A stretch of DNA of 64,000 bases, taken from NCBI GenBank assembly GCA_963821525.1, contig CAWGED010000014.1, forward strand, positions 1-64,000, given 5' to 3'. This DNA comes from an uncultured Gemmatimonadales bacterium. Its GTDB lineage: Bacteria; Gemmatimonadota; Gemmatimonadetes; Gemmatimonadales; GWC2-71-9. Below the pieces are notes generated by a model. The model was not told the DNA's origin. It made no database searches and saw only the letters and a list, made by a program, of their open reading frames with translations. Both the position numbers and the translations under genes were made by a program. This document shows positions 1-64,000 of the stretch, in pieces. The number at the start of each line of letters is the position of its first letter. Positions within the stretch are counted from its first letter, which is position 1.

Positions 1-3
1 AGC

Positions 4-77
4 GCAGCGAGGGAGCGGGAAGGCGGAATGCTCTGCCCAGAAAGCAGCGAGGGAGCAGAATGGCGGAATGGCGGAAG
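4..77. repeat. Degenerate direct repeat with 40-bp period (GCAGCGAGGGAGC...GGCGGAATG)
   Basis: 4-30 gcagcgagggagcgggaaggcggaatg versus 44-70 gcagcgagggagcagaatggcggaatg. The window start (agcgcagcgaggga) resembles the reverse complement of the element at 4554-4582. Confidence 0.6.
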
Positions 78-146
78 TGAAGTCTCCCAAAGACGTGTAC
101 GCAAAAATCAAGGACACATCATCTGAACTTGGAGTTGGCGGACGCA

Positions 147-195
147 TCCCCACTCCCCACTCCCCACAACCCACTCCCTACTCCCTACTCCCTAA
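147..195. repeat. Heptamer tandem array (TCCCCAC/TCCCTAC) x7
   Basis: tccccac x3, aacccac, tccctac x2, tccctaa; lies just 3' of the MFS gene. Confidence 0.9.
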
Positions 196-217
196 TCTGC
201 CCGACCGCTCGAACGCC

Positions 218-2005
218 TCATTTCTGGTTCCCCACGAAGATGGCGCCGTTGAGTTCCCCCGCGTCGGTGGTCAGCGGCGCATAGTGCGTCTGGTAGTTGC
301 GACCGAAGATCGTGGCTTCACCGACGTACGAGCGCTTCTGCATCAACGCCTGATAGCTGGGGTGCCCGCGATCGAGCGTGGTATTGACGGCGGACTTGCC
401 CTCAGAGGTCAGCAGGGTGGTCTGCACCCGGATGAAGTCCTGGCCGTTGAAGCCGAAGATCGTCACCGTCCTCATCCGGTTGCGGGCATTGATGACGTAG
501 ATGGTCATCATGATGCTCACCGCGAGCGCGACCACGAAGACACCCGAGAAGATGTGCAGCACCGTCTCGTAGGATCCGGTGGCCTGGTACAGCCGAGCGA
601 CGATCTGCGGCCCGAAGACCCCGGCCATGGCCCAGGAGCTGAGCACGTAGCCGTGGATCGCGCCCAATTCTTTCGTCCCGAACAGGTCGCCGATGTACGC
701 CGGCAGCGTCGCGAAGCCGCCGCCGTAGAAGGTCAGGATCATGTACAGCACCACCTGGAACATCACGATGCTGGTGATGCTGGGCAGGAACCAGAAGGCC
801 ACGATCTGGACCGCGAAGAACAGGGTGTAGGTGTTGGCCCGGCCCAGGTAGTCGGAGAAGGACGCCCACCCGAGGCGGCCCAGGCCGTTGAAGATGGACA
901 TCAGGCCCACCACGCCGGCGGCTTGGGCGGGGGTGAGGCCGATGCTCTCCTGGGCCAGCGGGGAGGCGGTGTAGATGATGCCGATGCCGCAGGAGATGTT
1001 GATGAACATCATCACCCACAGGCCGTAGAACGGCGCTCTTCTGATCGCCGCATTCGCGGCCATCTGCGTGAGATCCGGAATCACCTTCTTCTCCCCAGCG
1101 TCGACGGCGGCCTTCATGCTGGCCGGCATCCACCCCTGGGGCGGTCGCGCGATGTAGCTGGCGGCGCCGAACATGATCACCAGGTACGCCAGGCCCGCGA
1201 ACAGGAAGGCGGCGGAGATGCCCGACGCGACGGCGCTCCTCAACTTCGGCGAGTCCTTGATCTCCCAGAATGGCGCCAGCGCGCTGTTGCTGAGCGCGGC
1301 GTTAAGCTCCACCAGCGTGGGCTCGGCATCCTGGGCCAGCTTCGCCGGCAGCATGCCCAGAACCTCTTCGTTCCGGCCGGCCCTGACCGCGTCGAACAGC
1401 TGGTCGATGCCGTAGCCAGCGGTGGCCTCGTCCTTGACGTGGATGGCCTTCAGGAGATTTCGGCTCGAACTGAGGTTGGAAATCCCGGCCCGAAAGTCGG
1501 CCTCGGCCATCCCCAGCTTGCTGGCCGCGACCTCCGACATGATGTAGTTGTAGACCGGCCCGCCGATGGCAGCGCCGAAACCGAATCCCATGATCGCCAG
1601 CCCAGTCGCCATGCCGCGCCGGTCCGGGAACCACTTCACCAGGGTCGAGACCGGCGTGATGTAGCCGATGCCGAGCCCGATCCCGCCCAGCACCCCGTAG
1701 CCCAGCCAGAGAATCTCGATGACGCCGAGCTTCGCCCCCAGGCTGGCCACGAGGAGGCCGCTGCCCCAGAAGACCGCCGCAACCATGCCCGACTTGCGGG
1801 GACCGTTCCGCTCGACGAACCGTCCCATCACCGCGGCGGACATGCCGAGAAAGAAGATAGCAAGGCTGAAGGTGATGGAAACGTCGCTCTTGGCCCAGCC
1901 GAAGGCGTTTTCGAGCGGCAGGTTGAAGACGCTCCAGGCGTACACCGACCCGATGGAGATATGAATCCCGACGGCCGAGGCGGCGATCAACCAGCGGTTC
2001 TTCAT
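218..2005 (-). CDS. OFA (oxalate:formate antiporter/YhjX-like) family MFS transporter with a ~105-aa loop insertion and a C-terminal Cache_3-Cache_2-like domain
   Basis: OFA motifs NRWLIAASAVGIHISIGSVYAWSVF, GYITPVSTLVKWFPDRRGMATG and YGGGFATLPAYIGDLFG. The C-terminal TIF..DFIRVQTT..G..A..TTLD..HP.Y..L...Y.GEATIFGRNY.T.Y.P....GAIFVG is a Cache pattern. GGAGG RBS precedes the ATG at 2005. Confidence 0.9.
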   Translation of the reverse strand: MKNRWLIAASAVGIHISIGSVYAWSVFNLPLENAFGWAKSDVSITFSLAIFFLGMSAAVMGRFVERNGPRKSGMVAAVFWGSGLLVASLGAKLGVIEILWLGYGVLGGIGLGIGYITPVSTLVKWFPDRRGMATGLAIMGFGFGAAIGGPVYNYIMSEVAASKLGMAEADFRAGISNLSSSRNLLKAIHVKDEATAGYGIDQLFDAVRAGRNEEVLGMLPAKLAQDAEPTLVELNAALSNSALAPFWEIKDSPKLRSAVASGISAAFLFAGLAYLVIMFGAASYIARPPQGWMPASMKAAVDAGEKKVIPDLTQMAANAAIRRAPFYGLWVMMFINISCGIGIIYTASPLAQESIGLTPAQAAGVVGLMSIFNGLGRLGWASFSDYLGRANTYTLFFAVQIVAFWFLPSITSIVMFQVVLYMILTFYGGGFATLPAYIGDLFGTKELGAIHGYVLSSWAMAGVFGPQIVARLYQATGSYETVLHIFSGVFVVALAVSIMMTIYVINARNRMRTVTIFGFNGQDFIRVQTTLLTSEGKSAVNTTLDRGHPSYQALMQKRSYVGEATIFGRNYQTHYAPLTTDAGELNGAIFVGNQK

Positions 2006-2504
2006 GTCAGCCTCCATTCATGCCAGATCATGGCTGTGCCAAGGTTCAGGCCCTGATGGGCAGGGTGCCACATCGGGAGGCTGCGATCAAATAGACTGCT
2101 GCCGTCGCCCGTAGCCGGGCTGCAGTCGGATGAGGATGGGTCGGGACCGGTACAGCAGCGCGCCCGGAAGCCGGCGCGTCTTGGAGTGGTTCACTGCAAG
2201 GCAGGGATGAACATAAGGGAATCCCACTGGTTGGATAGGGGGGCGCGTGCGTGGCCATCGTGGGCGCGCATCAGCGATGGCGCTCCCAAGCAACTCGCAG
2301 CATACGAATCTCGTGGGAGACATCGGCGGCGGCGTTAAGACGCTGTGAATCTCCGATCATCATAGAGACCTGCTGGTCACATACATGTTCACACCAATGT
2401 GACCCCGTGATTAGAGGACCTCTGAATAGCTGTCGGGCGTGGCGCTAGTCGACGCCATCCTCCGGCGGTGGCCTGCGAGGCGGAAACGAATCAGTGATTG
2501 TGGC

Positions 2505-2680
2505 GGGGCGCACGACCTTCGACGCTCCGCTGTGCGCAACCTGGTCAACGCTGGCGTCCCTGAGTTGACAGCCATGAAGCTGACTGGCGACAAGACCCGT
2601 GCGGTGTTCGATCGTACAACATCGTCTCGCCGGCAGAGACCGCGGGGGCGGTGGCGAAGCTCGCGAGTTATCTTGAGGCG
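2505..2680 (+). pseudogene. Tyrosine recombinase/integrase C-terminal relic
   Basis: [35 protein letters not shown]; a 1-nt shift restores FDRYNIV. The expected TGHK reads TGDK, and there is no N-terminal part. Confidence 0.85.
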
Positions 2681-2782
2681 CAGGAATGCCACAAAACGGG
2701 CACAATCCGCCCGACTAGGACTCCAACCACACCAACAGAGGAAGTATCGAAGTCGCAGTAGTAGTGGAAGTTGCAGGACCAC

Positions 2783-2868
2783 GCTCGGGTGGCGAAACTG
2801 GCAAACGCATGGGACTTAAAATCCCAAGAGGCGAAATCCTCATGTGGGTTCGATCCCCACCCCGAGCA
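2783..2868 (+). tRNA. tRNA-Leu (anticodon TAA)
   Basis: GCTCGGG/CCCGAGC acceptor stem, D arm with GGCAAACGC, anticodon arm GGGA-CTTAAAA-TCCC, long variable arm, T loop GTTCGAT; CCA not encoded. Confidence 0.95.
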
Positions 2869-2880
2869 TTTTCCCCAGTC

Positions 2881-2921
2881 GCCGGCTAAAGCCGCCACTC
2901 GGCTCGTGTCGCTAAAGCGAC
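2881..2921. repeat. Two REP-like mini-hairpins with TAAA loops
   Basis: CGGC-TAAA-GCCG(CCACTC) and GTCGC-TAAA-GCGAC; a sister copy lies at 3963-3981. Confidence 0.55.
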
Positions 2922-2952
2922 GAACTGCCCTCGAAACCGAATTGCCACTTTA

Positions 2953-3013
2953 TCCGCCGGTCCGCCCTGTCCGCCCTGTCCGCCCTGTCCGCCTTGTCCG
3001 CCGCTTTCGCCCC
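2953..3013. repeat. 9-mer tandem array (TCCGCCCTG)n
   Basis: tccgccgg, tccgccctg x3, tccgccttg, tccgccgct. Confidence 0.9.
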
Positions 3014-3163
3014 CAGGCCGTGAAGAGAGTTTCACCGGAGTTTAACCACCGCGACAGGTGGGCTCACCTAGGATCAGGGGCCCGAGTGTGCTTGTGCGCC
3101 CGGTGTCAGGATCAGTCGATGAGAGGTAGATCGCCGCTCGCTGAGGGTGAAGAGGATACAACA

Positions 3164-3928
3164 ATGCGCAAACTAGCCATGATGGCCATGTGGCTCCTGC
3201 TCGTGACCGGGCGTTCAGGCCTGGCACAGGACTCGACCACGGCCGTGGACTCCCAGGCAGTCCGCATGATGCCCATGATGTGGATGCATCTCGACTCCGT
3301 AGCCACCTGGTCGCCCGAACAGATAAAGAAAATGATGCCGCAACACCAGCAGATGGTGACCCGGATGATGCAGAGTGGGCCGGGACACATGATGGGCCCG
3401 GGAATGATGGGTGGCCCCGGCATGATGGGGACGAGTCCCTATGTGACGGCTCTACGCGATTCGGTGGAACGTGATCTCGCCGCTCTTCCGGGCCTCTCTG
3501 GAAATGAGCTCAAGTCCCGGATGCAGGGCCACGTGGATCGGCTGCGCCGTCTGATGGTCGTGCGGATGGGGATGATGGGCGGCGGAGGCTGGGCGGGTAT
3601 GCCCGGCGGATGTGTGATGGTCGATTCGCTCGGACACATGTCATCGGCTCAGCGACAGCGGATCTGGCCGATGCACGCGCGGATGTCGGGGCAGATGATG
3701 GATGCGATGATGGCAAACATGCAGGCCGTGGGAACCCCACCCGATTCGGCCTGGCTGGCGCTCCGCGACTCAGTACGCGCCGACATGACGCAGTTGCCCC
3801 AGCTCCAGGGCGATAGCCTGCGTACCCTCATGCTGGCGCATCAAGGGCGGATGCAGCGCTTGATGGGCCAGCATGTGCAGCGGATGGGGATGCACATGGG
3901 ACCGATGAGGATGGCTTGCCCGATGTAG
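3164..3928 (+). CDS. Met/His-rich secreted protein with a two-fold internal repeat (putative soft-metal-binding protein)
   Basis: GAGGA RBS; signal peptide MRKLAMMAMWLLLVTGRSGLA|Q; about 45 Met in 254 aa; repeated ALRDSV..D...LP.L.G..L...M..H..R..RLM. Confidence 0.8.
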   Translation: MRKLAMMAMWLLLVTGRSGLAQDSTTAVDSQAVRMMPMMWMHLDSVATWSPEQIKKMMPQHQQMVTRMMQSGPGHMMGPGMMGGPGMMGTSPYVTALRDSVERDLAALPGLSGNELKSRMQGHVDRLRRLMVVRMGMMGGGGWAGMPGGCVMVDSLGHMSSAQRQRIWPMHARMSGQMMDAMMANMQAVGTPPDSAWLALRDSVRADMTQLPQLQGDSLRTLMLAHQGRMQRLMGQHVQRMGMHMGPMRMACPM

Positions 3929-3962
3929 CCTAAAGGGAATTTCGCGGCTGAGGCCGAATTCA

Positions 3963-4070
3963 GCGGCTGAAGCCGCGACTCGCCCGGTCCGCCGGGTCCG
4001 TCCGATTCGCCCGTCCGCCGATCTGCCTTGTCCGCCGGTCCGCCTTGTCCGCCCTGACCGTCCTGTTCGC
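3963..4070. repeat. REP-like hairpin (GCGGC-TGAA-GCCGC-GACTC) followed by a degenerate (TCCGCC-NNN)n array
   Basis: Same unit and orientation as 2881-3013. Confidence 0.8.
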
Positions 4071-4074
4071 AGCC

Positions 4075-4516
4075 TTAAGTCTTGTCTCTCACCTCCCACA
4101 GCACATTCAGAATCACCCACCGACCGTTCCACTTCACCAGGTGCAGGTAGTCGATCCAGCCCGGACATGTCGACCCGCACGCTCGCGGCCTTCTGAAAGA
4201 CGTCGAGGATCTTCACATCCTTGCGCTGCTTGTCGACCGGGGTGGACTTGCCGCCGCCTGAGCGTGCGCCGTGGATCAGCTCCGTCGCCCCCATGCTGCG
4301 GATCCAGGTGGCCCCGGTCGAGTCACTGAACTGGACCCGCTTCGCCAGCTCCGGATGGAGTGCCCGCGCCATGCGATCGCCGTCGGCGTTATACCAGCCT
4401 TCGGCGTAGTCCAACGCGGCAGCTCGAATGCCCGCGGTATCCGCTGCCGTCTGCGCGGCGAGCGGGGTGGCGAGGAGCGGGACAGCGGCGAGAACGCCGA
4501 GCAAGTGTCGTTTCAT
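4075..4516 (-). CDS. Secreted NTF2-like (Lumazine_bd_2-type) protein; frameshift near 4160
   Basis: Signal peptide; AALDYAEGWYNADGDRMARALHPELAKR; the shifted frame gives WIDYLHLVKWNGRWVILNVLWE. Confidence 0.8.
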
Positions 4517-4553
4517 CTCCGGATCTCCAGGTTGTTCGACGTTTTCAGGCATT

Positions 4554-4582
4554 GAGATTCCCTTGCTGTGCTCGGAATGACA
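4554..4582. repeat. Half of a REP/MITE-like element (GAGATTCCCTTGCTGTGCTCGGAATGACA)
   Basis: Reverse complement TGTCATTCCGAGCACAGCAAGGGAATCTC resembles the widespread TGTCATTCCGAGCGNAGCGAGGAATCT-type repeats. Confidence 0.55.
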
Positions 4583-4597
4583 GCGCTCTTCCGCCGC

Positions 4598-4668
4598 GCC
4601 GAGCCGCCGAGCCGTCGAGCCGCCGAACCGTCGAACCGTCGAGCCGCCGACCGCCGAGCCGCCGAGAC
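4598..4668. repeat. 8-mer tandem array (GYCGARCC) x9
   Basis: gccgagcc gccgagcc gtcgagcc gccgaacc gtcgaacc gtcgagcc gccgacc gccgagcc gccgagac. Confidence 0.9.
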
Positions 4669-4702
4669 AATGGAACTTCCCGACCGGCCCAGCAACACCG
4701 GC

Positions 4703-4736
4703 GGGACTATCTGGCCCTCTCGGGGGACGACTTGGC
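4703..4736 (-). promoter_or_regulatory. Putative LytTR binding direct repeat (21-bp period)
   Basis: GGGACTATCTGGC at 4703 and GGGACGACTTGGC at 4724; the same motif occurs at 6664/6686/6707. Confidence 0.6.
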
Positions 4737-4738
4737 TT

Positions 4739-5503
4739 TCAGCGAAGCAGCGACCGCAATCGCTCGCTGTGGGATCGGCTGGAGGTGAAGCGGGTGCCGT
4801 CCTTCATGGTCACGACGTACTCGCCGTGGAAGTACGGCTCGAGGGATCCGATTCGGTCCACGTTCACGATCACCGAACGGTGGATGCGGACGAAGGTGGT
4901 GGGGTCGAGGCGCGCCTCCAGCGATTTCATGGTCTCCCGCACCAGGTGCGTCTTGCCCCGGGCATGGAGCCGGGCGTAGTTCCCCGCGGCATCGATCCAG
5001 TCCACCTCCTCCGCCCGCACGAAGAACAGCCGCTCACCTTCCCGAACCACGATGCGCACCGGTGCCGGCCGTTCCGCCCGAAGCTGGGCCAACAACGCGC
5101 GCAGCTCCGGTTCTGCTTCCGCCGTTCCCCGGCGATCGAGCCGTTCCCGTACTCGGTGGAGCGCCGCCTGGAATCGTTCCGGTTCGAGCGGCTTCAACAG
5201 ATAGTCCACCGCATTCACTTCGAACGCCTTGAAGGCGTATTCGTCGTATGCGGTGACAAAGACAATCGCGGGGAGGGAATCGGCCGGGAGGGACTGCAGC
5301 ACCGCGAACCCGTCCATCTCGGGCATCTGGACGTCGAGAAAGAGGAGATCTGGAGAGTGGATCGTGATGGCTTCGAGCGCCGCCGCCCCATCGCCGCACT
5401 CGGCGACCAGCTCGAACGCCTGATCTCCCGCGAGGAGACTGCGGATCCTCTCGCGAGCCAGCGGCTCGTCGTCCACCACTACGGCGCGCATGGCCGTCAT
5501 CAC
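4739..5503 (-). CDS. LytTR-family response regulator
   Basis: REC ([22 protein letters not shown]) plus LytTR ([11 protein letters not shown]). Confidence 0.95.
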
Positions 5504-6598
5504 GGTCGCCGGAGCGGGACGACCAGATCCACTCGCAGACCGCCTCCCGGTGCTGGGCTTAGCGTGAGCGCCGCTCGCTCTCCGTAGAGCGCGGCCAGTC
5601 GGCGCCGGGTGTTGCCGAGTCCGATTCCTTCGACCGGGAAATCATTGGAGTGGTCGAGTCCGGAGCCGTCATCGGTAACGCTCAGCTCGAGGTGATCGTC
5701 GTTTCTGGCGGCCGCGATCGTGATTCGCCCTGCTCCCGCGCGTCGCGCGATGCCGTGCTCGATCGCGTTCTCGACCAGAGGCTGGAGCACGAAATGAGGC
5801 ACGAAGACCTCTTCGGCTCCCGGCCCGATCATCTTCTCCACCGTGAGCCGGTCCTGGAAGCGGACCTGCTGGATTGCCACATAGTTGTCGAGCGTCTCCA
5901 GCTCGTCGCCCAGTGGAACCTCCTGGCTCTCCGCTCGACGCAACGTACGTCGCAGGAGGTCGCTCAGCCGAGCCAGCATCCGATCTGCCGCATCGGGATC
6001 GCGATGCAGGAGGGTCGAGATTCCCTGCAGCGTGTTGAACAGAAAATGGGGATGCAGCTGCGCGCCCAGCGCCTCGAGTCTCGCCTCGGCGAGCTGGCCC
6101 TGGAGCAGGGCCGCCTCCTTCTCCCGCTCGCGATAGCGGTAGTAGTAGACAATCGCGTGTATCACTCCGATCAGCGCCCAGAATACCATGCTTTCGATGA
6201 CGAAGCTCTGGCTCACCATCTCGCGGAGCGATGGCATGTGAGACTGGGGCAACAGCAGCTTGATCATCTTGAGGAACAGGGCGTACTTGAGGATCATACA
6301 GAGCGAGACTGAGTACCAGCCAGAGCGGGACAGTCGGCGTCCACCCGCTGCGCTCGATGGGCCACCGCCGCGCCATCCAGATGAAGAGCGGGGTGAAGAT
6401 GGCGCAGGTGTACCAGTCGAGGAGCCGAGAAGTGAGGAGCCACCGCCACTCGATCGGCCGGCCGATCTGTCGGAAGGTGAGCGCCGCCCCGCCCACGCTG
6501 AGCAGCGCCAGCGCGGTCCAGATCGCCCAGATGATGAGGACGCTGCTCCAACTCCAGCGGAGCAGGGGAGGGGTCGAGGCCGGCGGTGCTGGAGGCAT
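5500..6598 (-). CDS. LytS-type membrane sensor histidine kinase; frameshift near 6297
   Basis: [28 protein letters not shown] and GIGLGN; N-terminal transmembrane segments lie in the adjacent frame. Confidence 0.9.
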
Positions 6599-6611
6599 CG
6601 TCCGAAAGGGC

Positions 6612-6643
6612 GTGAGACGTAGGACGTGAGACGTGAGACGTGG
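6612..6643. repeat. Heptamer array (GTGAGAC)n
   Basis: gtgagac gtaggac gtgagac gtgagac gtgg. Confidence 0.8.
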
Positions 6644-6663
6644 CGACGACGTTAGGCTTCGGC

Positions 6664-6719
6664 GGGACGGAAGACAAGATGAGGTGGGACGAAGTGGCCG
6701 TACGGTGGGATGAGGGATT
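6664..6719 (-). promoter_or_regulatory. Putative LytTR binding direct repeats upstream of the kinase
   Basis: GGGACGGAA (6664), GGGACGAAGTGGC (6686) and GGGATGAGG (6707), spaced 22 and 21 bp. Confidence 0.55.
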
Positions 6720-6759
6720 GGGGATTGAGGGAAGGGTACTTGGGCCTGAGCGTGGGGTG

Positions 6760-6812
6760 CTTCCTACTTCCTACTTCCTACTTCCTACTCCCTACTCCCT
6801 ACTCCCTACTAG
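6760..6812. repeat. Heptamer array (CTTCCTA)4(CTCCCTA)3
   Basis: Abuts the pilin stop codon; a G-rich gggatga/gggattg array lies at 6707-6731. Confidence 0.9.
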
Positions 6813-7261
6813 TAGTTCCCACTCGGATCAATCAGCACGTACGTCAAGGTATTCCCAGCCACGAAATACGGCGCGCCCGAGCCGAGGGTCTGAACCATGG
6901 CGTTCATCAAACGCGCGTCGGTCGTCCTCATGCTGATCCCGATCTGGTAGGGGCCGCCGGTGCCCAGGTTGTCCCAGTCGAGCGTGTAGCTCGGGTTGTT
7001 GAACTGAAATCCGGCGGGGAGATACGGGGTCAGCTCGGGCGGCTCCACGCCGGGCCCGACCTCGGCCGGCCACATGTTGTTGTTGTCGGCCTCGTAGTTG
7101 TAGGCCGCCAGCCGTACCGCGACGAATTCGCCCACAATGCGGGAGGTCATCGCGGTCCGCGTCAGGTCGATGTACTTGAGGACGGCGAGACTCGACAGCA
7201 CACCCATGACGACGATCACGACAAGCAACTCGATCATCGTCCAGCCGCGGCGCTTGTCCAT
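6809..7261 (-). CDS. Type IV pilin/pseudopilin (prepilin N-terminal cleavage/methylation domain)
   Basis: KRRG|WTMIELLVVIVVMGVL with E+5. Confidence 0.9.
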   Translation of the reverse strand: MDKRRGWTMIELLVVIVVMGVLSSLAVLKYIDLTRTAMTSRIVGEFVAVRLAAYNYEADNNNMWPAEVGPGVEPPELTPYLPAGFQFNNPSYTLDWDNLGTGGPYQIGISMRTTDARLMNAMVQTLGSGAPYFVAGNTLTYVLIDPSGNY

Positions 7262-7771
7262 CAGCTGGTCCTCCCGCGGACTTTTTCATAGCTGTCCCCG
7301 ACGAAATCGTCGGGTGGCGATGCTGGAATTGTAGGTCAGCTCGATGGCGCCATTCCGCGCCTTGAGCAGGTAGCCTCCGCCCTCGATGCTGTATTCGACG
7401 CCGTTGCCACCCCCGCCCGCTTCCTGGAGGCTGTTCGGCAAGCGGCCATTGGATCGACGGAACTGCTCGACGTGAAGGATCTCGCGATAGATCAGGAGAC
7501 GGAGGCTGGCGTCCTGGATCTCGGGGCTCTCGACTCGCTCCTTGGGGAAGAACCACTCGGGATGCAGAGCGACCGTAAGGCCGCAGGCCAGGAGGATGCC
7601 GAGGGATATCGTCCAGAATCCGATCTTGCGGGCCGGCGTCTGCTCGGGAACATCGCGCCGGGCACGTTTCTGCTGCTGTTCCTCCACCACGTCCTTATAC
7701 GCCTTGACCAGATCCCGCCGGTCATACGGCTCGTTCGAGCCGGGCTTCTTCCTGGGTGGCTGCGAGCTCAT
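7261..7771 (-). CDS. Single-pass membrane protein with a pseudopilin-like C-terminus; probable 3' frameshift
   Basis: ORF 7286-7771 with a TM segment and EQFRRSNGRLPNSL; the alternative frame ends in TGATG coupled to the pilin ATG. Confidence 0.65.
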
Positions 7772-8145
7772 GTGGTCACCATCTCCCCGTCGAGCGCCCG
7801 GCTGATCTGGTCGGGAAAGGCCCGGATGTCGATTGGCTTGGTGATGTACCCGTCGAACCCGGAGTTGATGGCCTTCTCCCGGTCGCCGCTCATCGCGTGA
7901 GCCGTGAGCGCCACGACTCGTACGCTCTTATGCTCGGATTGGCGAAGTTCCTTCAGCAGCGCGTAACCATCCTTCCCTGGAAGTTGAATGTCCATCAAGA
8001 CGAGGGCGGGATGGTTCTGTCCGACGGCCTCCAGCAATCCCTCGCCGCTGGTCAGCGGTACGACCTCATGCTTTCGCAGGGTGAGGAGGGTCCGGAACAG
8101 CTTCATGTTGTCCGGGCTGTCCTCGACAATCAATATTGTGGCCAC
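7768..8145 (-). CDS. Single-domain response regulator (DivK-like)
   Basis: ILIVED, LMDIQLP, ALTAHAMSGDREK, GFDGYITKP. Confidence 0.92.
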   Translation of the reverse strand: MATILIVEDSPDNMKLFRTLLTLRKHEVVPLTSGEGLLEAVGQNHPALVLMDIQLPGKDGYALLKELRQSEHKSVRVVALTAHAMSGDREKAINSGFDGYITKPIDIRAFPDQISRALDGEMVTT

Positions 8146-8153
8146 TGCGCTCC

Positions 8154-8246
8154 GGTCGATGGTCGGTGGTCGATAGTCGCCATGGTCATGGGTCGTAGGT
8201 CATGGGTCAATCCGTTTCCTACCTCCCACGTCCCACGTCCTCACGT
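8154..8246. repeat. Degenerate heptamer arrays (GGTCGAT/GGGTCRT)n and (CCCACGT)n
   Basis: ggtcgat ggtcggt ggtcgat agtcgcc...gggtcgt aggtcat gggtc, then cccacgt cccacgt cctcacgt. Confidence 0.65.
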
Positions 8247-8350
8247 GTCCACCGGTTCATTGAGGAGGGAATCATCTATAACTACAATTGTGCTATCGTG
8301 TTCGCAACCATTGAACCGAGGTCTCTCCAAGTGGCGACAGGCTGATCGCG

Positions 8351-9229
8351 ATGCGACCTGACTGCCTCGCTGTCCTGGGTCTCGGCGCCATCGGGGGATC
8401 GGTGGCGTGGCAGGCTCGACGCAGCGGTGTTCCCTCGGTCGTGGGTTTTTCGCCCGAGCGAGGGGAGGCGGTTCAGGCCCTCCGGGCCGGGGCGCTCACC
8501 GATATTGCCGACACACCGGAGCGCGCGGTGCAGGAGGCCGACTTCGTCGTGCTGGCCGCGCCCCCCGACGCGATTCTGCAGTTGCTGGAAAGTCTTCCGC
8601 GGTCGATGCCCAGCCGCAGTCTGCTAACCGACGTTGCCAGCGTGAAGCTGCCGATCATTTCGCGGGCTCGTGAAGCGGGCCTGGCCTCCCGGTTCGCGGG
8701 GAGCCATCCTTTCGCCGGGACTCACCACTCGGGCTGGAGTGCCGCGCGGCCAGATCTCTTCCGCGAAGCGATCATCTACGTCTGCACTACCGGCACCGAG
8801 GGCGAGAACGCCGCACGCCAGGTGATGCACTTCTGGGAGACGGTGTTCGAGGCCCATCCGGTCCTGATTCCGGCCGAAGCGCATGATCGTCAGCTGGCAT
8901 GGACGAGCCATCTCCCCCAGGCGGTGGCCTCCGCTCTGGCATACACCCTGGCGAGGAGCTCGGATCTCACCGGAGCATCATGGGGACCGGGGGCGCGGGA
9001 TACCACACGCCTCGCTGCGAGCAATGCCGAGTTGTGGACCGAGATCCTGCTGTTGAACCGGAAGGAAGTGGCCGTTGCCCTGGCTCAGGCGGGCGAGGAT
9101 CTCTGGCACCTTGCCGCACTCATCGCGGAAGAGAACCGGGCCGGACTCCGGGACTTCCTCGAACGCGGTGTCGCGTTCCGCCGATCGATCGACGGGATTC
9201 CGGGGAGCGAGCGCTCCTCGCAATCATGA
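8351..9229 (+). CDS. tyrA: Prephenate/arogenate dehydrogenase
   Basis: GLGAIGGS, DVASVK, GSHPFAG, HD...TSHLPQ, RDTTRLA; upstream of aroA. Confidence 0.9.
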   Translation: MRPDCLAVLGLGAIGGSVAWQARRSGVPSVVGFSPERGEAVQALRAGALTDIADTPERAVQEADFVVLAAPPDAILQLLESLPRSMPSRSLLTDVASVKLPIISRAREAGLASRFAGSHPFAGTHHSGWSAARPDLFREAIIYVCTTGTEGENAARQVMHFWETVFEAHPVLIPAEAHDRQLAWTSHLPQAVASALAYTLARSSDLTGASWGPGARDTTRLAASNAELWTEILLLNRKEVAVALAQAGEDLWHLAALIAEENRAGLRDFLERGVAFRRSIDGIPGSERSSQS

Positions 9230-9241
9230 GGCGATGACTCG

Positions 9242-10507
9242 ATGCGGGTAGGGGGCGACATCCAGGTCCCGGGAGACAAGAGCCTGACTCACCGGGCGCT
9301 CATGCTGGGCGCCATGGCGAGGGGGACCAGTTTCATCCGGGGCGCGCTCACCTCGCTCGACGCGCGTTCTACCGCGCGGGTGTTGCGCCAGCTCGGCGCC
9401 GAGGTCAGTCCCCTCGCTCCTGGTCGAGTGACCCGCGTCGAGGGACGGGGAAGGTTCCGGCGTCCTGATGCCAGTCTCAATTGCGGCAACTCGGGTACGA
9501 CCACCCGTCTTCTGCTGGGTCTGCTCGCCGCGCATCCAATGCGGGTCACTCTCACCGGGGACGCGTCGCTCCGCCGCCGCCCGATGCGACGGGTGACCGT
9601 CCCGCTCTCGGAGATGGGTGCCCGCTTCAGCGAGTCCTCGAACGACGGCCTCCCGCTCACGGTGACCGGCGGCAAACTGCGTCCGCTGCGTCACCGGCTC
9701 CCGGTATCGAGTGCGCAAATCAAGAGTTGCCTCCTGCTGGCAGGACTTGCGGGACGAGTCGGGGTGGAGCTGCGCGAGCCCACCGGACGATCGCGAGATC
9801 ACACCGAACGGCTGCTCCGTGCGTTCGGGTATGTGATCGAGGAGCGAGACGGGTGGCTCACCTTCGAGCCCACCGGGGAAGTGACGCCCTTTGAAATGGA
9901 AATCCCCGGCGATCCGTCCTCCGCTGCCTTTCCTGTCGGCGCGGCCTTGCTGGCGGAGTCGGGTGAACTACGCGTCTCGCGAGTCTGTCTCAACCCGACC
10001 CGAACCGGATTCCTCCAGGTATTGGAAAGAATGGGCGGTCGCGTTGCGGCGGAAGACATCGGACCGCAATTCGATGAACCCGTCGGTGCCCTGGTCGCTG
10101 GACCGTCTCCGCTCGTCGGGACAGAGGTCTCCGCCGAGGAGATCCCCGGGCTGATCGACGAGATTCCGCTGCTAGCGGCACTGGCGACGAGGGCGCGAGG
10201 CACCACGGTGTTCCGCGACGTCGCCGAGTTGCGGGTCAAGGAGAGTGATCGGCTCGATCTCATCGCAGCCAACATCCGCGCGCTGGGAGGTAATGCGGAA
10301 ATTTCGGGAGATGACATCTTCGTGTCCGGTGGAGACCAGCCACCCCGCGGCTTGGTCCGCACCGCCGGCGATCATCGCATCGCGATGGCGTTCGCGATTC
10401 TCGGCACGATACCGGGCGCTCGAGTCCGGATTGACGACATGGATTGCGCGGCGGTGAGCTTTCCGGGGTTTCGGGAGATGCTAAAGGCGATAGGAGGTGA
10501 ACGGTGA
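9242..10507 (+). CDS. aroA: 3-phosphoshikimate 1-carboxyvinyltransferase (EPSP synthase)
   Basis: PGDKSLTHR, NCGNSGTT, SAQIKS, ELRVKESDR, DHRIAM. Confidence 0.97.
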   Translation: MRVGGDIQVPGDKSLTHRALMLGAMARGTSFIRGALTSLDARSTARVLRQLGAEVSPLAPGRVTRVEGRGRFRRPDASLNCGNSGTTTRLLLGLLAAHPMRVTLTGDASLRRRPMRRVTVPLSEMGARFSESSNDGLPLTVTGGKLRPLRHRLPVSSAQIKSCLLLAGLAGRVGVELREPTGRSRDHTERLLRAFGYVIEERDGWLTFEPTGEVTPFEMEIPGDPSSAAFPVGAALLAESGELRVSRVCLNPTRTGFLQVLERMGGRVAAEDIGPQFDEPVGALVAGPSPLVGTEVSAEEIPGLIDEIPLLAALATRARGTTVFRDVAELRVKESDRLDLIAANIRALGGNAEISGDDIFVSGGDQPPRGLVRTAGDHRIAMAFAILGTIPGARVRIDDMDCAAVSFPGFREMLKAIGGER

Positions 10508-10623
10508 ACGGTGAGCGGTAAGGACAGTGACGCTGGGCCACGGAGGAGGCCACGTCACAATCCGCTGAGATTGATATGGATGCATCGGACGCGGCCCGCT
10601 CACCGCTCACCGCTCACCCTTAC
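10496..10623. repeat. Inverted heptamer arrays (GGTGARC)n ... (CGCTCAC)n
   Basis: Left arm 10496-10523 contains the aroA stop; right arm 10597-10623 precedes cmk. Confidence 0.9.
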
Positions 10624-10635
10624 GGTGTTCAGGCC

Positions 10636-11322
10636 ATGAGCTCTCGGGTGGTGGCGATCGACGGTCCTGCCGCATCGGGCAAATCGAGTACCGCTCGCGC
10701 GGTGGCCGAAGCGCTGGGCTTCGCCCATCTTGACTCCGGGGCGCTTTATCGTGGGGTGACGCTGGTGGCGCTGACCGAGGGCTATGGTCCGGGCGGCAGG
10801 CCGTTCGATCCCAACCCGATGATCCTGGCGGCCGAGAAGCGGGGACTCATGTTGCAGTTCGATGGATCGGGATTCGCGGTCTATCTGGACGGAGCGCCGG
10901 CTGATGAGGCAATTCGCTCCGCTTCGGTCACCGCGAATGTCTCGGAGGTTTCGGCGATTCCCGAAATCCGCGAATGGGTGAATGGCCGCCTCAGGACGCT
11001 CGCGCGCGCGGGACAACCGGTGGTCGTGGATGGGAGAGACATCGGAACCGTGGTCTTCCCCGACGCGAACCTCAAGGTATTTCTCACCGCTTCTCCCCGG
11101 ACTCGGGCCGAGCGTCGTCTGAGCCAGCGCGGCCAGTCGGTGGATCCCGCCGCACTCGAGCGGGAAACCGCGCTGCTCGCGGCACGCGACAAGGCCGATT
11201 CGAGTCGCGCCGTTGCCCCGCTTCGCATGGCCAAGGACGCGTTACCGCTCGATGGCACCAACCTGAGCTTCGAGCAGCAGGTGGCGCAGATCGCCGAGTG
11301 GGCGAGAACCCGAATCGGATAG
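10636..11322 (+). CDS. cmk: Cytidylate kinase
   Basis: AIDGPAASGKS, LDSGALYR, DGRDIGTVVFPDA. Confidence 0.96.
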   Translation: MSSRVVAIDGPAASGKSSTARAVAEALGFAHLDSGALYRGVTLVALTEGYGPGGRPFDPNPMILAAEKRGLMLQFDGSGFAVYLDGAPADEAIRSASVTANVSEVSAIPEIREWVNGRLRTLARAGQPVVVDGRDIGTVVFPDANLKVFLTASPRTRAERRLSQRGQSVDPAALERETALLAARDKADSSRAVAPLRMAKDALPLDGTNLSFEQQVAQIAEWARTRIG

Positions 11323-11343
11323 GGTCGCGTCGCGGCTTCCCCC

Positions 11344-12357
11344 ATGGCTCGTACTTCTCTCTCTCCCATCCTCCGCTGGATTTCGCTGCTCCTCGCCGTA
11401 CTGCTCGGCTCCACCGTGTTCAGCACGCTTCTCGTCATGCGCTGCGCTCCGGAGAGCCCGCCGCAGCCCTTCGCCGTCGTCAAACCCGACTCGGTTGCGT
11501 CCGACTCGGGGTCGCACATCAAGGTGGCGATGCGGAAGGTGAACTACCACATAGATGACGACATTGTTCTGGAGCTGCGGTTTCTGAAGGGCGAGTTTGT
11601 CCCGCAGGAGCAAGAAACCTCCGGTGTTCGAAGACCCTACTACTTACAATCTCCGGATCCGGTCCGCGGCGATCGCGATTGATACGCTCAGCTTGAGCCG
11701 GTTGCTCAATCGTCATGTCCTGGGATACAAGGGCGCCCCGATCCGCGACGTGCACATCCGGGTAGATCAGGACGAGATCGTGCAGCAGGGAAAAATGGGG
11801 GCCGTTTCATTCACCATACGTTCCAAGCCTTCGGTCAACGAGGACGGGAGAATCCGCCTGCACCCGACCGACGTGAAGGTCCTGGGCATCAGTGTCGAGG
11901 GGCTGATGAAAACATTCGGTATGACCCTCGAGAAGTCCCTCCACTTGAAGGAGGAGCGGGGGCTTTCGATCGACAAGAACGACCTGCTGCTCGATCCGGC
12001 GAAGATGCTTCCTCCGCCCCGGATTTCAGGCCGGCTCCGCGCGGTCACGCCTGGAGCCGGACCGCCTGGTGCAGGAACTTCGGCGAGCCGGACTCTCTGG
12101 CCCCCAGGCCCTATTTCGGGGGCGATAACCCGGCGCGGAACTACATGCACTACGAAGGAGGGACCATGCGGTTCGGGCGACTGACCATGACCCCGGCTGA
12201 TCTCCTCCTGGTGGATTCCGATCCGTCGGATCCTTTCGAGTTCTCCCTCGCCCACTACCACGAGCAACTGGTCGCGGGAAGCCACCGGACCACCCCGGAG
12301 GATGCCCTCGTGGTCTCCATGCCTGATTACCCAGCCCCTAGCCTTTCAACACGTTAG
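11344..12357 (+). CDS. Hypothetical exported/membrane-anchored protein; two frameshifts
   Basis: Three overlapping ORFs (11344-11682, 11597-12184, 12145-12357) join into one plausible protein with an N-terminal hydrophobic helix. Confidence 0.65.
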
Positions 12358-12460
12358 GCCATACATTTGCAGGCTTCCCCGCCCGGGCACTTCGGTCTGG
12401 AACGGGGTATCAACCCCAACCCGCGGCTCCTCCGGCGCGGCCTGGAACGAGGGCTTTCTG

Positions 12461-14176
12461 TTGCTGACCACTGAAAAGGAATCCTCCCCCGCCACGAACG
12501 ATCAGTTCGTCTCTCCCACCGGACTCCGCGTCCGGGCCGATCTCTACGACGAAGACTACTCGGACGCCGAGTACGAAACGATGCTCTCGATGTACGAGGG
12601 CACCATGTCGCAGATCGTCGAAGGAGAGATCGTCAAGTCGAAGGTCCTTCGGGTCACCGAGAGCGCCGTCATCCTCGACGTCGGCTTCAAGTCCGAAGGC
12701 TCCGTTCCACTCGATGAATTCAAGGAACCGCCCCAGCCCGGTGAAGAGGTCGAGGTCTTTCTCGAGCACCTCGAGGACCAGGAAGGGGCTGTCGTCCTTT
12801 CGAAGAAGAAGGCCGATTTCATGCGGGTCTGGGAGAAGATTCGCCAGGCCTACGAGACCGACCAGCCGGTGCAGGGCACCCTGGTGAAGAAGATCAAGGG
12901 CGGTGTGGTGGTGAACCTGATGGGCGTCGATGCCTTCCTCCCCGGCAGCCAGATCGCGCTGCGCCGGGTACCGAACATCGACGAGCTGCTGGGCCACTCC
13001 TACGAGTTCAAGATCATCAAGCTCAACAAGCGGCGCCGGAACATCGTGGTGAGCCGCCGGGTGATCCTGGAGAACGAGCGGGCTCACAAGCGCGAGCACC
13101 TGATGAAGGAGCTGGCGGTGGGCCAGGTGCGGAAGGGCATCGTCAAGAACATCACCGACTTCGGCGCCTTCATCGACCTGGGCGGCGTCGACGGCCTGCT
13201 TCACATCACCGATATGTCCTACGGCCGGGTGTCCCACCCGACCGAGATGGTCCAGATCGGCAAGGAAGTCGAGGTCAAGATCCTCGACATCGACTGGCAG
13301 CGCGAGCGGATCAGCCTGGGCATGAAGCAGCTGCAGGCCTATCCCTGGCAGAACGTCGCGGCCAAGTATCCGGTGGGCACCCGGGTGCAGGGCAAGGTCG
13401 TTTCGATCACCAACTACGGCGCCTTCGTGGAGCTGGAGCCGGGGATCGAAGGGCTGGTGCACATCTCCGAGATGAGCTGGACCCGGAACGTCCGCCACCC
13501 CTCCAAGATCGTGAGCATCGGCGAGACCATCGAAGCCGTGGTGCTCAAGGTGGACGAGAGCGAAGAGAAGATCTCGCTCGGCATGAAGCAGACGGAGCAG
13601 GATCCCTGGACGGTGCTGCCGCTCAAGTACCCGGTCGGCACCCGGATCAGCGGCAAGGTGCGGAACCTCACCAGCTTCGGCGCCTTCGTCGAAATCGAGC
13701 CCGGGATCGACGGCCTGATCCACATCTCCGACATGTCGTGGACCAAGCGGGTCCAGCATCCCTCCGAGGTGGTGAAGAAGGGCGACGCGGTCAATGTCGT
13801 CATCCTCAACATCGACGGGGACAACAAGCGGATCTCGCTGGGTCTGAAGCAGGCCGAGGAGGATCCGTGGCTCAAGATCGGGGAGACCTTCCCGATCGGG
13901 ACCGAGATGCGGGGCCGCGCCATTCGCCTGATGGACAAGGGCGTGGTTGTGGATCTCGGCAATGACATCGAGGGCTTCGTCCCGATGTCACAGCTCGGTG
14001 TGGCGAACCTGGAGAATCCGGGCGACGCGGTGAAGGAAGGTCAGCCGGTGGACCTCAAGGTGCTCGAGGTGGATCCGATTCATCACCGCATCGTGCTCGC
14101 GGTGATCGGATATCCCGACGAGCCCATCATCCCCCCGGTCCGTCCGGTGATCGACGAGAGTCCGGCGGACGAGTAA
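12461..14176 (+). CDS. rpsA: 30S ribosomal protein S1
   Basis: Six S1 repeats (FGAFIDLGGVDGLLHITDMS etc.); TTG start inferred after GAGGG. Confidence 0.97.
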   Translation: MLTTEKESSPATNDQFVSPTGLRVRADLYDEDYSDAEYETMLSMYEGTMSQIVEGEIVKSKVLRVTESAVILDVGFKSEGSVPLDEFKEPPQPGEEVEVFLEHLEDQEGAVVLSKKKADFMRVWEKIRQAYETDQPVQGTLVKKIKGGVVVNLMGVDAFLPGSQIALRRVPNIDELLGHSYEFKIIKLNKRRRNIVVSRRVILENERAHKREHLMKELAVGQVRKGIVKNITDFGAFIDLGGVDGLLHITDMSYGRVSHPTEMVQIGKEVEVKILDIDWQRERISLGMKQLQAYPWQNVAAKYPVGTRVQGKVVSITNYGAFVELEPGIEGLVHISEMSWTRNVRHPSKIVSIGETIEAVVLKVDESEEKISLGMKQTEQDPWTVLPLKYPVGTRISGKVRNLTSFGAFVEIEPGIDGLIHISDMSWTKRVQHPSEVVKKGDAVNVVILNIDGDNKRISLGLKQAEEDPWLKIGETFPIGTEMRGRAIRLMDKGVVVDLGNDIEGFVPMSQLGVANLENPGDAVKEGQPVDLKVLEVDPIHHRIVLAVIGYPDEPIIPPVRPVIDESPADE

Positions 14177-14202
14177 ATCGGTGGCGGTAGGGCCTGCTTC
14201 AG

Positions 14203-14238
14203 ACGGCGGCAGGGCATCACGCCCTGCCGCCGTTTTGT
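14203..14238 (+). terminator. Intrinsic terminator after rpsA
   Basis: ACGGCGGCAGGGC-ATCAC-GCCCTGCCGCCGT followed by TTTGT. Confidence 0.85.
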
Positions 14239-14277
14239 GTCAGACCGATCCACAGTTGAGTCCGTGCCCTCCCCCCG

Positions 14278-14934
14278 TCAGACCAGCCGCTGTTCCACGG
14301 CGTAGCGCATCAGCCCTGCGCCGGTCTGCACCGAGAGTGCCCGCATGATCCGGTACTTATGGAATGCCACCGTGCGCGGCGTGATTCCCAGAAGGAGCGC
14401 CGCTTCCTTCATGGTATGTCCCTGAGCCAGTAGCCGCAGGACCTCGCGCTCCCGGAGGGAAAGAGTGTTAGTCGGTTCCCGCACCAGCGGACGAGCGCTT
14501 GCTTCGATCGAGTCCCGGACCGCCGCAACCAGCCGCTCGGGGGCGGCGGTCTTGAGCACGTAGCCCGAGGCGCCGAGCCGAAACGCTTCCTCTCGAAGCG
14601 CCGGATCGTCGTGCATGCTCAGGATTATCAGGCGAGTCTTGGGGAGCCGCTCGAGAATTTCTCTGCCGGCCTTGAGTCCGTTCATGCCCGGCATCGAGAT
14701 GTCCGAGACCACGACATCCGGCTTGAGAAGAACCGCGGCTTCCACCAGCTCACGTCCCGAGGTGACCCCCGCCAGGATCGTAAAGTCCGGCTCCAGCAAT
14801 CGACGCAAGGCCTCCAACAAGATCACGTGATCATCCGCCAGCAGCAGGCGAAGCGGCGCGTTAGGGCCCTTGCCACGACGTGGTCGTTTGGCGAGATCGC
14901 TGATCTTGGGGCGCTCGGCCACGGTCCGGCTCAT
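14278..14934 (-). CDS. NarL/LuxR-family response regulator
   Basis: LADDH, SDISMP, GYVLK, and HTH LSLREREVLRLLAQG..TVAFHK. Confidence 0.93.
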   Translation of the reverse strand: MSRTVAERPKISDLAKRPRRGKGPNAPLRLLLADDHVILLEALRRLLEPDFTILAGVTSGRELVEAAVLLKPDVVVSDISMPGMNGLKAGREILERLPKTRLIILSMHDDPALREEAFRLGASGYVLKTAAPERLVAAVRDSIEASARPLVREPTNTLSLREREVLRLLAQGHTMKEAALLLGITPRTVAFHKYRIMRALSVQTGAGLMRYAVEQRLV

Positions 14935-16072
14935 GATGCATTCCTCTCCGCGAAGGGTATCCGGACCGAGACCGTCGTCCCGCGGGTGGGCGCCGTCCTC
15001 AATTCGACCACGCCGCCGACCAGACGGACTCGTTCGTCAATGCTCAGCAGGCCCAGCCCTCCGCGCCGCCGGGCGGCGGCCAGGTCGAAGCCGCATCCGT
15101 CATCCCGTACCGAGAGCTCGAGTTCCTCCTCCCGAAGCGGTGAGGCTGACGAGGACATGGCGGGCCCGGGCGTGGGACGCGGCATTGTGCAGGGTTTCCT
15201 GGGCGACGCGATAGAGACACAGCGCTATCTCCGGCGGCACGTCCTCCAGCTGGTCGGACGCTTCGAAACTCACCGCCAGCCCTCGCTTCCGTTCCACTTC
15301 ACAGCAGACGCTCTTCAAGGCGGCCGCCAGTCCGGCGTGCCGGAGCACACCGGGGTGAAGCTCGTGCGAGAGATTCCGGATATCGTCCGCCATCTCCACG
15401 GCCCAGTCCTGGTACTGCTGAAGTTCGTCACTCAGATGCCGCGCAGCCCGGTGGTAAGGTGCGCTTCAGGCTGCTCAATCCGATGGCGAGCGTGGCGAGG
15501 CGCTGGCTCACGTCGTCGTGCAGCTCCCGCGCGATGCGGGTCCGTTCGGTCTCCTGGGCCGTGATCAACCGGCCGGCCAGGCTCCGGGTGCGGGCATGGC
15601 TGTGACGCAAAGCCGCCTCACTGGCCGCCAGGGCCTCCTGGGCCCGGACCCGGTCGGTGATCTCCTCCATGACACAGTTCACACCTGCTATCCCATCGTC
15701 TTCTTCCCGAACCGGATAACAGCGGACCAGCCAGTGTCGAGCGCTCTGGACGCCGAGGCCGGACTCCCGGATCGGGACGTCGATCGCCGCGAGTCCGGTG
15801 GTCAGCACGCGGCGGAGTACCGGCTCCAGCTCTCCGGCGAGGTGCGGCACTGTCTCGCTGAGCAATCGGCCCCGATGCTCGGAAGCGGAGAGCCCCTGTG
15901 CGCTGGCCAGCCAGTCGTTGATTTCGAGATAGCGCAGATCGGAATCGAGCGATGCCAGCCCTATCCCCAGCGTGCTGAGGGCCGCAGCGCCATCGCTGAG
16001 AGCGCGATCACGGCCACGTGCCTGCCGTAGCAACTCACCGAGGAGAGGCGCAGTTTTGAGAGGGGAATTCAC
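14931..16072 (-). CDS. Cytoplasmic PAS + HisKA_3 sensor histidine kinase; two frameshifts
   Basis: PAS region, ERTRIARELHDDVSQ, YRVAQETLHNAASH and VRDDGCGFD..GLGL spread over three ORFs. Confidence 0.85.
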
Positions 16073-16199
16073 GAAGACTCCACGATCGGTCTGCCATATG
16101 CCACGAGCCGCGAGCAGTCCGCGGACCGGATTGCTTCAGTGTACCCCGCCAGCCGGGCCGGTCAAGGCCCGGAGGAGGGTCGCTTGCTGGAGCGTTTCG

Positions 16200-16655
16200 C
16201 TACTGGACCAGGGGGATCGAGGTCGCCGCCTCGTACTGGACCGCGATATCCAGCTTGTTCTCGATCTGGTAGTAGCGCGCCACTTTCTTCGCGGGCATCA
16301 CCTTCTCGAATTTGCCCGCGTACGACTTGCGCAGCTTCATCCGGTCTTCTTCCAGCTGGAGCTGCTGCTTGAGCAGGTCTCGCGCCTTTTCGTCCGTCAT
16401 CTTGTCGTAATTGGCGGCGTAGTCCTTGATCAAGGCCACCACACGGTCGCTGAGCTTGCCTGCCTCCGCGCGATATTCGTTGTAGAGCGGCCAGAACTTG
16501 GCACTCTCTTCCTCGGTCAACGGCAGGTTTGCGGCGACCAGTTTGGTGCGCTCCGCCTGGACCTCGGCGCGCGCCGCCTGGATTTTGGCGTCGTCCTGGG
16601 CCAGGAGAGGAATGCCGGCGAGAGAAAGAGCAATGATAGCTGCAACGGTGCGCAT
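16200..16655 (-). CDS. Periplasmic helical protein (LTEEE..KFWPLY..Y family, Spy/CpxP-like)
   Basis: Signal peptide; LPLTEEESAKFWPLYNEY; ARYYQIENKLD. Confidence 0.75.
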   Translation of the reverse strand: MRTVAAIIALSLAGIPLLAQDDAKIQAARAEVQAERTKLVAANLPLTEEESAKFWPLYNEYRAEAGKLSDRVVALIKDYAANYDKMTDEKARDLLKQQLQLEEDRMKLRKSYAGKFEKVMPAKKVARYYQIENKLDIAVQYEAATSIPLVQ

Positions 16656-16686
16656 GAGAATTCCCTCTGAATGGTGAATCAGGTGA

Positions 16687-18066
16687 TCAGAACGCATACG
16701 AAATCGCATAGAGCATGGTAAAGGTGCTGACTTTGATCTTGGTATCGCCCGCGATCCCACCCAGGGAGGGACCAACGGCGCGGTTGTCGGTCGTACCCCA
16801 GGAGCCGGCGACTCCCAGAGAACCGGAGAGGTGCGCCCAGCTGAAGGAGACTCCCGCCGAGGCGCCGACCAGATCAACGGTGCGGAAGTCGCTGGAGTCG
16901 GGATCGGCGACAGGCGAGGCGTCGGTGAAAAACCCGGCGTGGATCCGGAACCGCTTGCTCAGCAGATAGTGGCCTCCGATGGCCACATTCAATACCGGGT
17001 CAGCCTTCTCCTGAACCGGGACGAAGGACAGCGTGGACTCGGTCGGCACGCCATTGGCGTCGGTCGTGACAAGCGAAGCCAGTGCACTGCTGGAGAGCAG
17101 GGTATAGGTACTGGCGCTGCCGTGATAGCGGACGTCCCCTTCGAGCTGGAAGTTGTCGAAGAGAAACGCGATACCCCCCGTCAGTTCCACGGGAATCTTG
17201 TAATCCAGTTTGGCGTCCTCGTCCCTGAACCCGATCTCGCGCGAGCCGGCTCCGGAAAAGACGATTTGGGAATAGAGCAGCTTGCTGCTCCCGCCAATCC
17301 GGATCCCGGGACTCGTGATCCTTCCGCCGACCTTTACCTTGGTCCCCGCATCCCACTGTACTCCTCCGGTGAGCAGAACGTTATAAATGCTGCCATCGGT
17401 CGAGACGCTCCGGGTGGCCGTGGTCGAGGAGACACCCGGGGTGATCAACTGGTCTCCAACCGACTGGACCTGGTGCAGGTTCGTCATGCCGAGCCCCGCG
17501 CTTGCCCCAACGCGGAATTCCTTCCCGAGGCGGAAGCCGGCTGCGAGTCCGGGAATAATGGTGGTGAAGTTCGAGGTCGAGCGTGTAGGAGAACTGCTCC
17601 TCGTTCCCCCCGGAGTTGACCGTAAAGGCGCCATCCAGCGTGCCGGGGGTCCAGGACACCGGTTTGGCATAGAAGAACGCCAGGCGCACGTTGGGATTCT
17701 TGATGATCGGTGCGCCGAGGACCGCCCCGAAGTAGGTGCCGCTGGGACTGAATCGTGTGCTCCCCTTGGCCTGCCCGATGCCCTCCAGGGTAATCGTGGT
17801 GAGCTCGTAGGCGTTGGAGCTCGCGTTGAGCCCGCTCTTCTCGCTCAAGGCGAGTCCAGCCGGATTGTACCAGCCGGCCCCAGCATCGTCGGTCCGGGCC
17901 ACGAAGGCGCCTCCCTCCAGCCCTTCGCGCTGGCCGATGAGGACCCGGTCGTAGTTGGGCAGAATGCCGCTCGGGTGGAAGGGAGAAATCCGAGATTTGG
18001 GCCGTGAGCACGCGGTGTCCAAGCCAGCGAGAGAAGGAGCGTCATTCGAACTGATACTCGCGTCAT
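16687..18066 (-). CDS. FadL/TbuX-like outer membrane beta-barrel protein; two frameshifts
   Basis: GGAFVARTDD..AGWYNPAGLA hatch motif, beta-strand pattern, C-terminal YAF. Confidence 0.75.
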
Positions 18067-18099
18067 GATACCCCTCCGGCGAGGCATGGGATCCATCCC

Positions 18100-18875
18100 T
18101 TACCGCATCTGCGCCCGCACGTTCACCAGCAGCTGATCGAACGAATCCAGTCGAATCAGCCCCAGCCTGGGAAATTCGAGATCCACGATTACATAAACGG
18201 CGATGCCCAGGATCAGCGCGAAGCCCAGCATGTGTACCCAGCTGCGTGTTGCCTCCGCTCCCATGTCATAGCCGGCAAGAAAGGAGCAGATCAGGGTCAG
18301 GACGAACAGCATGCCGTAGATGATGGGCGGCGGATGCAACTTGGTCGTCGCAAGGCGGGTAGCCGCGATATCGAACATCTCGTTAAGGGCCGGCATGAGG
18401 AGCATCGTCGTCTGAGGACCGGGAACCTCGTGAGCCGCGGTGACCGAACGGGTCCAGATCTCCTGTTGCAGCTCGGCCATCCGGGTCAGCGCCGCGTTCA
18501 CCCGGGCGGTATCGGGGATGGCGCGGTAAGTCTCGAGCCTCGCGTCGACGTATTGCCGGAACTTCTCCTGGATCACCGTGCGTGCCTCAGGCGGGAGCAG
18601 GTCCAGCCGCAGGTAGGCGGTGCCGATGTTGTTGGCTTCATCGATGATCTGCTGGCGCCGGAGATCGAAGCGGATCGCGGCGCCGGAAAAGGTGAACGCC
18701 AGTAGCAGGCCCATGACCCCGAAGACCGCTCCCTCGACGGCCCCCAGGCCCTTGGCCATTTCGTCTCCATGCCGAACCTGCTGCACCCGCCGGATCCGGC
18801 GGCCCAGCTCGAGCATGAGCACAATGCCGAGGGTCAGGCTTCCGGCGAAGAGCGATCCAAGCACGGCAGGATTCA
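18100..18875 (-). CDS. DUF4239-type membrane protein
   Basis: EGAVFGVMGLLLAFTFS, EANNIGTAYLRLDLL, DLEFPRLGLI. Confidence 0.85.
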
Positions 18876-18922
18876 CTATTCCCACAAACCCTCGCTTCGA
18901 GGCTCGGCCACATGGGGCGTTT

Positions 18923-19795
18923 TCATGCCGTGGCGTTGCCCCGGGTTGCTGCATTGACCCGGGCTTGCCACTTCACGTAAGGGAAGGAAACGATCGCGCC
19001 GAGGATCAGGTGATACACGATCACGATCTGGGCGGCTTGCTGATCGGGGAAGTTAAGTGCTGCGATGGCCATCGCTACCCCCGGATGCCGGGTCGCGGTG
19101 GCCAGCGCGAGGACTCTCCGGTTGTGGGGATCGGGGCCACCCAGCAGGTGGCCAACCGTCAGCCCCACGACCGTGAACATCACCAGCGCGATGATGACTC
19201 CCCTGCCCACCAGGCCCCAGATCGTGTGGCGGGAGAGATAGAGGATGGGCAGGAAGGCGAGAATCAAGAGCGCCAGCGAGAACTTGTTGATGGGGTCAGC
19301 GATTCTCGCGGCGAGATTGGGCGCCTTTGCGCGGACGGCATACCCAAGGACGAGCGGAACCACCACCGATACCAGCACCGTCTGGGCAACCTGCATCGGG
19401 GAGACCGTCCACCCCGCGTGCTTGATCCGGTCCACGATCAGGATGCTGAGCGGCGCGATGACGATGGAAAGCAGGGCGCTGGCCGCGAGCAGACCTATGG
19501 AATACTCGGGTGATCCTCCCGACTTCTCCTGCTGGAAGGGCAGGATGGGAGGAACCGGGGATACCGCAAGGGTCCCGAGCGCGATCTTGATCGGGACCGG
19601 CATGTTTACGCTCAACCCGACTTCGATAACCAGCGCCAGCATGATGATGTTCATGGCGAGCACCGACCGCAGCAACAGGCGCTCGTGGCGGAACAGATAT
19701 AGCACGCTGCCCGGCGTCATCTTCAACCCGAGGGCGAAGACGACCAGGAACATGCTCCCGACGATGGCGAGTTTGATCAGCAGGGCGGGGTTCAT
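18923..19795 (-). CDS. Bile acid:sodium symporter (BASS) family transporter
   Basis: Multiple TMs; SPVPPILP; GHLLGGP..RRVLALATATRHPGVA. Confidence 0.85.
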   Translation of the reverse strand: MNPALLIKLAIVGSMFLVVFALGLKMTPGSVLYLFRHERLLLRSVLAMNIIMLALVIEVGLSVNMPVPIKIALGTLAVSPVPPILPFQQEKSGGSPEYSIGLLAASALLSIVIAPLSILIVDRIKHAGWTVSPMQVAQTVLVSVVVPLVLGYAVRAKAPNLAARIADPINKFSLALLILAFLPILYLSRHTIWGLVGRGVIIALVMFTVVGLTVGHLLGGPDPHNRRVLALATATRHPGVAMAIAALNFPDQQAAQIVIVYHLILGAIVSFPYVKWQARVNAATRGNATA

Positions 19796-19853
19796 GGCCT
19801 GGGCCCGTCCGAAAAGGGTACCGGGCGGCAATGTGGCCACCGCCCCGCCCTGA

Positions 19854-20885
19854 TCAGGTAAAGTGAATCTCGGAGTCGCTAACCCTGCGATCGGTGCTGA
19901 TGGATCTGATCCCGCTGACTCGCCGCTGAGGCCCAGACACCCTGCCGAAGACCCGCTTCCAGTCGTCCCGCATGCTCACCACCGTCCATCCCTTGGCACT
20001 GGCCTCCCCCAGCAACCGCTCGGCGCCGCTGGTATAGGCGAATTCGCGCTCCTTGTCGTCGTGGTGTAGCAGAAGCCGCATCGCCGGGCAGTCGCCGCCG
20101 CCGGCGAATTGCAGCATCGGGAGATCGCCGTTCGAATTGCCGAAGGCGAGGATGGGCCGCCGTCCGATCCGGCTCCAGATCCGGACCGGCTTGACCGGTC
20201 CGTCATCGAAAACGTCCGGCACTGCCTGATACACCAGCATCCCGCAACGGTCGTTCGCTTGATATGACAGTGCGGCGGAGCTGCCTACGACGCGTTCGCC
20301 GGGAATGCCGTAAACCTGCCGGGTGATCAGGCGCATGAAGTCCCGGTCGCCGCCCGAGACGATGAACGTGCTGAATCCGTGGGACTCGAGGTAGCGGAGC
20401 AACTCGATCATCGGCCGGTAGCTGCAGTCGGTGAATCGGCGATGAAGAGTCGGATTGTCGGCGTCATGGAGATACTTCCCCGCTTCCTCCTGGTAGGTCT
20501 CCATCGTCATCCCCGCGAACGATTTGAGGATGCCGCCGAGGAGCATCTTCGCGTCCGAATCGTCTCCGTGATAGTGCTTGTCCACTACCGTCCCCAGCCA
20601 GGCGTAGTCCTTCTCCTTCGCGGCCTTCCATGGCTGCTGCTCCGCGAGCGAGGGATCCCCCCGTGCCACGGTCGCCATCTGCTCCATGATGAAGCCGAGT
20701 TCCACCGGCATGGGCTTTTCGCACCAGAGGGTGCCGTCGTTATCGAAGACGGCAATGCGCGCCTCTGCCGGAACAAACTCCGGTCCGCCGCGCCTCGTCA
20801 CCCGGGCAACGAAGTCGGTGATGGCGGCCTTGCTGGCACCGTCATTCCAGGAGGGGAGGGGTTCGGTCGGCTTCGCCAGCTTCAT
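19854..20885 (-). CDS. HAD-family hydrolase (NapD-like phosphatase)
   Basis: LPSWNDG, FDNDGTLWCEKP, IVSGG, AFGNSNGD, WTVVSMRDDW. Confidence 0.9.
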   Translation of the reverse strand: MKLAKPTEPLPSWNDGASKAAITDFVARVTRRGGPEFVPAEARIAVFDNDGTLWCEKPMPVELGFIMEQMATVARGDPSLAEQQPWKAAKEKDYAWLGTVVDKHYHGDDSDAKMLLGGILKSFAGMTMETYQEEAGKYLHDADNPTLHRRFTDCSYRPMIELLRYLESHGFSTFIVSGGDRDFMRLITRQVYGIPGERVVGSSAALSYQANDRCGMLVYQAVPDVFDDGPVKPVRIWSRIGRRPILAFGNSNGDLPMLQFAGGGDCPAMRLLLHHDDKEREFAYTSGAERLLGEASAKGWTVVSMRDDWKRVFGRVSGPQRRVSGIRSISTDRRVSDSEIHFT

Positions 20886-21311
20886 GACGTCGTCCTTCTG
20901 CTCACCACGGTCCAACCCTTGGCCAATTGCCGCATCCCCGTAGGCGGACTCTCACGCGGTGTCATCGTGACGGACCAGCAAGGCGAATCAGGTCGAACCA
21001 GGAAGGGCCTCTGTATCACGTGCCTGCATACCGTTTTAGGGTTGGCAGAGGAGGGGCGCAAGTTGCCTTTTGGGGAAGGACGAGGATCGTCGATCGGCCT
21101 AGATCTCGTGGGCTAATCCGGAGTGTGACGGAGTGCGGGTATTACGGAAATACTTCTCAATCTCCCGCTCCAGGAAATAGTTGAGGAAGATCCGGATCAC
21201 CGCTTCGAACTCGAGACGTGTGGGCGGGCTTCGATGCAGAGGCTACAGAATGCAGCCGGGGTGGGTAAGACGGAAGTCTCCCCACCCCGGTGGTACGACG
21301 TCGTCGAGTTG

Positions 21312-21899
21312 CTAGAAGAGACTCTTGACCATTCCGCCGACCTCGGGCCCGGCCACGCTCGAGATGTAGTCGGTGACTTGGGGCACCAATTGGCTGGCCA
21401 CCTCGGGGGTGATGCCGAGTTTACCGAGCGCCGAGTTGACTCCATTGGTGTCTTGGATCGGGGCGTCGGGGCTGACCGCACCCGCGTCTTTAGCCGACTG
21501 GATGTAGTTCTGTGAACCAGGAACCGAGCTCGCCACTTTGTCGAAGTCCGAAGCGGGCAGTTTGTTCTGAGCATACGCCAGAACCACACCCACTCCCGCG
21601 CTGGCCTGGGCCGGAGTCAAACCGAGCGATTTGCTGAGCTGGTCGCTGAGCGCCGCCGGCGCCTCCATCCCTGCCGCCATTGCGGAATCGGCTGCCTTGC
21701 CGGCCATCGCCGAGTCGGCGGGCATGGCTGCCATCGACGTGTCCTTGGCGTTGGGAACCTGGGCAGTCGGTTGCGGTTGGGGTTGAGGTTGGGCAGGCGC
21801 GGTCTGCGGAGTGGGGGATGGCTCGGGCTCCGACTTATGACAGCCGGTGAGCACCAAGCCTCCGAGGAGAAGACATGTATTGAGAGTCGAATAGGTCAT
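21312..21899 (-). CDS. Lipoprotein with a Pro/Gln linker and DUF2780-like domain
   Basis: Lipobox LTGC; LSKSLGLTPAQASAGVG..AQNKL..DF..V...VPG. Confidence 0.75.
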   Translation of the reverse strand: MTYSTLNTCLLLGGLVLTGCHKSEPEPSPTPQTAPAQPQPQPQPTAQVPNAKDTSMAAMPADSAMAGKAADSAMAAGMEAPAALSDQLSKSLGLTPAQASAGVGVVLAYAQNKLPASDFDKVASSVPGSQNYIQSAKDAGAVSPDAPIQDTNGVNSALGKLGITPEVASQLVPQVTDYISSVAGPEVGGMVKSLF

Positions 21900-21978
21900 C
21901 GTGTTGCCTCCCGGCGTCGGTCCTTCCCGTTCAAGTGAGCATCAAACGCGAGCAGAAATCGGAAGATCTCGAATTGCG

Positions 21979-22000
21979 AAACTGTCACTTCTGACAGTTT
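21979..22000. promoter_or_regulatory. Perfect palindrome AAACTGTCA-N4-TGACAGTTT (putative operator)
   Basis: 9-4-9 palindrome about 80-100 bp upstream of the lipoprotein gene; core repeated at 22496. Confidence 0.65.
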
Positions 22001-22066
22001 GTACCACTTCAACCGCCCTTTGGTGCCATATGCCGGCAAGGCCGCGCGCGCTAATAACCGGCCGAT

Positions 22067-22435
22067 CTACCCACTGGCCAAGGCAGCCCGAATCGCGGGC
22101 GCGAGATCGGTCCCAGCTCGCGACTTGAGGACGTAGCCCCGCGCTCCGGCGTGGGAAGCGTCGAGGACTAAGGCGGGATCGTCGAAAACTGACAGCATGA
22201 CTACCGCACTACACCCTCCGGACGCGGTGATCTTCCGCACAGTCGCTATGCCGCCCTCGCCGGGCATGGCGACGTCGAGGACTACCACATCCGGTTGGAG
22301 CTCGCGGACCAGCTCCATCGCCTCCTCGCCGTCCGAGGCCTCTCCGATCACGGCGAAGTCAGGGCTGAGCAGGCGCCGGACGGCATCGCGCAGCGGGGGA
22401 AAGTCGTCAACCAGCAGCACTCGTGGCGGGGACAT
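22067..22435 (-). CDS. Receiver-only response regulator (NarL-type REC, no HTH)
   Basis: VLLVDD, VLDVAMP, GYVLK, then a stop. Confidence 0.85.
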   Translation of the reverse strand: MSPPRVLLVDDFPPLRDAVRRLLSPDFAVIGEASDGEEAMELVRELQPDVVVLDVAMPGEGGIATVRKITASGGCSAVVMLSVFDDPALVLDASHAGARGYVLKSRAGTDLAPAIRAALASG

Positions 22436-22495
22436 CCGGGATGGGTCCCATGATGGAAGTCCCGCAGACCATACCGGTCGGCGGCGCGCAGGCAA

Positions 22496-22511
22496 CTGTC
22501 AGTAATGACAG
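22496..22511. promoter_or_regulatory. Palindrome CTGTCA-N4-TGACAG (putative operator)
   Basis: Lies between the divergent REC and Omp85-like genes; same core as 21979-22000. Confidence 0.6.
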
Positions 22512-22562
22512 ATCCGCGCGATTCACACCTTGAAGGGCGGTCGCCTCGGCTTATTCTCTCTC

Positions 22563-23781
22563 ATGCGGCCGTCCCGGTGGGCCTTCCTGTTTTCGCCGAT
22601 TCTCATGGCACTCTTGTCCGGCGCGCTCATGGCGCAGGAGCCGGCGGACACCACTGATACGCTTCCCCAGCGCGACCTCATGGATTTATCAGCCGGGTCA
22701 TCAAGGGCAAGCCCAAGCTCGCCGATACGGTGGCCTCGCCTTCGCCCAAGATTGCCTTATCGATTCTTCCGGCCATATCCGCCAGCCCCTCGACCGGCCT
22801 CCTGCTCGGCGTCTCCGGTAACGCGGTGACCCGGTTTGGTCCGGAGCCCGAGACCAGTCTCTCCACCATTTCTGCGTCGGTCAGTTACACCACCAAGAGC
22901 CAATTCAACGTCCTGCTGCGCTCCAACGTGTTCACCGCGGGGCAACCGCTGGAAGTTCGAGGGGGATTGGCGCTACCTCGACACCAACCAGCCGACCTAC
23001 GGCCTGGGTCCGGCTCAACCCAACTCTTTCGAATCGCCGATGGATTTCAATCTGCTGCGCTTCTACGAGACGGTGTACCGGGGAATCGCGAAAAGGTCTC
23101 CTGGTGGGTTTCGGCTATCACATGAACGATTACTTCAACATCGAGGATCACGACGCGAAACCCGGGGTGACGACGCCATTCCTCGACTATAACGGAGGCC
23201 AGACAGTAACTCAGACCCTATCCTCCGGTGTCTCGCTCAATCTCCTCAGCGAAACGCGGGACAATCCGATCAACGCGACGAGGGGGCACTACGCCCGCCT
23301 GAGCCTGCGGATGTTCCCCACCTGGCTGGGGAGCGACGACGATTGGCAGTCGGTCGAGGCCGAGGCGCGGATCTATCCGATGCCCTTCGGCGGACGCAGC
23401 GTGCTCGCGTTTTGGGGGCTGGCCTGGCTCACCTTCGGAAAGCCGCCCTATCTCGATCTTCCGGCGATCGGCTGGGACTACAACAATCGCACCGGTCGAG
23501 CCTATGCCCAGGGGCGCATCCGAAGCAGCGACATGTTCTACGCGGAGGCGGAGTATCGAATGACCCTTTCCCGTGATGGGCTCCTGGGTGCTGTGTCGTT
23601 CCTGAACCTCACTTGGACCACGGATCCTCAGCTCGATCGCTGGGAGTCGCCCGACGCCGGCTGGGGCCTCGGGCTTCGGATCAAGCTGAACAAGCATTCC
23701 CGCAGCAACATCACCATCGACTGGGGGTTCGGGGCCCAGGGAACGGTAGGCATCTTCCTCGGCACCGGCGAAGCGTTCTAG
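22563..23781 (+). CDS. Omp85/BamA-TamA-like outer membrane beta-barrel without POTRA domains; three frameshifts
   Basis: ETRDNPINATRG, GRAYAQGRIR, GLGLRIKLNK..NITIDWGFG, C-terminal GEAF. Confidence 0.8.
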
Positions 23782-23930
23782 ATCTCGAACGCGGCGAGCA
23801 GCAGTGCCAAGAATTTGTAGATGGTGAACCCGAAGGGAATGAGCGAGGTCGCTGTGCGGACCCAGGCCATCAGGGTGCGCTCGTGGGCGAGCCGGGTACG
23901 GTCTACCGCGAGACGGGTAGAGGAGTCCAG
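23778..23930 (-). pseudogene. DUF202 (YidH-like) fragment
   Basis: STRLAVDRTRLAHERTLMAWVRTATSLIPFGFTIYKF; no clear start and truncated C-terminus. Confidence 0.7.
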
Positions 23931-24061
23931 GAAGCCGCGGCCAAATAGTCCTTTGGTGCAGCGGGTCGTGCGTACCACCGCTCTGCGCTTGCGGGCCGAC
24001 TCGTCGGTCCCCAACTTAGCGGGGTCCCGTCGCTCTCCCGCGCTTCTGCCCCGGGTCCGCC

Positions 24062-24907
24062 ATGTCACTGTTTAACCGTGTTCTCGGAGCCCTCGCCGTC
24101 CTCGCGTGCGTGCCGTCCGCGAGTGGACTGCTCGCCCAGGAGGTTCGCAATCACCTCTACGACAAGTGGCAGTTCACTGCGGCGGGAGCCGTGGTGTTCT
24201 TCGGATCCGAGATGCGGATCGACGGCCCCAACGGCAACGGAACCGACATCCAACTCGAAAACGACCTGGGCCTCGCAAAGGAAAAGTTCCAGGGCCGCTT
24301 TGCGGGGCGGTTCCGGATCGGGCACCGGAGCGAGTTGGAGGCCGGCTACCTGTTGGCCCGGCGGAAAGGGGAGAATACCCTCACCCGTGATATCGTCTTT
24401 ACCGACACGACGTACACCGCCGGCCTGGACGTCAAGTCAACCTTCAATGCGGACAACCTCTTCCTGGCCTATCGCTACGCATTCATCGCGAAGGAGAAGA
24501 CCCAGATCGGGGCGGGAATCGGCCTGGGCGCCATTTTCTTCAAGACCAGTATTGAGGCTGTAGCGGGTATAGGAGGAGCCACCGCATCCTATGCAAGGGA
24601 ACGTTCCCTGACCGGACCCACCGGGTCCCTCGGACTGTTCGGCCGCTTCCGTGTCGGCGACGACTGGTATCTCGAATCCGAGGCGCGGGCCATCTGGATC
24701 GGCATCGATCGGTTCGATGCCTATGTCCTCGATGCCAATGCCGCCATCCGCTGGTTCCCCTGGACTTCTTGGGGGTTCGAGGCGGGATACACTTATAACG
24801 GAGTGCGGCTGGACGTGAGCCAGGTAGAGAGCAGACCCAATAGCCTCTCGGGAAGGATCAAGTACCATTTCCAGAACGTCCGCCTGGGGGTCATTTTCAC
24901 GCCGTAG
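24062..24907 (+). CDS. Outer membrane beta-barrel protein
   Basis: Signal peptide, [12 protein letters not shown], amphipathic strands, C-terminal GVIFTP. Confidence 0.75.
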
Positions 24908-24950
24908 CCCAACTCGCCTCAGCCTTCGGTTCTCCGTAGATTCCCGCTCC

Positions 24951-26519
<1,569 letters not shown>

Positions 26520-26605
26520 CCGTTTCATCCGGGCGCTTCCCACCCAGCGGCAGATTGCCCTTGACACTAGCGCAACCTTGGGCTGCTTCATACTTTAGGT
26601 GCTTG

Positions 26606-27586
26606 ATGGGCAGCCTACGCTTTCGTCTCGCTTCCGCGCTCGTCGCCGCCGGCTTCGCCGGGGCACCAGGCCTTGCCGCACAGGCGCCGGTAGACCCGAG
26701 CGCCGTCCCCCGCGCCGTCGCGATGGACCGGAGTGGACAACGCAGCGCGGCGACGGAATTTCTCGGTCACTATCTCGCCACCGCGCCCGAGGACGGCCGA
26801 GCCTGGTTTGAGCTCGGCCGTTTCTATTGGCTGGACAGCCGGAGCTGGCACCTGGCCGGCCACATCGGAGATCCTCCGGGCGGACTCTACCTCGACTTCG
26901 CCGCTACCGCGCTCGATCAGGCCGTCCGTCTCGGCTCCGATTCCGCCCTGGTCTTCCGCGCCCTGGTCGAGATGGGTCGCTCGCTGATCCAGATCGAGGA
27001 TTCGGGGTGGGAGACCACCCGGGCCGGCGCTCCGGTCTCCGGCTACCCCGTGTTGCCCGGCTACGTCTCCGAACTTGGCACCAACCTCGTCAATTCCTGT
27101 CCCACCAACGGGGTCATCGTCACCGGGTCGGACCTGGAGGCTGTGGGGGTGTGGTACGCGGTCCTGGGGAGCGGCCGCCGCACCACCGTGGTCCCGATAC
27201 TGCCCGAGCTCTACGCGGCCGATGCGAACTACCGCCGCGGCATGGCCCAGTCGCTGGGGATCGATCCGGAGACTCCGGTCGTCGGCATGCTTACCGAAGT
27301 CGCCCGGCGGCGTCCGCTCTGCCTCACGCCGGCCGCCGATTCCAGCGTCGCCATGGGAGTGCCTTGGCGTGCGATTCGTCTGGTCCGGGTGGCCGGTCCG
27401 GTGGGTGAGCTGACTCCCGACGGCCTGGCCGTGACCGAGCTTCTGATCGCGGGGCGGGGGAGCGCGGACTCCTGGGCCCAGGAAACCCGCGCGGTATACG
27501 AAGCTGCCGGTCGCAGGAACGCCCTTCTCTGCAGCAGCATCCTCACCCAGCTCGGAGACCGCCCGCGCGACGCCTGCGGTCGGTGA
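26606..27586 (+). CDS. Secreted hypothetical protein (TPR-like N-terminus; DUF2723-C-terminal-like motif)
   Basis: Signal peptide; APEDGRAWFELGRFY; NLVNSCPTNGVIVTGSD..WY. Confidence 0.65.
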   Translation: MGSLRFRLASALVAAGFAGAPGLAAQAPVDPSAVPRAVAMDRSGQRSAATEFLGHYLATAPEDGRAWFELGRFYWLDSRSWHLAGHIGDPPGGLYLDFAATALDQAVRLGSDSALVFRALVEMGRSLIQIEDSGWETTRAGAPVSGYPVLPGYVSELGTNLVNSCPTNGVIVTGSDLEAVGVWYAVLGSGRRTTVVPILPELYAADANYRRGMAQSLGIDPETPVVGMLTEVARRRPLCLTPAADSSVAMGVPWRAIRLVRVAGPVGELTPDGLAVTELLIAGRGSADSWAQETRAVYEAAGRRNALLCSSILTQLGDRPRDACGR

Positions 27587-27602
27587 GCCGCCTCTCCTTT
27601 CC

Positions 27603-29094
27603 GTGAAACGTGTTCTGGTTGCCAATCGGGGCGAAATCGCCCTGAGAATCATCCGCGCCTGCCACGAGGAAGGACTCGAGGCAGTCGCGGTGTTTTCCGA
27701 CGCCGATCGTCTCAGCCCCCACGTTCGGGCGGCCGATCACGCCATTCCGATCGGTCCGCCACTTCCATCCGAGAGTTACCTCCGCATCGACAAACTGCTC
27801 GACGCTGCCCGCGCGAGCGGCTCGGAGGCGGTGCATCCGGGCTACGGATTTCTGGCCGAGCGCCCGGCCTTTGCACAGGCCGTGAGCGAGGCAGGATTGA
27901 TTTTTGTGGGACCGTCGGCCGACGCCATTCGAGCGATGGGAGACAAGACCGAGGCCCGGCGCCGCATGGCCGCGGCCGGAGTTCCCATCGTGCCGGGTAT
28001 GACGGTCGCCGTGAGCGGTGCGGAGGCGGGAAAGGCGGCCCGGGAAATCGGGTTCCCGATTCTCGTCAAAGGCCTCCGCCGGCGGAGGCGGTCGGGGAAT
28101 GCGTGTGGTGCGCGAGCCCGCGGCACTGGAGGGGGCGCTCGAAGCCGCCGCGTCCGAGGCGCTCAAGGCTTTCGGCGACGCGAGTGTCTACCTCGAGAAA
28201 TACGTGGAGCGGCCCCGTCACATCGAAATCCAGGTCCTGGCGGATCACCTTCGCACTGCCCATTTGGGTGAGCGCGAATGCTCGGTGCAGCGCCGTCACC
28301 AGAAGCTGGTCGAAGAGGCGCCTTCTGTCGCGGTGTCCCTGCAGCTGCGAGAACGGATGGGTGCTGCGGCGGTCGCCGCCGCCAAGGCGGTGGGATACCG
28401 CGGTGCCGGAACCTGTGAGTTCCTCCTCGCCCCGGACGGCGCCTTCTATTTCCTCGAGATGAACACCCGGATCCAGGTGGAACATCCGGTGACCGAGCTG
28501 GCCTACGGCGTGGATCTGGTTCGAGAGCAGCTGCGGATCGCCCAGGGTCTCCCGATGCGGCTCCCCGAGAATGAGCTCGTCCCCCGAGGGTGGGCGCTCG
28601 AATGCCGCATTACCAGCGAGGATCCGGCGAACGGCTTCCTGCCTTCAACCGGACGGCTCGAATACCTCCGGCCCCCCGCGGGTCCGGGAGTCCGTTGGGA
28701 CGGCGGGTTCGAGACCGGCAACGATATCACGCTCTTCTACGACTCCCTGCTCGGCAAAATCATCGTGTGGGGCCCCGACCGCGCCGAAGCGATCGACCGG
28801 ATGCGGCGCGCCCTGCAGGAACTGGTCGTCGTCGGGGTCGCGACCAACCAGTCATTCCATCTGCGGCTGCTCGGCGATCGCGCGTTCCTGGAAGGCGACA
28901 TCGACAGCCAGTTCCTCGACCGCCGCACCGATCTCATGCAGCCGCGGGAAGAACCGCCTCAGATGATCGCCCTCGCGGTGGCGGCGGCGCTCGCCGAGGA
29001 AGGAGCTCGGCAGTCGCGGAAGCCCATCCCGGCCGACGGCTCGAGCAACAGCGGAGGCTGGGCCCGGATCGCACGGCTGGAAGGCCTCAGGTGA
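27603..29094 (+). CDS. accC: Biotin carboxylase; frameshift near 28072
   Basis: VLVANRGEIA, HPGYGFLAE, KASAGGGGRGMR, FLEMNTRIQVEHPVTE. Confidence 0.93.
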
Positions 29095-29121
29095 GCTCGG
29101 TCGAGTCGTGCGCGGGAAACG

Positions 29122-30399
29122 GTGAGCATCGCCCGGATCGCCGCCGGAGGTGACGGAGTCGGCAAGCTGAGCGATGGGCGCACGGTGTTCGTCCCTCGCA
29201 CCGCACCGGGAGATCTCGTCGAGCTCAACAACCTTCAGCTTCATGGAAGATTCGCCCGCGCTCGACTTCTCCGAGTCGTGGAGCCGGGTCCAGGCCGAAC
29301 CCAGCCGCGTTGTCCTCACTATGAGCAGGACGAATGCGGCGGCTGCCAGCTCCAGCATCTGACGAACGAACATCAGTTGGCGGCGAAGCGGGCGATTGTC
29401 GGCGACGCGCTGCGCAGGATCGGCCGGCTCGAAGTCGATGACTCCGAGGTCGAGCCTTCGGATCGGGAATGGGGCTATCGCAGCAAGCTCACGCTGGCGG
29501 TCGCCGCGGCGGGTCGGCGGATCGGGTTGCATCGCTACGATCGGCCGGGCGAGCTGTTTGATCTCACCCGCTGCCACATCGCGGCGCCGGCGCTGATGGA
29601 TTTGTGGGAAGAAGTGCGTAGCCATCGTGGCCTCCTGCCTGCGGCCGCCAAGACGGTGGTGCTGCGGCTCGATCGGGAGGGCGGACGCCACCTCCTCGTT
29701 CAGGTCATGGGGCAGCGCGCCTGGAGCGAGGCGCAGGCACTGCACGACCGGCTGGCGGCTCAGGGGAAAGCGGCGACGATCTGGTGGTCACCGGAGGGCG
29801 GCGCCCCTCGCGTGGTAGCCGGGGCGCCGACCGCCTATCCCGCCACCGTCTTCGAACAGGTTCATCCCGGCCTCGGCGACCAGATTCGCCGCTTCGCGGT
29901 GGACCAGCTCGGCGAAATCGCGGACCAGCACGTATGGGATCTTTATGCCGGGATCGGCGAGACCAGCGAGATGCTGACGGCGCGCGGCGCGAAGGTTGAG
30001 AGCGTCGAGGTAGACGGGCGCGCGGTAGCAGCGGCGGAGCGCCGGCACAGTGTGCCCGCCGACAGGGTAGAGCGCCATGTAGGCCGGGCCGAACACCTGG
30101 TTGATCGGCTGCGGAAGCCCGACATGGTGATCACCAATCCGCCCCGCACCGGTATGGACGCCCGCGTCGTGGACGCGATTCGGGCCGCCGGCCCCCGTCG
30201 AGTGGTCTACGTCTCCTGCGATCCCGCCACCCTGGCTCGCGACTTGGCTCGTCTGACCTCCCCGTCCGCCCTGTCCGACTCGTCCGCCTTGTCCGCTCCT
30301 CCCGCCCTCCCGCCTTACCGCCTTACCGCCCTACGTGCCTTCGACCTCTTCCCCCAGACGGCCCATGTCGAGTCGGTGGCCCTGCTGGAGGCGGTATGA
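29122..30399 (+). CDS. rlmD: TrmA/RlmD-family RNA m5U methyltransferase
   Basis: TRAM-like N-terminus, C..Y...CGGCQLQH, DLYAGIG, NPPRTG, YVSCDPATLARD, DLFPQTAHVE. Confidence 0.88.
   Translation: MSIARIAAGGDGVGKLSDGRTVFVPRTAPGDLVELNNLQLHGRFARARLLRVVEPGPGRTQPRCPHYEQDECGGCQLQHLTNEHQLAAKRAIVGDALRRIGRLEVDDSEVEPSDREWGYRSKLTLAVAAAGRRIGLHRYDRPGELFDLTRCHIAAPALMDLWEEVRSHRGLLPAAAKTVVLRLDREGGRHLLVQVMGQRAWSEAQALHDRLAAQGKAATIWWSPEGGAPRVVAGAPTAYPATVFEQVHPGLGDQIRRFAVDQLGEIADQHVWDLYAGIGETSEMLTARGAKVESVEVDGRAVAAAERRHSVPADRVERHVGRAEHLVDRLRKPDMVITNPPRTGMDARVVDAIRAAGPRRVVYVSCDPATLARDLARLTSPSALSDSSALSAPPALPPYRLTALRAFDLFPQTAHVESVALLEAV
30260..30334. repeat. 9/8-mer tandem array (TCCGCCCTG/ACCGCCTT) inside the RlmD CDS
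   Basis: gtccgccct gtccgactc gtccgcctt gtccgctcc tcccgccct cccgcctt accgcctt accgccct. Confidence 0.85.
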
Positions 30400-30902
30400 A
30401 GTACTTCGTCACCCTTGGCGGCCGGACGCTCGAGGTCGTGGTGGATGGCGAGCGGGTGGAGGTGGAAGGGAAGGTCTTCGAGGCGCACCTCTCTCCGATT
30501 CCCGGCACGCCGCTGCGCCATCTCCTGCTGGGCCCGGAGTCCTACACCCTGGCGATGGAGCGGGCGGATAGCGGATGGGCAGCCGCCTTTCGGGGCGAAC
30601 GGCATGTAATGGAGGTGCTCGACGAAAGGACCCGCCACATCCGGAGCCTGACCGGTGAGGGTGCAAAGGCGACCGGCGCGAGTCAGCTCCGGGCTCCGAT
30701 GCCCGGCCTGGTACTCCGTATCCAGGTACAACAGGGACAGGCAGTTGTAGCGGGCCAACCGATCGTGTCCCTGGAAGCGATGAAGATGGAAAACGAGCTG
30801 CGCGCGACCTCGGCAGGGGTGGTCCAGACCATCGCCGTCGAGCCCGGCCAAGTCGTGGAACGAGGGGCGGTTCTGGTGGAATTTGCCGCCCCGGCCACTT
30901 GA
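30396..30902 (+). CDS. Biotin carboxyl carrier protein
   Basis: APMPG, LEAMKMENE. Confidence 0.93.
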   Translation: MKYFVTLGGRTLEVVVDGERVEVEGKVFEAHLSPIPGTPLRHLLLGPESYTLAMERADSGWAAAFRGERHVMEVLDERTRHIRSLTGEGAKATGASQLRAPMPGLVLRIQVQQGQAVVAGQPIVSLEAMKMENELRATSAGVVQTIAVEPGQVVERGAVLVEFAAPAT

Positions 30903-30928
30903 CCCAAACCCTTACTGCTGGCTAAGTT
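30899..30928 (+). promoter_or_regulatory. Putative sigma70 promoter of rplM
   Basis: TTGACC-N18-TAAGTT. Confidence 0.5.
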
Positions 30929-30974
30929 TCAAGTCTGTGTGGTTTTTGGTCCATTCCACGTGACAGCAGGATTG

Positions 30975-31430
30975 ATGAACACCTTTTCCGCTAAGCCCAG
31001 GGACCTTGCCCACCAGTGGCATCTGGTCGACGCCGATGGCGTGCCACTCGGCCGCCTTGCGTCTCGGGTGGCCCAGCTCATTCGGGGTAAGCACAAGCCG
31101 ACCTTCACGCCGCATATGGACGGCGGCGATTTCGTGATCGTGATCAACGCCGAAAAAGTGAAGCTGACCGGGCGCAAGCTCGAGCAGAAGCGCCACTTCC
31201 GGCATACCGGCTACATGGGCCATGAGCGCTTCACTCCGGTCAAGAAGCTGATCGAGGGTGGCCGCCCCGAGCGAGTGATCGAGCACGCCGTGTTCGGCAT
31301 GCTGCCCAAGAATTCGCTGTCTCGCCAGAAGCTGCGGGGCAAGCTCAAGGTATACGCGGGTGAGAGTCACCCGCACGCGGCGCAGCAGCCCGCGGCCTAT
31401 TCCGTCACGCCTCTTCAGAGGAATGCATGA
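30975..31430 (+). CDS. rplM: 50S ribosomal protein L13
   Basis: WHLVDA..LGRLAS, GKHKPTFTPH, GMLPKN. Confidence 0.97.
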   Translation: MNTFSAKPRDLAHQWHLVDADGVPLGRLASRVAQLIRGKHKPTFTPHMDGGDFVIVINAEKVKLTGRKLEQKRHFRHTGYMGHERFTPVKKLIEGGRPERVIEHAVFGMLPKNSLSRQKLRGKLKVYAGESHPHAAQQPAAYSVTPLQRNA

Positions 31431-31828
31431 CCGCCACGCCTCAATTCCGTTGGCAGGCGGTGGGTCGCCGCAAGACGAGTGTCGCGCGGGTGTACCTCAC
31501 CCCCGGCACCGGCAAGTGGGATGTAAATGGACGGACCCTGGGTGATTACTTCCCCCGTCCTTCCCTGGTGCAGCACATCCAGCAGTCCTTCACCGCGACC
31601 GACACGCTCGGCGCCTTCGACGTGCGGGCGCTAGTCAATGGTGGTGGGCAGTCGGGACAGGCTGGTGCGCTGCGGCTCGCCATCGCCCGGGCGCTCGTCA
31701 CGGCTGACGGGCAGCATCGGATCAAGCTGCGGACCTCCGGCCTGCTGACCCGGGATCCGCGGGCGGTGGAGCGGAAGAAGCCGGGCCGCGCTGGCGCCCG
31801 GAAGCGGTTCCAGTTCAGCAAGAGATAG
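31427..31828 (+). CDS. rpsI: 30S ribosomal protein S9
   Basis: GRRKTSVARV, GGGQSGQAGA, RKRFQFSKR. Confidence 0.97.
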   Translation: MTATPQFRWQAVGRRKTSVARVYLTPGTGKWDVNGRTLGDYFPRPSLVQHIQQSFTATDTLGAFDVRALVNGGGQSGQAGALRLAIARALVTADGQHRIKLRTSGLLTRDPRAVERKKPGRAGARKRFQFSKR

Positions 31829-31835
31829 GAATCTC

Positions 31836-31894
31836 GTAGGGGCGACCCTCGTGGTCGCCTTATGCGACGGGCGACCACCAGGGTCGCCCCAAAC
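31836..31894. repeat. GTAG-type REP doublet (REPIN-like)
   Basis: GTAGGGGCGACCCTCGTGGTCGCC followed by the inverted copy GGGCGACCACCAGGGTCGCCCC. Confidence 0.75.
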
Positions 31895-31968
31895 CCACGC
31901 CGCGGGATTTCCGCCCGGGTGCCCTTCGGGGTCAGGCGGGAAGATGAACGCGGCGGACGATCAACCCC
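31891..31968 (+). ncRNA. rpsB 5' leader (t44/S2 autoregulatory RNA)
   Basis: CGCCGCG/CGCGGCG outer stem, GGGTGCC-TTCG-GGGT hairpin and terminal AACCCC directly upstream of rpsB. Confidence 0.7.
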
Positions 31969-31991
31969 AATTGAAAGACGGCAACATCCGC

Positions 31992-32867
31992 ATGGCACAG
32001 CCTCAGTTGCAGGACCTCCTCGAAGCAGGTGTTCACTTCGGGCATCAGACCCGGCGGTGGAACCCCAAGATGCGGCGCTTCATCTTCGCCGAGCGCTCAG
32101 GCATCTACATCATCGATCTCCAGAAGACGCTCCGGCAGATCATCCAGGCCCAGGAGCTCCTGAAGAGCGTGGTGCTCAAGGGCGAGGGAGTCCTCTTCGT
32201 CTGCACCAAGAAGCAGCTCAAGGGAATCGTGCAGGCCGAGGCGCAGGAGTGCGGCTCGTACTACGTGACCGAGCGCTGGCTGGGCGGCATGCTCACCAAC
32301 TTCCAGACCATCAAGAAGCAGCTGCGCCGGCTGCGGGAGCTGGAGCAGGGCGCCGCGGATGGCGAGTTCGAGAACTACACCAAGAAGGAAAAGCTCCTGT
32401 TCGAGCGGGAGCGGGAGAAGCTGAGCCGCAACCTGGAAGGCATCAAGCAGATGGGCCGGCTTCCCGGGGCGCTGTTCGTGGTGGATGCGAAGAAGGAAAA
32501 GATCGCGGTGCAGGAGGCCAACAAGCTTGGCATCCCGGTGGTCGCGATCGTGGACACCAACGCCGACCCCGACGTCATCACGGTTCCGATTCCGGGCAAT
32601 GACGACGCGATCCGCGCGGTTTCCCTGATCACCGGCGCGCTGAGCGAGATCATCAAGGAAGCCCGGGCGCAGAGCCCGATCCGCGAGGCCGCGGAGGATG
32701 CCGAGGCCGAGACCTACAGCACCGACGGCGGCACCGAAGGCGACGTGGATGCCGAGCGGCGCAAGCGCCGGCCGCGTCGTAAGCGTCGGCCGAAGCCGGA
32801 GGCGATTGCGGCTCGCTTGAAGCACGAGGAGCAGGCGCCCAGCCCGGCGGGCGAGCCGGAAGCGTAA
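31992..32867 (+). CDS. rpsB: 30S ribosomal protein S2
   Basis: LLEAGVHFGHQTRRWNPKM, RWLGGMLTNF, IPGNDDA. Confidence 0.97.
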   Translation: MAQPQLQDLLEAGVHFGHQTRRWNPKMRRFIFAERSGIYIIDLQKTLRQIIQAQELLKSVVLKGEGVLFVCTKKQLKGIVQAEAQECGSYYVTERWLGGMLTNFQTIKKQLRRLRELEQGAADGEFENYTKKEKLLFEREREKLSRNLEGIKQMGRLPGALFVVDAKKEKIAVQEANKLGIPVVAIVDTNADPDVITVPIPGNDDAIRAVSLITGALSEIIKEARAQSPIREAAEDAEAETYSTDGGTEGDVDAERRKRRPRRKRRPKPEAIAARLKHEEQAPSPAGEPEA

Positions 32868-32897
32868 GCCCGGCGGTGTTGGACCGCATACGAGTCG

Positions 32898-32933
32898 CCG
32901 CCGTCCGGCCCTCGGGCCAAGGACGGCGGTTTC
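32898..32933 (+). terminator. Hairpin/attenuator between rpsB and tsf
   Basis: CCGCCGTCC...GGACGGCGG followed by TTTC. Confidence 0.55.
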
Positions 32934-32957
32934 ACTATCACATCTGGAAAGCACGAC

Positions 32958-33832
32958 ATGAGCACGATGGCGATCTCAGCGAAGGATGTAGCCCAGCTCC
33001 GCGCCCGGACCGGCGCGGGCATGATGGATTGCAAGAAGGCCCTCGAGGAAGCGCAGGGCGACATGGACAAGGCCGCCGAAATCCTGCGCAAGAAGGGCAT
33101 CGCGAAGGCAGAGACCCGGACCGAGCGGACCGCCTCGCAGGGGCTGGTCGTGATCGATCCCGCGCCGGACGGGAAGTCCGCGGCGATGATCGAGCTGGAC
33201 TGCGAGACCGACTTCGTGGCCCGCACCTCCGATTTCATCGGGCTCGCCAAGGAACTTGGCAAGCACGCAGCGGCGCACGCGCCTTTCGGCGTGAACCCGG
33301 GCAGCGCGATCGACGCCCAGCCTTTCCAGCGGGAAGACCGTCGCCGAGGTCGTAAAGGCGATGTCGGGCAAGACCGGTGAAGCGATGAGCCTCAAGCGAG
33401 TCGCTCGGCTCGAGGCCAAGGACGGTGTCGTCGGCGCCTACCTGCATCACAACGGCCAGTCGGGCGCCCTGGTCGCGGTTGATGGTCCGCACAGCGAGGC
33501 GGTCTCCGAGCTGGCACGCGAGCTGGCCCTGCACGTGGCCTTCGCCGACCCGGCGGGAATCTCCGATGCCGATGTGCCGGCCGAGCTGGTAGAGCGGGAG
33601 CGACGGATCGCGGAAGAGCAGGTCGCGGCCGAAGGGAAAGCCCGAGAACATCCGGGCAAGATCGTCGAAGGAAAGGTCCGGAAGTTCCTGGCCGAGCGGA
33701 CTCTGATCGGGCCAGCCCTTCGTGCGGGATGACAAGAAGCCCGTCGCGGAGCTTGTAAAGGAAACCGCCGCGAAGACCGGGGCGCCGGTCACCGTTCGCG
33801 CCATCGCCCGCTTCCGGGTGGGAGAAGGCTGA
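32958..33832 (+). CDS. tsf: Elongation factor Ts; two frameshifts
   Basis: [16 protein letters not shown] and CETDFVA; continues in ORF 33361-33732 and a third frame. Confidence 0.93.
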
Positions 33833-34542
33833 TGCGACGGGCCTACGCCCGCGCGCTGCTCAAGCTTTCCGGGGAGGCGCTCGCCGGCGAGAAGGGATAC
33901 GGACTCGACTTCAAAGTGGTCGAGTCCTTCGCCGACGAGCTTCTCACGGTTCACGCTCGGGGAATTCAGCTGAGCCTCGTGGTGGGCGGCGGCAACATCC
34001 TTCGGGGAACCACTGCGAGCCGGCAGGGCCTGGACCGCGTCTCCGCCGATTACATGGGGATGCTGGCCACCGTCATCAACGCCCTCGCGGTGCAGGACAT
34101 CCTCGAGCGCAAAGGCGTCCAGACCCGGGTGATGACCGCGATTCGTATGGAATCGCTGGCCGAGCCCTACATCCGCCGCCGGGCGCTCCGCCACATGGAG
34201 AAGGGGCGCCTCGTTATCTTTGCTGGTGGAACCGGAAACCCCTATTTCTCGACTGATACCGCCGCCGTTCTCCGGGCATTGGAGATCGAGGCGGACTCGA
34301 TACTCAAAGGGACCAACGTGGACGGGGTGTTTACCGCGGACCCCAAGAAGGACCCCGCGGCGCGGCTCATTCCGGAGCTGACCTTCCAGGATGCCCTGGT
34401 GAACGGGTATGAGGTCATGGACCGGAGCGCCTTCGGTCTCTGCCAGACCAACAAGCTTCCGATCATCGTCTTCAACATGAACCAAGCCGGTAATCTCGAC
34501 CGCGTCCTGCGCGGCGAGCCGGTGGGGACGATCGTCCAATGA
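33832..34542 (+). CDS. pyrH: UMP kinase
   Basis: [25 protein letters not shown]. Confidence 0.97.
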
Positions 34543-35102
34543 GCACACCGAACAGCATTCCCGAGCTGGTCAAGCACGCCCGTGAACTGATGAACAAGGC
34601 GGTGGAGAACACTCGCAAGGAGTTCTCCGGCATCCGAAGCGGCAAGGCCACCACCTCGCTGCTCGACATCATCCGGGTGGAGGCCTACGGCAGCGAGGTC
34701 CCGCTCAATCAGGTCGGCATGGTGGCGGCTCCCGAGGCGCGGCTGCTCACCGTGCAGCCGTTCGACAAGTCCCTCGCTCCGGCCATCGAGAAGGCGATCC
34801 GCGAATCCGATCTGGGTCTGAACCCCGCCAGTCAGGGCGGGCTCATCCGGATCCCGATTCCGTCGCTCAACGAGGAGCGGCGCAAGGATCTGGTCAAGGT
34901 GATTCACAAGCTGGCCGAGGAGGGACGGGTCGCGGTGCGCCACGCCCGGGGCGAGGCGCACAACAAGGTGAAGAAGATGGAGAAGATCGCCGAGGACGAG
35001 CGGACTCGCGGGGAGAAGGAAATCCAGAAGCTCACCGACGATCACATCCGGCAGATCGATCAGCTGATCTCCGCCAAGGAAGCGGAGATCATGGAAGTCT
35101 GA
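34539..35102 (+). CDS. frr: Ribosome recycling factor
   Basis: [29 protein letters not shown]. Confidence 0.97.
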
Positions 35103-35106
35103 ACCG

Positions 35107-35847
35107 ATGGGTGAGGATCTGCTGTCGCAGTTGAAGCTGAACGGCGCGGTACCGGCTCACATTGCCATCATCATGGATGGGAATGGACGCTGGGCGAGAA
35201 AGCGGGCGCTCCCTCGTCCCCTGGGACACAAGGCCGGAATGAAGGCGGTGCGGGAGGCGGTGGAAGGAGCGCTCGCCGCCGGGGTAGAGGTGCTCACCCT
35301 GTTCGCATTCAGCCAGGAAAACTGGAGTCGTCCGGCGCCGGAAATCGACGCGCTGATGAGCCTGCTCCAGGAGTACATCGCGAACGAAATGGCCGAGCTG
35401 CGGCAGCAGGGCGTCTCGGTCCGCTTCCTGGGAGACCTGACCCGGCTGAGCCCGTCGGCGCTGCAGGCCGTGGATCGCCTGACTGGCGAGACCGCCAGCG
35501 GGGAGGCCCTCGCGCTGAACATCTGTATCTCCTACGGCTCCCGCGCCGAAATCACCCGTGCCGCCCGGATGCTCGCCGAGGACGTTGCGGCTGGCCGTAT
35601 CAAACCCAGTGAGATCGACGAAGAAGCGGTGAGCCGGCGGCTCTACACCGCCGCCTGGCCCGATCCCGACCTGCTGATCCGGACCTCGGGCGAGCTGCGG
35701 ATCTCCAACTTCCTCCTCTGGCAGCTGGCGTACGCCGAGCTGTACGTGACCCCGGTCCTGTGGCCCGATTTCACCCGCCGTCATTTGTTCGAGGCGATTC
35801 TCGACTTCCAGAAGCGGGACCGGCGATTCGGCAAGGTGTCGGTTTGA
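35107..35847 (+). CDS. uppS: Undecaprenyl diphosphate synthase
   Basis: HIAIIMDGNGRWA, RTSGELRISNFLLWQ. Confidence 0.97.
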   Translation: MGEDLLSQLKLNGAVPAHIAIIMDGNGRWARKRALPRPLGHKAGMKAVREAVEGALAAGVEVLTLFAFSQENWSRPAPEIDALMSLLQEYIANEMAELRQQGVSVRFLGDLTRLSPSALQAVDRLTGETASGEALALNICISYGSRAEITRAARMLAEDVAAGRIKPSEIDEEAVSRRLYTAAWPDPDLLIRTSGELRISNFLLWQLAYAELYVTPVLWPDFTRRHLFEAILDFQKRDRRFGKVSV

Positions 35848-35852
35848 AAACA

Positions 35853-35959
35853 GTGAGCGGTGAGCGGTGAGCGGTGAGCGGGCAGCACGGTCAGATCTGA
35901 GAAGCTCGCCGGGCGCGCGTGCAGTTCCCGCTTACCGCTCACCGCTCACCGCTTACCGC
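35853..35959. repeat. Inverted heptamer arrays (GTGAGCG)4 ... (CGCTYAC)4
   Basis: Left arm 35853-35880, right arm 35929-35959; fills the uppS-cdsA gap. Confidence 0.92.
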
Positions 35960-35968
35960 CCGTAGCGC

Positions 35969-36838
35969 ATGGCCTCCAATCTCTTCCAGCGCATCTCCTT
36001 CGCCGTTATCGCCATTCCCGTGGCGCTCGGCGTCGTCTGGTTCGGCGGTTGGCCGCTCGTCGGATTGCTCGCGATTGTCGGCGCGCTCGGGTCGAGGGAG
36101 TTGTTCGATTTCGCCCAGCGGCAACAGATCGCTCCGCTTTCGGCCTGGGGAATCGCTTCGGCCGCGGTCCTGCCGTTTCTCGTCTACCTCTCGATCATCA
36201 CGCCGGGAGGCTGGCTCGCGTTCCTGCTGGGTAACTCCTGGTTCCTCGCCGCGTTGTGGCTGGTCGCCACGCTCACGATTGCGCTGGCTCGTCGAACTCC
36301 CAGCGATCGGCCACTCGCCGTTACGGCCATCACCGTTTTCGCCGTTGGATACACCGCCGGACTCCCCGCCACGCTGCTCCCCATTCGGCATTTCACCGAG
36401 CCGGGTCGTTCCTGGGCCGGCGCGTGGCTGGTGTTCACACCACTCGTCATCACCTGGGTTTGCGATACCGCGGCGATGTTCGCCGGAAGGCTCATCGGTG
36501 GCCCCAAGCTCTGGCCGGCCATCAGTCCCGGCAAGACCTGGTCGGGCAGTGTGGCCGGAGTCGTGGCCGCGCTGGCGACGGTGCCGCTGCTCAACAGCCT
36601 GGTCCTGGAACGCCAGGGTATAGCTCTCCCGATCACCCAGGGACTGATCTTCGGGCTGATCCTCGGAATTGTCGGGCAGATTGGCGATCTTGCGGAGTCT
36701 CTCTTCAAGCGGGAAGTGGGTCTCAAGGATTCCTCGGCGATCATTCCGGGTCACGGAGGCATCCTGGACCGCTTTGATTCGCTCTATTTTGTGCTGCCGG
36801 TCTCGGCGGCGTTCTATCGCCTGGTCGGGATGATCTGA
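35969..36838 (+). CDS. cdsA: Phosphatidate cytidylyltransferase
   Basis: ISPGKTW, GDLAESLFKR..KDS..IPGHGGILDRFDS. Confidence 0.96.
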   Translation: MASNLFQRISFAVIAIPVALGVVWFGGWPLVGLLAIVGALGSRELFDFAQRQQIAPLSAWGIASAAVLPFLVYLSIITPGGWLAFLLGNSWFLAALWLVATLTIALARRTPSDRPLAVTAITVFAVGYTAGLPATLLPIRHFTEPGRSWAGAWLVFTPLVITWVCDTAAMFAGRLIGGPKLWPAISPGKTWSGSVAGVVAALATVPLLNSLVLERQGIALPITQGLIFGLILGIVGQIGDLAESLFKREVGLKDSSAIIPGHGGILDRFDSLYFVLPVSAAFYRLVGMI

Positions 36839-37972
36839 TGCGCCACCAGTCCAGGAACGACAACCAGCCTGCGAAGACACGGGGAGTCGCCATCCTCGGG
36901 TCTACCGGCTCGATCGGAAAGAGTGCGCTGGCGGTGATCGGCAGACAGCGCGATCACTTCCGGGTCGTGGCGTTGACCGCGCGGAGCAACGAAGCGGCGT
37001 TGGGCCGCCAGGTCGCGCAGTGGCAACCGGCTTATTCCGCCCTGGTGAGCAAGACGGGTCCCGAGGCTTTGGTCGAGGCGGCGACTCATCCCGATGTGGA
37101 CATCGTGCTCAACGCCGTGGTCGGCTCGGCAGGACTCGACGCGACTCTCGCGGCGCTTCGCGCCGGGAAACGGGTGGCCCTGGCCAACAAGGAAACGCTG
37201 GTCATGGCGGGCGACCTGGTGCGGGCAGCCGCCTGCGCCGGCGGCGGTGAATTGGTTCCCGTGGATTCGGAGCACAGCGCCGTCCTGCAATGTCTTCAAG
37301 GTCGGGAGACCGGCCTCGCGCGAGTGATCCTGACGGCGTCGGGCGGCCCCTTTCGCGAGTGGGAGCCGGACCGGATCCGAGCGGCGACGGTGCAGGAAGC
37401 GCTCAACCACCCGACCTGGAGCATGGGGAACAAGGTCACGGTGGACAGCGCGACCCTGGCCAACAAGGCGCTCGAGCTGATCGAGGCCCACCATTTCTTC
37501 GAACTGGGCTACGATACTCTCGACGTCGTGGTCCATCCCCAGAGCATCGTGCACGCTCTGGTTGAGTACTGTGACGGTAGCGTCATTGCCCAAATCGCCT
37601 TTCCCTCGATGGAACTGCCGATTCTCTATGCCCTCACCTATCCCACACGGCTCCCGGATCAGGGTGTCCGCCGGTTCGATCCGGTGCAGGCCGGTGTCCT
37701 CACCTTCGAGCCGGTGAGGAGCGATGTCTTCCGCGCGTATTCGGCAGGGCTTTCGGCGGGACGCGCCGGCGGGACTGCTCCTGCGGTGTTCAACGCCGCC
37801 AACGAAACCGCGGTGGCTGCATTCCTCGACGGACGAGTGCCGTTCGGCCGCATCTCCGATACGATCGAGCGAGTTCTCGATGAACATGCAGCCGGCACCC
37901 GCCGGTGATCTTGATACCGTGCGCGCCGCGGACCAGTGGTCCCGGGTCCGCGCCAGTGAGGTGTTGAAGTGA
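36838..37972 (+). CDS. dxr: 1-deoxy-D-xylulose-5-phosphate reductoisomerase; frameshift near the 3' end
   Basis: LGSTGSIG, LANKE, PVDSEH, LTASGGPF, HPTWSMG. Confidence 0.95.
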
Positions 37973-39333
37973 TCGTTTTCGAGTATCTCTGGCCCCTGGT
38001 CGTCACCCTCGGCGTGCTGATCTTCGTGCACGAAGCGGGGCATTTCATCGCGGCGAAGTGGGCGGGGATCTACGTGCATCGTTTCTCACTGGGCCTCGGT
38101 TCACCGATTCCCTGGCTCACCCGGAAGATCGGAGAAACCGAGTATTCGATCTCCTGGCTCCCGCTCGGCGGCTACGTGAAGATGGCGACCGCGGAGGAAG
38201 GAGCCGACAGCTCGGCGCTCGAGGGTGGCGCGTCGGAGATCGCGCACATACCGCCCGACCGGATGTTCGAGGCCAAACCGGTCTGGAAGCGGATGGTGGT
38301 CATTCTGGCCGGCGTCACCATGAACGTGGTGTTCGCCTGGTTCGCGTTTGTGTTTCTGGCGGCGAAAAACGGGGAGCAGATCGATCCGGTCACCAGGATC
38401 GGCGCCGTTACCGCGGACAGCCTGCCCCCTGGCGCTGAGGCCCTCGCCGCAATGCATCCGGGAGACAGCATCGTCGCGATCGACGACCAGCCGGTGCATT
38501 CGTGGAACGAAGTCCAGGAGTTGATCGGCTCCAGCTCCGGCGACTCGGTGGTCGTTCACCTGGCCGACGGGCGAGCGCTGCCGATTCACATTCATCCCGC
38601 AGCACTCGTGGATCGGGTGCGGGTCCTGAACGCCATCGCGCCGGCCCACCAGCCACTGGTCGAGACGGTCGAGAGTGGCCGGCCCGGCCACAAGGGCGGC
38701 TTGCTCCCCGGCGACACGATCCTGGCGCTCAACGATTCGCCGGTCGAGTCGCGCGACGTAGTCATACCCACGATCCGCAACAGCATCGGAACCCCTTTGA
38801 AGTTCCGGGTCGGGCGCGCGGGCGGACCGGTCGATCTCACGATCACGCCGGAAGCGGTGACCGAGGCGGGCAAGCAGGTGGGCAAGATCGGAGTCGCCTT
38901 CCGCGAGGCGGTCAACTGGGAACGCCGGCCTTACACTTTGAGTCAAGCCTTCGGCGCCGGTGCCCGGGCGACTCTCGCGGCATCCACCCAGATCGTGCGC
39001 ACCGTGCAGGGACTGCTCTCTGCCCGGATCTCCAGCCGCGAGGTCGGTGGTCCGATTCTGATCGGCCAGCTCGCCGCGCAGAGTGCGAGGCTCGGGTTCG
39101 ACACCTTCCTCGCCTTCATGGCGCTGATCTCGGTCAACCTCGCCATCCTCAACCTGCTTCCCATCCCGGTGCTGGATGGCGGGCAGTTCCTCTTCCTGCT
39201 GGCGGAGGTGGTGTTGCGTCGCCCGCCGTCGCTCAAGCTGCGAGAGCGGCTGACGCTTGTCGGTCTGGTGCTCATCGTCTCACTGATGGTCCTGGCGTTC
39301 TCAAACGACATTCGCCGGCTGATCGGCATCTAG
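37969..39333 (+). CDS. rseP: RIP metalloprotease RseP
   Basis: HEAGH, two PDZ domains, [11 protein letters not shown]. Confidence 0.95.
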
Positions 39334-39353
39334 TCGGGAAGGGTGACGCTGCT

Positions 39354-41282
39354 ATGGATCGGTGGAACGTCGCCGCCAAGGTAGCTGCGGCCTCGAGCGC
39401 GGTGCTGGCAGTAGGCCTGTTGCTCACGGGTTTCTTCGCCTGGCGGGCCACGGACCGGAAGGTGCTTGGGCTGCAGTTGCAACAGGCGAGCGCCCAGCTC
39501 GACGGGAATCTCGCTCTGGCCCGGGCCATGTTCGACCAGCGCTTTCCCGGTCCTTGGCGTCTGGTGGACGCCACCGGTGTGGAACCGCTCGTCGAGCTGT
39601 TTAACGGCAACGGCCGGCTTGATGGTTGGAGGACCCGCGAACGGCTGAGCGCCCACCTCTACAAGGGCGCGACGCCGATTCTGGGGAATCCCGACGTCGA
39701 GAGCCTGTTGCTCGAGCTGGACAGCCTCACCGGGATGGAGATGACGGTGGCGCAACGCATCCGGTCGCTGCCCTCTCCCGATTCCACGGTGGGAGACGCC
39801 CCGAACGGAAGGGCGCTTCGTCTGGTGACGACAGTGACCCGCGCCGACAGCATGGGCGTATTGCGCCGCGCCAACCTCACCATCATGCCGACCCGCAGCC
39901 CCGTCACTGGCCGGACCGTCGGAGCCGGGGCGGTCTTCGCTTCCGGCGTGGCCTATGGCGGAAGAGCGCTGGTCGCGGGACAGGATCGCTGGACCCGCTA
40001 CGAGCCGATCGTGAGCCCGGATCGCGGTGTCGTCGGCATCCTGTATGGCGGCATGCGCTTCGATCCCTTCGCGCAGGCGGCGCACAGCGCCTCGTGGGCG
40101 CTGGCGCGGACCTTTCTGGCGGTCGGCCTCGCGTCCGCGCTGGTCGCGATCGGGATCCTCTACCTGATCACCCGGAGATTGCTGCGGCCGCTCGGCGGAA
40201 TCGAGCAGGCCGCGGCTCGAATCTCTGCGGGCGATCTCTCATGCCGCAGCGGGATAAGCCAGGAGGATGAAATCGGCGTTCTGGCTCGCACCTTCGACGA
40301 GATGGCGAGCCAGCTCCAGACTCTGCACCACGGGATTCTCGCGACGACGGATCGGCTTTACCAATCCGCCCGGGGAGTGGACGAGGCTGCTACCGCCGCC
40401 GCGCACGCAACTCATCAGGTCTCCGATGCGGCCAGCGAGGTCTCCCGCGGATCAACCGAGATGAGTCAGAAGGCGGCCGAGGTGAACGAGCAGGTCACCG
40501 CGGTTCGCCGATACCTCGAGGCGATTGGCGAGAGGGTCGCGGCCGCCGTCGAGAAATCTCGGAGTGCTCGCAGCGTGGCGCAGCAGGGTCACATCGCCGC
40601 GTCGCAGGTGCTCGCGGCAGGGAATGATGTGCGGCAGACCGTCGCCGAGGCTTCCTCCGTGATGCGATCCCTCGGCGCTCAGGCCGACCGGATCAATCAG
40701 GTCGTCGAGTTCAGCAAGGAAGTCGCGATCCAGACCAACCTCCTTGCCCTCAACGCTGCGATCGAGGCCGCACGCGCGGGCGTGCATGGGCGCGGCTTCA
40801 GGGTCGTCGCCGCCGAGATCAAGACGCTGGCCAAAGAGACCAGAGAATCCTCGGACAGTATCGGCAAGCTGATCGCGGAAACCCGGGAGCAGATGGCGGC
40901 GGCGGTCGAGATGCTCGACCGGGTGGAGAAGGAGACCGAAGCCGGACTCGAGGCCGCCCGCAGCAACGATCAGGGATTCAGCCGTATCTCCGACTCGGTC
41001 GCCCTGGTCGTGGGCCGGATCGAAGAGATCAGTGAGGCGGCGGGCGGGGTGTCTCGCAGCATGGATCTGGTGAGCGAGGGAATCGAAGGTGTCGCCTCCT
41101 TTGCCCAACAGAGCGCGGCGGCCAGCGAGCAGGTCGCTGCACTCGCCGAGGAGCAGAGCACGACGCTCCGTGCGATCTCGGCGGAAGTTCACGGCCTTTC
41201 CGCTTTGGCCGGTGAACTCCAGCTCACGGTCAGCACGCCAAGCCGGGCGAGTACGACACAACCGGTCATCGAGACCGCGTAG
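39354..41282 (+). CDS. Methyl-accepting chemotaxis protein (Cache-like sensor, HAMP, MCP signal domain)
   Basis: Two TMs; HAMP ([13 protein letters not shown]); [25 protein letters not shown]. Confidence 0.92.
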
Positions 41283-41285
41283 GCG

Positions 41286-41301
41286 TGGCACACCGGGTGC
41301 A
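41286..41301 (+). promoter_or_regulatory. Putative sigma54 promoter
   Basis: TGGCAC-ACCGGG-TGCA with exact -24/-12 spacing, about 130 bp before the ABC ATPase. Confidence 0.55.
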
Positions 41302-41428
41302 AAGACGGGCGCTTCGTATCGTCCAGCGGCCATAAGGTGTTGACCCGAGTCATGTTCCGTCCGGACTGGCGCGCCAGATTGTCCCTGATGACATTTTGTC
41401 CCTCACGAGGAACCGCGAACTCCGCATC

Positions 41429-42370
41429 ATGACGCTTCTCGCACTCGATCAAGTCACCAAGCGCTTCAACGGTATCCCCGCAGTCGACGCGGTCTCCTTC
41501 TCGGTGGATCGCGGTCAGGTCGTGGGATTTCTGGGGCCCAACGGGGCTGGGAAGTCCACCACGATGCGGATGATTACCCAATACCACGAGCCCGATCAGG
41601 GCCGCATCACCTTCGACGGCAAGCCCCTCTCGGAAGCGGGGTGTGAGGCGAAGCGTCGGGTGGGATACCTGCCGGAGAACAATCCCCTTTACGGCGACAT
41701 GCTGGTGGCGGAATATCTGGGGTTCGTCGCCCGGCTTCGGGATCTCGAAGGGACCGATCGCCGGCGCGCAACGGACCATGCCGTCGCGGCGACGGGTATT
41801 GACCAGGTGTTCTACCGGCCGATCGGGGAGTTGTCGAAGGGATACAAGCAGCGGGTCGGCCTCGCCGCTGCCATCCTGCCACAGCCCGATCTGCTGGTGC
41901 TGGACGAGCCGACCGAAGGCCTCGATCCCAACCAGCGGGTAGAAATTCGCCGCCTCATCAATGCGCTGGGACAGGACCGGACCGTTCTGCTCTCAACTCA
42001 CATTCTCTCTGAAGTGCAGTACACCTGCTCCCGGCTCCTCATCATCAACCGAGGCAAGATCGCGGCGGACGGGCCGGTCTCTGATCTGGTGAGCCGGGCG
42101 GGTGGAGAGGTGCGCATTTCGGTCGAGGCGTCGGGGCAGGGAATTGCCGATGGGCTCGCGGCGCTTCCCGGAGTTCTGGAATGCACTCCGCAAACGGAAA
42201 AGGAAGGACGGGTGAGCTTGATTCTTACCGCCAGCGCCGAGCAGGATCTCCGGCCGGAGATCTTCAGGCTGGCTTTATCCAGGGGATGGATCCTGTACGA
42301 ATTGCATCAGGAAGCCGGGAGCCTGGAAGATCTGTTCCGCCAGCTGACCGCTGCCGGGGAGGCCGCATGA
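41429..42370 (+). CDS. ABC transporter ATP-binding protein (GldA-like)
   Basis: GPNGAGKST, LSKGYKQRVG, LDEPT, STHIL. Confidence 0.93.
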   Translation: MTLLALDQVTKRFNGIPAVDAVSFSVDRGQVVGFLGPNGAGKSTTMRMITQYHEPDQGRITFDGKPLSEAGCEAKRRVGYLPENNPLYGDMLVAEYLGFVARLRDLEGTDRRRATDHAVAATGIDQVFYRPIGELSKGYKQRVGLAAAILPQPDLLVLDEPTEGLDPNQRVEIRRLINALGQDRTVLLSTHILSEVQYTCSRLLIINRGKIAADGPVSDLVSRAGGEVRISVEASGQGIADGLAALPGVLECTPQTEKEGRVSLILTASAEQDLRPEIFRLALSRGWILYELHQEAGSLEDLFRQLTAAGEAA

Positions 42371-44595
42371 AGGCGGTCTGGACCGTAGCTCGGCGAGAGC
42401 TCAAGGCGATGTTCGACACCCCGACCGGCTATGTGCTGCTGGTCGTCTTCATCGTCGCCAATTCGTTCCTGTTCTTCCGGCAGGCGTTCCTCTCGAGCAC
42501 GGCATCGCTCCGGCCGATGCTGGATCTTCTGCCGTGGCTCTACCTGTTCTTCGTGCCTGCGGTCGCCATGCGGAGCCTGGCGGAGGACACCCGGACCGGT
42601 CTGCTCGAGGTCATACTCTCGCAGCCTCTCACCGAGCTCGAGCTGCTGCTGGGCAAGTACCTCGGCACCGTGCTCTTCCTCGGTGTGGCGCTGCTCTGCA
42701 CCCTGCCGATTCCGCTCGCACTGGCGGTCGGCGCCGACCTGCAGTGGGGCCCGATCGTGGCCCAGTACGTCGGCTCGATGCTGCTCGGCGCGGGCCTCGC
42801 CGGCGTGGGTGTCTGGGCCTCGTGCCTCACTCGAAGCCAGATCACGGCGTTCATTACGGCGCTGGCCGTCTGCTTCATCCTGATCCTGGTGGGACTCAAT
42901 CCGCTCATCGTCGGTCTTCCCCCGCAGCTCGGGGCCGTGGCGGCTCGGTTGGGCGTGCTCTCGCACTTCGACAACATGGGCCGCGGCGTGATCGATCTGC
43001 GTGACGCGGTGTACTTCGTTTCGCTGGCCGGTGTCTTTCTGGTCCTGGCTTATGCCGCCCTCATGGGACGCAAGCTTGCCCCCGCGGGCAGCGCTCGCGG
43101 GCGCCTTCGGCTCGGTGCACTGCTTCTGGTCGGCACTCTCGTCGTCGTGAATCTGCTGGGGAGCTACATCGGCGGGCGTCTCGATCTCACTCCGGGACGG
43201 GCCTACACCCTGAACAAGGCGACCCGGGAGATTGCGGGCGGACTGCAGGACATCGTCACCATCAAGGTGTTCGCCTCGAAGGAGCTTCCGTCCGAAGTCG
43301 CCCTGATGCAGCGCGATCTCGACGATCTGCTTTCAGACCTGCGTGCTGCAGGCAAGGGGAAAATCCGGGTCATCGAACGCGATCCGGCTGACGATCCCGC
43401 ACTGCGGAGCGAGGCGCAGTCGCTGGGCATTCAGCCGGTGCAGTTCAACGTGGTGGGCAAGGCTGAGCTTCAGGTAAAGGAGGGGTACTTCGGCCTCGCG
43501 ATACAGTATGCCGATGGTGTCGAGCAGATCCCCTTCATTCAGCACACGGATGATCTGGAGTACCGGCTCGCTTCATCGATCCGGGCGCTCACCCGGGCCA
43601 AGAAGCCGGGCATCGGAATCGTCGCCGCGCCGGATTACCAGCGCCAGGGGACGGGCTTCGGCGTGCTCGAAGACCAGCTGAAGAAGAGCTACGACGTCCG
43701 GAGCGTCTCTCTGGCGGACTCAACCCAGCCGGCGGCGGATCTCTCCACCCTGGTTCTCACCGGATCTCCCGACTCCTTGCCGGCTCCGACTCTCGCCCGG
43801 CTCCGCGCCTTCCTGGATCGGGGCGGCAGTGTCCTGGTGCTTGCGGCCGGTGCCGAGGTCTCGCCGCAGGTTCCCCGCGCCATGACTCGGGCGCCGGTGT
43901 GGAATGACTTGCTCAAGCCCTACGGGCTGCAGATCCGCGCCGACATGGTGTACGACCTCGCCGCCAACCAGATCGTTCCCTTGCCGAGCGACATGGGCCA
44001 GGTGCTCCAGCCCTATCCACTCTGGCTCCGCGCAAGACCGACCAGCAGTGTCATCGGTGAGGGCGTGGGCGAGGTGTTCCTGCCATGGACCAGCAGCATT
44101 GATACGACTGGTGCCAAGGGTTCGGTGACGCCGCTCCTCCTCACCAGCAACGCAGCGGGGGTCGCGGAGCAGGAGGTGGATATCTCGCCGACCCGGGAAT
44201 TCCCGCCGGTCGATCTCAAGACCCGCATTCTCGCCGCCACCTCTTCCCTGTCGGCCAAGGACAGCACGGCACCCAAGGGACGAGTGGCTGTCGTCGGCAG
44301 CTCCGATTTCGTCTCGGACCGCTACGCCTCCCGCGCCACGCCGAACGTGGTCTTCACCCTGAACGCGATCGACTGGCTGGCGCAGGACGAAGCGCTCATT
44401 GCCATTCGTAGCCGTGACCGGCGGCCTCCACCGCTCGTGTACTCAAGTCCCGCGCTCCGCGAGGGTGTGAAGTACGCCAACGTCATTCTCCTGCCCGTGC
44501 TGATCATGCTCGGTGGCACGATTCATCTTCTCCGTCGCCGGCGGCAGGCCCAACAACCGTACCGGCAGCTCTCGCCCGCTTCGGAGGCAGCATGA
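42367..44595 (+). CDS. Fused ABC permease (GldF-like) and GldG-like auxiliary domain
   Basis: ARRELK..F..P..Y, GVIDLRD.VYF, RLDLT...YTL, EYRLASSI, NAIDWL..D..LI.IRSR. Confidence 0.88.
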   Translation: MKAVWTVARRELKAMFDTPTGYVLLVVFIVANSFLFFRQAFLSSTASLRPMLDLLPWLYLFFVPAVAMRSLAEDTRTGLLEVILSQPLTELELLLGKYLGTVLFLGVALLCTLPIPLALAVGADLQWGPIVAQYVGSMLLGAGLAGVGVWASCLTRSQITAFITALAVCFILILVGLNPLIVGLPPQLGAVAARLGVLSHFDNMGRGVIDLRDAVYFVSLAGVFLVLAYAALMGRKLAPAGSARGRLRLGALLLVGTLVVVNLLGSYIGGRLDLTPGRAYTLNKATREIAGGLQDIVTIKVFASKELPSEVALMQRDLDDLLSDLRAAGKGKIRVIERDPADDPALRSEAQSLGIQPVQFNVVGKAELQVKEGYFGLAIQYADGVEQIPFIQHTDDLEYRLASSIRALTRAKKPGIGIVAAPDYQRQGTGFGVLEDQLKKSYDVRSVSLADSTQPAADLSTLVLTGSPDSLPAPTLARLRAFLDRGGSVLVLAAGAEVSPQVPRAMTRAPVWNDLLKPYGLQIRADMVYDLAANQIVPLPSDMGQVLQPYPLWLRARPTSSVIGEGVGEVFLPWTSSIDTTGAKGSVTPLLLTSNAAGVAEQEVDISPTREFPPVDLKTRILAATSSLSAKDSTAPKGRVAVVGSSDFVSDRYASRATPNVVFTLNAIDWLAQDEALIAIRSRDRRPPPLVYSSPALREGVKYANVILLPVLIMLGGTIHLLRRRRQAQQPYRQLSPASEAA

Positions 44596-45527
44596 GCGCC
44601 AAACAGCTGCTTCGAATCGCGCTGGTGTTACTCGGTGCGATCGCGCTCTGGGGTGCTCTCGCCGTGGCAAAAAAGTCTCGGCAGGAACGTCCGTCGCGCA
44701 TGGTGCTTCCCGTGCTCGACAGCGCGTCCATCAACCGGATCGACATCCGCAAAGGCGCCGACTCGGTAGTGTTGATCAAGTCCGCGACCGGCTGGACGGT
44801 GAACGGCTGGACCGCGGCTCCCGCGGAAATGAGTGACTGGTTTACCGCTCTGGCCGATACGAATGCCCGGAGCGATCTCGCCGCCCAGAGCGAAGCCCTG
44901 CACCAACGACTCGGCGTGGACAGCGCCGGGCGGAAGGTGGTTCTGCAGGCCGGCGATAAGACGCTGGCAACGCTCGTGGTCGGGAACCGAGGGCCAGACT
45001 TCGAAGGGATCTACGTTCGCCGCGTGGAGTCGCCCGAGGTGTATCTCTCCCATGCCAGGTGGGCCGAGATGGCGGGCCGCGCGGCCGATGAATGGCGAGA
45101 CAAGCAGATCGCGAAGGTGGCAGCCGACAGCATTAAGGAAATCGCCGTCAGCCGGGCTTCCGGGAAGTTTACCGTGATCAAGGACGGCGGTTGGAAGTTC
45201 AAGTCGGGAGGCTCCGGGACGCCGGACAGTGCGGCCTCGGCCCGCTTCGCCGCGGCCTTTGGCGATCTCCACGCGATGGGTTTTGCCAATCCCGCACTCG
45301 CCGACACGCTGCGTCACGCCAAGCCCTGGCGTAGTGTTCGGGTGATCAATGCAGCCGGCGCTACGCTACTCTCAGTGGAACTCGATTCGACCGCGGCGGG
45401 ATTCTGGCTTCGGCCTGATAGCGGTGGCGTCGTGTATCGGGTTGATCAGTCGGTCACCGAGGCGATTGCACCGGCAGCTTCGGCACTCGCGGCGCCCAAG
45501 GCTCAGGGAGTAGGGAGTGGGGTGTAG
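44592..45527 (+). CDS. DUF4340-like periplasmic protein
   Basis: N-terminal anchor, LVVGN..YVRR..EVY, WRDKQI; typical position after GldG. Confidence 0.8.
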   Translation: MSAKQLLRIALVLLGAIALWGALAVAKKSRQERPSRMVLPVLDSASINRIDIRKGADSVVLIKSATGWTVNGWTAAPAEMSDWFTALADTNARSDLAAQSEALHQRLGVDSAGRKVVLQAGDKTLATLVVGNRGPDFEGIYVRRVESPEVYLSHARWAEMAGRAADEWRDKQIAKVAADSIKEIAVSRASGKFTVIKDGGWKFKSGGSGTPDSAASARFAAAFGDLHAMGFANPALADTLRHAKPWRSVRVINAAGATLLSVELDSTAAGFWLRPDSGGVVYRVDQSVTEAIAPAASALAAPKAQGVGSGV

Positions 45528-45593
45528 GGAGTAGGGAGTGAGAATGGTCACACGATCCGTTCCTGACTCCCTACTCCCTACTCCCTACTCCCT
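45505..45593. repeat. Inverted heptamer arrays (AGGGAGT)5 ... (ACTCCCT)4
   Basis: Left arm 45505-45539, right arm 45566-45593; overlaps the stops of both convergent genes. Confidence 0.92.
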
Positions 45594-46528
45594 ATTTCAC
45601 TCCCCACCACCTCCACCACTTCCTCTCCGTCGTCACCGGCGCCGACTTGGAATCCCGCAGATAGCCCGACGGCACCTTGATCTCGCCCGTCGGCCGAGTC
45701 TTGGCCGCGATGTCGATGAGATCCTCGAGTAGTGTCTGTGCCTTCGGATAGCGGTCGTCGGGATGCTTGGCGAGCAGCTTGAGGATGATGCGCTCGAACC
45801 GCTTGGAGATCTCCGGCCGGCGCGCTCGGGGTGGCTCGGGTGGCGTCTCCACGTGCATGCGCGCCAGCTCGAACCAATCTTTCGATCTGAACGGCAGGTC
45901 CCCGGTCGTCGCGCGGTACAGTGTGATCCCCAGCGAATAGAGATCCGAGCGCCCGTCGAGCGGCCTCCCCTGTGCCTGCTCCGGCGAGATGTAGGCCGGT
46001 GTGCCGATCGTCATGTTGAATCCGGTCGCGGCCACGTAACCGCTCACTGCCCGCGCCACGCCGAAATCGGTGAGTACCGGTCTCCCGTCTTCGGCGAAGA
46101 GGATGTTGTCCGGCTTGATATCGCGATGCACGATATCCTGGTCATGCGCAAAGCCGAGCGCCTCGGCGACACCGATCGCGATGGGGACCACATCCGATTC
46201 CGCCATCACCGGCTCCCGCTGGTTTCGGGCGGCGAGGCTGTCGGGATAGAGGTCCATCACGAAGAAGACCATTCCCCCTTCGGTCCCGACCTCTTCGATG
46301 TGAACGATGTTGGGATGTCGTAACCCTGCCGCGAGAGAGGCCTCCTGCCGGAAACGGGTTTCGAAGGCCGGGTCCGAACCATACCTGTGCTTTAAGACTT
46401 TGAGCAGCAAATGACTTACCGTCGTCGCGCCGGGCGTGATACACCCAAGCGAAGCCTCCCTGACCCTGGAGTTCGGTGAGTTGGTAGCGGCCGAGTTGGG
46501 TTCCGGGGGCGGGTGCGTCGGTCTGCAT
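45592..46528 (-). CDS. Hanks-type Ser/Thr protein kinase; frameshift near 46410
   Basis: GQGGFAWVY, LKVL, HRDIKPDNIL, DFG, GTPAYISPEQ. Confidence 0.92.
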
Positions 46529-46632
46529 TCCGGGGTTGCCGGTGAGGTTGGCGAGGGGTTATTTTGTTGTGCTACTTACGAATAGCGTACACGACGCAGG
46601 CCCTCGCGACACCGCAAGAGGATACACGAGGA

Positions 46633-46893
46633 ATGGGCTTTGACAAGCAGGCGATCATCGCCAAGCAGCGGCTCCACGACAGCGATACCGGTTCCGCCAA
46701 GGTGCAGATCTCGCTCCTGACCGAGCGGATCAACTCACTAACCGATCACTTCCGCACCCACCCCAAGGATCATCACGGTCGCCGGGGTCTGCTCAAGATG
46801 GTCGGCACCCGCCGTCGCCTCCTCAACTACCTCAAGCAGAACGATCTCGCCACGTACCGGACCCTGATCGACGCATTGGGTCTCCGACACTAA
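46633..46893 (+). CDS. rpsO: 30S ribosomal protein S15
   Basis: [23 protein letters not shown]. Confidence 0.97.
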
Positions 46894-46911
46894 CGCGATA
46901 TCAAGGGCCAG

Positions 46912-46941
46912 GGGCGTCTCGACCGGCACGTCGGGACGCCC
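46912..46941 (+). other. rpsO-pnp intergenic stem-loop (terminator or RNase III site)
   Basis: GGGCGTCTCGAC-CGGCAC-GTCGGGACGCCC. Confidence 0.55.
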
Positions 46942-46984
46942 TCGACGCATTTGGGTGCTTCTCACCTGGAAAGAAATCGAGTTT

Positions 46985-49076
<2,092 letters not shown>

Positions 49077-49083
49077 CAGCCGC

Positions 49084-50340
49084 GTGGAAACCGTCCAGCT
49101 CGACACCGGCCTCCACAGTACCCGGGCACCCAACGGCCTTACGGTCCTCACCGAGGTCCTGCCCGGGGTCCGTTCCGCCGCGGTGGGCGTTTGGGTCAGG
49201 TCCGCCAGCGCCCACGAGCCGCGCGCCAAGATGGGCGTATCCCACCTGCTCGAGCACATGGTGTTCAAGGGGACCGAGCGCCGGAACGCCAGGGAGCTCG
49301 CGCTCGAGCTCGAGGTCCGGGGCGGTTCCCTCGATGCCTATACCAGCCGCGACCACACCCACTACCAGGCTCACGTCCTCGATCAGAACCTTCCCGAGGC
49401 GGTCGATGTCCTGACCGACCTGGTGCACCGTCCCTTGCTCCGGGCCAGCGATCTCGACTTGGAGCGGAACGTGGTGCTGGAGGAGATCTCCACGGTGGAG
49501 GACACGCCGGATGATCTCGTCTTCGAGCTGTTCTCCGAACGGCTGTGGCCCGAACATCCCTACGGCTACTCGATCCTGGGCACGCGCGACACCGTCAGCG
49601 CCCTGGGCCCCGGCGATCTCCAGGCCCTCCATCGGGCCGGGTACTATCGCGGCAACTGCGTGGTTGCGGCGGCGGGCTGTCTCCAGCATGATCGTGTCCT
49701 CGAATTGCTCGAGCACGAGGGCTGGTTCGCCGGCGGCACTGCCGAGCCGCCTCTCCCGCCAGTGGCTTCAGTGCCGGCGGTCCGCGGTGCCGACGTCAGC
49801 ATCGCGCGGGATTCGAACCAGACTCATCTGGTCTTCGGCTCCGACACCTTCCCCTATCGGGACCGGCGGCGGTTCGCTCTCTCGATCGTGACCAACGTGT
49901 TCGGGGGCGGGATGTCGAGCCGGCTGTTCCAGTCGATCCGGGAAGAGCTGGGCCTGGCCTACGGGGTCTACGCCTATCAGCAGTTCTTCCAGACCGCGGG
50001 AATTGCGGGAGTGTACGTCGGTACCCAACCCGCGACGGCCGCGCAGGCGGAGGAAGCGATTCGCGCCCAGTATCGTCGCCTGGCGAATGAAGGACTCCCG
50101 GCCGAGGAGCTGGCAAGCGGCAAGCAGCAGCTCAAGGGGCAGTTGATGCTCTCGTTGGAGAGCCCGGCCAGCCGGATGAATCGTCTGGCAAGCATCACCC
50201 TGCACGGCGAGCCGTATCGCAACCTGGAAGCGCTTCTGGCGGAGATTGATGCAGTCACGGTTGACCAGGTCGCGGCGCTCACTGCTGAGTATTTCGATCC
50301 GGATCGACAGACAGTTGTAAGGCTGGGACCAGAGCAGTGA
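49084..50340 (+). CDS. M16-family (pitrilysin) zinc peptidase
   Basis: HLLEHMVFKGT, GGGMSSRLFQSIRE. Confidence 0.93.
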   Translation: METVQLDTGLHSTRAPNGLTVLTEVLPGVRSAAVGVWVRSASAHEPRAKMGVSHLLEHMVFKGTERRNARELALELEVRGGSLDAYTSRDHTHYQAHVLDQNLPEAVDVLTDLVHRPLLRASDLDLERNVVLEEISTVEDTPDDLVFELFSERLWPEHPYGYSILGTRDTVSALGPGDLQALHRAGYYRGNCVVAAAGCLQHDRVLELLEHEGWFAGGTAEPPLPPVASVPAVRGADVSIARDSNQTHLVFGSDTFPYRDRRRFALSIVTNVFGGGMSSRLFQSIREELGLAYGVYAYQQFFQTAGIAGVYVGTQPATAAQAEEAIRAQYRRLANEGLPAEELASGKQQLKGQLMLSLESPASRMNRLASITLHGEPYRNLEALLAEIDAVTVDQVAALTAEYFDPDRQTVVRLGPEQ

Positions 50341-50440
50341 ACGGTGAACGGCTAACGGTGAATGGGGTCGCGCCCGCTCACCGCTTACCGCTCACCGCTC
50401 ACTAACTACCGTTCCCCGTTCCCCGTTCACCGTTCACCGC
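50337..50440. repeat. Inverted heptamer arrays (GTGAACG)4 ... (CGYTCAC)9
   Basis: Left arm 50337-50364 includes the peptidase stop; right arm 50375-50440. Confidence 0.92.
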
Positions 50441-50450
50441 AGGTCGGGCC

Positions 50451-51563
50451 ATGATCATCGGCGTCCCCAAGGAAATCAAAACCAACGAGAACCGGATTGC
50501 GCTGGTGCCTGCCGGCGCCGAATCGTTTGTCGGACTGGGACACACGGTCTACGTGGAGAAGGGAGCCGGGGTCGGCAGCGGGTTTCCCGACGAGGACTAT
50601 GTCGAGGCCGGCGCCAAGATGCTCCCCACCGCCGACGAGGTCTGGGCCAAGGCGGAGATGATCATCAAGGTCAAGGAGCCGATCGCGGTGGAGTATCCCC
50701 GCATGCGCGCCGGCCAGGTGATCTACACCTACTTCCACTTCGCGGCGGATGAGGCCCTGACGAAAGCGGTGGTGAAGTCGGGCGCCATCGCGGTCGCCTA
50801 CGAAACCGTCCAGCTGCCCAGCGGCGAGCTTCCGCTACTCACGCCCATGTCGGAAGTCGCCGGGCGCATGGCAGTGCAGGAGGGCGCCAAGTACCTGGAG
50901 AAAGTCTTCGGCGGAAGCGGCATTCTGCTCGGCGGAGTGCCGGGTGTGGCCCCAGGCGAAGTGGTCATTATCGGCGGCGGTGTCGTCGGAATCAACGCCG
51001 CGAAGATGGCGGCCGGTCTCGGCGCACACGTCACGATTCTCGATATCTCGCTCGACCGGTTGCGCTACCTGGACGATGTGCTGCCGGCCAATGTGGACAC
51101 GGCCTACTCGAACCGGCACAACATTCTTGCCTGTATCCGCCGGGCCGACCTCGTGGTGGGAGCCGTGCTTCTGCCCGGCGCCAAGGCCCCACACCTGGTC
51201 AAGCGGGCTGACCTCAAGCTGATGAAGCCGGGCTCGGTGATCGTGGACGTCGCGGTGGACCAGGGCGGTTGTGTCGAGACCATCAAGCCCACGACCCACG
51301 AAGACCCGACCTACTTCGTGGATGGCATCCTCCACTACGCCGTAGCCAACATGCCGGGCGGAGTCCCCCGGACCTCCACCCTGGCTCTCACCAACGCGAC
51401 GCTCCCCTACGGACTCAAGCTCGCGAAGCAGGGCTGGAAGAAAGCCTGCGCCGCCGACCCGTCCCTCAAACTCGGCCTCAACGTGGTCGAGGGGAAAGTG
51501 GTGTATCCGGGAGTGGCGGAGGCGTTTGGGTTGCCACTGAGTTCGGTGGATTCAGTTCTTTAG
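50451..51563 (+). CDS. ald: Alanine dehydrogenase
   Basis: [34 protein letters not shown]. Confidence 0.96.
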
Positions 51564-51565
51564 AC

Positions 51566-51660
51566 GGCGGACAAGGCGGACAGGACGGACGGGGCGGGTA
51601 ACTGCCTGTCCGCCCTGTTCCACCCGACCGCCCTGTTCGTCTGGACGTCCTGACCGCCAC
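51566..51660. repeat. Inverted 9-mer arrays (GGCGGACAR)n ... (CTGTCCGCC)n
   Basis: Left arm 51566-51601, right arm 51606-51641 and beyond; same unit as at 2953, 3980 and 30260. Confidence 0.85.
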
Positions 51661-51676
51661 ATCCGCACCGACCACT

Positions 51677-52130
51677 ATGATCGACATCCAATTCACCCGT
51701 CTCCCGCACGGCGAAGGTCTCCCCGTCCCCAACCGGGCGACCGAAGGGGCCGCCGGCTACGACGTCGTCAGTGCCGACGACGGCGATCTGGCTCCCTTGG
51801 AAAGGAAGCTCTTCCGGACCGGCTTTCGGCTGGCGATTCCGGCGGGTTACGAGTGCCAGGTACGGCCCCGGTCCGGGCTGGCGCTCAAGCACGGGATCAG
51901 TTTGCCCAACACGCCCGGCCACGATCGACAGCGATTATCGCGGCGAGTTGATGATCGCACTGATCAACCTGAGCCAGGAGCCGTTTCAGGTGACTCGGGG
52001 GATGCGGATTGCCCAACTGGTCTTCGCGCGGGTGGCCGACGCCGCCTTCCGGGAGGTGGAGGAGCTGCCCAGTTCAGCCCGCGGTGAGGGGGGATTCGGC
52101 AGTACTGGAACTGGACGGTTGGTTGGGTGA
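51677..52130 (+). CDS. dut: dUTP diphosphatase; frameshift near 51918
   Basis: [36 protein letters not shown]. Confidence 0.94.
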
Positions 52131-52245
52131 CCTGGAGCCCCCTTGGTGACCCAGCGCACCGACGGGGCCAAGCTAACTTGTCGTCTTGTCCCATCTTACA
52201 GCCCCCGTTAGCTTACCCGCACCACCCGTCTTCCCTGGCTCCGGA

Positions 52246-53283
52246 ATGAAGTTTTCTCAGCTAAAATTTGGCGCTTTTCTGCCCGCCAATGAGATCGCTG
52301 TCGATCTCGGCACCGCGAACACTCTGGTGTACGTAAAGGGCGAAGGCATCGTCCTGAACGAGCCATCAGTGGTCGCGATTGAAAAGTCCACGGGACGACC
52401 GAAGGGCTACGGGCTTGAAGCGAAGCGCATGTTGGGTCGCACACCGGACAACATTGTCGCGGTGCGTCCGCTGAAGGACGGCGTCATCGCCGACTTCGAC
52501 GTGACCGAGAAGATGTTGCGCTACTTCCTGAAGCAGATCATCGACAAACACGTCTTCAAAGTGCGCCCCAAGGTGATCGTGTGCGTGCCGTCCGGCATCA
52601 CCGAGGTGGAGCGCCGCGCGGTGCGCGACTCGGCCGAGACCGCGGGCGCCAAGCAGGTGCACATGGTGGCGGAACCGATGGCTGCCGCGATCGGCGTGGG
52701 GCTGCCGGTCGAGACGCCCACCGGCAACATGGTGATCGACATCGGCGGCGGGACCACCGAAATCGCGGTGATCGCTTTGTCCGGCATCGTCTCCGACACC
52801 TCGATCAGAGTCGGTGGCGACGAGCTCGATCAGGCCATCGTGCAGTTCATGCGGAAGAACTACAACCTCCTCGTCGGCGAACCGACCGCGGAAGCCATCA
52901 AGATCAAAATCGGCTCCGCTGCTCCAGTGGGAGAGGAGCGGGAGATGGAAGTGAAGGGCCGCGACCTCGTCTCGGGCATTCCGAAGACGGTCCGGGTCCA
53001 TTCCAGCGAGATCCGGGAAGCGGTGCAGGAGCCGATTCAGCAGATCGTGGACGCGGTGCGGCGCGCCCTTGAAATCACGCCGCCCGAGCTTGCGAGCGAC
53101 ATCGTAGACCGTGGCATCATCATGACCGGCGGCGGCGCGCTGATCCGGGGGCTGGACATCCTGCTCGCGCAGGAGACCGGGCTGCCGATCCATGTCGACG
53201 AAGATCCGCTGACGTGTGTGGTTCGCGGGGCGGGCCGGATCCTCGACGACTTCGAAAAGTACCGCAGCGTCCTTTCGCTCTGA
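52246..53283 (+). CDS. mreB: Rod shape-determining protein MreB
   Basis: DLGTANT, EPMAAAIG, DIGGGTTE, TGGGAL. Confidence 0.97.
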   Translation: MKFSQLKFGAFLPANEIAVDLGTANTLVYVKGEGIVLNEPSVVAIEKSTGRPKGYGLEAKRMLGRTPDNIVAVRPLKDGVIADFDVTEKMLRYFLKQIIDKHVFKVRPKVIVCVPSGITEVERRAVRDSAETAGAKQVHMVAEPMAAAIGVGLPVETPTGNMVIDIGGGTTEIAVIALSGIVSDTSIRVGGDELDQAIVQFMRKNYNLLVGEPTAEAIKIKIGSAAPVGEEREMEVKGRDLVSGIPKTVRVHSSEIREAVQEPIQQIVDAVRRALEITPPELASDIVDRGIIMTGGGALIRGLDILLAQETGLPIHVDEDPLTCVVRGAGRILDDFEKYRSVLSL

Positions 53284-53285
53284 TC

Positions 53286-54129
53286 ATGGCGGGGACGGAT
53301 CGTTCTCTCTCCCGCCACGATACACTCCTTCTCCTCGTGTGTGTGGGATTATCGGTGGGAGCGCTCTCCGCGCCTCCCGCCGTGGGCGAGGCCATCGCCA
53401 CTGGCGTGCGCCAGACCATCCTGGTTCCCTTCCTGTGGTTGCAGAAGCGCGCCGAGGAGTCACGCACCAGCCGCGCGGTGGTGGAGAATCTCCGGGCCGC
53501 GCACGACTCCGCCGCGATCCTCGTCCAGGCGCTGCCCGCGCTCGAAGAGGAGAACGCCCGGCTCCGCGCTCTGCTCGGCTCTCGGCCAGCGGCTCACGAC
53601 GCCTTATGTCGCGGCCGAAGTGCTCCACCAGTCGCTGCCGACCGATGGACGGACCCTGATCCTCTCGGCGGGATCGGATGCCGGGGTGCACCCCTACGAT
53701 CCCGTGGTCTCGCCAGAAGGCCTGATTGGAGTGGTGCGGACGGTGGAGAAGGACCAGAGCGTCGCGATGACCTGGGCCCATCCGGAGTTCCGCGCCAGTG
53801 CCTACGCGGTCCCCGGCGACGTCTTCGGCATCGTGGCACCCTCGGTGCAGATCTCGGGCAGCGAGATGCTGCTTCAGCTCCGTGGTGTCGCTTACCGTGA
53901 CTCAGTCCCGACCGGAACGGCGGTCGTCACCTCCGGCCTTGGCGGCGTGTATCCCCCGGGGCTCCCGGTGGGAACCGTAATCAGCCACGCCGAAGAAGCC
54001 GCGGGCTGGGAACGGGTCTATCTCATTCGCCCGGCGGCGAACCCGGAGCTAGTGACCCACGTTCTCATCTTGCGCAAACCCGGTCCGGAATCGGTCGCTC
54101 CCGCGTTTCATCCGGATTCGCTCCCGTGA
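53286..54129 (+). CDS. mreC: Rod shape-determining protein MreC; frameshift near 53580
   Basis: EENARLRALL, VVTSGLGGVYPPGLPVG; operon position. Confidence 0.9.
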
Positions 54130-54623
54130 TCATCCTGCGCTCCGATCGCAGGCGGCTGCTGCTCGCGCTCGGCCTCCTGCTTCTGCTGCACTTCACGTTG
54201 CGGCCGAGATTCGGCCATCCGGAGTCGGCTCCCGATTTCCTCCTGCTGGCGTTGCTGGTCTTCTCGATCCGGAGCCGGCCGGGTGCCGCGGCCGTCATGG
54301 GATTCATCGTCGGCGTGCTGGGGGACTCGCTCACTCCGGCCCGATTCGGCGCCGGCGCCCTGGCCCACACCGTGGTGGGCTATCTCACCGCCTGGGGCAG
54401 GGCAGTATTTTTCGCCGATAACCTGATGGTGAACGGTGCCGTGTTCTTCGCCGGCACCTGGTTGCGCAATCTGATCGTATTGATGGCCAGCGGTGGTCCG
54501 GGCGACGGCCTGATGCGGCAACTGTTGATCTGGTCTCCTCTGCAGTCGCTCACCACGGCGATCAGCGGCGCAATCTTCCTCACCTTGTTCCGACGCTGGC
54601 TGGATATCAGGCTCGAGGAATGA
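54126..54623 (+). CDS. mreD: Rod shape-determining protein MreD
   Basis: Hydrophobic; PDFLLL, GFIVG..D; operon position. Confidence 0.88.
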   Translation: MIILRSDRRRLLLALGLLLLLHFTLRPRFGHPESAPDFLLLALLVFSIRSRPGAAAVMGFIVGVLGDSLTPARFGAGALAHTVVGYLTAWGRAVFFADNLMVNGAVFFAGTWLRNLIVLMASGGPGDGLMRQLLIWSPLQSLTTAISGAIFLTLFRRWLDIRLEE

Positions 54624-56497
54624 AGGAATTCCATTCGTTCCGGGTTCACGAACGGGCCACCGGCGCTCGCCTGGTGATCGTCGGCGTGTTCCTGCTGCTG
54701 GTCGGCGCCTTCTTCCGCACCCAGGTCCTGGACTACGACCGGTTCCGTCTCCGGGCCGAGAGCAACCGCCTGAGACCGGTGCCGCTGCAGCCGGCTCGCG
54801 GCACGATCTACGATCGCCAGGGGCAGATCATCGCGGAGACGGTTCCCGGTTATTCGGTCGCCTTGCTGGCGTCGTCGAGCGATTCAATGCGCCAGGTCCT
54901 GGACCGGTTCAACAAGATCGTGCCGCTCGATTCGGACGCGGTCGAGACCGTGCTGAACCGCTATCTGGTGGCTCGCTATCAGCCAGCGCTGGTCCTGGGC
55001 AATGCCACTCGGGAGCAGGTATCGCGGCTGGAAGAGCACCGCGCCAGCCTGCCGGGTCTCGTCATCCAGTCGGAGCCTCGACGGGTGTATCCGAGCTCGC
55101 GCGCTGTCTCCCACCTGGTGGGCTATGTCGGTGAAGTGACGCAGGCCGATCTCGACAACAGCCGCTACGCAAATGCCCGACTGGGTACCGTTGTGGGGCG
55201 GTCGGGACTGGAGCAGGAGTACGACGATACCCTGCGGGGGATTCCCGGGGTCCGCTACATCGAAGTGGACGCTCGCGGCCGTCTGGTGAGAGAGCAGGGT
55301 GCAGCGCCGCCGCTTCCACCGGTGGCCGGCCGGTCTCTTCGCACGACGATTGATATGCCGCTGCAGCTCTTCATCGACAGTATCTGGCCGCCCGGAATCA
55401 GCGGCGCCATGATCGCCATGACGCCGGACGGCCAGGTCCGCGCGCTCTATTCGACACCGAGTTACGATCCCAATTCCTTCGTCGGCGGGATCTCCTCATC
55501 GGAGTGGAGGAGTCTCAACACCGACCCGACTCTTCCGCTTCTCAACCGGGCGCTGCAGGTCCGGTATCCGCCGGGATCGCCCTTCAAGCTCGCGACCGCG
55601 GCGATGGCGCTGAAGCGCGGCCTGGTGGACCTGCACACGCATATGCCGGTCCCCTGCCGTGGGGGAATGCAGTACGGCAACCGCTATTTCAAATGCTGGA
55701 ACAAGACCGGTCACGGCTCGCTCGACCTGGTCGGGGCAATCGCGCAGAGCTGCGACGTCTATTTCTACCAGCTCGGCCTTCGACTCCAGCTCCACGCCCT
55801 GCTGGAAGATGGCGTGAAGATGGGCTTCCGGGACCGGACCGGCATCGATCTTGTCAACGAGGTCACGCCGATTTATCCCGGCTCCACCGCCTACTACGAC
55901 AAGACCTACGGCCCACGCGGCTGGAGCAATGCGGTGATTCTCAACCTCTCCATCGGACAGGGCGAGAATACCCAGACGCTGATCAACATGCTGAAGTTCT
56001 ACAGCGCGCTGGCCGGCGCCGGCAAAACCGCGACACCCTATCTGGTGCATCCCGATTCGGCGGCAACCTTCGATTTGGGACTCACGCCAGACCAGCTCGA
56101 AGGCCTGCGTACGGCGCTGATCGCCGTGGTGGAGCGAGGCACGGCCGCCCGGAGCCGGCGGGCCGATCTCCAGATCGCAGGGAAAACCGGAACCGCCCAG
56201 AATCCCCACGGCAAGGACCATGGCTGGTTCATCGGCTTTGCTCCAGCCGAGAAACCGGAAATCATTGTCGGCGCGATCTTCGAGTTCGGCGAGCATGGAA
56301 CCGTCGTTGCGCCGTACGTCGTGCGAGCGATCAGCCGCTACCTGTTGGGACCCGACTCCACCGGGGCCAAACCCAACATTCGGATCATCGCTCCCGAGGA
56401 CTCGGCGCCCCGCGAAGTCGAAGTGCGGCCAGCGCCCGTAGCGCCCACTGATTCACTGCTGGTGCCCAGAGTGGTTACACCTCCGCCGCCCCAATGA
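54620..56497 (+). CDS. mrdA: Penicillin-binding protein 2
   Basis: RGTIYDR, SPFK (SxxK), SCD, KTGT. Confidence 0.95.
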   Translation: MKEFHSFRVHERATGARLVIVGVFLLLVGAFFRTQVLDYDRFRLRAESNRLRPVPLQPARGTIYDRQGQIIAETVPGYSVALLASSSDSMRQVLDRFNKIVPLDSDAVETVLNRYLVARYQPALVLGNATREQVSRLEEHRASLPGLVIQSEPRRVYPSSRAVSHLVGYVGEVTQADLDNSRYANARLGTVVGRSGLEQEYDDTLRGIPGVRYIEVDARGRLVREQGAAPPLPPVAGRSLRTTIDMPLQLFIDSIWPPGISGAMIAMTPDGQVRALYSTPSYDPNSFVGGISSSEWRSLNTDPTLPLLNRALQVRYPPGSPFKLATAAMALKRGLVDLHTHMPVPCRGGMQYGNRYFKCWNKTGHGSLDLVGAIAQSCDVYFYQLGLRLQLHALLEDGVKMGFRDRTGIDLVNEVTPIYPGSTAYYDKTYGPRGWSNAVILNLSIGQGENTQTLINMLKFYSALAGAGKTATPYLVHPDSAATFDLGLTPDQLEGLRTALIAVVERGTAARSRRADLQIAGKTGTAQNPHGKDHGWFIGFAPAEKPEIIVGAIFEFGEHGTVVAPYVVRAISRYLLGPDSTGAKPNIRIIAPEDSAPREVEVRPAPVAPTDSLLVPRVVTPPPPQ

Positions 56498-57738
56498 GAA
56501 GCCTGGGACCCGATCGCCCGCTTCTGATTGTGACCGTGCTGCTCGTGCTGTTCGGTCTCCTGATGCTTTATTCGGCGGGGCAGACCGACGTGCCGGTGCT
56601 GGCCGCCGAAGGGGCCTGGAAGCGGCAGCTGATCTGGCTGGGGGCGGGAGCGATTCTCGCGGCACTGGTGTTCCGCCTGTCGCCCCGGCTGCTCGAATGG
56701 GCGGCGCTTCCACTCTACAGCTTCTCGCTCGCACTGCTCGCCGTCACCCTGGTCATCGGGCGCGGAGCGGGAACCGCCGCGAGCAGCAAGAGCTGGATCT
56801 ACATCGGTGGGCATGCCGTCGGACAGCCGGCCGAGCTGGCCAAGATAGCCGTCGTACTCATGCTGGCTCGTTATCTCTCGAGCCGGCGCGAGGCGCCCGC
56901 CAGCCTGCGGGAACTCGTGGCCCCATGCCTCCTTGCCGGGGTACCAGCGCTGCTGGTCCTCAAGCAGCCTGACTTGGGGAGCGCCCTCGTGTTCGGGGGT
57001 ATCCTGTTCGCGATGCTGTATTGGGCCGGCGTCAAGCCATCGCTGCTGTTCATGCTGGCGTCTCCCGTGGTGAGCCTGCTCCTCGCCTTCACCATCTGGA
57101 CCTGGGTCACCTGGATGGCGATCCTGATCACCCTGATGATGATTTGGCGTCCGTATGTCGCCGAAGCAGCGGCCGTGGCGGTGCTCAACGCGGTGATGGG
57201 TTTCGTCGCGATTCCCATCTGGCGGCGACTCGAGCCCTACCAGCAGAATCGCCTCCTCACGTTCCTCAATCCTGAGGTTGATCCGCAGAAGGCGGGCTAT
57301 CACGCCATTCAGTCCAAGGTCGCGATCGGTTCCGGCGGCTGGTTCGGCAACGGGTTCCTCGAAGGCCCCCAGAAACGGCTCGCGTTCCTCCCGGCCCAGC
57401 ACACCGATTTCATCTTCTCGGTGGTCGGAGAGGAACTGGGCTTCCTCGGCGTCCTGGCCGCGCTGGTCCTGTTCCTGATTTTCTTCCTCGTCCTGCTCCG
57501 GATCGCCCGCCGGGCGGTGGATCCCTTCTCCAGTCTGGTGGTCTTCGGGTTGACCGGCCTCTTCGGCACCCACGTCTTCGAGAACGTGGGGATGACAGTC
57601 AACCTGATGCCCATTACCGGGATCCCGCTCCCCTTCTTCTCCTATGGCGGGTCCTTCCTGCTGGCTTCCTCCATCAGTCTGGGGCTGGTGCTCCGGGCGG
57701 CCTGGGACGCCAGATTGGCAGGCTATGTCGATGTGTAG
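56494..57738 (+). CDS. rodA: Rod shape-determining protein RodA
   Basis: QPAELAK, QPDLG, HTDFIF, GIPLPFFSYGGS. Confidence 0.95.
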   Translation: MRSLGPDRPLLIVTVLLVLFGLLMLYSAGQTDVPVLAAEGAWKRQLIWLGAGAILAALVFRLSPRLLEWAALPLYSFSLALLAVTLVIGRGAGTAASSKSWIYIGGHAVGQPAELAKIAVVLMLARYLSSRREAPASLRELVAPCLLAGVPALLVLKQPDLGSALVFGGILFAMLYWAGVKPSLLFMLASPVVSLLLAFTIWTWVTWMAILITLMMIWRPYVAEAAAVAVLNAVMGFVAIPIWRRLEPYQQNRLLTFLNPEVDPQKAGYHAIQSKVAIGSGGWFGNGFLEGPQKRLAFLPAQHTDFIFSVVGEELGFLGVLAALVLFLIFFLVLLRIARRAVDPFSSLVVFGLTGLFGTHVFENVGMTVNLMPITGIPLPFFSYGGSFLLASSISLGLVLRAAWDARLAGYVDV

Positions 57739-57842
57739 TAACGAGTTAGAAGCAAGGGGTGGCGCGAGCCGAAGGTGCTACCCAGATTAGGTGGATATGG
57801 ATGCTGCCCTTAAGACCCCTCCCCTAACCCCCCGACAGGTCC

Positions 57843-58712
57843 ATGGCTCGCATGGCGTGGTTTAGGAAGGAGAAGAAGCCGCGGCAGTCCACCAGGGAGC
57901 GCCTGGAGATTCCGGCGGATGCCTGGGAAAAATGCGACGCCTGCGGCCACATAGATCTCCGAGAAAAGTTCGAACGCGCGCTCAATGTCTGCCCTGAGTG
58001 CGGCTACCACCGCCGGTTTACGGCGGAGGAGTACATCGAGCTTCTGACCGACGATGGAAGTTGGCGGGAGCTCTATGGCGACCTTCGCTCGGAGGATCCG
58101 CTCGGTTTCGAGCATTACCCCGACCGTCTCAAGGCGGCCAACAAGAAGGCCGGTCACGCCGACGCGATGTACGCCGGCACCGGCCGGCTCGATCGGGTCC
58201 CGCTCAACCTCGGCGTCATGAACTTCGCCTTCATGGGCGGTTCAATGGGCTCCGTGGTAGGCGAGAAGATCACCCGGCTGGCCCGGCGCTCCGCTGAGAA
58301 ACGCATTCCGCTCATTCTGGTCTCGACTTCGGGCGGCGCCCGGATGCAGGAGGGTGTCTTTTCCCTCATGCAGATGGCGAAGACCTCGGCCGCGATCGCC
58401 CAGCTCTACCAGTTGTCGATCCCCTACATCAGCATCCTGACCAATCCGACGACCGGCGGCGTCTCCGCTTCCTTCGCCATGCAGGGCGATGTGATTCTGG
58501 CGGAACCGGGAGCGGTGGTGGGATTCGCCGGTCAGCGGGTTATCAAGCAGACCATCGGTCAGGATCTCCCGGAGGGATTCCAGACTGCGGAGTTCCTGCT
58601 GGAGAAGGGCCAGGTCGACGACGTGATTCCCCGCGCGTCACTCCGGGAAACCACGGCCCGCCTGCTGCGACACATGCGGGGGCAGAGGCCGCACGAGGAG
58701 CCGGCGGAGTAG
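57843..58712 (+). CDS. accD: Acetyl-CoA carboxylase carboxyltransferase beta subunit
   Basis: C4 zinc finger, FMGGSMG, SGGARMQE, PTTGGVSAS. Confidence 0.96.
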   Translation: MARMAWFRKEKKPRQSTRERLEIPADAWEKCDACGHIDLREKFERALNVCPECGYHRRFTAEEYIELLTDDGSWRELYGDLRSEDPLGFEHYPDRLKAANKKAGHADAMYAGTGRLDRVPLNLGVMNFAFMGGSMGSVVGEKITRLARRSAEKRIPLILVSTSGGARMQEGVFSLMQMAKTSAAIAQLYQLSIPYISILTNPTTGGVSASFAMQGDVILAEPGAVVGFAGQRVIKQTIGQDLPEGFQTAEFLLEKGQVDDVIPRASLRETTARLLRHMRGQRPHEEPAE

Positions 58713-58717
58713 GTTAG

Positions 58718-58833
58718 CAGCCGTCAGCCGTCAGCGATCAGCTAAAAGCCATGGGCCGAGAGGTTGGAATTTCAACCCGGGCACATGGCTTTTCCGCTGA
58801 ATGCTTATGGCTGACGGCTGACGGCTGACGGCT
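58718..58833. repeat. Long hairpin with (CAGCCGT)n/(ACGGCTG)n arms and a paired core
   Basis: Outer heptamer arms; inner AAAAGCCATG/CATGGCTTTT and GGTTG/CAACC; lies between convergent genes. Confidence 0.88.
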
Positions 58834-59374
58834 GCTGACGAGTTAGCGGAACCAGAAAATGAATCGGATGCTCATAGAACACCGGCTCGAAAAGGGCCGC
58901 TCCGGCATCCGCCATGAACGCCTGCTTCAAATCGTCGGGCATCCGGCGATCGATTTCCCTGGCCAGTTCCCGCGCCTCTTCGATTCGCCCGGCGAGCTTG
59001 CCCCGCGCCACTTCCTCGCACGCGCCGAATAGCACCCACCAGTACTGACCGTCCTCCTCGCGCTCGATGATGTCGAGCGGGAAGAGATTGCAGATGAGCG
59101 GGCGATCCTCGTATGCCGCGCAGCCCTGACTGGGACCCAGATAGAACGGACAGCGGCAGCCTTGCCGGTTGAGACGTGAGCCGCCGCCCTTCCCATACAC
59201 CCGCCGGCCGCTCTCCACTGCTCCCGCGCGCTCCCTTGGCGAGAGGTAGACCACGCTCCGCTCGCACCTCTCGCACTCGGGGCAGAGGGTGTAGCCCTCG
59301 GTGAGCTCCCGGAATCCGGGAATTCGCCGCAATTCGGCTACAAACGGGTCGGGAACGAAGCTGTATCGGCCCAT
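58805..59374 (-). CDS. YkgJ-family cysteine-cluster protein
   Basis: CPECERC, CRCPFY..GCAAYEDRPLICNLFP. Confidence 0.8.
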   Translation of the reverse strand: MGRYSFVPDPFVAELRRIPGFRELTEGYTLCPECERCERSVVYLSPRERAGAVESGRRVYGKGGGSRLNRQGCRCPFYLGPSQGCAAYEDRPLICNLFPLDIIEREEDGQYWWVLFGACEEVARGKLAGRIEEARELAREIDRRMPDDLKQAFMADAGAALFEPVFYEHPIHFLVPLTRQQPSAVSRQP

Positions 59375-59412
59375 GGTTCGGGTCGCCGGTGGCGGGTACA
59401 TTGGTCGGCTTG

Positions 59413-60701
59413 ATGACTCGCCATCAAACCTACACACCGTCCGCTCCGCCGAGAACCGGCGGGCCAACCGCCTCGAGCTATAGCGAGGCGCTGGAATTTC
59501 TTTTTCCTCGCACGACCACCATCAAATTCGGGCTGGACAACACCCGTGCGCTGCTGCACGAGCTGGGCCATCCGCACCGGGTTTTCGTCTCGGTGCACAT
59601 CGGGGGGACCAACGGGAAGGGAAGCGTCAGCACGCTGGTGGCCGAGGTCCTGCGCGAGGCCGGTCATCCGGGTCGGACTCTACACCTCACCCCATCTGGT
59701 TTCGTTCCGGGAACGCGTTCAAGTGGACGGAGTGCCGATTTCCGAGGCGGCGGTTGCCATGTGGACCGGACACCTGGAACGGATCATCCGAAAGCGGAAG
59801 GCCACCTTCTTCGAGGCGACGACCGCGATCGCCTTTGCCGACTTTGCCGCGCGGGGCGCCGAGATCGTGGTCGCCGAAGTGGGACTCGGCGGCCGGCTCG
59901 ACAGCACCAACATCCTGATGCCGATGGTCAGTGCGGTGACCAAGATCGAGCGGGACCACATGAAGTACCTGGGCGACACGCTGGAGAAGATCGCGATCGA
60001 GAAGGCCGGGATCGCCAAGCCGGGGGTGCCTTTTGTGATCGGGGAGACGAGACCGCGGTTGGTGGAGGTCTTACGAAAATCGGCGATCAAGGCGGGCGGG
60101 ACGAACCGGGTCAGGCGGACATTCGGGTGCTGCCGCCGGATTACCTCTGGAAGGGGCCGCTGGGGCTGGAAGGGCCGCATCAGCGCCGCAATGCCGGCAG
60201 TCGCCCACGGCATCCTCATGGCACTTCCACCCCGCTATCGGCCCGAGCCGGGCGGCCATAGAGCGCGGATTCGCCCGGGCGCGGGTGCCGGGGAGGTTTG
60301 ATCGGCGCGGCAAATGGCTGTTCGACGTCGCGCACAACCCTGACGGGATGCGGTCGCTGGTCGCCGCGGTCGAGGATGCTCGTTTGCCGCGTCCGATTCA
60401 TGCCCTCGTCTCCATTCTCGGCGACAAGGCCTGGCCGGAGATGCTGGTGCGGCTCGACTCGGTGATCGATCGTGGCATCCTGACCATCGCCCCGACTGCG
60501 GCGGGAAGGGGCTGGGACATCGAATGGCTGCGACGCTGGCTCAAGGACCCCAACCGGCCGCCACCCAAGGCTCAATGGAGCCTGGTTCCCGATTTTGGTG
60601 AGGCACTGGCCCAGGTGCAGGAAGGGGCCGGGACCGTACTGGTCACCGGTTCGTTCCATACGGTTGGGGATGTGATGGGGGCGATTGGGATGGAGCCTTG
60701 A
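59413..60701 (+). CDS. folC: Folylpolyglutamate synthase/dihydrofolate synthase; several frameshifts
   Basis: HIGGTNGKGS, YTSPHL, EVGLGGRLDSTN, DVAHNP, VTGSF. Confidence 0.92.
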
Positions 60702-60706
60702 AGGGC

Positions 60707-60822
60707 GATTGAAGATCGTTGATTGAAGATTGCTGATTTGCCCGGGCTCCAGGAGATCCGGCTGAATGCCCGGATCAATACCGCAATCCGCGCAATCGGC
60801 AATCTGCCATACCGACAATCGA
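60707..60822. repeat. Inverted degenerate heptamer arrays (GATTGAA)n ... (CAATCGG)n
   Basis: Left arm 60707-60739, right arm 60776-60822. Confidence 0.75.
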
Positions 60823-60850
60823 CCGCGACCGTCGCTATCTTTCCGCGCCT

Positions 60851-62149
60851 ATGCAACCCAAGGCCCTGCCGGGGTTTCGGGACTTTTATCCAGCCGACTT
60901 CGCCTTCCGGGCCCACTTGTTCAATACCTGGCGCGCCGTTGCGGCGCGTTATGGTTTTGAGGAGTGGGATGGACCACCGCTCGAACCGCTGGAGTTGTAC
61001 ACGGCGAAGAGCGGCGACGAGATCGTGGGTCAGCTCTACAACTTTGTAGACAAGGGAGAGCGGGAGGTCGCACTCCGGCCGGAGATGACTCCGACTCTGG
61101 CGCGAGTCGTCGCGGCCCGGGCCAACGGGCTCCGCAAGCCGATCCGCTGGTATTCGATCCCTCAGCTCTTCCGCTACGAACGGCAGCAGCGCGGCCGGTT
61201 GCGTGAGCACTTCCAGCTCAACTGCGACCTGATCGGCGAGCCAGGGCCCCTGGGCGATGCGGAAATCATCGCGCTGGCCATTGATATCATGCGGGCCTTC
61301 GGACTGGGGCCGCAGGATGTGCGGGTGAGGGTCTCGGACCGCCGGGTGCTCAACGCGTTGTTGCAGGACCTCAAAGTCCCGGCTGCGCAGTTGCCGCTGG
61401 CGTATCAGGCGCTCGACAAGCTTGGACGCCGGGACTATGCCGATCTCCGCCGCCAGGTGATCGCGGATGGCATGGACGCCGGCGTCCTCGATCAGCTCGA
61501 ATCGCTCAAGAATGTGCGGACCTGGGAGCAATTCCTGCAGGCGAAGGGCTCGCATGCCGGCGCGATCGCGGCGGGGAACCAGCTGGGTCAGACCATCGCC
61601 GCGTTGCACAGCATGGGACTCGAGGAATTCCTCGACTTCGACCTGACGATCGTGCGGGGGATCGCGTACTACACCGGCACGGTCTTCGAGCTGTTTGATG
61701 CGAAGCGCGAGCTGCGGGCAATCTGTGGCGGTGGGCGCTACGACAACCTGCTCAGCTCCCTCGGCGGCGTAGACCTCCCGGCGGTGGGATTCGGGATGGG
61801 AGACGTGGTCCTGGGCGAGCTGCTCAAGGATCGGGGACTCGCGCCACCGTTGCCGGCGCCGATCGACGTGCTCGTCGCGGGGATCACCGACCAAGATCTC
61901 CCCCACGTCCTTCGCCTCGCTCACGAGTTGCGCGATGGCGGAATTCGCGTCGAGTTCGTGCTGAGCCTCCAGCCGATCGGGAAGCAGTTGAAGCTCGCCG
62001 ATGCCCGGGATGCGAGGTTCGCGGTCCTGATCGGCCCGGACGACCGGGCCAAAGGGGAAGTAGTCATCAAGGATCTTCGGACGAAGGAGCAGGTACCGAT
62101 CGCGGCGTCATCCGTGGTCAACGAACTCAAACGCCGTCTCAATGCATGA
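60851..62149 (+). CDS. hisS: Histidine--tRNA ligase
   Basis: LRPEMTP, FRYERQQRGRLREH, RGIAYYTG, GGGRYD. Confidence 0.96.
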   Translation: MQPKALPGFRDFYPADFAFRAHLFNTWRAVAARYGFEEWDGPPLEPLELYTAKSGDEIVGQLYNFVDKGEREVALRPEMTPTLARVVAARANGLRKPIRWYSIPQLFRYERQQRGRLREHFQLNCDLIGEPGPLGDAEIIALAIDIMRAFGLGPQDVRVRVSDRRVLNALLQDLKVPAAQLPLAYQALDKLGRRDYADLRRQVIADGMDAGVLDQLESLKNVRTWEQFLQAKGSHAGAIAAGNQLGQTIAALHSMGLEEFLDFDLTIVRGIAYYTGTVFELFDAKRELRAICGGGRYDNLLSSLGGVDLPAVGFGMGDVVLGELLKDRGLAPPLPAPIDVLVAGITDQDLPHVLRLAHELRDGGIRVEFVLSLQPIGKQLKLADARDARFAVLIGPDDRAKGEVVIKDLRTKEQVPIAASSVVNELKRRLNA

Positions 62150-62191
62150 GATTGAGGTCAATCTTCAATCTGAAATCTTCAATCTGAAATT
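62150..62191. repeat. Heptamer array (TTCAATC TGAAATC)2 with a short inverted arm
   Basis: gattga-gg-tcaatc ttcaatc tgaaatc ttcaatc tgaaatt. Confidence 0.75.
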
Positions 62192-62197
62192 CACAGA

Positions 62198-63649
62198 ATG
62201 GCAGACGATAAGGCCCTGACTCCCCGCGCCACCGACTTCAGCGCCTGGTACAACGAAGTCATCATGCGAGCCCAGCTGGCCGACTACAGCCCGGTGCGCG
62301 GATGTATGGTCATCCGTCCCAATGGCTACGCCATCTGGGAGCAGATGCAGCGCGCCCTGGACGAGATGTTCAAGGAGCATGGGGTTCAGAACGCCTATTT
62401 CCCGCTCTTCATTCCGATGAGCTTCTTCTCCAAGGAAGCGGAGCACGTGGAGGGGTTCGCGCCCGAGCTGGCGGTGGTCACGCATGGTGGCGGGAAGGAG
62501 CTGGAGGAGCCCCTCGCTATCCGGCCCACCTCGGAGACCATCATCTACTCGATGTACGCCAAGTGGATTCAGAGCTACCGCGATCTGCCGATGCTCATGA
62601 ACCAGTGGTGCAACGTGGTCCGTTGGGAGATGCGCACGCGGTTGTTCCTGCGTACCGCGGAGTTTCTCTGGCAGGAGGGACACACGGCTCACGTCTCCGA
62701 GGCGGAAGCCGAGGAGTTCACGCTCACCATCCTCAAGACCTACCGCCGGTTCGCGGAGGAGTGGATGGCGATGCCGGTGATCACGGGCCTGAAGACCGAC
62801 AGCGAGCGTTTCGCCGGCGCGCTCCGCACCTACTGTATCGAAGCGCTGATGCAGGACAACAAGGCGCTGCAGGCGGGCACCTCCCACAACCTGGGGCAGA
62901 ACTTCGCCAAGGCGTTCGAGGTCACCTACCAGAACGACAAGGGCGGGCTCGACTACGTGTGGAACACCTCGTGGGGAGTGTCGACTCGGCTCGTCGGCGC
63001 GCTGGTCATGACCCACGGAGACGATGCCGGCATCATCACGCCGCCACGACTGGCGCAGTACCAGGCCGTCATCGTGCCGATCTACAAGTCGGACGAGGAG
63101 CGGACCACGGTGCTGGACGCCGCCCAGCACGTGTACCGCGAGCTCAAGACCGGCGGGATCCGGGTGCATCTCGACGCGCGAGACGGGATGAAGCCCGGCG
63201 CCAAGTACTACGAGTGGGAGGGGAGGGGAGTCCCGCTGCGCCTGGAAATCGGTCCGCGCGATGTGGCGGCAGGGCACGTCATGCTGGCCCGGCGAACCGG
63301 TGGGAAGAAGACGCCCTTCGCTACCAACGGACTGGCGCATTCCCTCAGGATCGAGATTGACGCCATGCAGCAGGATCTGCTGGATGCGGCCCGCACTCGC
63401 CGGGAGCAGAACAGCGTCCGCGGGATTGAAAGCAAGGAGGCGTTCCTGGAGTTCATCGCTCGGGACGGCGGATTCGCTTACGCCGGCTGGTGCGGCGACA
63501 CCTTTTGTGAGGCCGACATCAAGGAGCAGACGAAGGCGACGATCCGGTGCCTGCCGGACGAGGAGTTCCGCTCTCCGAAGGCGCCGACCAGGTGCATGTG
63601 GTGCAACCGTCCCGCGGTAGCGGAGGCCGTATGGGCGAAAGCGTACTGA
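62198..63649 (+). CDS. proS: Proline--tRNA ligase (archaeal/eukaryote-like type)
   Basis: IRPTSET, FLRTAEFLWQEGHT, QAGTSHNLGQNF, C-terminal AKAY; no INS editing domain. Confidence 0.96.
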   Translation: MADDKALTPRATDFSAWYNEVIMRAQLADYSPVRGCMVIRPNGYAIWEQMQRALDEMFKEHGVQNAYFPLFIPMSFFSKEAEHVEGFAPELAVVTHGGGKELEEPLAIRPTSETIIYSMYAKWIQSYRDLPMLMNQWCNVVRWEMRTRLFLRTAEFLWQEGHTAHVSEAEAEEFTLTILKTYRRFAEEWMAMPVITGLKTDSERFAGALRTYCIEALMQDNKALQAGTSHNLGQNFAKAFEVTYQNDKGGLDYVWNTSWGVSTRLVGALVMTHGDDAGIITPPRLAQYQAVIVPIYKSDEERTTVLDAAQHVYRELKTGGIRVHLDARDGMKPGAKYYEWEGRGVPLRLEIGPRDVAAGHVMLARRTGGKKTPFATNGLAHSLRIEIDAMQQDLLDAARTRREQNSVRGIESKEAFLEFIARDGGFAYAGWCGDTFCEADIKEQTKATIRCLPDEEFRSPKAPTRCMWCNRPAVAEAVWAKAY

Positions 63650-63675
63650 AGCCGGATCCGCAGAAAAGCGGGAAA

Positions 63676-64000
63676 GTGGGCCGTGCGCTCGTGGATACCA
63701 AGGCGCTGTTCGCCGATGCGGGGCTCACCCGCGAGAGCCATTCGCTGCTGCTGGGCGGAGTCCATCTGAGCGAAATCGCGGAGAAGGCCGGCACCCCGAC
63801 TTTCGTCTACAACGCCGAAGTGATCCGGCGACAGTTTCGCACCTTGGACACGGGCCTCACCGGGGTGAAGCACCGGGTCTGTTTCGCAGTGAAGGCCAAC
63901 AGCAACCTCGCGGTGCTGCGGGTGCTACGTGATCTCGGCGCCGGCGCCGACATCGTCTCGGGCGGTGAGATGCTGCGGGCCCTCGCCGCCGGATTCCCGG
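63676..64000 (+). CDS. lysA: Diaminopimelate decarboxylase (5' part; runs off the window end)
   Basis: GTPTFVY, FAVKANSNLAVL, GADIVSGGEM. Confidence 0.92.
   Translation, partial: MGRALVDTKALFADAGLTRESHSLLLGGVHLSEIAEKAGTPTFVYNAEVIRRQFRTLDTGLTGVKHRVCFAVKANSNLAVLRVLRDLGAGADIVSGGEMLRALAAGFP

Follow-up and report, generated by a model that had tools for sequence, protein, structure and literature searches.

A lactate-transporter-like MFS protein with a C-terminal Cache-derived core in an uncultured Gemmatimonadales bacterium

Introduction

SfMCT, the L-lactate/proton transporter of Syntrophobacter fumaroxidans and a homologue of SLC16, has been solved as a twelve-helix MFS transporter (PDB entries 6G9X and 6HCL; PMC6573034). 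In OxlT of Oxalobacter formigenes (8HPJ and 8HPK), a second essential basic residue, K355, stands beside R272, while nearly all transporters of the OFA family are uncharacterised (PMC10070484). Small C-terminal domains on MFS transporters are known: CBS, cNBD, PAS and UspA domains are listed in a review (PMC10710835, citing Willson et al. 2019), which also states that many transporter-fused domains have no assigned function; the word "Cache" does not occur in its accessible text.

A 2026 preprint puts the share of Cache domains that are joined to signalling modules at more than 90%, and a long N-terminal helix is regarded as the key innovation of Cache over PAS (PMC4822843). Formate-bound sCache structures are available as 8PY0 and 8PY1; the formate pocket comprises T100, R111, Y160 and F175 in receptor R6, and R142, T145 and T158 in PacF (PMC11804620). 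Pseudomonas Cache_3-Cache_2 receptors have the same R/F/Y/F/T set of residues and answer lactate, propionate and pyruvate, but barely formate (bioRxiv 10.64898/2026.04.10.717710). In the accessible text of PMC11804620 the words "transporter" and "MFS" are absent, and its dataset, in the form searched with long cells truncated to 400 characters, contains neither "transporter" nor a match to KNRW, AVNTKL or AINTKL. Here we describe a gene in which a transporter similar to SfMCT continues into a Cache-derived core.

Results

The fused gene and its surroundings

The window, i.e., the whole 64,000-nucleotide stretch of DNA analysed, contains the gene in an unbroken minus-strand frame, translated into 595 residues followed by a stop codon (Table 1). 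An alternative in-frame ATG at 2017 would lead to 599 residues; the GGAGG lies 5 nt ahead of the ATG at 2005. Pfam recognises both MFS_1 (E 2.7e-25) and, at residues 513-593, Cache_3-Cache_2 (PF17201; E 2.3e-21, 76.8 bits against a gathering score of 27.7, model positions 101-182 of 299). The sCache_3_3 family (PF17202) also matches, at residues 512-594 (65.7 bits against 28.8). The original prediction, made from the DNA sequence alone, of an MFS transporter and a Cache_3-Cache_2 domain in one open reading frame is supported by this frame and by the matches to both domains.

Table 1. Positions of the fused gene, its parts and neighbouring features in the window
Feature	Positions	Strand	Remarks
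Whole gene (P0001): MFS transporter, outer helical insert and C-terminal Cache-derived PAS core, 595 aa	218-2005	-	Translation, Pfam, alignment, AlphaFold, contigs
MFS N-terminal part, TM1-TM5, residues 1-160; H15, Y22, Y115, F141	1526-2005	-	
All-helical insert of about 100 aa between TM5 and TM6, residues ~161-262	1220-1525	-	
MFS TM6-TM12, residues 263-509	479-1219	-	
Codon of R377	875-877	-	Equivalent to SfMCT R280 and OxlT R272
Codon of W458	632-634	-	Position of OxlT K355 and SfMCT C362
Cache_3-Cache_2-derived five-stranded PAS core, residues 511-595; T515, F517, R526, T529, T542, Y575, F590	221-475	-	
Shine-Dalgarno-like GGAGG before the ATG at 2005	2011-2015	-	Present in 3 of the 4 upstream regions aligned
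Upstream non-coding stretch	2006-2273	-	78-79% identity over ~270 nt in L073, L002 and L075
Degenerate integrase fragment, context only	2508-2597	+	PHROG 1 integrase, E 7.8e-4
tRNA-Leu(TAA), context only	2783-2868	+	

An assembly artefact that merged two genes is refuted. Other genes of the window look frameshifted, which would speak for such an artefact, but the false-fusion indel against which the prediction had warned is not seen: assembled contigs from all three DNA runs, each from a different study, cross the junction without gaps (positions 198-1636, 196-752 and 196-1615). Furthermore, the junction is common to more than 100 homologous clusters. The alignment has 121 rows, the query and its 120 best matches, one of them the query's own cluster. 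The Cache domain is present in 109 rows, as the expectation that other homologues carry the fusion implied, and Cache and insert together in 108; most of the proteins with the domain are exactly 595 residues long, full-length rows are 69-99% identical, and the length of the junction is constant across most homologues. The other 12 rows comprise seven with the insert but not the whole Cache domain (some are fragments or garbled) and five plain transporters of 414-425 residues. The joining of an SfMCT/OFA-type MFS transporter and a Cache core in one frame is therefore a real fusion and is widely shared.

The gene has the GC content of its window (64.6%). The upstream stretch accompanies the gene in close relatives and has no match in Rfam; a promoter scan found no sigma-70-like site, and its two terminator-like sites are at chance level. 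The integrase fragment gave nothing in Pfam at E 0.01, and the tRNA gene is a possible old integration site. A metatranscriptome run contained short pieces of relatives, one of them over the Cache part (206-330, 9 differences), which is no proof of transcription.

The transporter part

With 383.8 bits, the transporter passes the cut-off of 320 of the NCBIfam model NF049980 (SfMCT, "L-lactate MFS transporter"); it fails both OFA models (TIGR04259, 126 against 335 bits; TIGR00890, 185.7 against 374.85 bits). SfMCT is also the best Foldseek match (E 1.8e-13), and the two halves of the MFS part align colinearly with both SfMCT and OxlT. In the AlphaFold model (mean pLDDT 72.6), five strands at residues 512-594 follow the MFS helices, which are interrupted between TM5 and TM6 by a helical block. 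The count of twelve helices was taken from this model and from the colinearity with the two known structures; a hydropathy scan gave 11 peaks. The TM12 helix (residues 479-509) ends in a basic stretch, NARNRMR. An Atlas search with a full-length homologue returned generic MFS clusters only, all below 0.9.

In the substrate site, R377, N373, Y115, Y427 and F431 are equivalent to SfMCT R280, N276, Y119, Y331 and F335. The first two, Y427 and F431 are present in all 109 Cache-bearing rows, Y115 in all 105 rows covering its position. Three other SfMCT residues are exchanged, L145, F359 and C362 being replaced by F141, L455 and W458, and the proton-site residue H250 is not retained (Thr, Ser or Ala at position 346 in the HMM alignment). 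All 109 rows have W458 where OxlT has K355. With R377 kept and the lysine replaced by tryptophan, the transport site, as judged from these residues, is of the one-arginine monocarboxylate type, and it is probably narrowed by W458 and F141. Neither this substitution nor the greater similarity to SfMCT than to OxlT supports an oxalate/formate exchanger.

The Cache core and its pocket

The last 85 residues align gap-free to residues 90-169 of the formate-bound 8PY0 chain (E 2.1e-14) and also align to 8PY1 (E 3.6e-10); from its Thr-Arg spacing, 8PY0 would be receptor R6. T515, R526, Y575 and F590 are the equivalents of R6 T100, R111, Y160 and F175, while R526, T529 and T542 correspond to PacF R142, T145 and T158. 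All are invariant in the 109 rows, except for T515, which is present in 108. The R-x2-T...T spacing that had been recognised from the sequence is thus real (R526, T529, T542), and so is the membership of PF17201, the family of the formate sensor PacF, with an intact pocket. Reading the motif as that of a formate sensor holds only in so far as these are residues of short-chain monocarboxylate binders: given the same residues in the Pseudomonas receptors for C3 acids, the motif is not specific for formate alone and is better read as one for short monocarboxylates. The residue proposed to split formate from C3 receptors is Ile in 63, Val in 31 and Leu in 15 of the 109 rows; 8PY0 itself has Val.

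The core is a reduced one. The long N-terminal helix of Cache is missing, the match beginning at residue 90 of 8PY0 and at position 101 of the Pfam model with its 299 positions, and in the AlphaFold model TM12 runs straight into the first strand. An output domain is likewise absent, as the protein ends two or three residues past the last strand. The Cache blocks are modelled with pLDDT values of 67-94; because the N-terminal Cache helices are missing, folding and binding are not to be taken for granted. The sheet has a back face made of conserved hydrophobic residues (V514, I516, I525, A576, I589 and V591). Prediction of a Cache homodimer gave a score of 0.25 against a mark of 0.42, which counts neither way.

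For the Cache part, dN is 0.153 and dS 0.717 (medians, 197 pairs from 33 genes), compared with 0.05-0.07 and 0.48-0.64 for the MFS halves; mean identity is 69% for Cache versus 85-91% for the MFS part. Judged from these substitution patterns, the Cache pocket is under purifying selection.

The outer helical insert

An additional region, beyond the transporter and Cache domain described in the prediction, is formed by the insert between TM5 and TM6. It is missing from the nearest unfused MFS transporters and, modelled alone, has a confident AlphaFold fold (pLDDT 91.4); its dN is 0.24 and its dS 0.60. In the standard MFS topology the loop between TM5 and TM6 is outside and the C-terminus is cytoplasmic. 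The hydropathy maxima of insert and tail (0.83 and 0.63) do not amount to a peak, and both MFS halves follow known transporters; the insert should therefore point outward and the Cache core reside in the cytoplasm, the side to which the prediction had assigned it. That prediction had called the placement unusual: the transporter as a host is indeed unusual, but cytoplasmic members of the family have already been reported in chemoreceptors (PMC11804620).

Searches with the insert gave nothing above E 0.05 in Pfam for 11 members, no Foldseek match at E 0.001 and no usable Atlas match. In VIA, the best Z was 5.1 (81 residues, rmsd 4.7), and this row was one of several tied, unrelated helical ones. 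Sequence searches returned only the insert-bearing family (19 matches), plus 10 short matches, of which the five inspected are its fragments. These searches prove neither a new fold nor a lack of relatives. The insert occurs in two of 300 other genomes of the phylum. In the fetched loci, 52 of 57 insert-bearing frames also have the Cache core, the other five being from broken or cut-off loci.

Unfused relatives and copies without Cache

A tree of the MFS core was calculated by a quick method from 58 rows, with the insert and Cache columns excluded from the rows that carry the insert. These rows, 18 in number, group as a single clade (support 100) within the unfused transporters, closest to marine gammaproteobacterial ones, and the fused clade is thus shown by this tree to have a single origin. 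Two rows without Cache are at separate places inside the insert-bearing clade, and a 97%-complete genome has a further copy that lacks Cache, the ~680 bases examined downstream of it giving no match to the domain. The relatives P0108, P0112 and L197 have kept the insert and do not have the Cache core, which is therefore dispensable.

Unfused proteins could be extracted from 60 loci in 55 cases, including loci next to pfl and fdh genes. All 55 have the site residues H15, Y22, Y115, F141, N336, N373, R377, Y427, F431, H451, L455 and W458 unchanged. In 17 of the 60 loci, pflB and pflA precede the transporter gene in the same orientation, and in 16 it lies directly behind pflA. These loci belong to Bacteroidota, Rhodothermota, Deinococcota and Bacillota. 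Nine of the 60, all in Bacillaceae, have a gene for the alpha subunit of formate dehydrogenase nearby, on the opposite strand. No pfl or fdh gene was seen within about 8 kb of the 10 unfused loci that are nearest (65-69% identity). An FNT/FocA channel was not found in three of five pfl-linked genomes and in four of five fusion genomes tested, and the gene context suggests that the unfused subfamily can stand in for FocA, although kin among the loci are not independent and the loci were located via patterns from the fused protein.

Stand-alone proteins and the origin of the domain

Scans with the C-terminal alignment found the fused genes and also many short genes, which encode a leader and the same core, ending at most four residues past it. 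A hydropathy test (not SignalP) located a hydrophobic stretch within 45 residues upstream of the core in 44 of 47 distinct stand-alone proteins; the equivalents of R526 and Y575 are kept in all 47. The leader is absent in a few, such as L178, and P0127 and P0290 from Methylophilaceae. Among the best 150 of 2,759 matches (E 0.001, library of 50% representatives), stand-alone proteins mostly outrank chemoreceptors. As far as sequence similarity goes, then, the fused Cache core has its closest kin among small proteins that stand alone and for the most part carry a signal-peptide-like leader. Pfam scans of 42 matches revealed no second independent fusion to a transporter, and a search of plasmids gave distant matches only (below 60% identity), the annotated ones being chemoreceptors.

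A careful tree of 36 selected Cache rows and 85 columns (a larger Cache tree was made in a quick version) places stand-alone and fused domains in one clade (100/98), with the fused rows together (100/96) and nested beside the stand-alone L113, L114 and L116 (99/98). The stand-alone rows were kept together in none of 200 bootstrap trees; a sister arrangement is not rejected by the AU test (p 0.186). The simplest history, and the most likely one, is that the domain came from an exported mini-Cache gene whose leader gave way to the transporter, so that an outside sensor would have been moved to the cytoplasm. The N-terminal helix being what Cache added to PAS (PMC4822843), the mini-Cache family looks like a reversion.

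Hosts and C1 metabolism

The fusion is rare and patchily distributed. It was found in none of 60 relatives of the host, the four of its genus included; five of the 60 have strong Cache matches in short frames of 131-202 residues, taken as the stand-alone form. Its hosts are Gemmatimonadota, Alpha- and Gammaproteobacteria (Methylophaga, Methyloceanibacter) and one deltaproteobacterial record; three further bins, on short contigs, are possibly misassigned. A member from a named isolate is WP_266326247.1 of Methylophaga sp. OBS4. In Alphaproteobacteria, the GC content is 45-46% for the copies and 55-60% for the loci that contain them. Transfer of the lone gene between phyla is likely. No neighbour of the fused genes, signalling genes included, recurs beyond near-identical loci; a lactate permease is encoded near one of them.

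Mch, which marks the H4MPT-linked oxidation of C1 units to formate, is present in 12 of 16 fusion genomes, in 12 of 18 with the stand-alone form and in three of the five relatives that have this form; the background is 16 of 36 genomes in the host's family, four of four in its genus (none of these with the fusion) and none of 24 in two sister families. The co-occurrence of Mch with the fusion is suggestive, not a test. One stand-alone mini-Cache gene is located between ftr and mch and another adjoins mtd. The genome of the window contains fhcA, ftr, mch, an mtd-like gene and formate dehydrogenase, and also five MCP genes; at 81% completeness, neither FNT nor oxc was found in it.

Discussion

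Proposed function and alternatives

The Cache pocket probably binds a short monocarboxylate, and formate in particular is a somewhat probable ligand. The protein itself may be a secondary carrier of a small monocarboxylate, with formate as the most likely substrate, to which a cytoplasmic domain for carboxylate binding has been added; the transporter would move the same acid as the pocket binds. Since the domain is rigidly continuous with TM12, binding of the ligand could shift the transport cycle and so exert feedback control, to which we give an even chance. For example, when formate from C1 oxidation or fermentation accumulates, export would become faster or uptake would be blocked. Taken as a whole, our tentative best reading, a little short of an even chance, is a transporter for formate or a small monocarboxylate with a pocket on the cytoplasmic side that binds this acid too and tunes the transport cycle via TM12. 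Formate is the likeliest ligand on account of the pflBA linkage of unfused loci and the hosts with C1 pathways; the pocket matches the known formate contacts, and mini-Cache genes lie beside ftr, mch and mtd. On the other side, Pseudomonas receptors with this pocket sense C3 acids, the "L-lactate" cut-off is passed, the nearest unfused loci have no pfl or fdh gene, the fdh links are confined to Bacillaceae and the opposite strand, Mch is common in the host's family and genus without the fusion, and a lactate permease is near one fused gene. The Cache-less relatives and the missing N-terminal helices weigh against the best reading as such.

Several of these observations would suit the same design for C3 acids, with an L-lactate or pyruvate transporter like SfMCT and a Cache core binding lactate, pyruvate or propionate. 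The SfMCT family score and structural match favour it, as do the pocket residues shared with C3 receptors. Pyruvate is the substrate of PFL, and the pflBA linkage would therefore suit pyruvate uptake too. This design is nevertheless unlikely, the SfMCT pocket being changed at three positions, with an invariant Trp and Phe that should narrow the site, and H250 lost; the C1-pathway hosts, the neighbouring genes and the fdh links point to formate. An OxlT-type oxalate:formate antiporter with a formate sensor is very improbable. Automatic names in JGI records suggest it and the equivalents of R272 and Y35 are kept, but the essential K355 is invariably Trp, the scores are under both OFA cut-offs, and oxalyl-CoA decarboxylase is above its cut-off in none of five host genomes tested, assemblies that are incomplete, the window's own (81% complete) among them.

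The remaining alternatives concern what the Cache core does. It is rather unlikely to be a passenger or structural add-on (for stability, oligomer contact or local buffering of ligand) that has no control over transport: the pocket residues do not change although positions on the surface do, the junction is uniform in length across most homologues, and insert-bearing frames lack Cache only in broken or cut-off loci of the fetched set. The independent losses of Cache with the transporter intact, its lower conservation relative to the MFS part, and stand-alone ancestors that likewise have no output domain would all fit a passenger. A true transceptor, in which the cytoplasmic domain signals the state of ligand or transporter to a separate kinase, cyclase or chemosensory array, is improbable. 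Cache_3-Cache_2 domains are otherwise receptor input domains (PMC11804620, PMC4822843), the conserved back face of the sheet could dock a partner and the host has its MCPs, yet the fused loci have no recurring signalling neighbour, and a gene that moves alone between phyla argues against a dedicated partner. The label of transceptor in the original prediction is for the former reason not supported, though a partner encoded away from the fused gene is conceivable.

A wider scheme is possible, though doubtful: mini-Caches without helix or output domain might be free formate-binding modules in C1 oxidisers, one of which was captured by an MFS formate transporter that replaces FocA. The transporter would then be gated inside by its own substrate, and perhaps outside by the helical domain, the Cache having reverted to a PAS-like intracellular sensor.

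Significance

MFS fusions with regulatory domains are already known as such, while the fusion with Cache is apparently undescribed: our literature search found no account of an MFS-Cache fusion, of a mini-Cache family or of pflBA-MFS operons, although Willson et al. 2019 might list the architecture. The protein offers a clean test system, with a soluble domain of 85 residues whose pocket is known, a single arginine, and natural relatives with and without the domain. If the formate/small-monocarboxylate transporter with its own feedback pocket is the true reading, it would represent substrate-feedback control of a secondary carboxylate transporter and an MFS route for formate independent of FocA, useful for C1 biotechnology. 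The published series of "evolution by decreasing complexity", from dCache to sCache, would be extended to a bare PAS core, stand-alone and then cytoplasmic.

Comparison with known systems

The protein shares the twelve-helix MFS fold and the five site residues listed above with SfMCT, from which it differs by Phe, Leu and Trp at L145, F359 and C362, by the loss of H250, and by the addition of the outer insert of about 100 residues and the C-terminal Cache core (PMC6573034). OxlT is of the same superfamily branch, and the N-G-x-x-R motif of TM8 and the equivalent of Y35 are kept; the second basic residue is not, W352 corresponds to L455, and Q34 is unmatched in the alignment (PMC10070484). PacF, Atu0526 and the receptors R3-R6 belong to the same Pfam family, with the same ligand residues and a gap-free alignment of the core, and some of them are also cytoplasmic. 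However, they are almost exclusively chemoreceptors with a long N-terminal helix (PMC11804620), whereas here a bare PAS core ends a transporter. The Pseudomonas C3-acid receptors, which share the pocket residues, are full dCache periplasmic domains of chemoreceptors (bioRxiv 10.64898/2026.04.10.717710). Closest in architecture are the MFS transporters fused to CBS, cNBD, PAS or UspA domains, which also have a small ligand-binding domain on the C-terminus and for which allosteric control is presumed, as in trans-inhibited importers (PMC10710835). The fusion described here differs in that its extra pocket seems suited to the same class of compound as the transporter carries, and in that the lineage also acquired a second domain, on the outer side.

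Stand-alone Cache proteins

A family of small proteins of about 85–140 residues, the mini-Caches, carries the same Cache core as the tail of the fused gene. They consist of a signal-peptide-like or lipoprotein-like leader, absent from a few members, followed by a helix-less Cache_3-Cache_2 core, in which the predicted carboxylate pocket is intact; an output domain is absent. No description of this family was found in the literature searched. In an Acidobacteriota bin, a mini-Cache gene lies within an H4MPT C1 cluster (C1 oxidation to formate), in the order amidohydrolase-family fhcA-like, GXGXG fhcC-like, ftr, mini-Cache, mch, RimK-like and CitG-like. Four other proteins (P0135, P0137, P0142 and P0143) contain two tandem Cache_3-Cache_2 modules each, in about 280 residues; neither a leader nor a membrane helix nor an output domain is obvious in them.

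Gene context and integrity of the fused gene

In alphaproteobacterial loci, the fused gene has genes of the bestrophin-like family PF14023 nearby, along with further small Cache-like proteins of the stand-alone type. In Methylophaga sp. OBS4, fba, fbp, tpi and a phosphoribulokinase-family gene are followed directly by the fused gene on the same strand. Locus L072, near-identical to that of the window, has a convergent RND-type efflux gene of 1,094 aa just downstream, presumably CusA-like; its place would be past the left end of the window. The fused-gene copies at L098, L100, L101 and L157 are truncated, with unrelated sequence replacing the 5' part; the L157 bin also contains an intact copy (L158).

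In the window, the lumazine-binding-like gene and the histidine kinase linked to the LytTR regulator appear frameshifted, so indels occur elsewhere in the assembly, the fused gene excepted. A second OFA-like MFS gene of the same genome, with a PQQ dehydrogenase gene just downstream of it, is split over two frames, possibly by a frameshift or an assembly error. Immediately behind the tRNA-Leu gene is a 9-nt tandem repeat of four copies.

Coordinates and loci of the features described
Feature	Location	Source
Mini-Cache family	L113-L116, L119-L142, L144-L151, L164-L180, L187-L191	
Mini-Cache in H4MPT C1 cluster	L168:4220-11145	Acidobacteriota bin
Fused gene near bestrophin-like/Cache-like genes	L017:4196-7349, L019:10993-14827, L105:2594-3157	Alphaproteobacteria
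Fused gene behind fba, fbp, tpi	L153:2367-8297	Methylophaga sp. OBS4
Locus with RND-type gene	L072:8187-11471	
9-nt repeat	window 2957-3001	
Lumazine-binding-like gene	window 3770-4552	
LytTR regulator and its histidine kinase	window 4739-6598	
Second OFA-like MFS	L184:6772-8146 (G000:C5:232837-234097)	window's genome
pflB-pflA-MFS	L026, L028-L030, L032-L034, L036, L038, L039, L043, L046, L053, L057, L059, L063, L067	

Relation to the formate channel

The pflB-pflA-MFS arrangement spans four phyla. Because an FNT channel was not found in three of the five tested genomes with this arrangement, its MFS transporter may replace the formate channel FocA.
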